A stretch of DNA of 64,000 nucleotides from Granulicella sp. (lineage in GTDB: Bacteria; Acidobacteriota; Terriglobia; Terriglobales; Acidobacteriaceae). The translations under genes were made by a program, and so were the position numbers. The stretch's first letter is position 1, and every line of letters starts with the position of its first letter. Of the stretch, positions 1 to 64,000 are shown piece by piece. The notes under the pieces are model-generated. The model made no database searches, was not told the origin of the DNA, and saw only the letters and a program-made list of their open reading frames with translations. The stretch lies in NCBI GenBank assembly GCA_027339965.1, contig DAHWNL010000014.1:32001-96000 (forward strand), in the 5' to 3' direction.

Positions 1-67
1 TTCATCCCCCCCCGCCGGACGGGGGTAACGCGATCCGGCAACACGGGCGCTGAGATAGACTTGAACG

Positions 68-841
68 GTGTCCACCGAACTGAGCAGGGAATCCAGCATG
101 GGCGCAGCAGCGCCAAACCCACCCGCGTCGACCGCCGCTCCCGGTCCGATCATCTCCGCGCAGAGCCTGCGCAAGGTCTATGGCTCCGGGAAGCTTCGGG
201 TGGAGGCGCTGCGCGAAGTCAGCTTCGACGTTGATCGGGGAGAGTTCATCGCCATTGTGGGTCCTTCCGGTTCTGGCAAGTCGACTCTTTTCTACATTTT
301 AGGAGGATTGACCTCAGCGACCGCCGGGTCGCTGTTCATCGAGGGCAGGGACTTCTCCAAGCTCAACGATGCGGAGCGAACCCGCCTGCGCCGCTCCCAT
401 ATAGGCTTCGTCTTTCAGCGATTCAATCTGCTCCCCACGATCTCCGCTCGGGACAACATCAAGCTGGCGCATGAGATTGCCGCCACCGGTCGAGCCTTCG
501 ACGAAGCGATGTTGAGCCATCTCTGCCAACTGCTTAAGATCCAGGGGCGAGTGGAACATCGGCCCAGCGAGCTCTCCGGAGGCGAGCAGCAGCGCGTTGC
601 AATCGCCCGGGCGTTGATCACCCGGCCCACCATCTTGTTGGCGGATGAACCCACCGGCAACTTGGATTCGCAGAACTCTGAGGCAGTGCTATCGATGCTC
701 CATGCATCCAGCCGGGAGATGAGGCAGACGGTCATGATGATCACCCATAACCCGGAGGCGGCCCAGATCGCCGACCGGATCCTGCATATGCGTGACGGAC
801 AGATTGTGAAGATCGAGCCGGGAAGAGGCGGCAGGGCCTGA
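68..841 (+). CDS. ABC transporter ATP-binding protein (LolD/MacB-like subfamily)
   Basis: Walker A GPSGSGKST, Q-loop GFVFQRFNL, signature LSGGEQQRVAIARAL, Walker B LLADEPTGNLD, H-loop MITHN. The start may be the ATG at 98. Confidence 0.9.
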   Translation: MSTELSRESSMGAAAPNPPASTAAPGPIISAQSLRKVYGSGKLRVEALREVSFDVDRGEFIAIVGPSGSGKSTLFYILGGLTSATAGSLFIEGRDFSKLNDAERTRLRRSHIGFVFQRFNLLPTISARDNIKLAHEIAATGRAFDEAMLSHLCQLLKIQGRVEHRPSELSGGEQQRVAIARALITRPTILLADEPTGNLDSQNSEAVLSMLHASSREMRQTVMMITHNPEAAQIADRILHMRDGQIVKIEPGRGGRA

Positions 842-1194
842 TGACGAGGGGTGCAGCTTGCTCGCCGGGGCTTCGCCGGATGATCCTGGAAGGCACTCTG
901 GTGGCGATGATCTGGACTTCGGCCGGGGCTCAGCCAACCGCTTCCCAAACTCGGCAAGCCGCCGCTTCCGCCGGGCCGGAGAGATCCCAACGTCTGGCCG
1001 AGCAGGTGGACATCAATAGCGCAACTCCGCAACAACTGAACGCCCTTCCCGGGTTTGGTCCCGCGTACACCCGGCGGGTGATCGCCGGACGTCCCTACCG
1101 CTTAAAAAATCAACTGGTAACGCGGGGCGTGATTCCGCAAGCGGAGTACGAACGGATCCGCGACCGGATTGCCGCTCACCGGCCGGCAAGGTAG
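841..1194 (+). CDS. ComEA-like helix-hairpin-helix DNA-binding protein with signal peptide
   Basis: VDINSATPQQLNALPGFGPAYTRRVIAGRPY is a typical HhH/ComEA motif. Hydrophobic N-terminus ending AGAQ. Start overlaps the upstream stop (TGATG). Confidence 0.8.
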   Translation: MTRGAACSPGLRRMILEGTLVAMIWTSAGAQPTASQTRQAAASAGPERSQRLAEQVDINSATPQQLNALPGFGPAYTRRVIAGRPYRLKNQLVTRGVIPQAEYERIRDRIAAHRPAR

Positions 1195-1397
1195 AGGCTC
1201 CCGCCCGCGCGGCGACGGCGGTACGATGATCGAGGTTGTTCCCCCTTCGAGCCGGGCGGGTTTCCAAGTTCCTTTTCCGGTCGAATTCGCCCATAATTCA
1301 AGAGAGAGCAGCATGCAGGGACCGGGCTGGCCGGCGCCGCGGCCGCCCTGGGTGGCGAATCATCGGCCGAGCAGTTGACCCTAAGAGTGCAGAAGCC

Positions 1398-2213
1398 ATG
1401 GCTTGGAAATCTTCCTTCCCCGGCAGAGGATGCGCGCCCTTCTGGGCCGCCCCAGCAGAGCTGGCCAGCGCATGGCGGCGAGTTAGAGGGTGTGCGGCGC
1501 TAGGGTTGGCGACCGTCTTCCTGATCGGCTGCCAGGGAATGGCGATGGATTCCAGCCTGGACTCGGCGCAGCTACGCGTGATCGATGCGTCTCCGGACGC
1601 GGGGATCATCGATTCTTACGGGAACGATGGAGCCCTGGCCTATAACCTGTCCTTTGGTACGATGACCAGCTACATTGCGGTTGCGCCTGGCGACTACCAA
1701 CTGACCGCCGCCCGGGCCGGCACTCACCAGACCTTGGCTGCCTGCAGCGAGAGCCTAGCCGTGGGCAGACAGTATACGGAGATCATCGGCTCCGGCTTGG
1801 CAGACATGCGGTCGGCGGTCTTTGTGGATCGCTCGACGCCGGCTCCGGAGGGCGAGATCGCCGTACGGGTGATCAATGAAACGACTCATCCGGGCGCGCT
1901 GCGCGTATCCATGGTTCCGCTGATTGCCACGGACTCCAGAGCGATGAGTTCCTACGCGCTCGCGTCACATCTTGGCCCCGGCGCCAGCTCTGGATACGTC
2001 ACCCTGCCGATGGGCGCCTACGCTGTGGAGGTGAAGTCCGCGAACAGGGCACAGTCCTCCACAGCGAACCTGCTGCGCGGCGTCCAGATCCCCTACCCCT
2101 CCGGAGCGGTCCGCACGGTGGTGCTGATCGATCAGCCGATTCCAGTAGACCAGCCGAGCTCTTCACAGACCGGGGTTCAGGCCATCGTCGCTGACGATGC
2201 CGATGCCCCGTAA
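1398..2213 (+). CDS. DUF4397-like putative lipoprotein
   Basis: Lipobox-like FLIGC followed by LRVIDASPDAG..D and a second repeat VRVINET, as in DUF4397 beta-sandwich proteins. Start uncertain. Confidence 0.65.
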   Translation: MAWKSSFPGRGCAPFWAAPAELASAWRRVRGCAALGLATVFLIGCQGMAMDSSLDSAQLRVIDASPDAGIIDSYGNDGALAYNLSFGTMTSYIAVAPGDYQLTAARAGTHQTLAACSESLAVGRQYTEIIGSGLADMRSAVFVDRSTPAPEGEIAVRVINETTHPGALRVSMVPLIATDSRAMSSYALASHLGPGASSGYVTLPMGAYAVEVKSANRAQSSTANLLRGVQIPYPSGAVRTVVLIDQPIPVDQPSSSQTGVQAIVADDADAP

Positions 2214-2399
2214 GCAACGGCTGGCGCGAGGAGGCGCAAGACCGGAATCCCAGTGGATATGTCCCAACGAAGTTGAATTTCTCCGCGGCCTGTCTGCTGG
2301 GTCGGATGAAAGACGCCCCAGCAGACAGGCTTCGGATGCTCCCTCCACTCTGAAGAGGCTAAAACTGCCGTTCAGAGTGTGGCCGGCGGGAGTGGCCGT

Positions 2400-3857
2400 T
2401 TACTGGCACTGCATGAACGCCAGCGGCTGCAGTGAGACTGCGGTTTGTCCCGTGACGGACAGTGTGGTTGCGGTGGTCTTCATCTCCGACGGGCTGCAAT
2501 CGCTGGTTCCGCCTGAACCCGGAATCGTAGCGATGCCGTCAACAACGTAGCTGGCCGAAGGCCCAACCACAGTAAGCGTAGCGCCCGCAGCCGCCCAAAC
2601 GCCCAAGTAGGGAGCGCCTGTGGGAACTTCCAGGCTGTAGTTGAAGCAGTCGGTACCGGTGGGGCAGGTCGAGCCGGCAGCCGTCACCACCGGCATGGTG
2701 GCCGCGCTCTGGGTGGAAGTGGGCGGCAGCGGAATGGTGTACACGGAGGACTGGACTGTCTCCAGCACGCTCAGGTCAACGTTGGCAGCCGTGGCGGCGT
2801 TGCTGCTGTTCTGCGATGTGACCATTCCATTGAGTTGCGCGAACGTGGTGGCGGATGATCCAGAGGTAGCCGTCGGCAAGGACAGTTTAACGGTGCCGAC
2901 CGTGCTGCCCACAGAGACCCCAGTCACGATCGAGGGTTCATACAGCGAGCCGTCGGAGCGGGTTCCAACGACGACGATGTCGTAGGTTCCGCTCGGCAGC
3001 GGGCAAAAGACGAATACGCCGCTGGAGTTGGTCAGCGTTGCGCGTTGTACACGGTCTACACCGGTGGAGTCCTTCTGCTCGGCCGCTACCAGAACGGTCC
3101 CGTTGACGGGGTTGCCGGTGGCGCTGTCCAGAATGGTGCCATTGATGGAGGTTGAAGTCGTGCTAACCTCTCCGGCATGCAGAACCGGCTTCAGACGGTA
3201 TTGACCGCCTGCATCGACGATCGATTCGCAGACGCTGAAGTCAATATCCAGGTCTTCGGTCTGACCTGCCGCTACGTTGAAAGCCCCTCCCGCAATCTGG
3301 CCGGAGGGAATCTTGATGCCCGTCTGGGCTTCACTGGAGAGCAGCAAGGTTTGAACGCTCCCATCTGAAGTGAGAACCACACAGTTGGCTGCGCCATTGG
3401 AGCAGGCGTTCTTGGAGAGGCTGGAGCCGGTGCTGTTGGCCGCCAGGATGATCCGTATCTGCTGATAGCTCCCCGCTTGCAGCTCCTGAGCGTCCCCCAG
3501 GGTGGCAAGAAAACACTGGTTGTTCGCCTGTCCCAACAGGTCAATCTGCTGGGGAGAGCTGGAAAGACCGGGCGTCAGATCAACCCATCCAGAGTCCGTC
3601 GAGCTGGCGGTGGCGCTGGTGCTGGCCTTTACGTCCGTGATGGTCACGTACACATGCTCGAACGGCCCCGACGGGGCCTGACAGGTTGCCGGATCGCTCA
3701 GTTGCGTGTTGACGGTGCCCATTCCCGATGACGTTCCCGTACTCATCGAGTTGCTGCTGCACGCCACTACCGCTATCGAGATGCCGGACACAAGCATGGC
3801 TAGCAAGCTTACGGTCCAGAAGTTGATCCATCGCGTGAAACTGCTTCTGATTTTCAT
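2400..3857 (-). CDS. DUF4382-domain lipoprotein with carboxypeptidase-regulatory-like domain
   Basis: Signal ending VVAC, then LSDPA..C, HVYVTITDV, IDLL, GSYQQIRIIL, GIKIP, DLDIDF, YRLKPVL motifs. Strong RBS (GAGGAGG) upstream. Confidence 0.75.
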   Translation of the reverse strand: MKIRSSFTRWINFWTVSLLAMLVSGISIAVVACSSNSMSTGTSSGMGTVNTQLSDPATCQAPSGPFEHVYVTITDVKASTSATASSTDSGWVDLTPGLSSSPQQIDLLGQANNQCFLATLGDAQELQAGSYQQIRIILAANSTGSSLSKNACSNGAANCVVLTSDGSVQTLLLSSEAQTGIKIPSGQIAGGAFNVAAGQTEDLDIDFSVCESIVDAGGQYRLKPVLHAGEVSTTSTSINGTILDSATGNPVNGTVLVAAEQKDSTGVDRVQRATLTNSSGVFVFCPLPSGTYDIVVVGTRSDGSLYEPSIVTGVSVGSTVGTVKLSLPTATSGSSATTFAQLNGMVTSQNSSNAATAANVDLSVLETVQSSVYTIPLPPTSTQSAATMPVVTAAGSTCPTGTDCFNYSLEVPTGAPYLGVWAAAGATLTVVGPSASYVVDGIATIPGSGGTSDCSPSEMKTTATTLSVTGQTAVSLQPLAFMQCQ

Positions 3858-4222
3858 TTTTCCTCCTCAACGAGTTCGCAATGACGGAATGGATAGGCCC
3901 GAGTACCTCTCTTGGCCGTGATTCTTGGTACCGGTCAAGATGACACTTTGTCGCCAACAGCTATTTGTAACCAATAGCCTTTTGTAGCCAAGAGCCTGCT
4001 CTCTGCATGTCCCAGAATGATCTTATTTCATTGGCGCCTTTTGTCCACCTGCATTCGTCTTATTCCAAGCCGGCCTTCGTGTTCGGATAAGCAGGTGGGC
4101 AGAAAAGTGTGCGGCTGTCGATAACTGAGATTGAGTTGGACCATCTTTTGGTTGCCAATCACGTGCTGATTTCTTTTCAGATCATTCTTGGCTATCTGCG
4201 TCATTTCTTTTTTCATCATTCA

Positions 4223-5386
4223 TCAGACAAGGACTCGCCGATAAGCTCCGGCAGTCTGCTGAATCATCGCCTCTGAGGTGAACTTCTCGACGACCAGAGC
4301 TCTTGCTGCCAAGCCCATCGCCTGCGCCTCAGCGGGATTCGAGAGCAGCCGTGCCATGGCCTCGGCCAGGGCCAGAGGATCTTCGGGTGGCACAAGCAGA
4401 CCGTTGACCCCGTCTTTCACTGCCTCGCTGTTTCCCCCCACATCGGTTGCAACCACTGGGAGAGATGCAGCCATAGCCTCCAGAATGGCGTTCGAAAATC
4501 CTTCACTGCGTGAGGGAAGGACGAAGAGGTCCGATGCGGCAAGATGTTCCCTGAGTTGCTTGATGTCGCCAACGAAGTGAAGGCGTTCTCCAAGGTTCAA
4601 CTCCTGCACGAGCCTCTGCAACTCGAGGAAGGTATCCTGCTCCAGCACATGCCCGGCGATGGTGAACCGCGCCTGGGGGAACCGCGAGACGAGAGCCGCA
4701 GCCGCACGCACAAACACGTCGTGTCCTTTGACGCGGCGAATGTTCCCGACGGTGGTGACCACCAAGTTGCCAGAGATCTTTTCGGGCCGGTTGATCGGCT
4801 CCCAGGCGGAGAGGTTGAGACCGTTGTAGATAGTCTGAACGCGCTCGGGATCCACTCCGTCCTCCTCGATACAGTGCCGCCGCACCTGTTCGGAGACGGT
4901 GAAGACGGCATCCGGAAGGCCTGCCATCAGTCGATAGGCTATGGTGTGCTTGGGGGTCCGCAGGATGCCCATGTCGCGGCGGCTCCAGATGAGCTTGGCC
5001 GGCGATGCCGCCTTGGCGACGCCTCCAGCCCACAGATCGGAGCTCTCAAAGAAGGTCTGCACGATCTTCACTTCGTGCTGCCGGAGAAATCCTCGCAGTT
5101 CGAACGCTCCTCGAAGCGCCGCGAGGTCATAAGTCCGCTGCAACGGCAAAAGGTAGATGGGGCAAGGAGGGGACTGCAGGGCGGAGCTCTCCGGGTGGAT
5201 GGAGAAGCTGAGGATGGAGGCCCGGAATCCGTGGCCGGGCAGGAGTGCGGCCAGGTTCAGGGCTACGCGCTCTCCTCCACCCAGAGCCTTGGGAAGCTGA
5301 TCGATCACTAACAGCGCGTGGGGCAGCCTCTGCATCGCTGGGTCGTTTTGGGGTCCATGGTCGGGTTGGGCGGCGAGTCGTATCAT
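4223..5386 (-). CDS. Glycosyltransferase family 4 (GT-B)
   Basis: GGGER N-terminal motif, VGNIRRVKGH, LFVLPSRSEGFSNAILEAMAASLPVVATDVGG. The start may be 5335. Confidence 0.92.
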   Translation of the reverse strand: MIRLAAQPDHGPQNDPAMQRLPHALLVIDQLPKALGGGERVALNLAALLPGHGFRASILSFSIHPESSALQSPPCPIYLLPLQRTYDLAALRGAFELRGFLRQHEVKIVQTFFESSDLWAGGVAKAASPAKLIWSRRDMGILRTPKHTIAYRLMAGLPDAVFTVSEQVRRHCIEEDGVDPERVQTIYNGLNLSAWEPINRPEKISGNLVVTTVGNIRRVKGHDVFVRAAAALVSRFPQARFTIAGHVLEQDTFLELQRLVQELNLGERLHFVGDIKQLREHLAASDLFVLPSRSEGFSNAILEAMAASLPVVATDVGGNSEAVKDGVNGLLVPPEDPLALAEAMARLLSNPAEAQAMGLAARALVVEKFTSEAMIQQTAGAYRRVLV

Positions 5387-5540
5387 CGGTCTGTGTGAAG
5401 GGACGAAACATGAGGTCTACGCGTCTGCGAGCTGGCCGGCTCGCAAAGCGGATGCGACCTTTCGCCTGCAGGGGCGGAGTCGGAGATCGCCGCGCAACTA
5501 TCTTCGGCGGCCAAGTTTGCACTCTGTTCTCAATTGCCTT

Positions 5541-6869
5541 TCATGCATAGTACGGAGCCGGAGCGTTCAGCGAGGGATCGTCTTCGGAGGTGGGGGCGGA
5601 TTCTGCCAAGGTAAAGTTCCAGGCTCGAAGGGCGGCGCTGACCAGTACCCATACGGGCGCAGTGATCTCGATATACGTCCAGCGGTCGCCAAACAAGTTG
5701 GTGACGATCAAGCAGCAGACACAGAGAAAGAGCCCCAGGCCAAGGCCCCGATACAGAGGGTCGGAGGCCCGCTTGAACAGGCGGTAGGAGATGGCCAGCA
5801 TCTGCTGCAGGAAAGCGAGAGCGAAGATGAAGCCTGCAATACCGGTCTCCACCAGCACCTTGACGTACCAGTTATGGGTGTCCTTCAGATTGTCAACGTG
5901 TTCGCTCATCTGGAAGGTGGCAAATCCGTTTCCCAAGAGCGGGCTGTGATAGAAAGATCGTTTCGCGTTCTCCCATAGATCGACACGCTCCTGGGCGGAG
6001 GCCTCGAGTTGCCCATTCGAGCTTTCGGTCATGGTGACTCGCTCACGTACAGCAGTGGGAACCACGCTCTGCCAGACGAGGAGGAAGCCGCCGAGAACCA
6101 GGAGCAGCTTCCGATCCTTCAGGAGTCCGAGGACGAGGACGCCAACGAGGATGGCCAGGTAGCCAGCTCTGGAGAAGGTGTACATGGCGGTAAAGATGGT
6201 GACGCCGGCGAGCGCATAGCCAGCGAGCTTAATCTTGTAGCGTTTTGAGAACTGCACGAATCCCCAGAAGAACATGGCGAACTGGGTGAGGTAAGCGGAA
6301 GTTTGGTTGGCGCCGAAGCCCAGGGGTCCGCCGCTCCGCTTATTCTCATCGAAGTTGGCCCAGGATCGGGACATGCTATCCAGCAGGCTGGAGCGATCGA
6401 TGAAGGCGACCGAGAGTGCCGTCAGCAGGATCACGGTTCGAATCGCCTTGCGATCCTCGATGACCATGCCTGCCGCCGCGAAGATCAGCGGAATGAGCAT
6501 GTAGTCCTTCCAATTGGCAAAGTTGAAATCGGAGAGCCACAGAGGAGCGGGGGCGTTGGCGAGCACCACACCAAGCCACATCGAGAAATAGAGATAGATG
6601 CCGAAGAACAGCCAGATGAGGTAGGGCCTGGAGGCAGGCAGGCGCTTGCCGTGGGCGAGGGCTCCGATGAGGATGCAGAGAACCAGAATAGTCAATATCT
6701 GCGCTCCCAGAGGGTAGATGAGGAAGTGGTCGCGCATGGTCCGGTAGGGAAGGAAGAGGATGAGATAGTAGAGCCCGTAGAGAGGTTTTCCAAACGAAAC
6801 CAGGCACATGACCCAGAAGCCGAGGTACGCGACGAGGGGGATGTAGTGTCCTAGTCCTGTTCCTAACAT
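5541..6869 (-). CDS. O-antigen ligase / Wzy-like polymerase family membrane protein
   Basis: About 12 hydrophobic segments, TFSRAGYL motif, ERVDLW..A....PLLGNG, DTHNWYVKVLVETGIAG. Start taken at MLGTGLG; the ORF-track extension overlaps the GT2 gene. Confidence 0.85.
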   Translation of the reverse strand: MLGTGLGHYIPLVAYLGFWVMCLVSFGKPLYGLYYLILFLPYRTMRDHFLIYPLGAQILTILVLCILIGALAHGKRLPASRPYLIWLFFGIYLYFSMWLGVVLANAPAPLWLSDFNFANWKDYMLIPLIFAAAGMVIEDRKAIRTVILLTALSVAFIDRSSLLDSMSRSWANFDENKRSGGPLGFGANQTSAYLTQFAMFFWGFVQFSKRYKIKLAGYALAGVTIFTAMYTFSRAGYLAILVGVLVLGLLKDRKLLLVLGGFLLVWQSVVPTAVRERVTMTESSNGQLEASAQERVDLWENAKRSFYHSPLLGNGFATFQMSEHVDNLKDTHNWYVKVLVETGIAGFIFALAFLQQMLAISYRLFKRASDPLYRGLGLGLFLCVCCLIVTNLFGDRWTYIEITAPVWVLVSAALRAWNFTLAESAPTSEDDPSLNAPAPYYA

Positions 6870-6927
6870 GCGATCTCCAAAGACGGTGAGTGAATGGATC
6901 CTCTTGCAGGATCGAGTTCTGCTGGAG

Positions 6928-8079
6928 CTAAGTCCAGAGTCTTTTTCGTCCCGCGACGAAACTATAGAATGCCATGAGAGCGGCAGCGTTGAGCAAGACG
7001 AAGGTGTGGGCGATCGCGATGGGTTTGAAGGCCTTCGCAGACGGGCTGACAGCTCCCAATGCCGCGGCGAGATAGAAGAGGATCTGGGCCAGGAACGCCG
7101 CGTGGTAGAAGGTTCCTCTCGCGAGAGCGGAGGCAAGCAGCATCAGGGTTAGAAACAGCGGGACGGCGAGCCGCAGCAGCTTATGGCAGACGAAGCGAAA
7201 GAGCAGAGGATTCGCCGCGGAGAGAAGCCATGGCTCCAGACGCAACAACTGGTAGTTTCCGGTAAGGGTTCTCACCTTGCGGCTGAACTCCCGTCCCTTC
7301 TGGCTGAACAGACGGTCCCGCGCTATCGCGCTGGATTGAAAGACGACCCTCTTTCCCGCCTTGATTACGCGCATGGGCACAAAGACATCGTCCAGGATGG
7401 TTCCGGCCGGAATCTCAGCGAAAAGCTCGCGGCGAACCGCATAGATGGCTCCGGTGACTCCGACGACGGAACCGGTGGCAGATTCGAGCTTGCGCACGGT
7501 CTTTTCGATCTTCCAGTAGATGCCCAACCCCTCTGGAGCCGTCTCCGCATTTGCGGACTCTAACACCAGCTCGCCACTCACCGCTCCCACCTCCGGGTCA
7601 GCCAGGAGGGAGATCAGCTCGGCGACGGCATTGCTGTCCACCATTTGCCGGGCATCCTGAAAGACCAGCACATCTCCGGTCGCGTGTTGCACTGCCTCAT
7701 TCAAGGCAATAGCTTTTCCGCCGGAGGGCTCAAGAATCACCGGAACCAATATGGATGCGTGCTCACGGAGGATCTCTACTGTGCGATCCGTGGAGCCATC
7801 CGAGGCGATCACAATCTGGAGAAGCTCCCGGGGATAATCTGTACCTTCCAGGTTTTTGATCTTGCCCGGCAGGTTGGCCTCTTCATTGCGTGCGGCAAGG
7901 ATGATGGAGACGGTGGGCAGGATCGGGGTGGGATCAACCGCGTGCGGTGCGGCGTCTTGAGGCGGTGGCTGGGGAGGCGACGGAACACGAAGCCAGAGAG
8001 CCTGAATCCAGAGCAGCAGCGGGTAGCCGAAGTACGCATATCCCGCCAGCGCCAGGCATAGCCAGAAGACGGCCCTCAT
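6928..8079 (-). CDS. Glycosyltransferase family 2 with N- and C-terminal TM segments
   Basis: VSIILAARNEE, ASDGSTD, GKAIALN, FQDAR (DxD-like), GAIYAVRR, ILDDVF, RKVRT. RBS AGGAG before MRAVF. Confidence 0.9.
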   Translation of the reverse strand: MRAVFWLCLALAGYAYFGYPLLLWIQALWLRVPSPPQPPPQDAAPHAVDPTPILPTVSIILAARNEEANLPGKIKNLEGTDYPRELLQIVIASDGSTDRTVEILREHASILVPVILEPSGGKAIALNEAVQHATGDVLVFQDARQMVDSNAVAELISLLADPEVGAVSGELVLESANAETAPEGLGIYWKIEKTVRKLESATGSVVGVTGAIYAVRRELFAEIPAGTILDDVFVPMRVIKAGKRVVFQSSAIARDRLFSQKGREFSRKVRTLTGNYQLLRLEPWLLSAANPLLFRFVCHKLLRLAVPLFLTLMLLASALARGTFYHAAFLAQILFYLAAALGAVSPSAKAFKPIAIAHTFVLLNAAALMAFYSFVAGRKRLWT

Positions 8080-8278
8080 GATCCACTCCTCCAGGGGAAT
8101 TTTCGACGACCCCGACGGGCTGCTTCGCCTGGAGGGGTTCTCCATGGTGCTGAAGGCCTGCGGCTAGCGCCGCGGAGACATTCCTGGGCTGAGTTTGCCA
8201 TGAGTCGGCAGGTCGCATCCAGACAACATCCGTAACAATATCTCTATAGTATCTTGGAACCTGCGAACCGAATCATCA

Positions 8279-9814
8279 ATGGCTGGCTCAAAACGCTTTG
8301 CTCTCAATGTGACAATGAACTGGGTCGCCATGGCCGCGGGCATGGCGGTGCCGTTCTTTCTGACCCCGATTGTCATCCGGAGCCTAGGATCGGTGGCCTA
8401 CGGCGTCTGGATTCTGGCCGTCTCCACGGTGGGATATCTAGCTCTTCTGGACATGGGCATGCGAAGCGCGGTGATCCGCTTTGTCTCCAAGGCCGATGCG
8501 CAGGGAGATCTGACCGAGGCCAAGAAGGCGATCGGCGCGGCGCTCTGGTTCCGCATTCTCATCGCCTCCGGCGCAGCGGTTCTAAGCCTGATTCTGGCTC
8601 TTGAGTTCCCGCGCTTCTTCAAGGTGCCCGGCGGGCTGGAGCACGCAGCGCAGGTCACCGTGCTGATGTGTGCTCTGGCGGTGGCCGTCACCCTGGCTTC
8701 GGGTGTCTTCGGCGCGGTGCTCAGTGCGGTGCACCGCTTTGACATCCTCAGTGGCGTGAGCATCGCGCAGACCACCCTGAAGGCCGCCGGCGTGCTTCTC
8801 ATTCTGCATCGTGGCGGCGGACTGGTTCCGCTGGCCTACTGGGAGTTCACGATGACGCTGCTGGCCGGACTGGCGACCTGGGGAGCAGCGGCGAAGATCT
8901 TTCCCGCAGCCCGCGTCCGGCTGGGACGCCCTGATATCCAGACGCTCAAAAAGATCTGGTCCTATAGCGTGACCACCTTCTTGATTGTGATCGCGGTGCA
9001 GGTGGTCTTCAACACGGACAACATTGTGGTGGGAGCCTTCGTTTCCGTGGGAGCTGTCGCCTTCTACTCGATCGGCGGCAGCCTGGTGGCTTACTCGCGG
9101 CAGTTCGTTACCTCCATGGCGACCACCTTTATCCCCATGGCGAGCAATCTGGAGGCCGAGGGTAGAACCGAAGCGCTGCAGAAGCTGCTTATGAAAGGCA
9201 CACAGGCGACGTTGGGTCTCGCGCTGCCGGTGAGCTTGGCGCTGCTCTTCCGCGGCAAGACCTTCATTGGTCTTTGGATGGGGCACCAGTACAGCCAGAC
9301 CTCCGGGACCGTACTGCAGATTCTGATGATCAGCCAGTACTTTGGCGTGGCGAACACCACCGGAGGGCAGATCGCGTTTGGAATCGAGAAGCACAAGTCC
9401 ATGGCTTACTGGGCTGTCGTGGAGGCGGCGCTCAACCTCAGTTTGAGCGTTGTTCTTGCACGGAAGATCGGAATCTACGGCGTCGCATGGGGGACTTCGA
9501 TCGCGACCACCATCATTCATCTCATCTTTTGGCCACGATATCTCCGACGTGAGTTGAAGGTGCCGGTGAAAACCTATCTGTGGGAGGGATGGGGAAAGAT
9601 TACGCTTTCCTCCATCCCGTTTGCCGTGGCGTGTTACGCCGCAGACCGGTACTGGCATCCCGCTTCCATGGTGGTCTTCTTTGGACAGATTTTGATCACA
9701 TTACCCGTTTACGTGGTTTGTTCCTTGTGGATCTTCAAGGATGAGCTACGGCAGATGTGGAGTGGCTGGCGGCGGACCGAGACCGTCTCCGTGCAGGATG
9801 TCTCTTTGGAGTAG
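8279..9814 (+). CDS. Polysaccharide flippase (Wzx / MOP superfamily)
   Basis: 511 aa, about 14 TM segments, TPIVIRSLGSVAYGVW..LDMG motif, GIYGVAWGT near the C-terminus. Lies within the glycosyltransferase cluster. Confidence 0.88.
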   Translation: MAGSKRFALNVTMNWVAMAAGMAVPFFLTPIVIRSLGSVAYGVWILAVSTVGYLALLDMGMRSAVIRFVSKADAQGDLTEAKKAIGAALWFRILIASGAAVLSLILALEFPRFFKVPGGLEHAAQVTVLMCALAVAVTLASGVFGAVLSAVHRFDILSGVSIAQTTLKAAGVLLILHRGGGLVPLAYWEFTMTLLAGLATWGAAAKIFPAARVRLGRPDIQTLKKIWSYSVTTFLIVIAVQVVFNTDNIVVGAFVSVGAVAFYSIGGSLVAYSRQFVTSMATTFIPMASNLEAEGRTEALQKLLMKGTQATLGLALPVSLALLFRGKTFIGLWMGHQYSQTSGTVLQILMISQYFGVANTTGGQIAFGIEKHKSMAYWAVVEAALNLSLSVVLARKIGIYGVAWGTSIATTIIHLIFWPRYLRRELKVPVKTYLWEGWGKITLSSIPFAVACYAADRYWHPASMVVFFGQILITLPVYVVCSLWIFKDELRQMWSGWRRTETVSVQDVSLE

Positions 9815-10027
9815 CGGGACAACGAGCGGGCGGCAAGCCTGACGGGGACCCGGTGCAGGGGAAGACGCGCAGTGCGCCGGGATTCCGCGGTACGCCTGCA
9901 GGAAAAGGGCTCTGCCCATCCGGTTTCCCCATACTCCTCATCCCAGTGAAGGAAGCTTCCTGAGGATCTATACCGCAACAGGTTACAGCCGCACAGCGCA
10001 GGGACGGTCGAAGATGGGAACACTTGC

Positions 10028-10616
10028 ATGAAACTTTGGAAGACACTCCGGGCAGACGTCACCACTACAGTGGCAAGACCGGTGTGCGAGCCCTGCTGAC
10101 GGAGTACTGGCGCACCCCGGGTTTTCGCTTCGCGTTTTACCTGCGCAAAGTGGCCTACTACAGCGGAAGGGAGCGCTCCTTTGGGCTGCTCCCGTACCTC
10201 GATAACCGGCTTTGGCTGAATCACTACCGGTTTCGTTCTGGCTTTGAGATCTCGCCCACCACGCGCATCGGTCCCGGTCTCTACCTGGGCACTTTGGCGG
10301 TGTGGTGATCAGCCCCTACGCGGTGCTGGGTGCGAACATGAATATTGCCCAGGTTGTAACGATCGGAGCGGCCAGCCGGGGGGCTCGCCAGGGGGTGCCG
10401 GTCTTTGGGAGCCGCGTCTGGATAGGCGCCAATGCGATCGTCGTGGGTAAGGTGACGATCAGAGACGATGCCCTGATCGGGCCGGGGGCCTATGTGAACT
10501 TTGACGTTCCGGAGAAGTCGATTGTGCTTGGGAACCCGGGCAAGATCGTCTCGCAGGCGGGCTCCGCGGACTACGTCCATAACACGCTACCAGGGGTTGA
10601 AACAGATGCAGAATGA
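10028..10616 (+). pseudogene. Serine O-acetyltransferase-like (hexapeptide-repeat) acetyltransferase, two frameshifts
   Basis: MKLWKTLRADV (ATG 10028), frame change near 10060 to HYSGK...GFEISPTTRIGPGLYLG, frame change near 10290 to HFGGVVISPYAVLGANMNIAQVVTIG...VWIGANAIVVGKVTI...VLGNPGK. Confidence 0.8.
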
Positions 10617-10652
10617 TTCGCTGAGCGGCCATGCGGATGGAGGGTTCCGGCT

Positions 10653-10889
10653 TCACCTTCCCGAAGCAGACTCTGGCACTGCCCGACGCAACACGTCTTC
10701 ATATACCTTGCGCGTCTGGACTGCGATCGACTGCCAGGTTCTATCTCCGTACTGCATCTCCCGGACGCGCCCGGAGAATGTCTCGCGCAGCGCCGCATCA
10801 TTTGCCAGCCGCAGCAGAGCCTCGGCCAGCCGCTGGATCGACACCTCCTTCTTTAGCCGCTCTTTCACATCCTCCGGTGTGTATGGCAT
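10653..10889 (-). pseudogene. Chimeric ORF: N-terminus of a CHC2-zinc-finger DNA primase-like gene fused to the C-terminus of a GT4 glycosyltransferase
   Basis: MPYTPEDVKERLKKEVSIQRLAEA resembles the start of mobile-element primases (RBS AAGGAG). LAEALLRLANDAALR...TWQSIAVQTRKVYEDVL resembles the final helices of GT4 enzymes (compare LAEAMARLLSNP...TAGAYRRVL in 4223..5386). Confidence 0.6.
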
Positions 10890-11021
10890 GGATGCTCCTT
10901 TTCATAGCCCGCATCTGGGTTTACCGCTAAAACCTGTCAAGGCCCATTTGTGGTATAGCCCAGGTACTATATGGGCCACCTAGATGTTGACCTGCTTTCA
11001 GGCACTCCCTATGCTGACTTC

Positions 11022-11393
11022 ATGAAGAAGTTGGAGAAGAGCGCTGCGTCCGAAGTCGGTTTTGCCGAACGTCTGACGACACTGCGTAAAGAACGCAGCA
11101 TGACCCAGAAGGGCCTGGCCGATGCTGTCGGCCTGGGCATCTCACAGGTAAAACGCTATGAGGCTGGAACATCTCAGCCCACCCTGGACGTGATTCGGAA
11201 CCTAGCCCAGGCACTCCGCGTCAGTTCAGATGAGCTACTTTTTGGCGCTGGCGAACGCGGCCCGGACGAAGAGCTGAGGCTTCAGTTTGAAGCCGTTTCC
11301 AAGTTCACTACCGAAGAGAAGCGCGTCGTCAAGTCCGTTCTGGAGGGCATGATTCTCCAGCATGAAGCCCGCCGCTGGGCCACCGAACGATAG
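11022..11393 (+). CDS. XRE-family helix-turn-helix transcriptional regulator
   Basis: FAERLTTLRKERSMTQKGLADAVGLGISQVKRYEAGTSQPTLDVIRNLAQALRVSSDELLF. Alternative start at 10971. Confidence 0.9.
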   Translation: MKKLEKSAASEVGFAERLTTLRKERSMTQKGLADAVGLGISQVKRYEAGTSQPTLDVIRNLAQALRVSSDELLFGAGERGPDEELRLQFEAVSKFTTEEKRVVKSVLEGMILQHEARRWATER

Positions 11394-11415
11394 GCTGTAC
11401 ACGAAGGGATTTCCT

Positions 11416-11820
11416 ATGGCTCAAGCCGCAACCAACCCGAAGCAACAGGCCCACGAACTCATCGACCGCATGTCCGTTGGACAGGCCGCCGCCGTCGGCC
11501 TCTTCAAGGCCATGCTCGATCCGGTCGAAATTGCCCTGGCCAACGCACCTTACGACGATGGGCCGCTCTCGACGGAAGAGATCAAGGCCCTCGATGCCTC
11601 TACCGAGTGGATAAAGCACAACCAGGGCATTGCCCACGAACAGGTCCTCGCCGAACTCGGCATCACCCAGGAAGAGATCGACAACTACAAGGGACCGATG
11701 GGAAGCGGATCGTCTGGACAGACCCGGCCAAGACCGACGTGCGCCGCATCGACCGCGACACCGCCTTGCATATTCTCTCCGCCCTCGACCGCTTCGCCCG
11801 TACCGGCGAGGGCGACGTGA
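11416..11820 (+). CDS. Putative type II antitoxin reading through its expected stop near 11701-11703
   Basis: Acidic small protein (APYDDGPLSTEE...GIAHEQVLAELG) directly upstream of a RelE-like gene. RBS GAAGGGA. The residues after YKGPM look non-native. Confidence 0.65.
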   Translation: MAQAATNPKQQAHELIDRMSVGQAAAVGLFKAMLDPVEIALANAPYDDGPLSTEEIKALDASTEWIKHNQGIAHEQVLAELGITQEEIDNYKGPMGSGSSGQTRPRPTCAASTATPPCIFSPPSTASPVPARAT

Positions 11821-11942
11821 AGGCCCTCCAGGGCCGCGACGAACTCCGCCTCCGCATTGCCGACTACCGCCTCTTCTTCGTCAACATCGACGACGCACTC
11901 GAAGTCCGCAGAGTCCTCCGCCGCAGAGAAGCCTACCGCTGA
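11700..11942 (+). pseudogene. RelE/ParE-family toxin lacking a start codon
   Basis: KRIVWTDPAKTDVRRID...GDVKALQGRDELRLRIADYRLFF...EVRRVLRRREAYR is a typical RelE fold. The codon at the expected start is GGG. Confidence 0.75.
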
Positions 11943-11974
11943 CCTCGAACACCCACCGAACCAACCTCGATCAC

Positions 11975-12005
11975 AGGCCGGACAGCGTCCGGCCTTGTTC
12001 GTCTT
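11975..12005 (+). terminator. Probable intrinsic terminator after the TA module
   Basis: Perfect stem AGGCCGGAC-agc-GTCCGGCCT followed by TGTTCGTCTT. Confidence 0.5.
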
Positions 12006-12114
12006 CCGTTCGATCTGGAGCACGCTACGGGCTGCGCTAAGCCGTCAGGCTTAGGGATGGTGTCTATGCTGCCACACCGCGCCGCTGGCTCTGGGACGCT
12101 GCCTGCGCCGGGAT

Positions 12115-12345
12115 TCAGCCCTTACTTCCGAAGTGCCGCTCGAACAGTTCGCGCGACAGCCGCTCGCCCTCTTCTGTCAGCACCACAGACTTCGCCTTGC
12201 TCTTCGGATCGGAGATGTACCCCTTCTCATGCAGCCGCTCCAGCGAATCCCAGTCGTGACCCTTCCACGCGCGGCCATCGCCCGCTGGCGTCAGCCACAA
12301 GAGCGCCAGAACCATCTCGTCTACTTTGTCACGGTCGTACCCCAT
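12115..12345 (-). CDS. DUF6429-like small protein (winged-helix-like)
   Basis: DKVDEMVLALLWL...RAWKGHDWDSLERLHEKGYISDPKSKAKSVVLTEEG recognised from mobile-element contexts. RBS AGGAG. Confidence 0.75.
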   Translation of the reverse strand: MGYDRDKVDEMVLALLWLTPAGDGRAWKGHDWDSLERLHEKGYISDPKSKAKSVVLTEEGERLSRELFERHFGSKG

Positions 12346-12706
12346 GCCCCCGGCTCCTGCTCGGATGCTACACCGGACCGTCGCTGCCGATGGCCGCGCG
12401 GATCGCGGCCCTGGTCCCGGTCATGGGAACATGAGGAAAATACACTTTTCTCATCGCTGCAAAACAGCCGCAGCGAGGACGGCGGTCAAGGGCGCGCCGT
12501 TCTCTGGCGCGTTCATCGCAGCGAAGCGCGGACCCTTGACGGCCACCGCGCCGCCCATCTCGTCTTTTTGAGTCGCGGGTTTTTGAGTCGCGGGGCCGGA
12601 GGCGATTTGGCCAGCCGCGCCGGCCGGCGCAGAAGGATGCCGCGCCCAGAAGCTCAATCTCCCTCAACCTCTTGCGCAGATCCGATCCGTCACTCCAGCC
12701 GACGGC

Positions 12707-15175
12707 TCATGAAGCCCGACGCTCCCGAGCCGCTTCCTCAAACTGCTCCCAATCCGCACTGTCTGCGAACGGCGCGCCAGCCTCAATTCTGACGATGGCG
12801 CCTTCGGTTACCGCAAAGATCTCGAGCCAATGGCCTTCGAGAAGTTCACGCACGGTCTCGCTGCGATGAATGGCCCGCTGGATATGCTCTTTTGGCGCAT
12901 AGACCAGCACGCTGAGCCGCAGCGGAGCATGCCGCCAACGCTCTCCATCATGGATCGACTGCAACGCCAGGCCGGTGCGCAGATCCCCGGAGTTGCCCTC
13001 GAAGAGGCCCAGCGCGCCGCCGGCGACGTTGTGCAAAGTCTTGTTCCCTGCTCCGAACCGCAATGGATCCACCGTCGAAGCGAAGTACTGCATATTAATC
13101 CAGTGCGCGACCACCACGGGTCCGGCCAGGATCTGTTCCAGAACTGCGCCATCCCGGTCCTCATCAGCATCGTACTCATGCAGAAAGCAGCGGCCTTCCA
13201 GGTTCAGTTCGCGCGTACACCGGCGCGGACCGGCGAGAATCGCCGCGTTGTTCGCCAAGCCCCACTCGGGCCTGGTCTCCGCCCAGTTCATGGCGCGTTG
13301 CAAGGCCTGAGACGCCGCTCCGGCCGGCTCTGAGTGGCTGTCATCTCGGCCTTCCTGCGCCTTCCTCTCCAGCAGTACAAGCTCGGAGGCCGTAGCCAGT
13401 GTGTTCTGCAAAGACCGCTGCCGGCCGGGGTTGAGCCGGGCGAAGTCCTCCGCGTCGAGTTTCACCGTCTCCGTGGTCGTATTGTGCAGCGCGGCAGCCC
13501 AACGCATATCTTCCCGCAAGGGAACTCCTCTTCGCCTCAGTTCTGCGATCACCTCCGGATCGTTGAGCAGGTCGCGCATGACGCGGGCATTGTTCAAGCC
13601 ACTCTGGCCGCAACATGCGCCGCAATTGAGCGCTGCGGCGGTGGGATTATTTCTGGTCTGGCTCGCATGGCCGACAAGGATGACCAGTCGAGCCGCCCCT
13701 CGATCCAGTCCGGTCACGCGCAGAAAGCGCTCTGCCAAACTCGCCTTCTCTTCTAGCGTGGCCTGAAGCTGAATTCGAACCACGGCATCGTCCTTGGCGC
13801 CCGGCAAGTCCATCTTCTTTTTGCGGCCTGGGGCAAAAGTGCTCTTCCATAGGTTCGCCGCGCGGCCCATCCCCAGAATCTCCACCATGCTGAAGCCGGA
13901 GACGGGCATCCGGGAGTACTCACCCGAAAGACGCTTGTTACGGACCCGTTTCATCGCCCTCTTTTTATCCTGCACCGGATCGCCCGTGGTTTGAATCGCA
14001 GTCATACCCGCTCGGAACAGCCCCGGCAAGTGTGGCAAGGCCGTCTCAGAGCCCAGCGAGCGATACTCCATCGGAACTCCGAAGAATCCCGCAAAACCAA
14101 GAGTCTGAAAAGAGGAGTCCAGGGATTCAATGGCTCTGCGCATCGGCTCGGAGCGGACATCGATGCAGAAGACCGCCTGTACGGCGGCCTCAGAGGTCTG
14201 CCGGACGGGCGGTTGTGAGAGCGTTTCAAACAGCCGTTGTTGATACGACAACTCTTCGGCGCGCAGCCAGACGGCAGCCATCCTGACCGCCTCCGGCTGC
14301 TTCGCGTTGATGGCTTCTTGCCATTGGATCTGCCACTCTGCCCAGACGGATCCCTCCGAACGGACCGCATCGTCCAGCAACAGCTCCCAGGCCACGCGAA
14401 TGGCAAGCATGTTCAAGGTGTGCGCTGGATCGACTCCTCCTGCGAGCTTTGCCTGCCAGGCAAGATACGATCCATGGGAGGCCCATCCCGGCACGCGCAG
14501 GATCGCGACCGTGAAGAAGATCGGGACCTGGTCGGGCGAGAGCTGCAGGCGATGCACGGCCTCTTCCAGCACGCCCAGCGGTTCGCGGGGCAGTCTGCGG
14601 CAGCGCTCCCGCAATCCGTGCTCGCGCATCAGAAATTCACTGCCCCGATCCTCTTCCAACATCTCCAGCCAATAGCCATAGAGCCCTACATTTTCCGCGA
14701 TGGGCCACTCCGCCTGGAAGCGATCGAAGTAGCTTGCGCAGCACTGGCTGATCTGAGTAAGAATGTGTTCTCGCCAGCTATAGGCATGCGTCAGCTCGCG
14801 TCGCGCGTCCAGCCTGTCGGAGAGCAAAGGAACCGTTCGCAGCGTGGGCGGCGCCGTATCTAGAAAGCGGATCAGCTCTTCCAATGTGCAGCACAGCTCT
14901 GACTCCGCAAGAGCCGCGGCAAGGCCGGCCTTGGAAATCTCGCCAGCGGCAAACCGCTCCCGGTAATACTCCTGGGGCATCGTCATGCGTGAACCGGCAA
15001 GATGCGCGAGTTCTTGCATGGTCTGCGCGAAGGATCTGCTTCGGAATCCCCAATAGGGATTCACGGCAATGGCCCTGTCCAGCGGCCAGAAGGGCGCAAC
15101 CAGGTCACAGGAGGCCTGAGCCACGGAGGCGATGTCGAAGCGTTTGCTGATGTCGTTGCAACCTGTGGTGATCAC
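12707..15175 (-). CDS. dabA: DabA / DUF2309 inorganic carbon transporter subunit (beta-carbonic-anhydrase-like)
   Basis: APFWPLDRAIAVNPY, FCIDVRSE (Zn ligands C, D), GFAGFFG, LVGH, CGAC, HNTTT, WAETRPEWGLANNA, GRCFLHEY, WINMQYFASTVD, GNKTLHNV. GTG start at 15175 overlaps the upstream TGA (GTGA) with a GGGGAG RBS. Confidence 0.9.
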   Translation of the reverse strand: MITTGCNDISKRFDIASVAQASCDLVAPFWPLDRAIAVNPYWGFRSRSFAQTMQELAHLAGSRMTMPQEYYRERFAAGEISKAGLAAALAESELCCTLEELIRFLDTAPPTLRTVPLLSDRLDARRELTHAYSWREHILTQISQCCASYFDRFQAEWPIAENVGLYGYWLEMLEEDRGSEFLMREHGLRERCRRLPREPLGVLEEAVHRLQLSPDQVPIFFTVAILRVPGWASHGSYLAWQAKLAGGVDPAHTLNMLAIRVAWELLLDDAVRSEGSVWAEWQIQWQEAINAKQPEAVRMAAVWLRAEELSYQQRLFETLSQPPVRQTSEAAVQAVFCIDVRSEPMRRAIESLDSSFQTLGFAGFFGVPMEYRSLGSETALPHLPGLFRAGMTAIQTTGDPVQDKKRAMKRVRNKRLSGEYSRMPVSGFSMVEILGMGRAANLWKSTFAPGRKKKMDLPGAKDDAVVRIQLQATLEEKASLAERFLRVTGLDRGAARLVILVGHASQTRNNPTAAALNCGACCGQSGLNNARVMRDLLNDPEVIAELRRRGVPLREDMRWAAALHNTTTETVKLDAEDFARLNPGRQRSLQNTLATASELVLLERKAQEGRDDSHSEPAGAASQALQRAMNWAETRPEWGLANNAAILAGPRRCTRELNLEGRCFLHEYDADEDRDGAVLEQILAGPVVVAHWINMQYFASTVDPLRFGAGNKTLHNVAGGALGLFEGNSGDLRTGLALQSIHDGERWRHAPLRLSVLVYAPKEHIQRAIHRSETVRELLEGHWLEIFAVTEGAIVRIEAGAPFADSADWEQFEEAARERRAS

Positions 15176-16737
15176 GCGTACTCCCCATGAGTCGAAGTTT
15201 TGGAAGGCGAGTCTGAAGAGCTTTCGCCGATCTTGATCGGCCAAAGCGCGAGCACATAACGAGTGAAGATCTCATCCAGGTAGAAACCATGGAACACCCA
15301 TATGCGCAGGCGAGAGATTCGCCGAGCATCGCAGGCCCGCACAGCGATCTGGACCGAATAGAGCAGCGCCATGCCTGTGGCGAAGAGAGCCGAGACCATC
15401 CAGGGCCGGTTCGTCTCTGCCCCAACCATCGCGCCGGCGCACAGATGCAGCCCATAGTAAAGAGCCAGCAGAGATAGGAGGCGCGCCAGGGCTGATCCCA
15501 AAGATCCATCCTCCTCCAGGCCCGTCGCCAGTAGCGGAGCAACTCCCAAAGCCAGCACCACCAGCGCAACGGGTTCTATAGCGTAGGCTGTTCCGGCCAG
15601 CAGAGCATGAGCGCCCCAGAAGGTTGGCGCAAGAATCAATACCGGCAGGACACGCGGCCAGACGCGGGCGTGGCGGAGAACGCGAAGCTCCCCCAGTGAA
15701 ACGTCCTCGCCGTAAGCCTGCACAACGTTCCCTGAGCTGAGGAAGAGATACGACTTATAGAGGGAGTGACCGATCAGATGAAGCAATGCCAGGCCGTACA
15801 ATCCGGCCCCGCACTCCGCCAGTAGAAATCCCATCTGTGCGCAGGTGGACCAGGCCAGGCGGACCTTGATGCTTACGCGGGTCAGCATGACGACTCCGGC
15901 GATCACGAACGTAGTGACTCCCGACGCTGTCAGCAACAGCTGGGCGCAAGGCTCGGCATCCAGAAAGGGATGCAGGCGAAGCAGAAGAACTCCGCCTAGA
16001 TTGACGATGCCCGCATGCAGCAGCGCGGATACCGGCGTGGGAGCCTCCATCACCTGGATAAGCCAGCCGTGCAAAGGCAGTTGAGCAGACTTCAGAATCA
16101 CGGCTAGAGATAGACACAGCGAAAACACTAGCACCGGCAAACGATGCCGAGGTTCCGTCAAGACCTCCTGGTTCAGGGCGGCGATGTTCAGCGTGCCAAA
16201 GCTGCGGTAAAGAAGAGCTGTGCCTGCCAGAAGAATCGCCTCGGCGGTGCGGCTGACCAGAAACTTCTTGTGCGCCGCCATCCTGGCGGCTCGCCGGTCA
16301 GGATAGTACAACAGCAGCGCGTTCAGCGCCACGCTGCTGAGAATCCAGGCGAGCAGAAGAAGATCAAGACGCGGGGCGATCATCACGGCGGAGGAGAAGC
16401 CGAAAGTCGCCATAAGGGCGCTCAGGAATCGCTGCTGCCGATGCTCTCCGCGGAGGTAACTCTGCGAGTAGCGGGTGATCACAACCGCCAGGAAACTGAT
16501 GAGGACAAGCATGCAATGCCCCGGCAGATCCGTCGCCAGCTGCGGAACGCCATCCTCCAGTGAGACAAGGCTCGCCATGGAAAAGATCAATGCGGCCCAG
16601 GTGGCAAGAACAGCCCTCTTCCATGGCGCGCGCGCATGAGACCGTCCGGGAACGGCGGCCAGCAAATAGCAGCATCCGGGCAGCCACAGGGAAACATCGT
16701 TGAAGGAAAAACTCACCATACCCACATGCTTCCGCAT
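15172..16737 (-). CDS. dabB: DabB, NuoL/ND5-like proton-translocating membrane subunit
   Basis: Polytopic membrane protein with KSAQLPLHGWLIQVMEAPTPVSALLHAG, LAWSTCAQMGF, HLIGHSLYKSYLFL and GFYLD. Translationally coupled to the DUF2309 gene. Confidence 0.88.
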   Translation of the reverse strand: MRKHVGMVSFSFNDVSLWLPGCCYLLAAVPGRSHARAPWKRAVLATWAALIFSMASLVSLEDGVPQLATDLPGHCMLVLISFLAVVITRYSQSYLRGEHRQQRFLSALMATFGFSSAVMIAPRLDLLLLAWILSSVALNALLLYYPDRRAARMAAHKKFLVSRTAEAILLAGTALLYRSFGTLNIAALNQEVLTEPRHRLPVLVFSLCLSLAVILKSAQLPLHGWLIQVMEAPTPVSALLHAGIVNLGGVLLLRLHPFLDAEPCAQLLLTASGVTTFVIAGVVMLTRVSIKVRLAWSTCAQMGFLLAECGAGLYGLALLHLIGHSLYKSYLFLSSGNVVQAYGEDVSLGELRVLRHARVWPRVLPVLILAPTFWGAHALLAGTAYAIEPVALVVLALGVAPLLATGLEEDGSLGSALARLLSLLALYYGLHLCAGAMVGAETNRPWMVSALFATGMALLYSVQIAVRACDARRISRLRIWVFHGFYLDEIFTRYVLALWPIKIGESSSDSPSKTSTHGEYA

Positions 16738-16775
16738 GCATGTGGATTTGTAAAATATATAATAGTGTAGAAATC

Positions 16776-16792
16776 GTTCTATATTCTAAAAC
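16776..16792. promoter_or_regulatory. Candidate LysR operator in the AT-rich divergent promoter
   Basis: Imperfect palindrome GTTCTA-TATTC-TAAAAC containing T-N11-A, between the dabB and lysR starts. Confidence 0.45.
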
Positions 16793-16793
16793 T

Positions 16794-17693
16794 ATGCGTC
16801 ACTTGAATCTTCACCATCTGCGCTACTTCTGGCTGGTCGCCCGCTCTGGCAACCTCACCCAGGCGGCCAGGCAGCTCAACCTCTCTCAATCCTCCCTGTC
16901 GATCCAGATACGGCAGCTTGAGGACTCACTGGGAACGGATCTGTTTGATCGCGGCAACCGCCGGCTTGATCTCACGCCGTTCGGGGCGATGGTCCTGCAC
17001 TATGCGCAAGAGATCTTCGAACTCAGTGAAGAGCTTGTCCGCGCTGTCGATGGGGAGGCCAGCCGCTCCAGGATGCGCTTCCGCATCGGTTCGGTCAGCA
17101 CGCTCTCGCGCAACTTTCAGGAGCATTTTCTGCAACCGCTCATGGCCGAGCCGGACTTGCATCTGGTCGTTGAATCCGGCGGCATGGAGGAGCTTCTGAA
17201 CAGGCTGCAATCCTTCCAGCTCGATCTTGTGCTTAGCAATCGGCCCATCGGCTCTCAGGGCGAATCGGACTGGCGCTGTCAGCAGTTGGCGCGGCAGCGG
17301 GTCAGCCTGGTGGGTAGGCCTGACCCGAGTCTTTCTCTCCTGCGATTTCCCAAAGACCTTGCGCATCTCCGCTTGTTGCTGCCAGGGCGGAACAGTGACA
17401 TTCGCACCCAGCTTGATGCGCTCTTTGATCGCTGGGAGATTGAGCCCAACATCGTTGCCGAGGTGGATGACATGTCCATGCTGCGGCTGCTGGCGAGGGA
17501 CGGATTGGGTGTCGCCGCCGTCCCTCGCGTTGTGGTCAAGGATGAGCTGAAGGAACGGAAACTGATGGTGCTACACGATTTTCGCGAGATCTTTGAAAAC
17601 TTCTATGCCATCAGCGTAAAAAGGCTGCGCAAGAACTCCACCTGGACCAGGCTTTTGCGAAGAGCCGCGCAGAAGCAGCCATTGCCGGTTTGA
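16794..17693 (+). CDS. LysR-family transcriptional regulator (NhaR-like)
   Basis: LNLHHLRYFWLVARSGNLTQAARQLNLSQSSLSIQIRQLE HTH, LFDRGNRRLDLT, AEVDDMSMLRLLA. Divergent from dabBA. Confidence 0.92.
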   Translation: MRHLNLHHLRYFWLVARSGNLTQAARQLNLSQSSLSIQIRQLEDSLGTDLFDRGNRRLDLTPFGAMVLHYAQEIFELSEELVRAVDGEASRSRMRFRIGSVSTLSRNFQEHFLQPLMAEPDLHLVVESGGMEELLNRLQSFQLDLVLSNRPIGSQGESDWRCQQLARQRVSLVGRPDPSLSLLRFPKDLAHLRLLLPGRNSDIRTQLDALFDRWEIEPNIVAEVDDMSMLRLLARDGLGVAAVPRVVVKDELKERKLMVLHDFREIFENFYAISVKRLRKNSTWTRLLRRAAQKQPLPV

Positions 17694-17878
17694 ATCGGCG
17701 AGCCACGTCGAGTCCTTTGCTCCGGGGACCCGCGTGTTTCGGGGACCTGCGCCGCCTTATGCTTGCGCTTCGGCCGGGCGCGGCGTTCACCCTCGCCAAT
17801 CGGGCCGGAGCCGTGACGCACGGTCGCAACATCCCCCGGACCATCGCATCCGCGGTTTTCCTCCAGGATTTCTCCTGA

Positions 17879-19153
17879 TTACGCCTCCAGGGTGGAATCG
17901 GGCTGTTGTTCCGGGACTGCGGCTATCCCCTCCATTCGCTTCGCGCGCACTGTGGCCACAAGTCCCAGTCCATTGGTCAGTAGAATCAGTGCGAAGGTAA
18001 GCGACGGAAAGAACCTCAATTCCCGCGGTTCGGCCTGAATGGCCTCCAGGACCAGCACCGCCGTAATCAACCCGCGCGGCATGAGCGTTGTCGCCAACTC
18101 CAGCTCCTGCCGGTTCGGGCCGCGCCAGAAGATGCGGCTCACCTGCACCGCGATCACCCGAGCGGCCAAAAGGACCAGCAAGATGCCGACGCTGGGCAAA
18201 AGTTGCTGCGTCAATCCACGAAACTGAATCATGGCTCCCAGGAGAACAAAGAAAAAGCTTCTTACTAGAAACGCCAGCTCGGAGTGGAAGGAAAGAATTC
18301 TGCTGCCCTCATCCTCGGCATCGAACCCCATCTCCAACTCGCGCAAGAAGCTTTCAGGCCCCAGCAGATTGGCCAGCGTTGCGCCAAACACCATCACCGC
18401 GAACAGATCGCTGCCGTCCACCGCATGGGTGCTGGAGAACACAATCAGCACCACTCCAAAGGTCAATGCTTGCCAGAACCTGTGGTTGGAGATCCTGGGT
18501 AGAGCGCGCGCCCAGACAACGCCCGCTCCCACTCCGATCACAAGTGCCAGCAGAAAGTGAAAGAAGGACTGGATCATCATCCCGCCCAGGATCACATCTC
18601 CGCTGGTCCGGCTGGTAACCCCATCGGTAACCAGACTGATCAGTACACCCAACACCAGCGCCCCAAGCCCATCGCCAAATGCGGACTCGATCACCAGGGT
18701 CGTCTTCAGGTCGGGCCGCAGACTCATCTGCTCCAGCATAGGCAGCACAATCGCCCCACTCATGCAGCCCAGCGCCGCGCCCGCCAGCAAGGAGGCCATG
18801 CGGCTCATATGCAGAAAGTTCATGCAGAAAAGATGAATGCCCTCCATGGTTAGCGCATAGCTCAGCACCGCCAGCAACGTGCCGGCGAGAAACTGCTTGC
18901 GCGCGCGCCGGATATCCAGCTCCAACCCCGCCGCAAACAGAATCAGAATCAGCGCCAGGGTGCCCACGCCGCGTGTGACGTCAGGAAAGCGCACCGCATC
19001 GATCCAGTGCAGCCCCGGCCCCAGGACGATACCGCACAGCAGCAACACCACCACGTCCGGGACCCGCGTGCGATGCGCAAAGCGATTGGCTAGATACGCC
19101 AACACCAGCAGCCCGCCCAGCAACCCCCAGAAATTCGCCAGCCCTATAGACAT
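17879..19153 (-). CDS. Cation:proton antiporter (CPA1/NhaP-like)
   Basis: About 13 TM segments, ILFAAGLELD, IESAFGD, FLVRSFFFVLLG, PRGLITAVL. Start taken at MSIGLAN. Confidence 0.85.
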   Translation of the reverse strand: MSIGLANFWGLLGGLLVLAYLANRFAHRTRVPDVVVLLLCGIVLGPGLHWIDAVRFPDVTRGVGTLALILILFAAGLELDIRRARKQFLAGTLLAVLSYALTMEGIHLFCMNFLHMSRMASLLAGAALGCMSGAIVLPMLEQMSLRPDLKTTLVIESAFGDGLGALVLGVLISLVTDGVTSRTSGDVILGGMMIQSFFHFLLALVIGVGAGVVWARALPRISNHRFWQALTFGVVLIVFSSTHAVDGSDLFAVMVFGATLANLLGPESFLRELEMGFDAEDEGSRILSFHSELAFLVRSFFFVLLGAMIQFRGLTQQLLPSVGILLVLLAARVIAVQVSRIFWRGPNRQELELATTLMPRGLITAVLVLEAIQAEPRELRFFPSLTFALILLTNGLGLVATVRAKRMEGIAAVPEQQPDSTLEA

Positions 19154-19387
19154 CCGACAGTTTGCACCTTTGACCGCGGAATCAGCAGATACGGACGCTC
19201 CGCATCCCGCTTTCGACAGAGTTTTGGATGTAGCGAATCCATCACCCCAGCAGGTTTCCCCATGGAATTCCATCTTCCTCCATCGGGGTGCCCGGCTGCT
19301 CGCTTTTTTGAGATGCGGAAGTAGCGCTTTCCGCAACTTGCGGTTGCCCAAGAGCAGGGGTAAGGCAGACTATCTCCCCCTGCGCGC

Positions 19388-20461
19388 TCACCGCCGCGAG
19401 TCAGACTCCTCGCTTGGCTTCTGGGGGACAGGGAAGGGATTGCGCTCGTCAAACTGGAGCTGATGCCAATAAGGATAGGCCAGTGGAACGGCGCTGGCTG
19501 CATCCAGCCGCGCGATTTGTTCCGCGCTCAGGTTCCACCCGGTGGAGGCAAGGTTGGTGCGCAGTTGCTCTTCATGGCGTGCTCCGATGACCAACGTGCT
19601 CACCGTCGGGCGCTGCAGCAGCCAGTTCAGCGCCAGTTGGGGAGCGGTCTTGCCCGTCTCCCTTGCCAGTTCATCCAACGCGTCCACCACCCTGTACACC
19701 AGCTCCCAACTTGGCTGGGGGCCGGCATCCAGCACCATCTTGCTCTGTAGCCGCGAGTCGGCGGGCAGCTTTTGCCCGCGCCGGATCTTGCCCGTCAGGC
19801 GTCCCCACCCTAGCGGGCTCCAGACCAGCGCGCCCACCCCCTGGTCCTGCGCCAAAGGCATCAGCTCCCATTCGTAATCGCGGCCCACCAGCGAGTAGTA
19901 CACCTGGTGACCAACGTAGCGAGTCCACCCATAGCGCTCAGAGGCAGAGAGCGACTTCATCAGGTGCCAGCCGGAGAAGTTGGAGCAGGCGATGTAGCGC
20001 ACTTTGCCGTCCCGCACCATCTTGTCCAGCGTGCTCAACGTCTCCTCCACTGGCGTCGTGGCGTCGAACGCGTGCATGTGATAGACGTCGATGTACTCCG
20101 TTCTCAGCCGCTTGAGTGACCCTTCGAGAGCCTCGATCAGGTGATACCGCGAGCTGCCTACGCCATTGGGGCCGATGTTGCCGCCGCGGAAGGTCGCCTT
20201 GGTCGAGATCAGCACATCTTCGCGCCGCAGGTGCGCGATCGCCCGGCCTAGAACCGTCTCGCTTTGGCCGTTGGAGTAAATGTCGGCCGTATCGAAGAAG
20301 TTACAACCGGCCTCCATGCAAACGTCAATCAGGTGAGCAGCTTCCTTATCCTGAACGTGGCCCCAGGACTTGAAAAACTCGTCGTCCCAGCCAAAAGTTC
20401 CCGTGCCAAAGCAGAGCTCCGGAACCTTCAGGCCGGAGCGGCCAAGTGAGCGATAGTTCAT
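19388..20461 (-). CDS. Aldo/keto reductase
   Basis: YRSLGRSGLKV, FFDTADIYSNGQSE, ISTK, SLKRLRTEYIDVY, GKVRYIACSN, WSPLGWG. Confidence 0.93.
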   Translation of the reverse strand: MNYRSLGRSGLKVPELCFGTGTFGWDDEFFKSWGHVQDKEAAHLIDVCMEAGCNFFDTADIYSNGQSETVLGRAIAHLRREDVLISTKATFRGGNIGPNGVGSSRYHLIEALEGSLKRLRTEYIDVYHMHAFDATTPVEETLSTLDKMVRDGKVRYIACSNFSGWHLMKSLSASERYGWTRYVGHQVYYSLVGRDYEWELMPLAQDQGVGALVWSPLGWGRLTGKIRRGQKLPADSRLQSKMVLDAGPQPSWELVYRVVDALDELARETGKTAPQLALNWLLQRPTVSTLVIGARHEEQLRTNLASTGWNLSAEQIARLDAASAVPLAYPYWHQLQFDERNPFPVPQKPSEESDSRR

Positions 20462-20688
20462 GTGCAACTCCTAAATACAGAAGTACAGAAGCAGAACCCC
20501 CCAAGCCGACGGCAAGCGTCGCGCCCATCGGATGCCGGAAATCTGAGGCCCGCAACTATTTGGATGCCGCCGACCGGATTTGCGATGTGACCTTTGCGCC
20601 TGTAGCCGGAGACCACCGGCCCGATGCTCAGGAGGAGCAACTGCCGCCAGAGCTCCCCTCCGGCCCGCCCCTCGCCGGTCACCCTGGC

Positions 20689-21384
20689 CTACTCTGTTCC
20701 CCTGGCCTTCGGAATGTGCGTCCGGGCAGCGGCGTCCAGCGCGGCCTGGGTGCGGAAAAACAGATGCTGTGGGTTGGATCCGGGGTAGAAGTGGACCTCG
20801 ATCTCGCGGTGGGTCACGGAGCCGTTGATCCCGTCGTGGAAGGGATAGCCCAGATCCTGCAGCAGGTGTAGAGAGCCCTCGTTGCCGGAGGGGTTGCCGT
20901 CGTCGCCGACGATGGCAAAGACGGTCCGGTGCGTGCGCAAGCTGGTTACCGTCACAAAATCCCCCAGGCGTGCTCCCAGCTTGCGCTCCTTCCTGCCCAG
21001 CACCACGTAGTTGATCTTCGCCGCATTCACGTAGCGGAGCGGGTTGCTCGGAGTGGTGATCGCCGGATCCGTATAAGCGGTCTGTGAGATGTAGAGACCG
21101 GGATAAGGATCGTTCGGTCCTTGGACGATCGGAATGTTGGGATGGTCGTCGTCGGTCAGGTAGCCTACGATCTTGCCGAAAGGGAGGCCCCGGTAGCGTG
21201 CATCACGCAGCTTGTCCAGCGTGTGTGAGCCCGGGGGGCCATAGGCGTTGGGAGCGCCGTCCACATCCACGTCCATCCGCCGCAGCAGAATCGTGAAATC
21301 CGGCGCAGGTTTTGCCGCCTCCTGCGCGCCGCCAGCGGTGGCCCATACGGTAGCCAAGAGGGTGGCTGCCCAGGCGGCCGGCAT
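20689..21384 (-). CDS. Secreted glycoside hydrolase family 75 (chitosanase-like) protein
   Basis: Signal peptide, MDVDVDGAPNAY, YVNAAKINYVVL, LGDFVTV, AIVGDDG...NEGSLHL (putative catalytic Asp and Glu). Start uncertain. Confidence 0.65.
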   Translation of the reverse strand: MPAAWAATLLATVWATAGGAQEAAKPAPDFTILLRRMDVDVDGAPNAYGPPGSHTLDKLRDARYRGLPFGKIVGYLTDDDHPNIPIVQGPNDPYPGLYISQTAYTDPAITTPSNPLRYVNAAKINYVVLGRKERKLGARLGDFVTVTSLRTHRTVFAIVGDDGNPSGNEGSLHLLQDLGYPFHDGINGSVTHREIEVHFYPGSNPQHLFFRTQAALDAAARTHIPKARGTE

Positions 21385-21958
21385 CAGAGTGCGAAGTGGA
21401 TTCGTCAATGCAGTGGCTCTCCACATCCAGGGGGTTGAGCATCCCAGCCGCTTCTCCCTCGTCGCAACCGGCTCGTCGCCCTTGGTTCTTCGAAACCAGT
21501 TCTTCAAGGTCGGGCCATCTTCACTGAGATCAGAATACCCGTTCTCACTCTATCCCGCCCTGCAACCCTCACGGCGACGCGGAAGGATTCGCTGGGGGAT
21601 GGCCGGAAATCGAGAGAGGATGTTCCCGTTACGACGCTCGGATCCGGACGCCCAAGGCGGAGGAGCACGGCAACTCCGGAGCAGGCTTGCTGTAGCGTGC
21701 TCCTTCCACCCCGGCAGTTGCGGAAGATGGCCATCCGCGCCGCATCAACTCTTCGCCGTCCCCAGAGGGAAGCGGGCGAAGGGGATGACGGGTTCGGGTG
21801 CAACCCGTTCTGCTCCTCCATTGTGCCCGGATTCCGGCGTGCCCGGATTCCGGGGGAAGATGCACGGCTCCGTTGCTTTCATTCCGTATCGCCCGAAGCA
21901 AGGCGTCGAAGGATGCCTTCCTTGAGACTTCGCAGAGAAGATCCCTCCGCCGGAGAGT

Positions 21959-23554
21959 TCAGTTATAACTATCCGTCGGCCAAAGTCTCACGGGTCTGCC
22001 GGTTGTGTCCTTGTATTTTTCACGTAACGCTTTGAGTTGGGCGACGAGATCCTGCACGATCTCCTCGTAACCGGGATGAACTTTGTAGCCAGACCACTCG
22101 AAGAGACTTTCCATCTCATCCGGATCTTTTTGCAGGTCAAATAGCTCCCACTCGTTCACCGTGTAATAGCTGATCAGCTTGTAGCGGTCGGTTCGCACTC
22201 CATAGTGGGGCAGCACCCAGTGTTCCGAATCATAAAATTCGTAGTAGTGATAGTAGAAGGATTTCTGCCAATCCTGGGGAGTGTTTCCCTCAAGCACCGG
22301 CTTCAGGCTCTTGCCTTGCATCTGCTCGGGGATTGGCAAGCCGGCCAGGTCCAGCGCCGTGGGCGCATTGTCGATGCTGACTACCCAGTCTTTGCTTACG
22401 GTTCCCGGCTTCACATGGCCGGGATATCGAATCATCCAAGGGACGCGAATCGCCTGTTCATACATGAAGCGCTTGTCAAACCATCCGTGATCGCCGAGAA
22501 AGAACCCGTGATCGGTTGTATAGACAACAATGGTGTTGTCGGCGAGTCCGGATTTGTCCAAATAGTCCAGCAGACGGCCCATATTGTCATCCTGGGCGCG
22601 AAGGGTCCCGAGGAAATGCTCCATGAATTTCTGGTAGTTCCACTGCTTCCGTTGCCGCTCTGTTAAATCCTGTGGAGGGTTGAAGTCCGGCATGTCGGCG
22701 ATCCGCATCCGCGCCTCTTTGGCGGGCGCGGCGCGCATGGAGTAGTCATCGTAGAAGGTGCCTGGTTCTTGAATCCGGACGTCGTCGTAAATGTGCTCAT
22801 ATTGGTGCGGCGGTTGAAAAGGGCGATGATCGTTGAAGAACTGCATCATCATGAAGAACGGCTTTTTGAATTGCTGCATCCCTTCAATGGCGAAATTGGT
22901 CATATTGTCGGTGATGTACCCGGGATAGTTTTCTTTGTGGATCTCTTTGCTCCCCAGACTTGTATTTCGCAGATAGCCCCTCGGGCTGTAATAAGGCCCG
23001 CCCGCTCCGTTCTTGAATACGAAATAGTCGAACCCTACGTCTCCCGGATTGACCGCCAGGTGCCACTTCCCAACGATCCCGGTCTGATAACCATTGCGTT
23101 GAAAGATTTTGGATATGGTTTCCTGAGATGGATCAAAGCAAGGCCGGCCGTCGGGCAGAGTGCCTTCATTCGTCAACTGACCGTTCACATGGTTATACGT
23201 TCCGGTGAGAAGGGTGGCGCGGCTGGGGGCGCACAGCGCATTGGTGCAAAAGCTGTTTTCAAAGCGCATCCCTTCCTTGGCGATGCGGTCGATATTCGGT
23301 GTTTCCATCAGCTTGCTCCCGTAGCAACTCAGGGCATGGATAGGAACGCCTTCTCCCGTAATCCACAGGATGTTCGGCTTGCCCGAGGGATGACTGTCCA
23401 CCACGCTTTTCAAGATATGTGCCGGACCCGGTGTGAGATCTTCGCTGCCGGTTTGAGCTGACAAGAGCGCGGGCGACAGTGCGGAACCCAAAGCCGCACC
23501 GCCTAAACTAGCCAGAGCCTGTCTGCGAGTGATCGAATCTTTTCGCTTTGCCAT
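21959..23554 (-). CDS. Tat-exported sulfatase
   Basis: Tat motif TRRQAL, KPNIL, formylglycine motif CAPSRATLLTG, VGKWHL, TTDHGFFLGDHG.FDKR. Confidence 0.92.
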   Translation of the reverse strand: MAKRKDSITRRQALASLGGAALGSALSPALLSAQTGSEDLTPGPAHILKSVVDSHPSGKPNILWITGEGVPIHALSCYGSKLMETPNIDRIAKEGMRFENSFCTNALCAPSRATLLTGTYNHVNGQLTNEGTLPDGRPCFDPSQETISKIFQRNGYQTGIVGKWHLAVNPGDVGFDYFVFKNGAGGPYYSPRGYLRNTSLGSKEIHKENYPGYITDNMTNFAIEGMQQFKKPFFMMMQFFNDHRPFQPPHQYEHIYDDVRIQEPGTFYDDYSMRAAPAKEARMRIADMPDFNPPQDLTERQRKQWNYQKFMEHFLGTLRAQDDNMGRLLDYLDKSGLADNTIVVYTTDHGFFLGDHGWFDKRFMYEQAIRVPWMIRYPGHVKPGTVSKDWVVSIDNAPTALDLAGLPIPEQMQGKSLKPVLEGNTPQDWQKSFYYHYYEFYDSEHWVLPHYGVRTDRYKLISYYTVNEWELFDLQKDPDEMESLFEWSGYKVHPGYEEIVQDLVAQLKALREKYKDTTGRPVRLWPTDSYN

Positions 23555-23880
23555 AAATCAACACCCCATTTCTTTGCAGCATCAGAGAGTCTTTGTGAGA
23601 GCTTCGGAGCATCTACCGCCCGCAGTTGAAGGTGCGGCGCGGCGGTTAGGTTGATGGTACTACGCGATGACTTCTTGGCGGCTGCGGTGGGATTTAGGAT
23701 GACGTCCCGCGCCCATGCTTCCGCGGCCCCCTGGATGCACTTGAAGCGATGCTCGATTCTGAGCGAGCCCTCGGCCGGCCGGTTGCGTCCCGAGGAGCCG
23801 TGCCGCGTTGGATCCGGTGTTCCCGGAAGAGGTCCATGCGATATTCTTCAAGCACTTGAAGCAAGGAAAGGCATCGAGGC

Positions 23881-25593
23881 ATGAAACCTACCGGCTTCGC
23901 TCTCTTCATCTTATGGGGCCTGTTCGCCCCGAGTGGCTCCGCGTGTGGCTCCGCCTTACAGAGCGGAAAAGCCGCAACCTCGATTGCGCCGGTCAGAGCG
24001 GATGCTGCGTCTCGCGCCGGGATGAGCCCCGGTGAGGTCCGCGCTACGCGCGCGCTGGAGCGGGCCAAAGCGATGGGGCCGGGAGAGCTCTACGCCATGC
24101 TCAAAGGTTTTCCCAAGGGCGCTGACCTGCACATGCATCTCTCGGGCGCAGTCTACGCGGAGACCCTGATCGCTGAGGCGGCTCGCCAGGGCCTCTGTGT
24201 CGCCTCCCTGGGCCGCGCCAGTCCGGCGACGCCCCAAGGCCGAGATGCGGTCCGCCTGGTGGCTCCAGATCCGGCTCAGCGCACGGTTTGCGCCTCGGGT
24301 GAGGTCGCGGCGAGTTCTGTCCTGCAGGATCAGCCGCTGTATGACGATCTGCTAGACAGCCTCTCGATGCGTTCCTTCGTGCCCAGTCAGGGAGTGAGTG
24401 GTCATGATCAGTTCTTCTCGACCTTTGCCCGTTTCGGCGTGCTGAAGGGCGATGCCGGCGAGTGGCTGGACGAGGTGGTAACTCGCGCCGCGGCGCAGAA
24501 CGAGCAGTACCTGGAGATCATGCATACTCCTCAGTTCTCCCGCGCCGCTTCGCTGGGCTACAAGCTCGGTTGGCCTGCCGATGCGGGCCGTGACGTCAGC
24601 TTTGCCGAACTGGCGCAATTGCGCCGGCGGCTTCTCTCCGCGGGGCTCGATGACGAGGTAGCCGTGGACAGAGCGGAGTTCGCTGCCGCCGAACAGCGGC
24701 GCAACGCTCTGGAGCACTGTGCGAGCGGCGGGCAGGCTTCGGGCGCAGGTCCGGCTTCTGCGGCTTGCGCGGTGAAGGTTCACTGGCTCTATCAGGTGCT
24801 GCGCGGTTATCCTCCGCAGCAGGTCTTTGCGCAGACGCTGCTGGGCTTTGAGGTGGTCTCGGCGGCCCGCAGAGCCGATCCTGGCTCGCCCGATGTGGTG
24901 GGTATCAACTTTGTCATGCCCGAGGATGGATATCTCTCGATGCGCGATTACCACCTCCAGATGGAGATGCTGGACTATCTGCACCGCGTGTATCCTGAGG
25001 TGCCGGTGACGCTGCATGCCGGTGAGCTGGCCCCGGGGATGGTTCCTCCCGCGGGCCTCAGCTTCCATATCCGCGAGGCCATCGACCTGGGCCACGCCAG
25101 ACGCATCGGACACGGCGTGGATGTTCTCTATGAAGACCGTCCCCAGGCTCTGCTGAAGGAGATGGCCGCCCGGCACATCATGGTGGAGATTAACCTGACC
25201 TCGAATGCGGTGATCTTGGGGATCCAGGGCCGGGCGCATCCGCTGCGGGCCTACCAGGCCGCGCATGTTCCCTGGGCGCTCTCCACCGATGATGAAGGCG
25301 TCTCTCGCATCAACCTCACCCATGAGTATGTGCGCGGGGTGGAGGAGCAGGGGCTGACCTACCTGGACTTGAAGCGCTCGGCTCGAACTTCGCTGGAGCA
25401 CTCATTTCTGCATGGCCCAAGCCTGTGGGCTCACCCGGACGACTTCAGCGGACGGCAAGCGCCCTGCGCGGCTCCCATCACCCCGGCCAGCCGGCCGTCC
25501 CCAGCCTGTGGAGCCTTGCTCAACCGCAGCGAAAAGGCGGCGGCGCAATGGGAGCTGGAGCGGCGGCTGGCCGCCTTTGAGGCGGCACAGTAG
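23881..25593 (+). CDS. Adenosine deaminase family protein with N-terminal signal peptide
   Basis: PKGADLHMHLSG, LHAGEL, RRIGHG, EINLTSN, LSTDDEG metal/catalytic motifs. Confidence 0.88.
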   Translation: MKPTGFALFILWGLFAPSGSACGSALQSGKAATSIAPVRADAASRAGMSPGEVRATRALERAKAMGPGELYAMLKGFPKGADLHMHLSGAVYAETLIAEAARQGLCVASLGRASPATPQGRDAVRLVAPDPAQRTVCASGEVAASSVLQDQPLYDDLLDSLSMRSFVPSQGVSGHDQFFSTFARFGVLKGDAGEWLDEVVTRAAAQNEQYLEIMHTPQFSRAASLGYKLGWPADAGRDVSFAELAQLRRRLLSAGLDDEVAVDRAEFAAAEQRRNALEHCASGGQASGAGPASAACAVKVHWLYQVLRGYPPQQVFAQTLLGFEVVSAARRADPGSPDVVGINFVMPEDGYLSMRDYHLQMEMLDYLHRVYPEVPVTLHAGELAPGMVPPAGLSFHIREAIDLGHARRIGHGVDVLYEDRPQALLKEMAARHIMVEINLTSNAVILGIQGRAHPLRAYQAAHVPWALSTDDEGVSRINLTHEYVRGVEEQGLTYLDLKRSARTSLEHSFLHGPSLWAHPDDFSGRQAPCAAPITPASRPSPACGALLNRSEKAAAQWELERRLAAFEAAQ

Positions 25594-25688
25594 CTCGGTC
25601 GGGCTATTTCGGGGCCATACTGGATTCTCCGAGCTGGCCTTTTCGCAGCCTGCCCGGATGGAGAGTAAAGTAAAGAAAGGAAAGCCCG

Positions 25689-25985
25689 ATGAAGCGTCTT
25701 CTCTCGATCATTCTTCAGTTCATTCTGTACCTGCTGGCCTTTGCCGCCGGGTCAGTCTTGCTTCCCGCCCTTCACCTTCTGCCCGCGCTCAGCTTCCGCA
25801 TCGGCCCCGGCCGAGTCTTCGTCTATGACGGCATCCTGCTGATGCTGGCTTTTTATGCGCTAATTCTACTGATTGCCACCGCGCGCAAGAGAATTCCTGC
25901 CGCGCTGGCGAACGCCACGCTGGCCTGGGTGCTGGCATTCGCCGTGGGTCTGTTCTATCTCAAGTTCGGCTTCAAAAGTGTCTGA
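25689..25985 (+). CDS. Small hypothetical membrane protein (3 TM)
   Basis: AAAGGAAAG RBS, three hydrophobic segments, basic C-terminus KFGFKSV. Confidence 0.65.
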   Translation: MKRLLSIILQFILYLLAFAAGSVLLPALHLLPALSFRIGPGRVFVYDGILLMLAFYALILLIATARKRIPAALANATLAWVLAFAVGLFYLKFGFKSV

Positions 25986-26339
25986 CCAGAGTCTGCTCAA
26001 GACGAACATTCAAGGCGATGTAGAGTCCAGCGCCGTGGCGTTGCGACCGGTGATCTGCCCGGCTTGCAACGGAAACCCCCGGGCCTGGCGTCAAAATGGT
26101 TCATATTTACGCATGACGCAATCGATTCATCGGTCGATTTTCTGATTTAAATCTTGATAGACTGACGACTGGAGAAGTGGCTGTTGGCGGCGTTGAAAAC
26201 CAAGCCCTGATCAGGGCTGAATCTCTGCCGATACATCTTCCGATTGCGAACGCAGCGCCCGGTCAGATTCGGCTATCCCGCCGGCGAAGAACGCCCAAGC
26301 GAGGTAGTGAGCCTGAACCAGAAGAGGATCACGTTTTTC

Positions 26340-28133
26340 ATGAATCTTCAGTCACCTGCATCGACTGGTATCTCATCCGCACCTTTCGATATCTCCGATC
26401 GCACCATCGCGTACTTTTCGATGGAGATCGCCCTGTCCAAGACGCTGCCGACGTACTCTGGCGGTCTGGGCATGCTGGCGGGCGACACTCTGCGCTCTGC
26501 GGCGGACATGGGCCTGTCCATGGTCGCGATCTCGCTGCTGCACCGGCGCGGATACTTTGAGCAGCACCTGGATGGCTCCGGCCAGCAGACGGAGAGCGAC
26601 GTAAAGTGGTCACCGGAGACCACTTTGCCGGATGCGGGGCAGACGGTGACCCTGTCCATGCAGGGCCGGGAGATCACGCTCCGCGCCTGGCGGTTTGACG
26701 TGGTTGGCGTCACCGGCCACATCGTTCCGGTATTTCTTCTGGACAGCGATATCGAGGGCAACGATCCGTGGGATCGCCGGCTGACGGATCATCTGTACGG
26801 CGGTGACACGTATTACCGTCTCTGTCAGGAAGCGGTGCTGGGGCTGGGTGGAATCCATTTGCTGCATGCTCTGGGTTGCCAGCCTGAGGTGTGTCATATG
26901 AACGAAGGCCACGCCGCTCTGCTGGCGATTGGGCTGCTGGAGGAGCGGGTGGCTCCGGCTCCCCTGAGCAGCGCCACTGAAGCGGATGCGGAGGCGGTGA
27001 AGCAGCAGTGTGTCTTTACCACGCACACCCCGGTTCCGGCCGGGCACGACAAGTTTGGACTGGACCAGATGATGCAGGTGTTAGGGGCTGACCGCTCCGC
27101 GGCGATTGAGCGCTTCGGGGCGCTGCACAATGACCTGCTGAACATGACCTACATCGCCCTGCGCTTCTCGCGCTTTGTCAACGGCGTCTCCATGCTGCAT
27201 GGCAAGGTCTCGCAACAGATGTTCCCGGAGTACCCCGTGCATGCCATCACCAACGGAGTGCATGCCGCCACCTGGCTCTCCCAGCCGTTTCAGGCTCTAT
27301 TGGATAACCAGATTCCGGCGTGGCGCCAGGATCAGCATTACTTCCGTTCGGTGTACGGCATTGAGCCCGAGGTGATCGAGGCCACTCACCAGATCAGCAA
27401 GCGGCGCCTGTTGGATACTGTAAGGCAGCGCACCGGAATGGTGCTGGACCCGAACGTGCTTACCCTGGGTTTTGCCCGCCGTGTGGCAACTTATAAGCGC
27501 GCCAGTCTCGTGCTGCACTCGCCTGAGCGCCTTATGAAGATCGCTGGCCGGATTGGCGGACTGCAGATCCTGATGGCGGGCAAGTCGCACCCGGCCGATA
27601 ATGCGGGTAAGAGCCTGATTCGCGATATCTTCGCCGTGGCCTCCAGACTCAAGCAAAGCATGCTGCGCATCGTCTATCTGGAGAACTACGACTGGGAGCT
27701 GGGAGAGCAACTCACCAATGGCGTGGATGTGTGGCTTAATACGCCGCTTCGCCCCTATGAGGCCTCCGGCACCAGCGGCATGAAGGCCGCTCTGAACGGC
27801 GTTCCCAGCCTGAGCGTGCTGGACGGCTGGTGGATTGAGGGTTGCGCGGAGAACATCACCGGCTGGGCCATTGAGAACTGTGAGGACGAGGCCATCGAAG
27901 CCGAACGCGTCTATGAGAAGCTGGAGCATTGCGTTGCGCCGATGTATGCCGACAAGCCCCGCTGGGCGCGTCTGCGCCGCCATTGCTTGGCCATCAACGG
28001 CTCCTTCTTCAACACGCATCGGATGCTGAGCCAGTATGTCTCCAGCGCTTACTTCCCCTCGTCGGGTGCCGATGCTGTCTCTGACGAAGGTGTCGATGAC
28101 CCGAGGGAGCAGACCAGCCTGGCCGAGGCTTAA
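26340..28133 (+). CDS. glgP: Alpha-glucan (glycogen) phosphorylase
   Basis: AYFSMEI, YSGGLGMLAGD, HMNEGH, FTTHTPVPAGHD, GFARRVATYKR, PLP site EASGTSGMK, SVLDGWW. Confidence 0.93.
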   Translation: MNLQSPASTGISSAPFDISDRTIAYFSMEIALSKTLPTYSGGLGMLAGDTLRSAADMGLSMVAISLLHRRGYFEQHLDGSGQQTESDVKWSPETTLPDAGQTVTLSMQGREITLRAWRFDVVGVTGHIVPVFLLDSDIEGNDPWDRRLTDHLYGGDTYYRLCQEAVLGLGGIHLLHALGCQPEVCHMNEGHAALLAIGLLEERVAPAPLSSATEADAEAVKQQCVFTTHTPVPAGHDKFGLDQMMQVLGADRSAAIERFGALHNDLLNMTYIALRFSRFVNGVSMLHGKVSQQMFPEYPVHAITNGVHAATWLSQPFQALLDNQIPAWRQDQHYFRSVYGIEPEVIEATHQISKRRLLDTVRQRTGMVLDPNVLTLGFARRVATYKRASLVLHSPERLMKIAGRIGGLQILMAGKSHPADNAGKSLIRDIFAVASRLKQSMLRIVYLENYDWELGEQLTNGVDVWLNTPLRPYEASGTSGMKAALNGVPSLSVLDGWWIEGCAENITGWAIENCEDEAIEAERVYEKLEHCVAPMYADKPRWARLRRHCLAINGSFFNTHRMLSQYVSSAYFPSSGADAVSDEGVDDPREQTSLAEA

Positions 28134-28242
28134 CCCGTAACTGTCCGGAGCTTGGCCGTGGTGCGGGCCTGACTCTTTTGACGGAACGTTTTGCGCGCCG
28201 CGCATCTTCAATCTCCGCGCTGCGCCTTCTGGAGGTTCTCTC

Positions 28243-28707
28243 ATGCAAGTTGGCGATATCGTCGAAGACTTCTGCCTGCCCGACCAGGACGGCAATTCGG
28301 TCCGCCTGTCCGACTTTGCCGGCAAGAAGGTGGTGCTGTTCTTCTATCCTCGGGCAGACACGCCGGGATGCACGGTGGAGGCCTGCGGCTTTCAGTCTGA
28401 GCTGGCTCGTTTCAAGCAGTTGCAAGGTGCCGGCGTGGTGGTGCTGGGCATCTCTCGCGACACGGTGAAGGCGCAGAAGAAGTTTGCCGAAAAGTTCGGT
28501 CTCCGGTACCCCTTGTTGGCAGACGCGGATCAGACCATCTGCAATCGGTTCGGGGTCATCAAAGAGAAGAAGATGTATGGCAAGAAGGTGACCGGCATCG
28601 AGCGGAGCACCTTTGTGATCGGTCCGGACCGCCGGCTGGATCACATCTTCGCCAAGGTGAAACCGGAAGGTCACGCCGAAGAGGTTCTTGCACTGCTGAA
28701 GAAGTAG
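28243..28707 (+). CDS. bcp: Peroxiredoxin (BCP)
   Basis: VLFFYPRADTPGCTVEACGF, GISRD, ERSTFVIG. Confidence 0.93.
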   Translation: MQVGDIVEDFCLPDQDGNSVRLSDFAGKKVVLFFYPRADTPGCTVEACGFQSELARFKQLQGAGVVVLGISRDTVKAQKKFAEKFGLRYPLLADADQTICNRFGVIKEKKMYGKKVTGIERSTFVIGPDRRLDHIFAKVKPEGHAEEVLALLKK

Positions 28708-28709
28708 CC

Positions 28710-29462
28710 ATGTCCAACCTGATGATTCCGGCTATGGCGGGTGAGATCCCGCTGGCGGCCGCCGCCGCGGCTGTGGCAGCCTCGGCGGGACTTACCCTGA
28801 CCTACGCCGCGCTCAGCCCCACCTCGCAGATCTTCGGACGCACCATACTGGCCGGAGGCGATCCCAATGAGGCCGCGCTGACCTTCGATGATGGCCCCAA
28901 CGATGTAGCCACGGACGCGCTCCTGGAGGTTCTGGCGCGTTACAACGCCCGCGCCACTTTTTTTATGATCGGCCGATTTGTCCGGGAGCGGCCGGAGATC
29001 GTGCGCCGCGTCCACGCCGCCGGGCACCTTATCGGCAACCATACGCAGACGCACCCCTGGCTCAGCTTCCAGTCCTCCCGGGTGATCCGGCAGCAACTGC
29101 GCGAGTGCAATCACGCGCTGGAGGACACAATCGGCGCTCCTGTGCGTTACTTCCGCCCACCCCACGGTGCGCGCCGGCCGGTGGTCTTTCAGGCTGCCCG
29201 AGAGCTGGGATTGAAGCTGGTGCAGTGGAACGCCATGGGCTACGACTGGCGGCCGATCGCTTCCGAAACCATCGTGGCCCACATCGAGCGAGGTTTAACG
29301 CGGGCCCGGCGTCAACACAAGGGCGCCAATATTCTGCTGCATGATGGGCATCAGCAAGGAATCGGCGTCGACCGCCGTGCCAGCGTGCAAGCCGCTCAGG
29401 AGCTCCTGCGGAGGTTCCAACGCGAGGGTGTCCGCACGGTGACGGTCGATGCCTGGGGATAG
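28710..29462 (+). CDS. Polysaccharide deacetylase (CE4/NodB)
   Basis: LTFDDGP, ATFF, GNHTQTHP, FRPPHG, ILLHDG. Confidence 0.92.
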   Translation: MSNLMIPAMAGEIPLAAAAAAVAASAGLTLTYAALSPTSQIFGRTILAGGDPNEAALTFDDGPNDVATDALLEVLARYNARATFFMIGRFVRERPEIVRRVHAAGHLIGNHTQTHPWLSFQSSRVIRQQLRECNHALEDTIGAPVRYFRPPHGARRPVVFQAARELGLKLVQWNAMGYDWRPIASETIVAHIERGLTRARRQHKGANILLHDGHQQGIGVDRRASVQAAQELLRRFQREGVRTVTVDAWG

Positions 29463-29592
29463 GGGCGAACCGGGCCAACAGCATCCTGCCGACCAACAGC
29501 ATCCTGCCGACCCACGTCTCCAACGGCCAAAAAACGAGATCGGGATCGCTCACACTCGAAGAGGGTGACGGCACAGGTGGAAAGAGGAAGGC

Positions 29593-29669
29593 TGGTGCGC
29601 CCGAGAAGATTCGAACTTCTGACCTACAGCTTCGGAGGCTGCCGCTCTATCCAGCTGAGCTACGGGCGC
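29593..29669 (-). tRNA. tRNA-Arg (anticodon CCG)
   Basis: Reverse complement reads GCGCCCGTAGCTCAGCTGGATAGAGCGGCAGCCTCCGAAGCTGTAGGTCAGAAGTTCGAATCTTCTCGGGCGCACCA: 77 nt cloverleaf, GTTCGAAT T-loop, encoded CCA. Confidence 0.97.
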
Positions 29670-29749
29670 ACACCCTTAGCCTAGCAGAAAGCCGTCCAGA
29701 GCCGGTGGGTCGCGCTCCAAATCCTCGCTTCTGAGGTAGCATTGGGCCC

Positions 29750-30340
29750 ATCAAAGTTCCTGCTCGCTTGGCTACGCTTAGCTTAGTCTTTTCTCTTGCC
29801 GCCAGTTTCGCCGCCTTTCGCCAAATGAGTGGTCCCATGAGTGGGACGAGCGGTGCTCAAAATGAGAAGCTCCTCAGCCCCCCGCTATGACGTCCGTCTC
29901 GCTTGGCGGAATCCACATCACCATCCACTACGGCTCGCCTGCCAAGCGCGGCCGGGTCATCGTGGGTGGTCTGTGCCCTACGGCCAGGTCTGGCGGACTG
30001 GAGCTAACAAGGCGACCAGCTTTGTGACTACCGGCGACCTGAAGATCGGCACGCTGCACGTGCCTGCCGGGAGTTACACGATGTTCACGCTGCCGCAGGC
30101 GCCAGGTACACCCTGGCAGTTGATCCTCAGCAAGAAGACCAGCGAGTGGGGCATTCCTTATCCCAGCGGCGATGATTTGGGGCGCACTCCGATGCACGGA
30201 GCCAAGCTGCCCAAGACGCAGCAGTCCTTGACCATCAGCTTTGAACACACCACCAAGCACTCCACGGAGCTACATGTCCGCTGGGAGAACACGGATGAGT
30301 CGGTCTTGATTCCGGCTGTGATCCAGGCTGTGAAGGAGGG
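29750..30340 (+). pseudogene. DUF2911-domain secreted protein, degraded
   Basis: Signal-like KVPARLATLSLVFSLAASFAAF preceded by ATC instead of ATG; LSP then frameshift near 29883; ITIHYGSPAKRGR..GGL then frameshift near 29974; PYGQVWRTGANKAT..VPAGSYTMFTLP..WG..Y..WEN. No stop at the expected end, so the 3' boundary is approximate. Confidence 0.75.
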
Positions 30341-30425
30341 CTCCGCAAGCAGAACCGGGCAAGCGAAGAGATGCGGGCAGGTCCTGCGCGCTCAAGACCG
30401 CGTGGGGCAGCCGACGTGGTCTACC

Positions 30426-30770
30426 TCAGCGCTCCCGCTGGGCGCGCCTCTCCTCAGCCTCGGCATTGAGCTTCTCCAGCGCCGAGGCTACCAGCTCCTT
30501 GGCTCCGCCGATGCCGGCCATGATGGCCTGCAGGTCCATCTTTGGCAACGTCGGGTTGCGCTCGCCGGCGCAGTAGACGCCGTGCTGGCCCACCAGCACC
30601 ATGGCATCGGTGAGTACATTCAGCGCGACGCTCAATCGCCCCCGCGCCTCGCCACGCATGAACTCCTCGCGCTCCAGTTCTTCGGCGCGCGCGTAAAAGA
30701 CGTCTCCGTGCCGATAGAACGGTGAGTGCCGGCTCTTGTCCGGTTCGGAACTTCGGTTGTCGTTCGCCAA
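30426..30770 (-). CDS. Hypothetical helical protein
   Basis: GAGGAGG RBS before TTG; protein-like composition (ALNVLTDAMVLVGQHGVYC); follows gcvPB on the same strand. Confidence 0.65.
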   Translation of the reverse strand: MANDNRSSEPDKSRHSPFYRHGDVFYARAEELEREEFMRGEARGRLSVALNVLTDAMVLVGQHGVYCAGERNPTLPKMDLQAIMAGIGGAKELVASALEKLNAEAEERRAQRER

Positions 30771-30864
30771 CGTGGCGCCTCCTCTGGAAAGATGACCGAT
30801 GGAAAGATGACCGATCAGGAAGAGGACCGGATCCTCCCGAAGCCTTCTTCGCTGCTGCGCAGCT

Positions 30865-32412
30865 TCATCTGGTCACTGGATTCAGCGACTCGGCCGCGGG
30901 GCTCTTCCAGCGCAGCACCGGCTTTCGCGCCGCGGAGGTCTCATCGAGGCGTTGCATCCGTGTCGTATGGGGCGCGGTGCGCACCAGTTCCGGGTTTTCT
31001 TCTGCTTCGCGCGCAATCTGCCGCAGCGCGTCGATCAAAAGATCCAGCTCCTCGCGGCTCTCGCTCTCGGTCGGCTCGATCATCATGGCTCCGGGAACCA
31101 CCAGGGGAAAACTGACCGTGTAGGCGTGGAAGCCGTAGTCGATCAGCCGCTTGCCCATGTCGCCGGTCTTGACGCCGGGCTGGCCGTCCTTGCGCTGGGA
31201 CTGCAACCGGTCGCTGAAGACCACCTCATGCAGGGAGGGCGACTTGTAGGGCAGATCGAAGACTCCCTCCAGTTTGGCCCGGATGTAGTTGGCGTTGAGT
31301 ACGGCATCCTCTGTGGTCTGGCGCAGGCCGTCCGGTCCGTTGGCCAAAATGTAGGCCAGCGCGCGGACAAACATGCCGAAGTTGCCGTACCAGGCGCGCA
31401 CCCTGCCAATGCTCTGCGGCCGGTTGTCGACCAGGCTGAGCGAGCCGTCGGGAAGGCTTCGAATGGTCGGCACGGGGAGAAACGATTCGAGGATCTGCTT
31501 GCAGGCCACCGGACCCGAGCCCGGTCCGCCGCCGCCGTGGGGCGTGGAGAAGGTCTTGTGCAGGTTCAGGTGCATCACGTCCACGCCGAAGTCTCCCGGC
31601 CGGGTCTTGCCCACCAGTGCATTCATGTTGGCGCCGTCCATGTAGAGCAGCGCGCCTTTGGCGTGCAGGATGTCGGCAATCTTGTGAATCTCACTCTCGA
31701 AGACCCCGATGGTGGAGGGATTGGTCAACATCATGGCGGCCACGTCCTGGTCCACCATGCGCTCCAGCTCGGCCAGGTCCACCATGCCCAGGGAGTTGGA
31801 CTTCAGGTTTGCCACCTGATAGCCGCATATTGCCGCCGTGGCCGGATTGGTGCCGTGCGCGGAGTCTGGAATGATGATCTTCTTGCGCGCGTCGCCCCTG
31901 GACTCCTGATAGGCGCGGACCAGCAACATCCCCGTGAGCTCTCCCTGCGCTCCGGCCGCCGGCTGCAGTGTAATCGCCTCCATGCCGGTGATCTCCAGCA
32001 GGCAGTCGCTGAGCAGCTTCATGATTCCCAGGGCGCCCTGGCTGAGCGACTCGGGCTGGTAAGGATGCGCCTCCGCGAGACCCTCCAGTCTGGCCACCGC
32101 TTCATTGATGCGCGGGTTGTACTTCATGGTGCAGCTCCCCAGCGGATACATCCCCAGATCGATGGCGTAGTTCCAGGTGGAGAGCCGGGTGAAGTGACGG
32201 ATGATCTCAATCTCACTCAACTCCGGCATCACGCCCAGGCCGTCGCTGCGCAGGGCGTCTCCCAGCAGCGCAGAGGCGTCCACCGCCGGAACGTCCAACT
32301 GCGCCAGGCGGTACGCCTTCTTGCCCGGAGAAGAGTTTTCAAAGATCAGATTCTCCTTCTGATTGACGTGCGTTGTGGCCTTCTTCGGCGTGCCCACAAA
32401 CCTATCTGACAT
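30865..32412 (-). CDS. gcvPB: Glycine dehydrogenase (decarboxylating) subunit 2
   Basis: YPLGSCTMKYNP, QPAAGAQGE, SAHGTNPA, YMDGAN, HLNLHKTFSTPHGGGGPG (PLP Lys), IEPTESES. Confidence 0.95.
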   Translation of the reverse strand: MSDRFVGTPKKATTHVNQKENLIFENSSPGKKAYRLAQLDVPAVDASALLGDALRSDGLGVMPELSEIEIIRHFTRLSTWNYAIDLGMYPLGSCTMKYNPRINEAVARLEGLAEAHPYQPESLSQGALGIMKLLSDCLLEITGMEAITLQPAAGAQGELTGMLLVRAYQESRGDARKKIIIPDSAHGTNPATAAICGYQVANLKSNSLGMVDLAELERMVDQDVAAMMLTNPSTIGVFESEIHKIADILHAKGALLYMDGANMNALVGKTRPGDFGVDVMHLNLHKTFSTPHGGGGPGSGPVACKQILESFLPVPTIRSLPDGSLSLVDNRPQSIGRVRAWYGNFGMFVRALAYILANGPDGLRQTTEDAVLNANYIRAKLEGVFDLPYKSPSLHEVVFSDRLQSQRKDGQPGVKTGDMGKRLIDYGFHAYTVSFPLVVPGAMMIEPTESESREELDLLIDALRQIAREAEENPELVRTAPHTTRMQRLDETSAARKPVLRWKSPAAESLNPVTR

Positions 32413-32515
32413 TCTTGCCTCTCTTCCAAATCTAATTTGCACTCCCCGGGGCCATGCCGGCGCTTTGGGGAGGCTCGGGTTGCGTCGTTCCAGGTTCACT
32501 GCCCGCTGCCCGGCG

Positions 32516-32878
32516 CTAAAACTCCTGTTCGTCCAGGCCGCTGCCGTCGGCGGAGTAACTGCCCGCCTCCGGCCCTTCCAGATCCTCTTCGCGCAGGCTG
32601 AGTGCGATCACGGTTCCGGATTCGAACTCTACGGTCAACGCATCCATCTCCTCCAGCGAAGCTTTGGCAACCATCTCGCCAATTTGCGCGCAGAGCGCAT
32701 TGCGGTACTGCGGCTCGGTGAACGCCAGGGAAAAATCCGCCAGCAGGATGTGGGGCCATGCGTAGAGGGTGAGCATAGGGCCGGGTGAGCCCGGCACGTC
32801 GCCAAAGCGCAGCCGCAGGTAGTCACCCACAAACTCCACAGCGGTAAGCTCTTGCCCTTCCAGCGCGCTCAGGTCCAT
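32516..32878 (-). CDS. Hypothetical acidic protein inside the gcv operon
   Basis: MDLSALEGQELTAVEFVGDYLRLRF... starts 2 nt after the gcvPA stop, with an AGGAG RBS inside the gcvPA end. Confidence 0.7.
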   Translation of the reverse strand: MDLSALEGQELTAVEFVGDYLRLRFGDVPGSPGPMLTLYAWPHILLADFSLAFTEPQYRNALCAQIGEMVAKASLEEMDALTVEFESGTVIALSLREEDLEGPEAGSYSADGSGLDEQEF

Positions 32879-32880
32879 GG

Positions 32881-34332
32881 CTATCGCGCTCCTGTGAAGG
32901 CTTGTTGGGGTTCGGACGGTGGTGCGATGGAGGAGCCGGGAACATAGAGAAGCGCGGCGGCAAGGTCGATCTGGGCGCGAGTGGTCAGCTCTGTGGCGCA
33001 CCACAGGGTAGCGCTTGCACCCAGCTCCGGGTACCACTTCTCCAGCGCCAGCCCCCCGACGATCTGCTGCTCCAGCAGGCGGGCGTTCATCTCCGCCGCC
33101 GGCTCCCGGGTGCTCAGCACAAACTCGTGGAAGTGGGGAGCGGAAAAGATCCGCTGTCCGCCCGCCGAGCCAAGCGCGGCCTCCAGATAAGCCGCCTTGG
33201 CCAGGTTCTGTTCCGCCAGTTCGCGTAGTCCCTGCTTGCCGTAAACGGTCAGGAAGATGGTCACCATCAGCGCCACCAGTGCCTGGTTGGTGCAAATGTT
33301 GCTGGTCGCCTTCTCCCGTCGGATGTGCTGTTCACGAGTGCTCAGCGTTAGCACAAAGCCGCGCCAGCCGTTGCCATCTGTGGTCTCGCCCACCAGGCGT
33401 CCGGGCATCTGGCGCAGGAACTTTTCTTTGCACGCGATCACGCCGCAGTATGGCCCGCCATAGCCCACCGGTACGCCGAAGCTCTGGGCTTCGAGCGAGA
33501 CGATATCCGCCTCCACCGGGGCTCGAACGATGCCCAGACTGACAGCTTCGGCGATAGAGACGATCAGCAGCGCTCCCTTGCGATGCGCAATCTCCGCGGC
33601 GGCGGCCACGTCTTCGATCACTCCGAAGAAGTTGGGAGACTGGAGAAGGATGCAGGCTGTCTCGGAGGTGACTGCGGCGTCCAGCGCGTCCAGATCCAAT
33701 CGTCCGTCTTGCCGGGATTGGCCGGAGCCCGGGGCGATGTAGCCAACTTCGGTGATGGGAATTCCCTGATGCCGCGTCAAGGTGGCGAGCACCTCGCGAT
33801 ACTCCGGGTGTACCGTTCTCGCCACCACCGCACCCTGCCTTCCCGTGACGCGGCAGGCCATCAGCACGCTCTCCGCAGCGCCCGTGGAGCCGTCGTACAT
33901 GCTGGCGTTGGCAATCTCCATGCCGGTCAGCTCGCAGATCATGGTTTGAAACTCGAACATCGCCTGCAGCGTGCCCTGCGCGATCTCCGGCTGATAGGGG
34001 GTATAGCTGGTGAGAAACTCGCCCCGCTGCACCAGAGAATCGATGATCGCGGGGCGATAGTGCCGGTAGGCTCCCGCGCCCAGAAAGCTGGCTACGGACC
34101 GGCCTCCGGCGGGACGGGCCGCGAGCTCCTCGGCATCGCCGCTGGCCAGATTCGCGGCATAGGCGCGAAAGCGGTCCAGGATCTCCGACTCCGCGTGCTG
34201 TCGCGGAATTCTTAGATCCCTCTCCAAACGGTACTCCGCCGGTATGGTCTCAAACAGAGATCCGATGGTGGAGACGCCGATCTCGGTGAGCATCTCCTGG
34301 CGTTCCGCCGCGGATTTGGGTAGATAACGCAT
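32881..34332 (-). CDS. gcvPA: Glycine dehydrogenase (decarboxylating) subunit 1
   Basis: [57 protein letters not shown]. Confidence 0.95.
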
Positions 34333-34352
34333 CGGTTCGGTTTCCTCTCTCT

Positions 34353-34407
34353 TGGCTGCCGGCTTGTGGCTGCCGGCCTGTGGCTGCCGCTTGTGGCTGG
34401 CCGCTTG
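34353..34407. repeat. Degenerate 7/14-bp tandem repeat (TGGCTGC-CGGCTTG) x about 4
   Basis: tggctgccggcttg tggctgccggcctg tggctgccgcttg tggctggccgcttg in the gcvH-gcvPA spacer. Confidence 0.8.
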
Positions 34408-34572
34408 CCGTCTTGACATGGTCGGTCCCGCAGCCTTCCAAGTGGCCGACCAGAGGTCTTGCATCCGCCGCATCGGCCCCGGAGGTGATGAGGACGGGGA
34501 GCAAGCGGCCCGGAGCCTGTGCCGACCACAAATCTCCTGTCTGCCGGCATCGCTGCTCCCGGCAGTTGGTTT

Positions 34573-34959
34573 TTAGTGGCCGGACTCCTCGGCAACAAAC
34601 TTCTGATACTCGGCTGCGCTCAGCAATCCTTCAGCCGGAGATCCTTTGGCCGCGAGCCGGATGATCCAGGTCTCGTTGGCTGCCTTGTTGATGGTCTCCG
34701 GCGTGTCGTTCAGCGCGGAGTTCACCGCCGTCACGGTTCCCCCGATCGGGGTGTAGAGATCGCTCACGGCCTTGACCGACTCTACCGACCCAAAGGTGGC
34801 GCCGGCCTCAAACTCCTGCCCGACCTTGGGCAGTTCGACGAACACAATGTCACCCAGGGAATCCTGCGCGTAGTCGGTGATGCCCACCGTGGCGGCGCCA
34901 CCCTCCAGCAGCATCCACTCGTGCGATTTGGCGTAACGATAGTTTTCAGGGTAGCTCAT
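34573..34959 (-). CDS. gcvH: Glycine cleavage system H protein
   Basis: SHEW, VGITDYAQDSLGDIVFVELP, lipoyl site VESVKAVSDLY. Confidence 0.96.
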   Translation of the reverse strand: MSYPENYRYAKSHEWMLLEGGAATVGITDYAQDSLGDIVFVELPKVGQEFEAGATFGSVESVKAVSDLYTPIGGTVTAVNSALNDTPETINKAANETWIIRLAAKGSPAEGLLSAAEYQKFVAEESGH

Positions 34960-35223
34960 GATTCCTCTCAGGTTCCAGCGTGTGGCGCTGCTTCAATTTT
35001 AGGCAGCCCGGCGGTGAAAAGCGAACGCCGCAGGCCGAGACAGACAATGGGTACCTTTGGCCTGCCCGGGGGCAGGAAGCAGACCTCGACTCGTCGGCTG
35101 CGATGGGTGCCGGAGGCATGGCCGGTTAGATCCGCCGGCGGGAGGCGGCCTTCGTTTCTCGATCGCGGCTCAGCCGGAAGAGGAGCCGTGCTTGCAGATC
35201 CACAAACTTTCTGTCTTCACAAC

Positions 35224-36393
35224 CTAACCCAGCACAGCCGGGGCAGTCACGCCCTTCGTGCGTTTATAGAACGGGGTGGGAACCACCACCGCTTTTATCT
35301 TCTGCCCCCGAATCTCCACGCCGACCTCCGTGCCCGGCTCTGCAAAGGCCATGGGGACGTAGGCCAGAGCGATGTTTTTCTTGAGGAAGGGCGCGGGGGA
35401 GCCGCTGGTGATGGTTCCGATGGGCTCGCCCTGAAGGTTGAGAACCGGGTAGCCGTCCCGCCCGATGCCGCGCTCGACCATCTCCAGCCCGACCAGGCGC
35501 TTGATGGGGCCGCCGTTCTGCTGCACCTGAAGAAGCGCCTCGCGGCCCAGAAAGTCCGCGCCCTTGTCCAGCTTGCAGTAACGCCCCAGATTGGCCTCCC
35601 AGACGTTGATCGATTCGGAGATCTCGTGCCCGTAGAGCGCCATGGCCGACTCCAGACGCAGGGTGTTGCGCGCGCCCAGGCCGCAGGGCAGGATGCCGAA
35701 CTCCTCTCCTGCGGAGAGCACCTCAGCCCAAACCCGCGCGCCGACCGCTTCATCGGAGGGGACGTAAATCTCGAAGCCATCTTCGCCGGTGTAGCCGGTG
35801 CGGGCGATCAGCACGTTATGCAGGCCGCAGACCTGGCCCCAGGTAAACCAGTAGTTTTTGATCGGCGTCAGGTCAACGGGGGTGACCTTCTGCAGCGTGG
35901 CCATGGCTTTGGGCCCCTGGATGGCGATCTGGGTGTAGTAGTCGCTGACGTCGGTGATGTGCAGCCCGCCCATGCCGCTCAGAGTCTGGCGTACCCATTG
36001 GACATCCTTATGACGGGTGCCGGCGTTGATCACGATCAGGTAGTCGTTCTCGCTGAGCTTGTGCAGGACCACGTCGTCCACGAAGGTTCCGTTGGGGTAG
36101 AGCATGGCCGAGTAGTGCGCCTGGCCGACCTGCAGTTTCGTGGCATCGTTCATCAGCAACTTCTGGACCGCGGCGAGCGAGTTGGGCCCGCGCAGTTGGA
36201 TGTCGCCCATGTGCGAGACATCGAAGATTCCTACGCCGGTGCGAACGGCCATATGCTCGTCGATGAGCCCGCTGTACTGCACGGGCATCTCCCATCCGCC
36301 AAAGTCCACCATGCGCGCCTTGTGCGCCAGATGCGTGTTGTACAGCGCTGTGCGGCGCAGCGCAGCCGCTGCAATGGATTGGGTATCGCTCAT
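35224..36393 (-). CDS. gcvT: Glycine cleavage system aminomethyltransferase T
   Basis: MVDFGGWEMPVQY, FDVSHMG, ARTGYTGEDGFEIY, GLGARNTLRLE, PFYKR. Confidence 0.96.
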   Translation of the reverse strand: MSDTQSIAAAALRRTALYNTHLAHKARMVDFGGWEMPVQYSGLIDEHMAVRTGVGIFDVSHMGDIQLRGPNSLAAVQKLLMNDATKLQVGQAHYSAMLYPNGTFVDDVVLHKLSENDYLIVINAGTRHKDVQWVRQTLSGMGGLHITDVSDYYTQIAIQGPKAMATLQKVTPVDLTPIKNYWFTWGQVCGLHNVLIARTGYTGEDGFEIYVPSDEAVGARVWAEVLSAGEEFGILPCGLGARNTLRLESAMALYGHEISESINVWEANLGRYCKLDKGADFLGREALLQVQQNGGPIKRLVGLEMVERGIGRDGYPVLNLQGEPIGTITSGSPAPFLKKNIALAYVPMAFAEPGTEVGVEIRGQKIKAVVVPTPFYKRTKGVTAPAVLG

Positions 36394-36592
36394 GAGTGTC
36401 TGCCTCTGCTCCGGGCGCTCCGCCGCCTGGACGCAGCGCGCTCGAACACAGTCAAACGATATCAAACGCCAGCCCCCGGGCGCGAACGGCCGCCCGGTGG
36501 AACCGCGCGTTGCCGGGAAGCATTCCCGCAAAGCAGTTTTTCGCGCTCGCTCCCGGTGGCCGTGAATCGAACCTTCGGGCGTTCCTGCCGGG

Positions 36593-39500
36593 CTATTTGA
36601 CAGCGAGCGTGAGCACGGTGGAGTGCGTCAGCGGGCCGCAGGTGAGGGTTACGGTGATGTTGTAGGTCTGGGGATCGATGGGGAAGGCTACGTTGTCTCC
36701 ACAGCCGCTCAGGGTTGCGCTGAGGGCGATTCCGGCGGCGAGGATCAGCAGCAGAGCGATCTTCTGAGAGAACTTCCTGGCGGAGCGGCGAAGCGTCAGA
36801 GCCAGGGGCAAAAGGAAGATCGCCCACACCACCGGCTGCCCGCCGCCGGCGCGCTCCCGGGAATGCAGCCGCGACGTCTGGATCAGATCCTGAACCGGGA
36901 CGTTGAAGGTGAACGACAGCGGATTGAGCTTGATGTTGGCGGGAATCTGCCAAGAGGTTGCGGTTATTTTTGTCCACGGTTGGGTGTTGAGCGTGACCGT
37001 TCCGTCTGGGGCCAGGCCGGTGACAGAGAGCAGAGATGCCTCAGGGAGGCTCGTGCCGATGTTGGGGATGACCGCAACCTGAAACGTCGCCGCCACTTTG
37101 GGGAGAACTGTCTGCATGGCGCCGGTGCTACCGGTAGGCGCCAGGCGAAAGTCGATTAAATCTTCCGTAATGGGGGCGCTGCTCAGAGCAAGGTAATCCG
37201 TTGAGCCGCCATAGACCGCGGTGATGGTGTCCGCCCCGGGGGGAAGAGACGAGGTAGAGAAGCTGGCTATGCCCCCGGTCAAGGCAGAAGTGCCCAGAGC
37301 GGTTGTTCCATCCATCAGCGTGACGGTCCCGGTCGGCGTACCGACGGTAGAGACCACAGAGACGCTAAAGTTCACGGGAGATGTCGCCAGCGTCGAGCTG
37401 GGTGCGCCGGTGAGGTTGATGGCCGGAGTGGCGGGCTGGATGATCAACGTTCCGGTTGTGGAGCCCGTATAGTCCGAGTTGGTCACTGTGGCCGTGACGG
37501 GGTAAGATCCCGCAGCCACTGGTGGAGAGACGTTCCCTGAGTAGGTTATGCGGACGCCGATGCCCGTGGGGTTGGTGGTCGCCGTGGCGGAGAGCGGTGA
37601 GCCGGAGTAGATCTGCACCAGGTTGCCCAGAGTGATCGCCGCTGTGGCTTGATTCACCGTGAGGGTTGTGGAGCCGGTGGCGGGGTTGTAGTCGGCAGCA
37701 TTGGAGGGCGTAAAGCTGACGTTGAGCGTCTGCTGGCCGACGGATGGCACCGCGCCGGCGGCTGGAGAATAGACGTAAGTTCCTGCCACCGATGCGTTGT
37801 TGAAGCTCGCGGAGGCGTCAAGCTGTGTGCTGCTCAAGGCCGTGCCGTAGGCGATGGCCGCGGGAGCGGCCCAGAGGATGGTGGGGGTTGCCTTGGCGAT
37901 GGTGATCACGCCGGTGGCCGTGCCCGTGTAGTTGGTGCTGTTCACCGTTGCGGTAACGGTGTAGGTTCCGGCGTTGGTGGGAGGCGTGGGCGAGGCCGGG
38001 TACGCCGTGCCGCCCGTGCCGGTGTAGGTGAGGGTGACAGGCAGGTTGCCAGGGTTGGTGGTGGCTGTGACGGAGACGGGCGCGCCGGTGTAGGTCTGCG
38101 TCGAGCTGCCTACCGTCACGGTTGCTGTGGCTTGATTGACGGTCAGGCTGCCGTTGGCCGAGGTGGCTGTCCCGTAGTCGCCCGCGGCCGCAATGGTTGC
38201 AGTCACCGTGTAGGGAGTCGTCGATGCCGTCAGGCTTGCGGGGGGGACGGAGGCCGTGCAGGTCACCAAGCTCTTCGATGCTGGGCTACAGGTTGCCGGG
38301 GCGGAGACGCCCCCAGCGCTGATGCTCACGGTTTCAGTGGAAGGCGTGCTGCCGGAGTAGGCAACCGTCACTGACAAGGTTGTGGATGCTCCGTAGGTGG
38401 TGGACGCTGGGTTGGTGGGGGACAAGGTGAGCGTCGGCGTTGCCGCGCTCACGCTGATGCTGAAGGGCGCGCTGGTCACGGCCAGATAGTTGCCGCCCTC
38501 AGAGCTGCTGGCCGTCACTGCGCATGTGCCCACGCCGACATAGGCTACGGTGGCGCCACTCGCTGTGCAAACGCTTGGGGTGGAGCTGCTCAGCGTGGGC
38601 GTTCCGTAGTAGCTTCCGGAGAAGGTGACCGTTGCCGAACCGCCGTAGATGCCCGAGGTCGGGCCGGTGATGGTCAGTGTGCCCGGCGCCGGGCTGATGG
38701 TCAGCGTCGCGGTGGCGGAGGTGCTAGCGACCAGGTTCGTCGCTCCGCTATAAACCGCCGTCACGGTGTAGCCGCCGGCTGCGGCTCCAGCAGGAATCGT
38801 ATAGCTGGTGCTGGCCGCGCCGTTGCTTACCGGTATGTTGCTGACCGCCGAGCCGATGAGGTTGCCTCCGTTGAAAACCTTGAAGGTGAAGGTTCCCGCG
38901 TTCACCGTCGTGCTGCTGTTGGTGGTGTCTGTGACGGTTGCCGAGAGCGTCACGGACTGCGGGCTGGTGCTGAAGGTGGGCTGCTCAGGGACGACTACTG
39001 TGGTCGCCGTCGCGTCCATACCAGAGGAGCCGCTCAAGAAGGCCGTCTGCTGGAAGGATGGCAGCGAGTTCAACGCAGCCTGATAGGAGTTATCCGTCAG
39101 GGTGACGGTGCTGGTCAACGATCCGGGCGTCTGCGGAGCAAACTCGTAGCTGAGCGCGCAGCCGAGGCCAAAGCCGAGCGAGAAGCTGGTGGAGCAGGCG
39201 GAGTTCGCTCCAGCCTGCTGGACGAAGTCGGTGCTGTCGCTGGCAGCGATTCCCGGCTTCACGGCCTTCAGATCTTGGTTGCCGATGTCGGTCAGGGTGA
39301 CGGTTTCAACGCCGTCGGTGGTGTCGGTGGAGCCGACGGGAGTCGGCGTGGGGAAGGGCATGGTTGCCGCTGTGGATGCAATCTCTTCGAGACTGCCTTC
39401 GCTGGTTGCGGTGAGGTAGAGATCTCCGGCGGCGTCCAGGGCCACGCCGCCGCCGGGCGTCAGCGCGGCCTGAGTGGCTGGAATGCCGCTGTTGCTCTGG

Positions 39501-42500
39501 CTGCCGCTCTGGCTGCCGCCTCCAGCGATCGTGGTGATGATATCGGTGGAAGCCGAGACCATGCGCAGGCGGGTTGCGGCTGCGCTGTTGTCCAGAACGT
39601 AGAGGTCGCCGGCTGCGTCCACGGCGAGGCCGGCAGGCTGGGCGAAGGTAGCGCTGGTGGCCGCACCGCCGTCGCCGGAGATCGACCCGCCCTCACCCGG
39701 CGTTCCCGCATCCACCGAGAGAGTGCCGGAGGAGAGTGCCAGCTTCCAGACCACGTAGTTGCCAGTGTCGGCGATATAGAGGTTGCCGCTGGAGTCCAGC
39801 GCCAGGGCGGACGGAGCGTTGATCTGCATGTTCACCGCCATGCCGCTGGGGGCAGTGTATCCGCAGGCTCCGGTTCCGGCGATGGTGTTGATTTCGCCGT
39901 CAGCCGCCGTGATCTCGCGAACCACGCAGGCTGCGGCGTCGGCCACATAGAGGTTGCCGGACCCGTCCACGGTGACCGCGTCCGGCTCCTCAAAGGTCGC
40001 GCCGGTCGCCGGGCCGCCATCTCCGCTGTCTCCTTTGTTGCCGATCGTTCCCGCAACCTTGGTGATGATGCCGGTGACCGCTGATACTTCGCGCAGCACG
40101 TCGTGACCCTGGTCGGCGATGTACAGGTCGCCGGCGCCATCGAGGGCCATGCCCTGAGGAGAGGAGAGCGTGGCCTGGGTGGCTGGGCAGCTATCGCCGA
40201 TGTTGTCGCTGCTGCCCGGGCAGATGGAGCCGCCTCCGGCAAAGAGTGCCGCTGCGCCTCCGTCCTGCGCCAGCTTGACGATCTGGTTGTTTCCGCTGGA
40301 GGAGATATAGAGGTTACCGGCAACATCGGCGGTGAGAGCGCCGGGCGAGCTCAGCCCGCTGCTCAGCAGCGTGGAGAGCGTGCCTGGCTCCAGGGCCGCT
40401 TCGGCGCCCATCCCGACACCGCTGATGTACGCCGTGTTCAAAAGCGCGTTGCCGCTGCCGAAGATCTCCACCGCGCCCAGGCGCAGGCCCGGAGCCTTGG
40501 GAGAAAAATTGACGGTGACTGTGCAGCTCGATGGAGAAGAGTAAGTGCCTGCACAGGTTTTGCTGGCCAGGGTGAAGTCCAGGTTGGGAATCCCCTCGGT
40601 GACAACAGCTACGCCGGTGATCGCTGTTCCGCTGCTGACGCCGAAGGAGATCGTGCCTGTGCCCAGGGTGGGCGCGCCCACCGGGGTGTTGGGTAAGGTG
40701 GTCATCGTTGGACTGGTGACCGTGTTGGGCGGAGCGGCGAGCGTGCTGATGATCAGAGTCTGCGTTGCGCTGCTGGAGAAGGCGCTGCTGGAGGCTGCCG
40801 CGTCCACCACCGCCTGGCTGGTGGCCGGCGCGTTGGCGGTGACGGTGACGGCGACCGTGACGGAGTCGGTCGCTCCCGCATCGATCGGATGCATCAGGGT
40901 GCAGCCCAGCGTCGCCACACTGCAGCTCCAGCCCCCGCTGGGGTCGATCATGGAGACCGCGTTCATGCCGCTGGGCAGCGTGATGTTCAGCGTCACCGTA
41001 GGATAAGTGGTGATTGCGGTGCTGTTGGGGTTGTAGACCGAGAAGGTGAGCGTTCCGTCCGTCTCGCCGTCGGTAAATGTGACGGGAGTGCTGGTCGAGC
41101 CGGGCGAGTCGGCGGAGATGGTGACCCCAGGCGGGGTCAGGGTGGGTACAGCGAAGCTCATCATGTTGAAGAGGCTGTACTCCAGCATCAGCTCCTGAGG
41201 GCTCATCGGGCTACTCTTGGCGCGGTCCGATGCGCTATCGTCGATGCACTCATTGGGGAAGACCGTGGAAGCGCTCTCTTTGGCATTGTCGACGTGATAC
41301 TCGTTGTACATCACCTGCCCAAACTGAGAACAGCCGTCCGAGCAGACCGGGGCGTAGAACGAGAGTTGCATGACGTCGCCGTAGGTTGTATCCGTGGCCC
41401 AGGAGAGAGTGTTATACGCCTTGTCGACGCCGGACTGATTGTTCCAGACGTAGTTGAGCGTGGTGGACCCTTGCTGGGTTGTGGCCTTCAGGTTCTGGAG
41501 CCACTCCGCGAGCGCGGCTCCGTTGGGGAAGCTCTGGTCGATGGTTACCGGGACATTGGTTGTGTTGCTATAGGGACCGGTGTCACCGTTGTTCCAGTTC
41601 TCCGCAGCCAGCGCGGTGTTATAGACGATGCTGTCCTGGCTCGAACTCACGTTGTCCGGATTGTCGATGTAGAAGGCGCTATGATGCGTGGCGAAGATCC
41701 GTCCGCCCGAGTTGATGAACCCGGCGGCGTTGGTCTCCCCCTGAAGACTCGTATAGTTCGTGGGATAGGCCTGGCAGGGCAGCAAAAGCACGTTGTAGTC
41801 GTCGGCAAACAGACCGGAGCCCGTGGCGACGGCCGTTCCGCTTCCCGTGCCCATCAGGTAGCTCTCCAGATGCGATGGACTCACTGCCTGCGTGGACGTG
41901 TAGTAGCTTGGCGCCGAGACGCCGGAGTTGCCGATGCCATTGTAGAGATTGACCCGCCCGGTGGGTCCGGCGGAGGGATCGGAGCTGGTGCTGTTGATGC
42001 CCACGCTCAGGTCCGTGAACTCGGAGTCGCTGATGCCCGCCTTGCGCAGGGTACACTCCAGCGCGTCTATCTCGCCGGTCACCAGGGCGATGTGCGGGAT
42101 GTCACCCTCCCCCTGGTTGCGCGCAAAGCGAACCGTGGTCGGCTCGCCATAACCGCTCAGCGACGAGCTTCCGCCCTGGGTGACGTTGCTGGAGCTGAGC
42201 CCGGATGGCTCGGTCTCCGTCGCTCCGACGGCGGTGGTCAAGGGCGGGCTGGCTGGAGCCGAGAACAGAGCCGTATTGCCGCAGGCGGTCACCTGAGCGA
42301 TGACAAACTGACGCCGCCAGCGGCCAGACTGAATCACCAGCGGAACATTGCTTCCAGCCGGAACGTCGGAGAGGGTGAAGGAGCCGTTGATTCCGGTGGT
42401 GGTCTGCACCAGCGGCGAGCCGCTCACCAGGTTGGCGTAGCTGTCCAGTACGGGATTCGCCGTGTTCACTCCGTCGGTAAAGGGCTGGACGGCGGTTCCA

Positions 42501-42736
42501 GGAATGTATACGAGAATGTTGGGGAGGGGGTTGATCCCGGCTGGATCATAGACGGTGCCGCTGATGGTCGTGGTCTCCCCGGCGGGACAGACCACCTGCG
42601 CGTAGGTGGATTGAGCCCGGGCAGGAGCAGGTCCCGGCAGCAGAGCCAGAGGCAGCGCCGCCGCCAGGAATGGCCGCCAACGGACATCCCGGAGCGCAAG
42701 ACGCTGAGCGGATTTACGAATCCACGGATCTCGCAT
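36593..42736 (-). CDS. Large secreted multi-domain surface protein: carboxypeptidase-regulatory-like domain, uncharacterised N-terminal domain, NHL-repeat propeller, multiple Ig-like/MBG domains, C-terminal TM hairpin with lipobox
   Basis: 2047-aa Ser/Thr/Gly-rich ORF with signal peptide (..ARAQ), NHL repeats (GDLYIAD, GNLYVAD, GDGGPATGA), repeated AGxYTVTAT Ig strands, and a C-terminal hydrophobic pair ending LSGC. Confidence 0.85.
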   Translation of the reverse strand: MRDPWIRKSAQRLALRDVRWRPFLAAALPLALLPGPAPARAQSTYAQVVCPAGETTTISGTVYDPAGINPLPNILVYIPGTAVQPFTDGVNTANPVLDSYANLVSGSPLVQTTTGINGSFTLSDVPAGSNVPLVIQSGRWRRQFVIAQVTACGNTALFSAPASPPLTTAVGATETEPSGLSSSNVTQGGSSSLSGYGEPTTVRFARNQGEGDIPHIALVTGEIDALECTLRKAGISDSEFTDLSVGINSTSSDPSAGPTGRVNLYNGIGNSGVSAPSYYTSTQAVSPSHLESYLMGTGSGTAVATGSGLFADDYNVLLLPCQAYPTNYTSLQGETNAAGFINSGGRIFATHHSAFYIDNPDNVSSSQDSIVYNTALAAENWNNGDTGPYSNTTNVPVTIDQSFPNGAALAEWLQNLKATTQQGSTTLNYVWNNQSGVDKAYNTLSWATDTTYGDVMQLSFYAPVCSDGCSQFGQVMYNEYHVDNAKESASTVFPNECIDDSASDRAKSSPMSPQELMLEYSLFNMMSFAVPTLTPPGVTISADSPGSTSTPVTFTDGETDGTLTFSVYNPNSTAITTYPTVTLNITLPSGMNAVSMIDPSGGWSCSVATLGCTLMHPIDAGATDSVTVAVTVTANAPATSQAVVDAAASSSAFSSSATQTLIISTLAAPPNTVTSPTMTTLPNTPVGAPTLGTGTISFGVSSGTAITGVAVVTEGIPNLDFTLASKTCAGTYSSPSSCTVTVNFSPKAPGLRLGAVEIFGSGNALLNTAYISGVGMGAEAALEPGTLSTLLSSGLSSPGALTADVAGNLYISSSGNNQIVKLAQDGGAAALFAGGGSICPGSSDNIGDSCPATQATLSSPQGMALDGAGDLYIADQGHDVLREVSAVTGIITKVAGTIGNKGDSGDGGPATGATFEEPDAVTVDGSGNLYVADAAACVVREITAADGEINTIAGTGACGYTAPSGMAVNMQINAPSALALDSSGNLYIADTGNYVVWKLALSSGTLSVDAGTPGEGGSISGDGGAATSATFAQPAGLAVDAAGDLYVLDNSAAATRLRMVSASTDIITTIAGGGSQSGSQSNSGIPATQAALTPGGGVALDAAGDLYLTATSEGSLEEIASTAATMPFPTPTPVGSTDTTDGVETVTLTDIGNQDLKAVKPGIAASDSTDFVQQAGANSACSTSFSLGFGLGCALSYEFAPQTPGSLTSTVTLTDNSYQAALNSLPSFQQTAFLSGSSGMDATATTVVVPEQPTFSTSPQSVTLSATVTDTTNSSTTVNAGTFTFKVFNGGNLIGSAVSNIPVSNGAASTSYTIPAGAAAGGYTVTAVYSGATNLVASTSATATLTISPAPGTLTITGPTSGIYGGSATVTFSGSYYGTPTLSSSTPSVCTASGATVAYVGVGTCAVTASSSEGGNYLAVTSAPFSISVSAATPTLTLSPTNPASTTYGASTTLSVTVAYSGSTPSTETVSISAGGVSAPATCSPASKSLVTCTASVPPASLTASTTPYTVTATIAAAGDYGTATSANGSLTVNQATATVTVGSSTQTYTGAPVSVTATTNPGNLPVTLTYTGTGGTAYPASPTPPTNAGTYTVTATVNSTNYTGTATGVITIAKATPTILWAAPAAIAYGTALSSTQLDASASFNNASVAGTYVYSPAAGAVPSVGQQTLNVSFTPSNAADYNPATGSTTLTVNQATAAITLGNLVQIYSGSPLSATATTNPTGIGVRITYSGNVSPPVAAGSYPVTATVTNSDYTGSTTGTLIIQPATPAINLTGAPSSTLATSPVNFSVSVVSTVGTPTGTVTLMDGTTALGTSALTGGIASFSTSSLPPGADTITAVYGGSTDYLALSSAPITEDLIDFRLAPTGSTGAMQTVLPKVAATFQVAVIPNIGTSLPEASLLSVTGLAPDGTVTLNTQPWTKITATSWQIPANIKLNPLSFTFNVPVQDLIQTSRLHSRERAGGGQPVVWAIFLLPLALTLRRSARKFSQKIALLLILAAGIALSATLSGCGDNVAFPIDPQTYNITVTLTCGPLTHSTVLTLAVK

Positions 42737-43239
42737 GGTTACTAAAGAAGAAACTTTAGTGTTTATCGGCGGACTCGGCTTTGAAGATCGATTTGGGATC
42801 GTCAGGCAACAGCGGACAGTCTCTTCCCCCTGAGTTCGCTCGGAGGCCGGTCGCTGCCGACCCCAAGGCCGGGGTCCGGGAGTGGGTGGACTCCAGAGCC
42901 GGCCAGTCTCTCGATCGATGTCTTCAACTTATGTATTTTGAGGAGGTTGCCCGTCGACGGGCAGGTGAGGTCGCGTTCGCGCGCAGGGCGTTCTCCCGGG
43001 CGAGGCGAGATCCAGCAGCCAGATGGGGTCCAGGAGCCAGGTTGAAGATACACCCGCCGTAAGATCTTCCAGGCGTCCCGTAACGCAACACAAGCGACAA
43101 GACGGGCTGCCGATCAGCACCGGAGGTGGAGGCAGCGCTTGAAGCTGGGTCGAGGGCGTGAGCGTCGATCCGCTGCGCCTCGGGCGCGCTCTCCAGCTGT
43201 GTCTGGGCGGGATGATGGTGGGGTTCTGCAGGTCCCGGC

Positions 43240-43689
43240 TCAGCGCCGGTCTTTGCGGGATGCGCGAACAAAGTTGCTTACCGCGAAGTAGGCAAAGGCC
43301 AGCGAGGCTGCACCAAGCAGATAGAACCTCTCGGCCAGGTGCGAGTATGGCGGCAGGCGCAGGGCGGCGCGCTGCTGCCAGACCCCCTGGAGCAGGAAGA
43401 GCGACATCATGGCGAAAAGCAGCCCGGTAACCTGCAACCATACCACGCTGGAGAACCGCGCCAGGGGGGACCAGAGGGAGCGCCCCAGATGCTTGACCTC
43501 GCGGGCCGACGGAACCACCGAAGGCTTGGCCGGAGGAGGCGCGGGGCTGGGCGCCGTTGGCTTGACCGGGGGCGCAGTGGAAGAGGTTGCCGCGGAGGGC
43601 GCGCGAGCTGCGTCCGCAGCCAGCAGCAGCGTCTTCGCCGCGTGGCGAGCGCCGTATCCCAGTGCGCGACCGAATCGAACCCTGTCCAT
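43240..43689 (-). CDS. Hypothetical membrane protein
   Basis: MDRVRFGRALGYGAR, Pro-rich linker, two C-terminal TM segments. Confidence 0.7.
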   Translation of the reverse strand: MDRVRFGRALGYGARHAAKTLLLAADAARAPSAATSSTAPPVKPTAPSPAPPPAKPSVVPSAREVKHLGRSLWSPLARFSSVVWLQVTGLLFAMMSLFLLQGVWQQRAALRLPPYSHLAERFYLLGAASLAFAYFAVSNFVRASRKDRR

Positions 43690-43863
43690 AACGCTACCAG
43701 TGTAAGGGAATTGGAGTTTTGGCTCCTACTGCCGATGATCATGTCGACAGATTCCGAAACTTGGCGGCGATCTATCGGGGGTTCATGCGTCCAATTCAGA
43801 GACGGCCTCCGGTGTGTCGGATAATGTCTTTATGCAGAGCAAAGGGAAGGGAGCGGCGAAGGG

Positions 43864-44004
43864 ATGAAGAAGGTAATCTGGTTTATCGGGGGAGCAGCGG
43901 CTGCTGCCGCCGGCTTCCTGGTGTGGAGCAGGAAGCTGCGGCCGATTCACGAGTCTGCTTACTATCTGGATGAGGAAGTCTCCGAGGACGCCACCTTCGT
44001 TTAG
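43864..44004 (+). CDS. Small protein (46 aa) with one N-terminal TM helix
   Basis: MKKVIWFIGGAAAAAAGFLVWSRKLRPIHESAYYLDEEVSEDATFV*. Purine-rich RBS upstream. Below the ORF-track length cutoff. Confidence 0.6.
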   Translation: MKKVIWFIGGAAAAAAGFLVWSRKLRPIHESAYYLDEEVSEDATFV

Positions 44005-44293
44005 ACAGCTCGCAGCTTGAAGGGTGCCCGCGGCCCGGGCGGACAGCTTTGCGGTGCGGCCTGGTCTGCCGGCATCTTCCCTGATTCGGCGTGGCCGGCG
44101 CACTTGGCTTCCACAGCGTCATCGGCGTACTCTTTGGAGTAGCAAAGAAGGTTACCCGCAACTGCCGTTCCCTCCCAAACTCCAGCGTGGCAGGGAATAC
44201 CCAATGCGTGGGATGGGCATTCCGGCATATTGCAGCAAAGGGAAGCAGGCCGCTCCATGGGTCGCCTGTTTCCCCGGCGACGGGGAGGTGGCA

Positions 44294-44614
44294 TTGAACC
44301 AGCAGGTCAAGGATCTTATCCAGAAGCTAGGAGAGGCGATTCACGAATCGGTGAGCGAGTCCGATCAGATCTCGGGCGTCGTCCGCGAGATTCGCGAGCA
44401 GGGCTTTGATGTACTGTTGATGCTCGAGGCGACCATCGGCCTGAATGAAGTGGAACCTGATTCGGAACCGGCCTCTGCCGAGGGGGAAGGGGAGACTGAG
44501 GACGGCCCCTTCACTCGCAGTGATCGCAGCTTCCTGAGATCGCTGCGTATCTCGACGGAGGATCAGGGTGCTGCGCCGGGGGATAGCGGCGAGGCAGAGA
44601 ACCCGCATTCCTGA
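44294..44614 (+). CDS. Hypothetical acidic protein
   Basis: GGGGAGG RBS then TTG; MNQQVKDLIQKLGEAIHESVSES...LMLEATIGL...DRSFLRSLRIS. Confidence 0.7.
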   Translation: MNQQVKDLIQKLGEAIHESVSESDQISGVVREIREQGFDVLLMLEATIGLNEVEPDSEPASAEGEGETEDGPFTRSDRSFLRSLRISTEDQGAAPGDSGEAENPHS

Positions 44615-44755
44615 GCAATCCTCGAAGCAACTGGACTCTCGATTTGTCAAGGATTTCCCTGCGCTGATACCCTCAGGCTTCATGGATGCACGAAGCTGCA
44701 TCCGATCTGAGTGTGGGCGATGTTGCATCGCCAAGCCTTGGGAGGACTCTGGAAT

Positions 44756-46006
44756 ATGAGAGACACGTTAGGCGTATTGCTGGCAGGCGGCGCTGGAGAG
44801 CGGCTTTTCCCTCTGACTCGCGATCGCGCCAAACCTGCGGTTCCGTTCGCCGGCCAGTACCGGATCATCGATATTACCCTCTCCAATTGCATCAACTCGG
44901 ATCTTCGTCAGGTCTACATTCTCACCCAGTACAAGGCTCTCTCTCTCAATCGCCATATCCGCGAGGGCTGGGGAGCTGTTGTGGCCAGCGAGTTGGGCGA
45001 GTTCATTGAGATCCTGCCGCCGATGCAGCGAGTCTCCAAGAGCTGGTATCAGGGAACCGCGGATGCCGTGTTTCAGAATATCTACTCGATCGGCTCGGAA
45101 GAGCCGCGTTATGTCCTGATCCTCTCTGGGGATCATATCTACAAGATGAACTATGCGCTGATGCAGAAGCAGCACGCAGAATCCGGCGCTGACGTGACCA
45201 TCGCCACCCTGCCCGTGATGCCCAGTCAGGTGGCCGAGTTCGGGGTGGTGGAAGTGAATGCCGACGGGGGTGTGGTTGGCTTTGTTGAGAAGCCCAAGGC
45301 CACGAAGATCCGTTCTCCCTTCAACCCCGAGATGGTGGACGTCTCCATGGGCATCTACCTCTTCAACACCTCTGTGCTTTTGCCCGAACTGGTTCGGGAC
45401 GCGGAGGCGCCCGACTCGCACCACGACTTCGGTCATGACATCCTGCCCAAGCTCCTGGGACGCTACAAGGTGAACGCCTACAACTTTGTGGATGAGAACA
45501 AGCAGCGCGCCCTCTACTGGCGCGATGTGGGTACGCTGGATGCGTATTATGAGGCGAACATGGACGTCGCCGCAGTGGCTCCTGTGTTCAATCTCTATGA
45601 CAAGTCCTGGCCCATGCGCTCGCGGGCTTACCAGTATCCGCCGGCCAAGTTCGTCTTTGGCGAACCGGGGCGCACGGGGATGGCCATCAACTCCATCGTC
45701 AGCGCTGGTTGCATCATCTCCGGCGCGGTCATCCGCGGCTCGGTGCTCTCCCATGACGTCCGGGTGAACAGCTACGCCGACATTGACTCCAGCATCGTCT
45801 TTTCGCATAGCAACATCGGACGCCACTGCCGGATCCGCCACGCGATCATCGATCGCGACGTTTACCTGCCCGATGGCACCGTCATTGGATATGACGCCAA
45901 TGAGGATAAGAAACGCTACTTTGTCACCGCCAGCGGCCTGACGGTGGTCACCCGCGACTACTCGGGTTATGAGAATCCGGTGTCTCCGGAGTTCTTGCGG
46001 CATTAA
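44756..46006 (+). CDS. glgC: Glucose-1-phosphate adenylyltransferase
   Basis: LAGGAGERLFPLTRDRAKPAVPF, WYQGTADA, SGDHIYKM, FVEKP, DFGHD, YWRDVGT, PPAKF. Confidence 0.96.
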   Translation: MRDTLGVLLAGGAGERLFPLTRDRAKPAVPFAGQYRIIDITLSNCINSDLRQVYILTQYKALSLNRHIREGWGAVVASELGEFIEILPPMQRVSKSWYQGTADAVFQNIYSIGSEEPRYVLILSGDHIYKMNYALMQKQHAESGADVTIATLPVMPSQVAEFGVVEVNADGGVVGFVEKPKATKIRSPFNPEMVDVSMGIYLFNTSVLLPELVRDAEAPDSHHDFGHDILPKLLGRYKVNAYNFVDENKQRALYWRDVGTLDAYYEANMDVAAVAPVFNLYDKSWPMRSRAYQYPPAKFVFGEPGRTGMAINSIVSAGCIISGAVIRGSVLSHDVRVNSYADIDSSIVFSHSNIGRHCRIRHAIIDRDVYLPDGTVIGYDANEDKKRYFVTASGLTVVTRDYSGYENPVSPEFLRH

Positions 46007-46060
46007 GTCTCCCTGAGGTCGATTCTCCACGGCAAAGCTCTTCTCGCCGGAGGCTGGCAA

Positions 46061-46440
46061 ATGAAAACGCCGGCAACATCGAAGTGTCTTTCGTCGGAAG
46101 TGTCTTTCGTCGCGGGATTGGGTCCGATCTTTCGGGAGCCGGCCGCCGGTTCCCTGCGCACGGGAGCGTTGGATGGCGGGAAGCATTTTGCGCTTTGGCC
46201 GTTGGCGCAGGCCGCGGAGTCCTGCTGTGGGGCGGATCAATGGTCCGACAGTCTTCTCGTACCTCAGGCGTGGCTGCAATTTGACGCGGCGGATCCTGAA
46301 GCCGCGACCGCAGAATGGAAGGCGCAGGGATACCAGTTGCTGGTTGCCCCGCGCTAGGTCTGCGGGGCCAGAGCCGCTGGGGCCAGGCCGTCACGCGGTT
46401 GCTGCGTCGCGAGGGCTGTTCGGTCCCTATCTTCTATGCC
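46061..46440 (+). pseudogene. VOC/glyoxalase-family gene, degraded
   Basis: FVAGLGPI, FALWPLAQAAESC, PQAWLQFD, then an in-frame TAG at 46355-46357 and WGQAVTRLL..EG in another frame. Also a 16-bp tandem duplication at 46081-46112 and an apparent internal deletion. Confidence 0.7.
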
Positions 46441-47263
46441 CGAAGCGCCAGTCCAGGCCCAGAGAGATGGAGAAGAAGTACTTGGTATTGGTTCCGAAGT
46501 GGTCCATGGAGAGGGTTGGCTGCAGGCGTATCGCAAAGTCCTTGCTCTGGTTGAAGTCAAAGCTGCTGCCGGCGGCGGCGTAGGGGGCCAGATGGTTGCA
46601 GTACAAGAGCAGGTTCCCTACCTGGCCCGGTTGCTGCTGCGCCGGGCAGGCGCTCACCGGACTGCCTCCGGGGTAGTTTTGCACGGCGTGGTTGAAGATG
46701 CCGTAGCCTCCGCCTCCCAGCCCCAGGAAGTTGACCGCCACGTAACGGTTCCGGAGGGCTCGATACTCCAAGCCTCCGGTGAAGAGATACTCCATGATGG
46801 TCACGCGGTTGTAAAAGGGACTGATGACCGGAGTGGTTCCAGCGCCGAACCGGAAGTCCGTCGCCAGTGCGAATCGGCCATTCAGCCAGTAAGCCAGCAT
46901 GCCTTCGGCGCCGCCCATATTAAAGCGCACGGGGATGGTCTGTCCCGCCTGTCCATTCATGAACATCAAACCGCCGTAAAGATCCCAGCGATTGTCATAC
47001 TTGGGCCCCGTATAGGGAGCCAGCGCCGCCGCTGTCTCCTCGGACATGGGAGCGGTTCCGGGGGCGGTAGTAGGGTTCTGGGTCTGGCTGGCTGAGGAGC
47101 TGTTGGATGGAGCGTTCGAACTTTGGGCCAGCGCCTGGGGCCCGCCAAGGCCGGCGGCAGCGACCAGCACCCATCCAAGGATCATGCTCAACATGGTTAT
47201 GCAAGCCACCTTGCGGAACTGGCCAGGGGCGGTGTCTGGGATCTTCGTCATCAATTGCAGCAT
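46427..47263 (-). CDS. Putative outer-membrane beta-barrel protein
   Basis: Signal peptide ending ALAQ, alternating amphipathic strands, C-terminal FSISLGLDWRF. Start uncertain. Confidence 0.7.
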   Translation of the reverse strand: MLQLMTKIPDTAPGQFRKVACITMLSMILGWVLVAAAGLGGPQALAQSSNAPSNSSSASQTQNPTTAPGTAPMSEETAAALAPYTGPKYDNRWDLYGGLMFMNGQAGQTIPVRFNMGGAEGMLAYWLNGRFALATDFRFGAGTTPVISPFYNRVTIMEYLFTGGLEYRALRNRYVAVNFLGLGGGGYGIFNHAVQNYPGGSPVSACPAQQQPGQVGNLLLYCNHLAPYAAAGSSFDFNQSKDFAIRLQPTLSMDHFGTNTKYFFSISLGLDWRFGHRR

Positions 47264-47552
47264 CTTCCTCGTGGGCGGCGCTCAAGCGAGCGGCGCGTTC
47301 GTTTCGGCTTGCGGGCCTGGGTGAATCCGCGATGAGCCTTGTATCTCTCCAAGGATATACTGTCTTATGCCGGTTCCATCTCAAGATCTCCGCTTTGCGG
47401 TCGGATCCTGCCCCCAGGTTTCGCGGGTGGCGGGAGACAAGGCGGGGGCAAGACGGGCAGGGTCGGCCCGGCAGCGGACATTTCCGGCTTGTCGTGCGAC
47501 AATGAAACCGTCACCCGCTTCCGAGCAGAGGTGACAGCAGGGAGATTCTCGT

Positions 47553-47786
47553 ATGGGCGATCTATTGCAACCATGGCACATCATTCTTCTGGTAGTGCTC
47601 GCCGTTCTTCTCTTTGGCGGCAAGAAATTGCCTGAACTGGGCAAGGGCCTCGGAGAAGGTCTGCGTGGCTTCAAGGAAGGCATGAAGGGGATCAACGAGG
47701 AGATCAAGGCAGACGCCAAGCCCGCCGAATCGGCGCGAATTGCCCCCCCCAAGGCCGACGAGGCGACAAAGCCGCCGGTGGCGTAG
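47553..47786 (+). CDS. tatA: Twin-arginine translocase TatA/TatE subunit
   Basis: ILLVVLAVLLFGGKKLPELGKGLGEGLRGFK. Confidence 0.95.
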   Translation: MGDLLQPWHIILLVVLAVLLFGGKKLPELGKGLGEGLRGFKEGMKGINEEIKADAKPAESARIAPPKADEATKPPVA

Positions 47787-48354
47787 AGTCCACGGCTGAT
47801 TGCAGATCCATCGCCAATCCGCGGCCAGGAGCAGAGCCTTGGCTGAGACAAGATCAACAGCTTCCAACTCATCCACGAGTCTTCCAATTGTCCTCTGGGG
47901 CTGCCCTCGCGGGCTTCCTACGAGTGGCCCGTTCCCTAAAGTCTGATATCTCTCTCCGCCGCCTGCGGCTTGGGTTGCATGAGCCCGGCCTTGGGCGAGC
48001 GTCCTGGATGGGCGAGTCCGGAGGATCGCGGGGGTTCTGAGGATCCCGGATTCCGAGGATCCCGGATTCGGCATGAATTAAGATCCCGCACTCAAGATCA
48101 AGCCGCCCCCGCTCCTGAGCCGGCGACGGAAGGGGGACCTCCCAGGCATAGCCACAGCCTTTCCGTGTGGATGGCTCGCCGCAAGCAGGCTTGCGGCGAC
48201 GTGTTGCGTCCATCCCGGCAGGCAAGCCTGCTGGGAACCCGAGGAGTTGGCGAGAATCTGATAAAGATCCGGGCATTGGGACACCTTTGCGCGGGAGAAG
48301 GCGCACGAGGAAAGGGCTTGAGCGGCTCTGGAGACATTGGCCCTGCGGCGAGCG

Positions 48355-49488
48355 TTATGCCGGCAGGGTAATCAGGATGACGGCCGCCAGAGCGGCCATC
48401 ATCCCCACGACCTGGCGCTGTGTGGGCCGTTCGTGGAGCACCCAAGCGGCCAGAAGGATGGTTCCGGCGGGATAAAGGCTGGCAAGCACAGAGGCAACAT
48501 CCAGCCTCCCCATGCGAGTTGCGGCCATGAACAGCAGATTTCCCCCGGTATCCAGCAGCGCGACAGCGCCCGCCCATCCCCAGACTGCGGGTCGATGGAT
48601 GCTGAGTTCTGGCGCCGGCTGCCGTGTTGGCCGCAGAGCCGGGACGCATCGTCGGGCGGCCGCCAGCGCTACCAGGACCAGCAAGCAAAGCGTGACGCTG
48701 GCGAATCTGGCGATCGCCATGGAGGCGATCAAGCCCAGAGGATTGGCCATCTTCAAAGCAATGAAGTACACGCCAAACATCACTCCGGAGAATAGAGCCG
48801 GCGCCAGGCTGCCGCGGGAGCCATCCCTTTGCGACGAGTTCTCGGCCGCAATGAGCCAGATGGCTCCGCCGGCCAGAGCAAAGCCCGCCAGCCTCAGATG
48901 GGACGGCGCGCCCTCCATCCGGCTGGAGGCCAGCGCAGGGATTCCGGCCGCCAGCAACCCACTGAGAGCCGCGGGGATTCCCATGCTCCCGCGGCTCAGA
49001 GCGATATAAAAGGTCACCACCCCGAGAGCGCCAGTGAGACCGGCCACAATGGCCCAAAGAGCGGCCGCGGCTTGGCCGAGCGAACCTGGAGCCGAGCCGA
49101 ACTGCGGAGTCAGCGCGGAGAGGCTCCGCGGAAAAATTTGCTTTTTGTCCGGCCCCGCTGGCATGCCCCGCCGCGAAGCGCGCCAAATCCGGCTCCGTTG
49201 TACCGGGCGCCAGGGGTGATCTGCGGCTTGGGCGCGGTCTGCCTGATAGTGGACGGAGGAGTCTTGAGCTTGATGGGTGTCTTTTCTGGAGGCAATACCC
49301 GTCCAGCAGAGCGCCATGGACACCAGCGCCACCAGACTGAGGAGGTGGGCGAGAAGGACAAACCGAACGGCTTGCGGAGCCTGGCCGCCGGAAGCCTTCA
49401 CCCCCATGCCTCCGGAAAAATCTCCGCCGCCCCAGGAGGTGGCGGAGAAGAGCGCAAGTAGCGCGTTGGAAGGGATTGCACACGCCAT
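48355..49488 (-). CDS. EamA/DMT-family transporter with a large hydrophilic insertion
   Basis: WGGGDFSGG, FYIALSRGSMG, DTGGNLLF, LASLYPAGTILLAAWVLHER. About 75 hydrophilic residues lie between TM2 and TM3. Confidence 0.8.
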   Translation of the reverse strand: MACAIPSNALLALFSATSWGGGDFSGGMGVKASGGQAPQAVRFVLLAHLLSLVALVSMALCWTGIASRKDTHQAQDSSVHYQADRAQAADHPWRPVQRSRIWRASRRGMPAGPDKKQIFPRSLSALTPQFGSAPGSLGQAAAALWAIVAGLTGALGVVTFYIALSRGSMGIPAALSGLLAAGIPALASSRMEGAPSHLRLAGFALAGGAIWLIAAENSSQRDGSRGSLAPALFSGVMFGVYFIALKMANPLGLIASMAIARFASVTLCLLVLVALAAARRCVPALRPTRQPAPELSIHRPAVWGWAGAVALLDTGGNLLFMAATRMGRLDVASVLASLYPAGTILLAAWVLHERPTQRQVVGMMAALAAVILITLPA

Positions 49489-49520
49489 GGGGAGAACCGG
49501 AGTGCGTCCCGGGGCTGGCT

Positions 49521-50858
49521 TTATTGGGACGCCGCCTGATGCACCGGGTTCGCCTGCGCATTGTCGGCAGCCGAGGGATAATATCCGTCCTTGCAGATGA
49601 TCGTCAGCCCCGGCCGCAGGATCCGAATCTCCGTTCGACGATAGCTCTCGTCGTAGGGGTTGGCGTTGGTGTAGTAGCCAACGGTGTACTGAGCGCGAAT
49701 CTGGTTGGTGATCTGCATGAAAGCCTGTTCGATTCCTCTGGGCCGAAACTCGGAGTCAAACTCTCCGCCAGTTTTCGCCGTGTAGGTGGGTAGCACATCG
49801 TCGCGCATGGTCAGGGGGATATGCATCCGGTCCAGGAATCCCACACCCGGAATGGCGGAGTCGCCGACCTGCGTGGCCCACACGGAGATGTTGTTGGTCA
49901 GCAGATACCGGATCACCTCCTTCTGGGTCGCCTGGCTGCCATACTCCTTGCCGTCGGAGATCACATAGATGATTCTTCGCCGTCCTCGTGGCGCCGTGGA
50001 GACCTCTTTGGCCGCTTTGAGAATAGCGTCGTTGAGGGTGTGGTACTCCTTGGGTACGGTAAAAGCAAGGGTGCCAGGCTGATGGCCAAAGTCGGTAACG
50101 CCATCAATGGGCATATTGTTGATCACCGCGCCATGGGACAGGGGACCGGTCAATCCCATCAGAGGATCGCGGCCAACGCCTTTGGAGTTGTCCAGCACCG
50201 CGCCCAGCCGCGGACTCTGCGCCGCAGTGAACGCGGTCTGCTCGGTGACGCCATCGTTGTAAGTGAAAACAGAGACCTCATCCCAGGGAGAGAAGGCGCC
50301 TTGCAGCGCATCCAGAGAGTCGTTGATCTTCTCCATCGTGTCATGGGTGACGCCCTGATCGATGACCAGCGCTACGGCCAGCGGCGCGGGGTCGGAGGTG
50401 AACACGCGAATCTGCTGCCTCACTCCGTTCTCATACACCCGGACATCCCGCCAGGTAATGCCGGGAACCAGATTCCCTTTGGAGTCCTTGACGAGGAATG
50501 GAATCTCATGGAACTGCACGTGGACGCTCAGGGTATTGAGCGCGCTCTGGGTGCTGGCCGGCGGTGGGCCCTGTTGCTCATCCTCCTCCTCATCCTCCTC
50601 GGCCGCGGCCGCAGCAGCGGGTTTGGCTACCGGACGGATGGGCGCGGAGACCGAAGTGGGAGCTGGGGCCATGTTGACCGGCGTAATAGTGTTCAGATCG
50701 GGCAACGCCTGGGGCTCCGGAGCGTTTGGAACGCTCTGCTGCGTCTGTGCCGGCGGTGTTGCACTCTGCGCCGGCGCCAGTGCTGTTGCGGCGGCCAGAA
50801 GCAGCGCCATACCTCCCGCTCGGCTGGCTACCCGTTTCGTTTGCGTTCCCAACGTCAT
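49521..50858 (-). CDS. VWA-domain protein (acidobacterial VWFA-related type)
   Basis: Signal peptide, VKDSKGNLVPG, VYENGVRQQI, ALVIDQG, LNDAI, IYVISDG, TGGE, QYTVGYY. Confidence 0.85.
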   Translation of the reverse strand: MTLGTQTKRVASRAGGMALLLAAATALAPAQSATPPAQTQQSVPNAPEPQALPDLNTITPVNMAPAPTSVSAPIRPVAKPAAAAAAEEDEEEDEQQGPPPASTQSALNTLSVHVQFHEIPFLVKDSKGNLVPGITWRDVRVYENGVRQQIRVFTSDPAPLAVALVIDQGVTHDTMEKINDSLDALQGAFSPWDEVSVFTYNDGVTEQTAFTAAQSPRLGAVLDNSKGVGRDPLMGLTGPLSHGAVINNMPIDGVTDFGHQPGTLAFTVPKEYHTLNDAILKAAKEVSTAPRGRRRIIYVISDGKEYGSQATQKEVIRYLLTNNISVWATQVGDSAIPGVGFLDRMHIPLTMRDDVLPTYTAKTGGEFDSEFRPRGIEQAFMQITNQIRAQYTVGYYTNANPYDESYRRTEIRILRPGLTIICKDGYYPSAADNAQANPVHQAASQ

Positions 50859-51313
50859 CCGTCTTCCTCTTCTTCTATGAGCCAACCGGCCTTCGGCGCA
50901 ATCTGAGTTCTCCTCTGAGACTATCAGCGTGCGGCGTCCGGTGTCTCTTCTTCATTTTGGCCTGGGCCATCACGCCTCCGGGAACAGCTACTCACTCAGA
51001 CGCCGGCTGGAGGAGGTTCGTTGCGCGAGCTCTTATCCCAGGCCGGAGACCGGTGTAGCCGGACTCACCCTGAGGCCAAGGCTCGGGGATAGGCTTCCGG
51101 CTGAGGCGCGGCCCAATCTTTCCGCTTGGAGATCTCACTTCCCATCCGGTCTGGATCCGCCCGCGCCGGCCACGGAGGATAGACGGCGAGCAGGGAGCCA
51201 CGAGATGAGGGGCGGTCTGGAAACTCGAGATTCCGCTCCTGTCCCGTCTGGATGGCGATCAGGAGCAGTGAAGCGTCGCTGTGGACAAGATGCCGGAGGC
51301 GAGCAGAAGCAGC

Positions 51314-52069
51314 TTACTCCGGGGTTCCCGCGCCGGCAGCGGAGGATGGGTTCAGCTTCTGGTTTGCGATTTCGGCAGCGGCGCCGGGACGGCCGTTGGG
51401 ATCCTTGTCCCTGTCCTTGAGCAAGGCCAGAATCTGCCGGGCCTGATCCGTCTTGCCCTGGGACTGGTAGAGTTCAGCGAGCTGGAGCTGGGCCAGAGAC
51501 GCCGGTACCGTCAAGGCATGGCCCTTGCTCAGCTCTTTGTAAATGGCGACAGCTTTGTCGTCCTGCCCTGTCTTTTGATCCAGATCAGCCAGCGCGTCCT
51601 TCCCCAGAGCTGCCAGAGAGCTGTCCCATCCGGAGGCCACCTTTTGGAAGGCCGTCTCCGCACAGGCGGTCCTTCCAAGGTCCTCACAAGCAAGACCGGA
51701 AAAAAACTCGGCCAGGCGTCCGGACCTGGTCAGACCGTACTGTTGGGCGACCTGTTGGAATCCCGGGAGGGCGGCAGCCGCGCGAGTCTTCGCATCCGGG
51801 AAGTACTTGGCTCCGGGAATCGGTTCCGTCGAGGCGCTGGCCAGCGGTGTCTGGTAGATCTGCATGGCTTGACCAAAGGCCGTGGCGGCAGCCGAAGAGC
51901 GATTCTGAAAGAGGGTATAAGCCGCGACGACGGCGATGGTGGCTACCACGGCGATGACACCGTAAAGGATGGCCTGCCGGCGGTGTTCCTCGGCCCAGTG
52001 GACCCCGGTTTCAGTAAGGGCGACAAACTGGTCCTGCTTCTTCAACTGGCGCTTGGTTGCATTGTCCAC
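51314..52069 (-). CDS. Membrane-anchored TPR protein (YfgM-like)
   Basis: GTG start with AAGGA RBS, KRQLKKQDQF, one TM segment, TPR-like helices. Confidence 0.75.
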   Translation of the reverse strand: MDNATKRQLKKQDQFVALTETGVHWAEEHRRQAILYGVIAVVATIAVVAAYTLFQNRSSAAATAFGQAMQIYQTPLASASTEPIPGAKYFPDAKTRAAAALPGFQQVAQQYGLTRSGRLAEFFSGLACEDLGRTACAETAFQKVASGWDSSLAALGKDALADLDQKTGQDDKAVAIYKELSKGHALTVPASLAQLQLAELYQSQGKTDQARQILALLKDRDKDPNGRPGAAAEIANQKLNPSSAAGAGTPE

Positions 52070-52506
52070 AAACGTTCCGTCCTTGGGGCTATCAAGAGAT
52101 GGTTGGGCCCACCGCCCATGCATCTGCTTAGTTTAGCAGGTGACCCGGCCAACTCCGCCGCTTGCCAACGGGAGCCGGAGGGAATCGGCCAGGGACTGGC
52201 GGCCGGTTCTCCACGGCAGGGGGAAGGCCCTGCTGAAGGAACCCGGGTGGCGGCCTTGAGCCCGGCTTGACGTGACCCCTGGGCGCGGTCCTTGCCAATC
52301 GTCTTTCGATGGGCATAGTATCTGCGTCGAACCAATCTAGCTGAGACCGTTTTGAGGAAACCCGGCTGGATTGCTCGCACAAGGGCCCAATTTCTACTGT
52401 TCGCAAAGAAGCAGAGAGAAGCAGGTTGTTTGGCGTGCATCAGATGGCTGAAGCCAGATGGTCGCCGAGCTAGGGCGTAGCAAAACTCAGGAGCGACAGA
52501 CACGTT

Positions 52507-53265
52507 ATGGCTTGGTACGCTTACTGCATTACCGAACGAAATGCATTTACTGAACTGGGCAGGCATAGAAGGCCGATGCCACTCTCCGGGGTAACCGGAC
52601 TCTTTGGAAATCAAACTTTTCTTTTCCCAGCCGCCGATCTGGCGGTCGTGGTCTCAGAACATACGCCGGAGGACACCGGCAGGCTGGTCGCGGTGGAAGG
52701 CCAGGCGGCGGCACGCGAACATGCGCGGGTAATCTCGCTGTGCTTTGCCCAGTCCACCGTGCTGCCCTTCCGCTACGGAACGACGTTTGAGGACGATGAT
52801 GCGCTGCGCCGATCCGTACGCTCTAACCAACGGCACTTCATGGCCAATGTGGAACGTCTGCGCGGCATGGCCGAGATGCACCTGAAGGTGATGCTGAACG
52901 ATATCTGCCCGGAGACGAAGCCGTGCGGCTCCCCGTCGCAAGCCGCGGGCCATGAGTATCTGGCTCATCTGCGAGAGTCGGCTTCACGCCAGCGGGAGCG
53001 CCAGTCACGGGCGCGCGCCCTCTCGCTGCAGATGCACCGTATGTTCTCGCCGGTGGCCGAAGAGGTAAGTTGCAAACGGATGGACTGCGGCAAGATGCTG
53101 CTGGATATCGCCCACCTGGTGGAGAAGCGGACGGTGGAGCGGTACCAGAACAAATACAGCTCGATGGCTCTGGAGATGAAGGACTATGCCATGCAGCTCT
53201 CCGGCCCGTGGCCGCCCTATCACTTTGTGCATCGCGAGCAGCGCGGGCACGGCGCGCACGCATAG
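52507..53265 (+). CDS. GvpL/GvpF-family protein
   Basis: WYAYCI, HARVI, TVLPFRYGT, EMHLKV, LDIAHLV, LSGPWPPYHFV. CAGGAG RBS. Confidence 0.85.
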   Translation: MAWYAYCITERNAFTELGRHRRPMPLSGVTGLFGNQTFLFPAADLAVVVSEHTPEDTGRLVAVEGQAAAREHARVISLCFAQSTVLPFRYGTTFEDDDALRRSVRSNQRHFMANVERLRGMAEMHLKVMLNDICPETKPCGSPSQAAGHEYLAHLRESASRQRERQSRARALSLQMHRMFSPVAEEVSCKRMDCGKMLLDIAHLVEKRTVERYQNKYSSMALEMKDYAMQLSGPWPPYHFVHREQRGHGAHA

Positions 53266-53553
53266 AGTCTGGGAGCCAGGATGCCGCGCAGGCGTTGGGG
53301 AACCTCTGCCTGGAAGGGGCTCCGCGGCCCCGCCCTGTGGTAGGGTTGCTTGACTTGCCCCGGAAGCCTGGCCGGCGCGATTCCGCCGCGGGTATTCCCA
53401 CTCGGTACCTGGGCCGCGTGCGGACGCGATTCGAGGTCGGGAAGAGTTGGGTGAATGGTCGGCGGCGGGTCTGCGACCCGGGTCAACGCCGGGGATGGCG
53501 CTCAGGGCAGGGTTGCCGGCGTCCGCTTTCCTGCATGGGGTCAAGGCAGCGGG

Positions 53554-54258
53554 TCAAAGACGTGACACTCCGGGATGAGAGACGGACGTCCGGTCCTCGC
53601 TGCGGGCTGCAACCTCCGGGAGCACGATCATCTTTCTCTTGCGGCTGAGCACGGAGGCGCGGCGGCGACGGCCCGAGAGGTGGTCAACCTTGTTCCAGAA
53701 GCCGACAAAATAGTCGGCTGCGGAGATGATGGAGAGGATCGCCATCCAGTAGGTCGCAGTGACTGCGATCAGCCGCACGCTGATGGGAAACCAGCCCAGG
53801 AACCATGTATCCCAGCGGTGGTTCAGGGTGACGGCCACGATGGCCACGATCTGCACCACCGTCTTGAGCTTGCCCAGGTCGCTGGCCTGGATGGTGAAGC
53901 CTTCGCTGGAGGCGATGGAGCGCAGGCCGCTGACCAGAAATTCGCGACCAATCACCAGAACGGCGATCCAGGGCTTCATCACCTGCGGGTTGTAGGCCAC
54001 CAGCAGGATGAAGGCTGCGGTGACCATGAGCTTGTCTGCCAGGGGATCCAGCAGCATGCCCAGGGTGGTGATTTGGCCGCGATGACGGGCCAGATACCCA
54101 TCCAGACCGTCGGTGACGGAGGCAAGGATGAAGATGGTTGAGGCGACGATCTCCTGCTCGCCATGAACTCCCTGCCAGGGGAAGCGCGGAGAAAGCGCCC
54201 AGATCAGCAAGGGCACGCTGGCGATGCGAGTGAGCGTGATGGAGTTGGGCAAGTTCAC
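53554..54258 (-). CDS. pgsA: CDP-diacylglycerol--glycerol-3-phosphate 3-phosphatidyltransferase
   Basis: NLPNSITLTRI, TDGLDGYLAR...GMLLDPLADK, GREFLVSGLR, GKLKT. Confidence 0.92.
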   Translation of the reverse strand: MNLPNSITLTRIASVPLLIWALSPRFPWQGVHGEQEIVASTIFILASVTDGLDGYLARHRGQITTLGMLLDPLADKLMVTAAFILLVAYNPQVMKPWIAVLVIGREFLVSGLRSIASSEGFTIQASDLGKLKTVVQIVAIVAVTLNHRWDTWFLGWFPISVRLIAVTATYWMAILSIISAADYFVGFWNKVDHLSGRRRRASVLSRKRKMIVLPEVAARSEDRTSVSHPGVSRL

Positions 54259-54536
54259 GGGCTGTTGGCTCGGGTCGCAGAGGAGATGAGGCTGCGCTGC
54301 CTCGAGTACTGCCATTTTAGAGCATCTTCCACAGGCAGGATACAGCGTAGAACGATGGGCTCTGCTCTCTGCCTGCTTCGGGATGTCGGAGCGGGCGAGG
54401 GCTGGGGCAGACCGGAGGGACGCGCCCGGGCTGGAGGAGGCGCTTGCGCTCCGCCGGCCGAAAAAACATCAGGCTCCGCTGATCGCCGGAGCCTGATGCT
54501 ACCGGAGCCTGATGCTGGACAGCCCATGCCTGGCGG

Positions 54537-55823
54537 CTACGCGTAGATGCCGCGTTGACGGGTGGCGTTGGCCACGCGATCAATGGCCAGCATGTAGGCT
54601 GCGATGCGGTTGTTGACGTTATGCGCGATGGAGTACTGGAGCACGTCCTGGAAGCTGTCGATCAGGATGCGATCCAGCCGCTGGTTCACCTCGTCTTCTG
54701 TCCAGAAGTAACCCATCCGGTCCTGCACCCACTCGAAGTAACTGGTGGTGACCCCGCCGGTGTTGCCCAGGATGTCGGGAATGATAAAGACGCCCTTTTC
54801 CTCCAAGATGCGGTCCGCCACGGTGGTCGTGGGGCCGTTGGCGCCCTCACACAGGATGCGGCATTTCAGGTCGGCGGCGTTGCGGCTGGTAATCACATTC
54901 TCCGTGGCGGCGGGGATCAGAACATCGCAGGGTTGGGTGAGGATAGCGTGCTTGTCAAAGGGCCGGGCGCCGCTGAAACCATGGATGGAGCCGGTATGGG
55001 CGACGTGTTCCAGCAGTTCGGAGATGTCGATGCCCTCGGGGTTAAAAAGGGCTCCGTCGAACTCGCCGATACCGACGATGCGGTATCCCTTGTCCCAGAG
55101 GCACTTGGCGCTGTGGGAGCCTACATTGCCAAAACCCTGGATGATGACCGAGGTGTCCGTGGGGTACATGTTGAGGTGCTTGAGAGCCTGATCAACGAAG
55201 ACGGAGACGCCCCGGCCGGTGGCCTCACGGCGGCCACGAGAGCCGCCCAGCGAGATGGGCTTGCCGGTGACGACCGATGTCATCGTCTGGCCCATGTGCA
55301 TGGAGTAGGTATCCATGATCCAGGCCATGGTCTGCTCATTGGTGTTCACGTCCGGAGCGGGAACATCCTTTTCGGGTCCGATGAATTCGATGATCGCTGC
55401 GGTGTACCGGCGAGTGAGGCGCTCGAGTTCGCCGACGGACAGCTTCTTGGGATCGCAGATGACGCCGCCCTTGGCTCCGCCAAAGGGGATGTTCACTACG
55501 GCGCACTTCCAGGTCATCCAGGAGGCCAGCGCTCGAACTTCATCCAGGGAGACATCCGTACCGTAGCGGATGCCGCCCTTGCAGGGGCCACGCGAAAAGG
55601 AGTGCTGCACGCGGTATCCGGTAAAGATTTCCATGCTTCCGTCGTCCATCGAGACGGGGATATGAACGATGATCTCGCGAGTGGGGTAACGCAGGACCTT
55701 CCAGAGTCCGGGGTCGAGGTTGAGTCTTCGGGCGGCCTCGTCAAAACGCGCCGCCTGGGCGAGCCAGGGATTGGTTTCCTGCTCCAAGGGAACAGAATCA
55801 GTGGAACTGCTGGTTGTTATCAT
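54537..55823 (-). CDS. gdhA: Glu/Leu/Phe/Val dehydrogenase (glutamate dehydrogenase)
   Basis: [60 protein letters not shown]. Confidence 0.92.
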
Positions 55824-56216
55824 TGAATCCTCATTCTGGTTGGGCGTCTTTCTGCCCAGCGTAGGGTGGCCGGCTAGCGCGGCTTCCCCAGGTACGATTC
55901 GTTCTCCGGCCATGGTCCTCTCTCGATCCAAATCAGGTTCAGGCCCGGCGGGGAGTGAAGGCTCCACGGCGGACGATGGCATCCGTGTCGAACCGGCTCG
56001 GTCAGACCGGTCTGTGACCAAACGCCGCGAGTATAGATCCGGCCGGGAGCAACTCGCAAGCCGCGGCGTTGCCCTCGCCGGGTGCATCCTCTCCCGCAGA
56101 AGTTCGCCAAGGTTCCTCCCCGCCCATGGTCGGCCGGGCCGGCTGGTTCCGGAGCTAACGGGAGAGCGCTGCCGGTCCGGAACCGGTCAGGCGCCGGGCT
56201 GGGTATGATGGGGGGG

Positions 56217-57788
56217 ATGGCTTCTTCTCGCGCAGTGACGACCCCATCCTTCAAGGTGTTTCTGCAACTCTCCCGTGGACACTCCCTGGTGCCGGTGACC
56301 AGAACCGTTGCGGCTGATCTGGAGACGCCGGTCTCGGCGTTTCTGCGCGTGGCTGCCCTGGAGCCGGCGGCCTTCCTGCTGGAGTCGGTGGAAGGAGGCG
56401 AGCATGTTGGGCGATATACGTTCATGGGGATTCGCCCTTACAAGAAGATGACCGCCTGGGGCGGTGAGATCACCGTGGAGGAGGGACGGAGGAGACGAAC
56501 CTATGTCGGGGACATCTTCGCGGAGCTGAAGGCTGCCCTGGATGGAGAGCGGCCTGCGAAGCTCGAGGGGTTGCCTCCGTTCACCGCTGGAGCGGTGGGT
56601 TTTTTTGCCTATGATGTGGTGCGGAGAATTGAGCGGCTGCCCGAGCTTGCAGCCGATGAGTTGCACGTTCCCGATGCTTACCTGATGTTCTTCGATGAGG
56701 TGCTCGCGTTCGACCATGTGACCAAGGCGATCCACCTGATGGTGACGGTAGGGGCGCGGGGCAAGCTGGACGCGGCGGCTTATGGCAGCGCAGAGAGGCG
56801 GCTCAATCGGCTGGAAAAGCTGCTGAGCGCCGCCATTGCGCTCTCCCCGGCCAGGCGCCGCAAGGCCCCCCGGGGGACCTTGAAGCTGAAGGCCCGCACC
56901 CCGATGGCGGATTACATGCGCGGGGTGGAACGGGTGAAGGAGTACATCGGCGCAGGAGACGTCTTTCAGTGTGTGCTCAGCCAGAGGTTTGACTGCGTTC
57001 CGGGGGTGGATCCGTTTGCCATCTACCGTTCCCTGCGGATTGTGAACCCCTCGCCGTACATGTATTTTTTGCGATTTGGCTTGGAGGACAAGCGCGGCAA
57101 GACCAGAGGCAGGTCCGGGAGCGGTCTGGGCAGGGGACGCGAGCCTCTGCGTTCGGCGCATATCGTTGGTTCCTCGCCGGAGTTGCTGGTGCGGGTACAT
57201 GACGGAATGGTGGAGTATCGTCCCATTGCGGGCTCGCGGCCGCGAGGCAGGGATGAGGTAGAGGACCGCGCTCTGGAGGCGGATTTGCGCTCGGACGCCA
57301 AGGAGGTGGCCGAGCACGTGATGTTGGTGGACCTGGGGCGCAACGACGTGGGACGGGTAAGCGAGTTTGGCAGCGTTCGTGTCCGTGACCTGATGTTTGT
57401 GGAGAGATACTCGCACATCATGCACCTGGTGAGCGCGCTGGAGGGCAGACTGCGGAAAAATCTGGCTCCCATTGACGCCTTTCGAGCCTGCTTTCCGGCC
57501 GGCACGCTGAGCGGAGCCCCGAAGATCCGGGCCATGGAGATCATCGAGGAACTGGAGCCGGCGCGGCGCGGAGTCTACGGCGGCGCCATCTTCTATGCCG
57601 ACTTCAGCGGCAATCTGGACTCCTGTATTGCGATCCGGACGCTGTTCATGGATGGGGAGCGAGGTTCCATCCAGGCGGGGGCCGGAATTGTAGCCGACTC
57701 GCAGCCGCGCCGAGAGCATGAAGAGTGCGTGAACAAGGCCAAGGCCGTGGTCCGCGCCATCGAGCGCGCGCGCGGGGTTTCGTCCTGA
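56217..57788 (+). CDS. trpE: Anthranilate synthase component I
   Basis: DLETPVSA, LLESVEGG, GDVFQCVLSQR, NPSPYMY, SSPELLV, EHVMLVDLGRND, PAGTLSGAPKIRAM. Confidence 0.94.
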   Translation: MASSRAVTTPSFKVFLQLSRGHSLVPVTRTVAADLETPVSAFLRVAALEPAAFLLESVEGGEHVGRYTFMGIRPYKKMTAWGGEITVEEGRRRRTYVGDIFAELKAALDGERPAKLEGLPPFTAGAVGFFAYDVVRRIERLPELAADELHVPDAYLMFFDEVLAFDHVTKAIHLMVTVGARGKLDAAAYGSAERRLNRLEKLLSAAIALSPARRRKAPRGTLKLKARTPMADYMRGVERVKEYIGAGDVFQCVLSQRFDCVPGVDPFAIYRSLRIVNPSPYMYFLRFGLEDKRGKTRGRSGSGLGRGREPLRSAHIVGSSPELLVRVHDGMVEYRPIAGSRPRGRDEVEDRALEADLRSDAKEVAEHVMLVDLGRNDVGRVSEFGSVRVRDLMFVERYSHIMHLVSALEGRLRKNLAPIDAFRACFPAGTLSGAPKIRAMEIIEELEPARRGVYGGAIFYADFSGNLDSCIAIRTLFMDGERGSIQAGAGIVADSQPRREHEECVNKAKAVVRAIERARGVSS

Positions 57789-57964
57789 TTGTCTGCCGCT
57801 GGAGTATCGGTCCTCGCAGTTGAGCAGAGAGGCAAGCCGCCTTGGAAGAGTCCACGCCAAGACGCAGCGGACCCGTCAGCCGGCCAGCAGCCTGCCGGGC
57901 GAAAAGCAGAGGGCGATTCCGCCTTCCCCCGGAAGCGGTGGGCACGCGTAGAATCGGAGCTGCG

Positions 57965-58603
57965 ATGGTCTTTGTTCTCGACAACTACGACTCGTTTACC
58001 TACAACCTGGTGCAGTACATCGGTGAGCTCGGGGAGAATCTCGGCGCAGGCAGCGCCGAGATTGTGGTGCGGAGAAACGACGAGATCACCTCGGAGGAGG
58101 TTCTGGCCCTGCGGCCTGACCGCATCTTGCTCTCGCCAGGACCGTGTACCCCGCGGGACGCGGGCATCCTGGTGCCTCTGATCCAGCGTCTGGCGGAGCA
58201 CATGGCGGATCTGCCCAAGAAGAGGCGGATTCCGGTCCTGGGTGTATGCCTGGGGCATCAGGCGATCGGCGAGGCCTTTGGAGGCAAGGTGGTGCGGGCT
58301 CCCCAGCTCATGCATGGAAAGACCAGCCAGGTGGAGCATGATGGGCGGACGATCTTCAAAGGCCTTCCCCGGCCGATGACGTGCACGCGCTACCACTCGC
58401 TGATGGTGGAGGAGGAGACGCTGCCCGCGGAGTTGGAGGTGTCCGCGCGCGTCAAGGGTGAGAAGAAGACAGACGGTCTGGGAAGCGGGCTGATCATGGG
58501 CCTGCGGCACAAGACACTGCCGATTGAGGGCGTGCAGTTTCATCCCGAGAGCGTGCTGACCGACCATGGGAAGCAGTTGATTGCCAATTTTCTGAAGCAG
58601 TAG
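57965..58603 (+). CDS. trpG: Anthranilate synthase component II (glutamine amidotransferase)
   Basis: [40 protein letters not shown]. Confidence 0.93.
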
Positions 58604-58662
58604 CCATGCCGCCGGCGCCAAGAACCGTGCGGGAAACCTGAAGCCGAGAAGAGAAGCGCGCG

Positions 58663-59616
58663 TTGGAGCCGTCCGTGGGGAATCATCTGCGAGTGGGGTG
58701 GAGCGTGGTGGCGGCCTGCCTGTTGGCTGCGGGCCCGTCGTGCATTCGCGCGCAGCGGCAAGCGCAGGTTCTGGGGACGGTTGCGGTCCAGGATGCGCGG
58801 GTGAAAGGCGGGTTGGTGATCAAGGGAAAGCAGGCGCAACTGATCTCCAAGGCCAGCGTGACGGCCTACGACCATACAGCCAAAGTGAAGCTAAAGCGAG
58901 GAGGGGACGTTCTGGTGTGCTCCACCAGCCAGTTCCATCTCATGCGCGTTGGCCAAGCCAGCGCTCTGCTGTTCGGATTGGACCGCGGAGCCATCGAGCT
59001 GCATACGCCGACCGAGGCGGAGGATGTGATTTTGACCCCCGACATTCGCTTCCGGGTGGAGATCAAGGGAACGTATGACCTTCGGATCCGGGTAACGCCC
59101 AATGGGGACACCTGCGTCGAAAACACGGGCAAGAAGGCTCCCGCGCTGATGCTCAGCGATGCGTTCTCCGCGGCAAGCTATCAGTTGTCGCCGGGAGATC
59201 ATGTTTTGTTTGTGCGAGGGAACCTGCGCGAGGTCATCGACAGCGAAGGCTACCCGTGCGGCTGTCCAGCGCCGGCGAAGCAGAAGCACGTCGGCTCTCA
59301 TGCCAGCGCGGCGCAGAAAGCCGCGGCGGAGCACCCCTTCCCGGTGGCGCAGAGCGAGGGCCTGGCACCTACCCCGCCGGAGCCGAACTCGCCGCCCGGG
59401 CAGACCGAGACTCAGGTGTCCACAACGCTCACCTACCGGCCTGGAGGCGCGCCTCCGCCAAGCGCGATGGAGTCTCCCAGCCAGATCATCGCTGATGCGT
59501 TGGGGGCACCTGCTGTGCCGGCGCCGCGGAAGGCGAAGCATTCGTTCGGGTATCGGTTGAAGCGCTTCTTCTATCGTCTGTTCCATCCCGGGTCCGGGCA
59601 GGCAAGCTCCCCGTAG
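58663..59616 (+). CDS. Hypothetical exported protein
   Basis: Signal-like N-terminus, beta-rich core, PCGCP motif, HPFP.AQSEGL, Pro-rich tail ending RLKRFFYRLF. Start uncertain. Confidence 0.65.
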   Translation: MEPSVGNHLRVGWSVVAACLLAAGPSCIRAQRQAQVLGTVAVQDARVKGGLVIKGKQAQLISKASVTAYDHTAKVKLKRGGDVLVCSTSQFHLMRVGQASALLFGLDRGAIELHTPTEAEDVILTPDIRFRVEIKGTYDLRIRVTPNGDTCVENTGKKAPALMLSDAFSAASYQLSPGDHVLFVRGNLREVIDSEGYPCGCPAPAKQKHVGSHASAAQKAAAEHPFPVAQSEGLAPTPPEPNSPPGQTETQVSTTLTYRPGGAPPPSAMESPSQIIADALGAPAVPAPRKAKHSFGYRLKRFFYRLFHPGSGQASSP

Positions 59617-59767
59617 CAGATTTTGGGCCGTGCGGTGGATCGCGCCTGCGGCCCTGCTCCGCAGCGATGGTCCGCAGCGGCCGGCAAGGCTGCGGCCGTA
59701 GGCTACAATCAAAGGGCTGGGCTGTTTTCAGCAGTCCCCACACTTCCCCTAGAACCAGGAGTTTTCC

Positions 59768-60328
59768 ATGGCGATTCCGGCCACACAGATGCGCCCCGGC
59801 ATGATTATCAAGTTCAAGGATGACCTTCATTTGGTCTTCAGCGTCGAGCACCGGACGCCGGGCAACCTGCGCGCATTTATCCAGGCAAAGCTGAAGAATG
59901 TGCGAACCGGCGCCATGTTTACCGAGAGATTTCGCTCGCCGGATCCGATCGAGAGAGTGCATGTGGATTCGGTGAAAATGGAGTACCTGTACAACGACGG
60001 GGACGACTACTACTTCATGGATCAGAACACCTTTGAACAGATTGCGCTGAAGCGGGACACTTTGGGCGACTCGGTGGAGTATCTCACTGCCAACCTGTTG
60101 ATTGAGGTGAGCTTCCATGACGGCAAGCCGGTGGGTATCGAGCTGCCGACGGCAGTGGAGATGACCGTGGTGGAGACCGAGCCGGGGATCAAGTCGGCGA
60201 CGGCCAGCTCAGTGACCAAGCCGGCCAAGATGGAGACGGGACTGGTGGTGCAGGTGCCGCCCTTTATCAATGAGGGTGAGCGGATCCGCGTGGATACGGC
60301 CGAAGGCGCGTATATGAGCCGGGCTTGA
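59768..60328 (+). CDS. efp: Translation elongation factor P
   Basis: HRTPGNLRAFIQAKLKN, EYLYNDG, YFMD..TFEQ, TKPAKMETGLVVQVPPFINEGE.IRVDT. Confidence 0.96.
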   Translation: MAIPATQMRPGMIIKFKDDLHLVFSVEHRTPGNLRAFIQAKLKNVRTGAMFTERFRSPDPIERVHVDSVKMEYLYNDGDDYYFMDQNTFEQIALKRDTLGDSVEYLTANLLIEVSFHDGKPVGIELPTAVEMTVVETEPGIKSATASSVTKPAKMETGLVVQVPPFINEGERIRVDTAEGAYMSRA

Positions 60329-60465
60329 GATCTCGTGGAACCAGCGCCGAGGCGAAGAACGAGACGGCGCAAGTTGGGCGGCGGCCAAAGGACGCACGCA
60401 ATAGGTTGGGGAATCTCTGATCCCGGACTGCGCTTTTCAACAAACTCCCTGGCATGGAGGCTTCC

Positions 60466-60747
60466 ATGGTGATCCACTTCCTGATTCGCGGGCGGGTGCA
60501 GGGCGTTGGGTTTCGCTGGTTCGTGCAACGTGAGGCCGCGGAGCTGGGGCTGCGCGGCTGGGTGCGGAATACCGACACGGGCGAGGTCGAGGTGGTCGCG
60601 GCGGGAGAAGCCGACGCGATCCAGGACTTGCGCGCGGAGCTGCGCAAGGGCCCACGTGGGAGCCGCGTGGATGGATTGATCGAGCACGAGCTGGTAGAGG
60701 CCGAGGGCGCGGCGCTTGGCGAGTTCCAAATTGAAGGAGCCTGGTAA
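60466..60747 (+). CDS. acyP: Acylphosphatase
   Basis: [27 protein letters not shown]. Confidence 0.93.
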
Positions 60748-60751
60748 CGAT

Positions 60752-61291
60752 ATGGAAAAACCAATTGATTGCGAGTCATTGAAGCAGAAGATCCGAGCGG
60801 TGCCGGATTTTCCCAAGCCCGGGATTTTGTTCTACGACATCACCACCCTGCTCAAGGACAAGGCGGGCTTTGCGCAGTTGATCGATGCCTTCTCGCAGTA
60901 CTACATCGACAAGAAGGTGGACCTGGTGCTGGGCATTGAGGCGCGGGGGTTTATCTTTGGCCCTGCGCTGGCCTACCGCTTGAATGCAGGATTTGTGCCG
61001 GTGCGCAAACCCGGCAAACTGCCGGCCGCGGTAGAGAAGGTGAAGTATGACCTGGAGTACGGCAGCGATTCGCTGGAGATCCACAAGGACGCCATCCAGC
61101 CGGGTCAGCGGGTGATCATTGTGGATGACCTGCTGGCGACGGGAGGCACCATGGATGCGACCATGGACCTGGCCAAGCGCATGGGCGGCGAGATTGTGGG
61201 AATTGCGGTCGCCATCGAGCTGGATTTCCTGAAGGGACGGCAGAGGTTCCCCGGGATCGACGTCCTGAGCCTGATGCACTACGACGAATAA
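60752..61291 (+). CDS. apt: Adenine phosphoribosyltransferase
   Basis: PDFPKPGILFYDITTL, IEARGF, RKPGKLP, YDLEYG, VDDLLATGGT. Confidence 0.96.
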   Translation: MEKPIDCESLKQKIRAVPDFPKPGILFYDITTLLKDKAGFAQLIDAFSQYYIDKKVDLVLGIEARGFIFGPALAYRLNAGFVPVRKPGKLPAAVEKVKYDLEYGSDSLEIHKDAIQPGQRVIIVDDLLATGGTMDATMDLAKRMGGEIVGIAVAIELDFLKGRQRFPGIDVLSLMHYDE

Positions 61292-61515
61292 AGAGTCTCC
61301 CGATGGAGCCCCAGGAGATGGAGCTCCAGGAGATGGAGCCCCAAGAAGGGTCGATGCGCCTGCCTCAAGCGATGCGTCCGATCATCCGTCCGTTCGTCGG
61401 TCCGGTTGCGGCGGAAGCCTCGAGGAAATCCCGAGCAAGCCTCGAGGAAACCCCGATCGGTTGGCTCGCGTCGCCGCGCCTTTCGCCCGGCGGCCCTGGG
61501 GTGCGTGCATCGAGC

Positions 61516-62238
61516 TCACCAAGGATGACCCGCGCCCCGCGCTCTCCAGTATAGATTCAACAGCATGGCCAGCACCGAGGTGAAGATCCCCGCCAGGGCC
61601 ATGGCGAGGGATGACACCGAGCCCCGCACCTCCGAGCTGCGAAAGAGAGACGCCGTTCCGATGGCGTGTGAGGAGGCGCCGACGGCGGCCCCGACCGCAT
61701 GGTCATGCGGGATGCGCACCAAGCGCAGAATGCCGGGGCCGATGACGCTTCCCAGCAGGCCGGTGAGCAGCACCATGGCCGCTGTAATGGCAGGGTCGCC
61801 ATGCAGACTGCGAGAGACCTCAATGGCGATGGGTGTGGTCACGGACTTGGGCAACGCGGACATCACCATCTGGTGCGAGGCTCCGCAGAGGCTGGCGACG
61901 CCGCCGGCGGTGCCCATTCCCACCGCGGAGCCCGCAAAAACCACCAGGCTGAGCCGTGGCAGGGTCGCCTTCAGCTTGATTCCCTGCTTGTACATGGGCA
62001 CCCCCAGGGCCACGGTGGCCGGGCCCAGAAGAATGGTGAAGACGCCTCCGCCCGTGTTGTAAGAGGCATAGGGAATATGCAAGGCCCAAAGAAGAAAGAT
62101 CAGCGCGACAGAGGCCGAGAGCAGGGGATGGATCCAGGCCCAGCGCCGGTGCAGGCGCAGGCTGAGAGCATAAACGGCCAGGGTGAGCAGGATGTAGAGC
62201 GCGGGATGGGTGAAGAGGTAAAGGGTCCGGCGAATCAC
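61516..62238 (-). CDS. lrgB: LrgB/CidB-family membrane protein
   Basis: LLGPATVALGVPMY, PKSVTTPIA, GASSHAIGTA. Confidence 0.92.
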   Translation of the reverse strand: MIRRTLYLFTHPALYILLTLAVYALSLRLHRRWAWIHPLLSASVALIFLLWALHIPYASYNTGGGVFTILLGPATVALGVPMYKQGIKLKATLPRLSLVVFAGSAVGMGTAGGVASLCGASHQMVMSALPKSVTTPIAIEVSRSLHGDPAITAAMVLLTGLLGSVIGPGILRLVRIPHDHAVGAAVGASSHAIGTASLFRSSEVRGSVSSLAMALAGIFTSVLAMLLNLYWRARGAGHPW

Positions 62239-62359
62239 GTTGGCGGCTTCCTTGTAGCGGAGTCAGGATGGTCTGGTTGTTCTGGGTGGCCCTGCGGAGA
62301 TGCGGCTGCGCAGCGTCTGCAACCTGCTGGCGGCGGCTGCTCGCGGCTGCCAAGGGACG

Positions 62360-62731
62360 TCAAGGCAGCAGGTCAGCCTCCCGGTTGATCTCGGCTATCT
62401 CTTCATCGCGCAGCAAAAAGTGGGCCAGGCTGCCGGTCGTCAGCAGCACGGCCAGCAGGCTGGCGACCAGGCTGGCCAGCAGCGCCACGCCGTTCTTGCG
62501 CAGTTCGGGGGTCATGGTGGCCAGCCCGGCCATCAGCGGGATGAAGAGAAGCGTCATATGCCGAACCAGCAAGAGCGAGCTGTGCTCTACCCACTCCAGC
62601 CGGATCAGGCCCAGCAGCAGCGCCAGGGTGAACAGGATCAAGCCCAGGACGCTCCCAGGCAAGGGAACGCCAAGACGGTGCAAAGCGACGCCCAGCATCT
62701 CAAAGGCGACGATGATGACGAAACCGAGCAT
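62360..62731 (-). CDS. CidA/LrgA-family holin-like protein
   Basis: PLPGSVLGLILF, HMTLLFIP. Upstream of lrgB on the same strand. Confidence 0.88.
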   Translation of the reverse strand: MLGFVIIVAFEMLGVALHRLGVPLPGSVLGLILFTLALLLGLIRLEWVEHSSLLLVRHMTLLFIPLMAGLATMTPELRKNGVALLASLVASLLAVLLTTGSLAHFLLRDEEIAEINREADLLP

Positions 62732-62888
62732 GCGAGGAACTCCTTTCAGCGGTTGCCGGCTGGAATGTGATTGTCCACCAGGGACGGGCGCGGCGGAGGG
62801 CGTCCGCGGAAAGCTGGGAGCGGAAGCGATGGGTCATTGCCCTTACGCCTGCCTACACAGGCCCGTTCTGAATTCCTTCAGCATGCCT

Positions 62889-63815
62889 TCAGGATGCCCT
62901 CGATGCCGCGTTGCCATCCTGTGCCGCCGTGGCGCTCGGCGCCATGCCGTCTGAACTCTCGGATGCAAGAGCCGACAGGTCAAGATCTCCGATCGAGTCC
63001 ACGCGGGCTGCAAAGAGCCTCTCGGCCGCAGCGGCCAACGGAGTCGCCGCGGAGGGCGCTGCGTTGGATACCAGCTTGAGGTCCTTGCTCATCAGCCGGA
63101 GTGGAAACTCCGGCGAGTAGTCGCCGTTGCCAATCTTGGGGAACTTGCCCAGGAAGGCCGGGGCGACGGCGGCTGAGTGGGAGAGGACATCCAGCAGGAC
63201 GCTCTGCGGCAGGTCCAGATGCCGGCCCAACGAGAGGGCTTCGGCGATGGCCGCCATCCCGACGCCTAGCAGAAGGTTGACCACTAGCTTCATCTTCACT
63301 CCCGAGCCTCCCGGACCAACCAGAAACCACTGCCTGGCGAGCGTTTCGAAGATGGGGGTGCAAGCCTCGAAGGTCGCCTGATCTCCGCCCGCCAGCAGGG
63401 TGATGGTCTCAGCTTCCACCGCGGGGGTTGAGCCGGCGATGGGCAGATCCAGCATTGGCAGGCGGCACCGGGTCGCCTCCCGATGAAGCTCTCGAGATAG
63501 CTCCCAGGAGATGGTGCTCATCTCCAACAGGATGCTGCCTGGCCGGGCGGATTCCAGCACGCCGCTCGGGCCGAAGTAAACCTGCTGCACAGCCTCGTCG
63601 TTGGCCAGGCAGGACAGAATCACGTCCGAAGTGGCGCAGAGAGAGGCGAGCGAGGCTGCCCGGGCAACACCCTGGCTCGCCGTCTGCTCATCCTTCCGCG
63701 GGCTGCGGTTCCATGCCTGCACTTGCCAACCGTTCGCGTGGAGCCGGCTGGAGAGCCGGCTGCCCATCAAGCCTAGACCAAGAAATCCAAGTTGGGTTTT
63801 ACTGATATTCATCAT
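62889..63815 (-). CDS. NAD(P)-dependent oxidoreductase (3-hydroxyisobutyrate dehydrogenase family)
   Basis: GFLGLGLMG, WNRS, EMSTI, PIAGS, MKLVVN, FPLRLMSKDL. Confidence 0.9.
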   Translation of the reverse strand: MMNISKTQLGFLGLGLMGSRLSSRLHANGWQVQAWNRSPRKDEQTASQGVARAASLASLCATSDVILSCLANDEAVQQVYFGPSGVLESARPGSILLEMSTISWELSRELHREATRCRLPMLDLPIAGSTPAVEAETITLLAGGDQATFEACTPIFETLARQWFLVGPGGSGVKMKLVVNLLLGVGMAAIAEALSLGRHLDLPQSVLLDVLSHSAAVAPAFLGKFPKIGNGDYSPEFPLRLMSKDLKLVSNAAPSAATPLAAAAERLFAARVDSIGDLDLSALASESSDGMAPSATAAQDGNAASRAS

Positions 63816-64000
63816 GGTTGTATCGGTTTGTCCCTTCAGACTCGTCCATTTCACTTTGCCTGCGTGAGAGGGGGAGCGCTCGGCGACGGCCCTGATGAAA
63901 TGATGGAAATCGCGAAAGCTGAGGCCCAAGGCGTCGCTAAATCGTTTTCAGTGCAGGTGTAACGCGACGCCTCGACCTCTATGGGCGTTTTCCCCAATGA

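Follow-up and report, generated by a model that had tools for sequence, protein, structure and literature searches.

The gene at positions 36593..42736 (minus strand) of the window, the whole stretch of 64,000 nucleotides that was analysed, is an open reading frame for an exported Ig/NHL-repeat protein of 2047 amino acids that ends in a distinctive tail. The protein consists, in order, of a signal, a domain of about 500 residues, an NHL propeller, MBG_3 and Big_3_5 repeats, and the tail. The N-terminal signal peptide (residues 1-41; 42614..42736, minus strand), a call read from the sequence, is of the Sec/SPase I type with A-x-A followed by Q, and it has no lipobox. The N-terminal passenger domain (residues 42-540; 41117..42613, minus strand) has 81 homologs, and the NHL beta-propeller region (39407..40330, minus strand, limits approximate) is matched by Pfam NHL, TEN_NHL, and SBBP. 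The last stalk repeats before the tail are the Pfam domains MBG_3 (residues 1699-1770) and Big_3_5 (residues 1775-1857), at 37166..37642 (minus strand). Close relatives are 83-93% identical over residues 40-540 and have the same tail. The glycine cleavage genes gcvT, gcvH, gcvPA, and gcvPB, named by eye from their translations, lie directly downstream on the same strand (30865-36531 of the window, minus strand), and no link between them and the tail was seen.

The tail is real and widespread, and it places two membrane helices and a lipoprotein-type Cys inside the last Ig-like domain. Its purpose is probably to hold the 2047-residue protein at the membrane through a short, fatty-tagged peptide. 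All parts of the tail are encoded on the minus strand. The split Ig repeat starts with residues 1862-1948 (36893..37153), a part recognized by a profile of unsplit repeats and in an AlphaFold model. It is followed by a polar linker (residues 1949-1968; 36833..36892), which is a low-confidence loop in the model, and by hydrophobic helix 1 (residues 1969-1982; 36791..36832), which from sequence and model is predicted to be a stop-transfer segment running from outside to inside. The basic loop (residues 1983-1992; 36761..36790), predicted to be cytoplasmic, is the equivalent of a signal n-region, and hydrophobic helix 2 (residues 1993-2011; 36704..36760), also seen in sequence and model, ends in a lipobox. 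Cys2012 (36701..36703, codon 36703-36701) is the predicted site of lipidation and of LspA cleavage. The post-Cys peptide (36596..36703) has 36 residues from the Cys to the stop and contains strands at 2023-2033 and 2036-2046. A second Cys, at position 2033, is absent from one close relative, P0154. An earlier note on this DNA had read the last Ig domain as split by helix 1, a basic loop, helix 2, and a lipobox, and sequence, profile, and model bear this out. In homologs the linker before helix 1 has a median length of 24 amino acids and contains 18% Pro. Among 132 tails, the best 15-residue hydropathy of helix 1 exceeds 1.5 in 126, the basic loop has at least two K/R in 129, and the median distance from the last K/R to the Cys is 18 amino acids. 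The 19-residue hydropathy of helix 2 reaches 2.2.

By homology and in models, the strands after the Cys complete the Ig domain that starts ahead of helix 1. When 200 unsplit copies of the repeat are combined in a profile, it matches the tail in two colinear pieces and skips the hairpin, with profile positions 9-70 on residues 1871-1934 and positions 75-99 on residues 2022-2046. First halves of the repeat were scored 1142 times in 150 proteins, and 876 of them are followed directly by the closing strands, making them unsplit copies. Closing strands come after a gap in 26 others (18 hairpins and 8 skipped repeats), and 240 have no scored second half, four of these being hairpins. An unsplit copy is also found inside a GH38 protein of the same genome. 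The earlier note had matched the post-Cys peptides to the closing strands of the protein's other Ig repeats. That match is generic, because the protein's other repeats are MBG_3 and Big_3_5, and the true template is a different Ig repeat.

The AlphaFold2 model of the tail has a mean pLDDT of 79 and two helices, and its last two strands have a pLDDT of 88-94. The model puts the post-Cys strands in the sandwich as a single chain with the hairpin uncut, so complementation does not need cleavage. Taken whole, the tail model can be aligned with single Ig domains about 100 residues long (for example 1eut_A 404-502, Z 8.6, rmsd 3.1, 96 aligned), and structural Z values of this size reflect a common fold, not kinship. 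Foldseek found no clear relative of the tail (one match, E < 0.001). A two-chain model of the separated pieces scored 0.49 versus 0.02 for the best control, which the tool grades as weak support, and the halves of a split Ig domain can pass by likeness. Among solved pairs 116 of 157 reached the mark, and among mismatched pairs 2 of 215; scores of 0.60 or less account for only 18 of these solved pairs and for both mismatches. In the two-chain runs contact agreement was at least 93% and partner pLDDT at least 63. The predicted structures and the homology thus uphold the earlier proposal of a split Ig domain with strand complementation.

The Cys at the end of helix 2 is present in all 132 split tails. 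These were counted from 143 loci, with two duplicates and one locus without a tail left out. Six loci had been set aside beforehand (three weak matches from the same genome and three unpublished), and three further loci were missed by the filter, although their Cys is visible by eye. In an alignment of 35 tails the Cys is the only invariant column. Position -1 of the lipobox is A, G, or S in 126 of the 132 tails, and position +2 is Gly in 115 and Asp in none. The strict pattern [LV][ASTVI][GAS]C fits 34 of 132 tails and a relaxed pattern fits 119; Trp is found at -3 in 30 of the 132 lipoboxes. Six of the seven paralogs of this genome have the strict lipobox. As a chance control, internal basic-plus-hydrophobic segments were examined in other proteins of this genome, and such a Cys follows only 5 of 416. 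The arrangement of hairpin and Cys is not due to chance, given 132 of 132 tails versus 5 of 416 control segments.

The Cys was part of the profiles used to find the loci of the 132 tails, so two less biased sets matter here. In one of them, 150 proteins ranked mainly by their tandem Ig repeats, 22 of 22 repeats split by a hairpin have the Cys, and each of these is the last repeat matched in its protein. Among the 81 proteins chosen by their passenger domain only, 55 have the tail and the Cys, and none has a hairpin without the Cys. Judged from these sequence counts, the Cys is under selection, and its conservation, which the earlier note had proposed to check, is confirmed in every split tail.

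The tail had been thought undescribed, but at the cut-off it matches an existing NCBIfam family, NF058595 (invert_tail), which is catalogued as putative only. In NCBIfam release 20.0 the family is named 'lipo-invert putative C-terminal anchoring domain-containing protein'. Against its cut-off of 37 bits, residues 1957-2047 score 35.9 bits, and the genome search gives 37.2 bits. The match ends at the last residue of the protein, which is exported according to the signal read from its sequence, and the hairpin, lipobox Cys, and terminal strands are as in other NF058595 matches. The genome has seven copies over the cut-off, and six paralogs of the 2047-residue protein score 50-76 bits. Like the present tail, the NF058595 model spans the linker, hairpin, lipobox, and last strands, whereas the present tail is a divergent member. 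The split-Ig origin and the variants described below are absent from the family's name, the one element of the entry that was compared. No paper on the tail and no use of the term 'lipo-invert' was found in the literature searched. Pfam gave nothing convincing on the tail.

Tails of this type are found in 60 of 121 Terriglobia genomes. They are present in all members of three families, f1, f5, and f7 (17 of 17, 16 of 16, and 16 of 16), with 1 to 25 matches per genome, and are sporadic elsewhere in the class. Frames that bear the tail encode up to 4207 amino acids. Across the phylum 20 of 201 genomes match; outside the class there are only two partial matches, to the terminal strands, one of them in the unpublished genome G254. 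The tallies of tails, Lgt, and rhomboids include three genomes flagged as unpublished (G071, G087, and G095). From 301 confirmed tail relatives in a named collection 80 loci were kept, all from Acidobacteriota or Terriglobia, and no tail relatives were found in viral contigs. The earlier note's remark that such tails recur on many acidobacterial proteins is supported, with seven copies in this genome and matches in 60 of 121 genomes of the class. Some tail-bearing proteins are small, with a leader and one or two Ig-like domains and without an obvious enzymatic passenger (L153:1212-2246, minus strand; L152:3962-4903, plus strand; L034:2076-3182, plus strand). L008:1303-1647 (plus strand) holds a remnant of the tail, with lipobox and last strands but without the first part of the hairpin, and looks like a broken gene. 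Similar remnants occur in L144-L149.

The hairpin and Cys are also found in other positions and other contexts. In seven proteins the cassette sits one loop later, and the post-Cys piece gives a single strand, the last one. These are P0011 and six of the ten matches of one search (L188, L189, L190:1086-1520 on the minus strand, L191, L192, and L193). In this form the hairpin comes after the Tyr-corner strand, and in one case the whole post-Cys piece is 20 residues long. The linker before helix 1 has only about 8 residues in the single-strand variant. The model of this variant has a mean pLDDT of 83, with 90-96 for the last strand, and 86 of its residues align with 1eut_A 405-502 (Z 10.0, rmsd 2.0). 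P0126 and L177:1457-1864 (plus strand) have, as read by eye, an extra Ig-like domain between the Cys and the donor strands, with 136 residues after the Cys in L177. In L178:1082-1621 (minus strand) an IPT/TIG-like repeat, from a different Ig family, seems to contain the cassette; this is only partly shown, with Pfam TIG found in the preceding repeat and not in the split one, and a pairwise alignment of 30% identity in which the last strands are poorly placed. The lipobox is retained in the later-loop form, P0126, L177, and L178. The variants show that the cassette is portable, that it moves as a unit, and that it keeps the Cys.

The passenger domain is found both with the tail and in proteins that appear to be lipidated at the N-terminus. 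No convincing Pfam match was found for residues 42-540. The nearest Atlas clusters are mostly from Myxococcota (0.94-0.96), and the domain may have been transferred between the phyla. In homologs of the myxobacterial type the domain is part of lipoproteins of the N-terminal kind, which often have Cys-rich repeats as well. The 26 homologs that lack the tail, two of them named Polyangiaceae, include 17 with a call for an N-terminal lipobox, versus 1 of the 55 with the tail, and that one call proved false when inspected. Among 16 long proteins of this genome that are rich in Thr/Ser, six have the tail, six have an N-terminal lipobox, and none has both. These distributions are consistent with a model in which the tail stands in for an N-terminal lipid, and are not statistical proof of it. 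The cases of exclusion are not independent, because the split follows lineage (myxobacterial versus acidobacterial type), and the same exclusion would arise from any C-terminal anchor. Passengers that bear the tail include S53-type proteases and propeller-on-stalk proteins.

We give roughly an even chance to a mechanism in which Lgt, LspA, and Lnt produce a lipopeptide that keeps hold of the passenger through strand complementation, and a second cut, at helix 1, releases the pair to the outer membrane. Lipidation and the two cuts are predicted steps. First, the N-terminal signal would export the passenger. Helix 1 would then stop transfer and leave the basic loop in the cytoplasm, and helix 2 would bring the chain end back out, with Cys2012 at the periplasmic face, the side on which Lgt, LspA, and Lnt work, as expected from the positive-inside rule. 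The post-Cys strands fold, as homology and models show, into the Ig domain started before helix 1. Lgt would lipidate the Cys, LspA would cut before it, and Lnt would acylate it, giving a lipopeptide of 36 residues. A general intramembrane protease, perhaps of the rhomboid or RseP type, may cut at or before helix 1, and this is the weakest step. The release cut would have to fall in the linker at 1949-1968 or in helix 1. Held together by the shared sandwich, passenger and lipopeptide would form one lipoprotein anchored at the C-terminal end of the passenger, and the pair would go via Lol to the outer membrane and possibly through a type II-like secretin to the surface.

The cut at helix 1 is the step missing from the earlier scheme of anchoring. 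The split Ig domain and its complementation stand, but after LspA has cut, the passenger is still tied to the membrane by helix 1, and for this reason the lipid matters only if helix 1 is also cut. A Cys so strictly conserved therefore speaks for a second cut, at helix 1, and for export of the pair as one lipoprotein. A slightly bolder form of this reading, which we hold a little short of even, is that the tail is a mobile cassette of Terriglobia that turns the last one or two strands of a domain into a lipopeptide gripping the passenger non-covalently after its release from helix 1. The cassette would comprise the stop-transfer helix, the basic loop, and the internal lipoprotein signal, inserted in a loop of the terminal Ig domain.

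The general enzymes that the mechanism would use are encoded in the genome, which has two Lgt, LspA, Lnt, and LolA, and a secretin beside a pseudopilin gene, although the secretin scores below the GspD cut-off. No enzyme dedicated to the tail was found among the Lgt copies, including the second Lgt, two rhomboids, and the neighboring genes, and no recurring enzyme was seen among 1003 frames near tail genes. A dedicated Lgt does not fit the distribution: one Lgt is present in 15 of 16 genomes of the tail-bearing family f5, and in f3, where the tail is almost entirely absent, 10 of 17 genomes have two. The divergent second Lgt (L156:2671-3390, minus strand) lies beside rluA and seems to lack part of the usual motifs. 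Within the family sample it has close matches in only eight other genomes, all from f1, and was rejected as the tail enzyme. The first rhomboid is confined to f1 (14 of 17 genomes; 0 of 16 in f5 and 0 of 16 in f7), while the second is class-wide yet present in only 6 of 17 f1 genomes, and both were rejected. A third rhomboid of the genome looks inactive by eye. The alignment of 35 tails has no visible conserved cleavage motif before helix 1.

The lack of a release enzyme or motif in these searches is one reason to consider that helix 1 is never cut. The Cys would then be lipidated and LspA would cut, and the passenger would remain at the inner membrane, where its helices and the lipopeptide completing its last domain would hold it. 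Housekeeping enzymes would suffice for this, and Lgt, LspA, and Lnt are all present. Even so the lipid would be redundant, yet 132 of 132 tails have retained the Cys. S53-type proteases and propeller-on-stalk passengers would be expected at the surface from their appearance, and some relatives with the repeat end in a single plain helix without a Cys, a simpler way to hold a protein at the membrane. We regard inner-membrane retention as unlikely, at about half the credence given to release.

Rather more doubtful is the suggestion that the hairpin is an uncleaved two-helix anchor in the inner membrane. The Cys would then be acylated where it stands, if at all, and the lipobox would be a relic, left by an N-terminal lipoprotein signal inserted into the loop. 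The model of the uncut chain is well folded (pLDDT 79), the residue at -3 often departs from the canonical ones, and the Cys-Gly-Gly/Ser-rich start resembles that of the N-terminal lipoproteins of this genome. A relic would decay, however, and the small residue at -1, the Cys, and the signal-like spacing persist in three families and in independent insertion sites.

It is improbable that a dedicated sorting enzyme of the exosortase, myxosortase, or rhombosortase kind recognizes a tripartite signal in helix 1 and the basic loop and then cuts the passenger or transfers it, perhaps by a covalent link to a lipid or to the lipopeptide. Helix 1 and the Arg cluster are laid out like known C-terminal sorting signals, as described in 10.1101/2023.06.07.544157, and the genome has five CPBP proteases and two exosortases. 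On the other side, no signature motif is seen before helix 1 in the alignment, and no co-occurring or neighboring enzyme was found (two rhomboids and the neighboring frames). In addition, one exosortase is XrtJ, and PEP-CTERM-like targets exist in the genome. This Exosortase J (TIGR04199) is at L160:1933-3636 (minus strand), the second exosortase is on contig C2, and PEP-CTERM-like proteins are few. Of the five CPBP proteases one was scanned, and its scores lie far under the cut-offs of MrtJ and Mrt_core.

It is very improbable that translation starts internally, ahead of the basic loop, and produces a separate small lipoprotein that complements the large protein in trans. The stretch that begins with the basic loop does make up a full lipoprotein signal, but a start codon with a Shine-Dalgarno-like word is found in 6 of 132 tails versus 0-7 of about 131 in four control windows, the short frames checked look like gene remnants or small complete proteins, and no stand-alone lipopeptide genes were seen in 12 loci with short frames.

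The tail is found on 1 to 25 proteins in each genome of three families of a common soil class, among them proteases and adhesin-like proteins, and on that ground it may be one of the main ways to the surface of acidobacteria. The existence of the family and its status as a putative anchor were already known, and the mechanism would surprise specialists if confirmed. Added here are the later-loop single-strand variant, the extra domain after the Cys, and the alternation of tail and N-terminal lipobox among relatives of the passenger. Were the proposal true, the signal used by Lgt and LspA would be an internal one that follows a stop-transfer helix, and the lipid anchor would be joined to the protein by way of a donor strand. 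Knowledge of lipoprotein biogenesis would be widened, and a short tag for C-terminal display would become available. The housekeeping enzymes Lgt, LspA, and Lnt would produce a C-terminal, GPI-like surface anchor without a sortase, and a domain that is anchored N-terminally in myxobacteria would be displayed the other way round.

The tail has features in common with several known systems and differs from each of them. Lipoproteins, as outlined in PMC8048626, have a basic n-region, an h-region, and a [LV][ASTVI][GAS]C lipobox, with the Cys at the periplasmic face. The tail likewise has an n-region and an h-region, and its L-S-G-C fits that lipobox exactly (PMC8048626). Unlike a lipoprotein signal it is not N-terminal but internal, about 2000 residues in and after a stop-transfer helix, and the lipid would sit on a separate short chain. 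For MYXO-CTERM and myxosortase MrtX, PMC11980579 proposes lipidation followed by cleavage, with surface display via type II secretion. MYXO-CTERM is similar in being a C-terminal tag with an invariant Cys on many exported proteins. The MYXO-CTERM Cys comes before a single helix, has no lipobox with a set pattern, is inverted in its topology, and stays on the passenger (PMC11980579), while the Cys of the tail comes after the second helix and is followed by 35-73 residues that include a folded piece. GlyGly-CTERM with rhombosortase and PEP-CTERM with exosortase, as described in 10.1101/2023.06.07.544157, share the tripartite layout seen in helix 1 and the Arg cluster. The tail differs in that it lacks their signature motif, helix 1 is not terminal, and no cognate enzyme was found in the searches above; no conserved GG precedes helix 1 in the tail alignment, and neither of the two rhomboids tracks the tail. 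Strand complementation itself is known from type V pilins, for which PMC13655056 describes a lipoprotein precursor, proteolysis, and a terminal strand that fills a groove in a beta-sandwich. In type V pilins and chaperone-usher donor strands, the lipid is at the N-terminus and a polymer is assembled through strand exchange (PMC13655056). In the tail, by comparison, one chain supplies its own donor strands, and these would carry the lipid.
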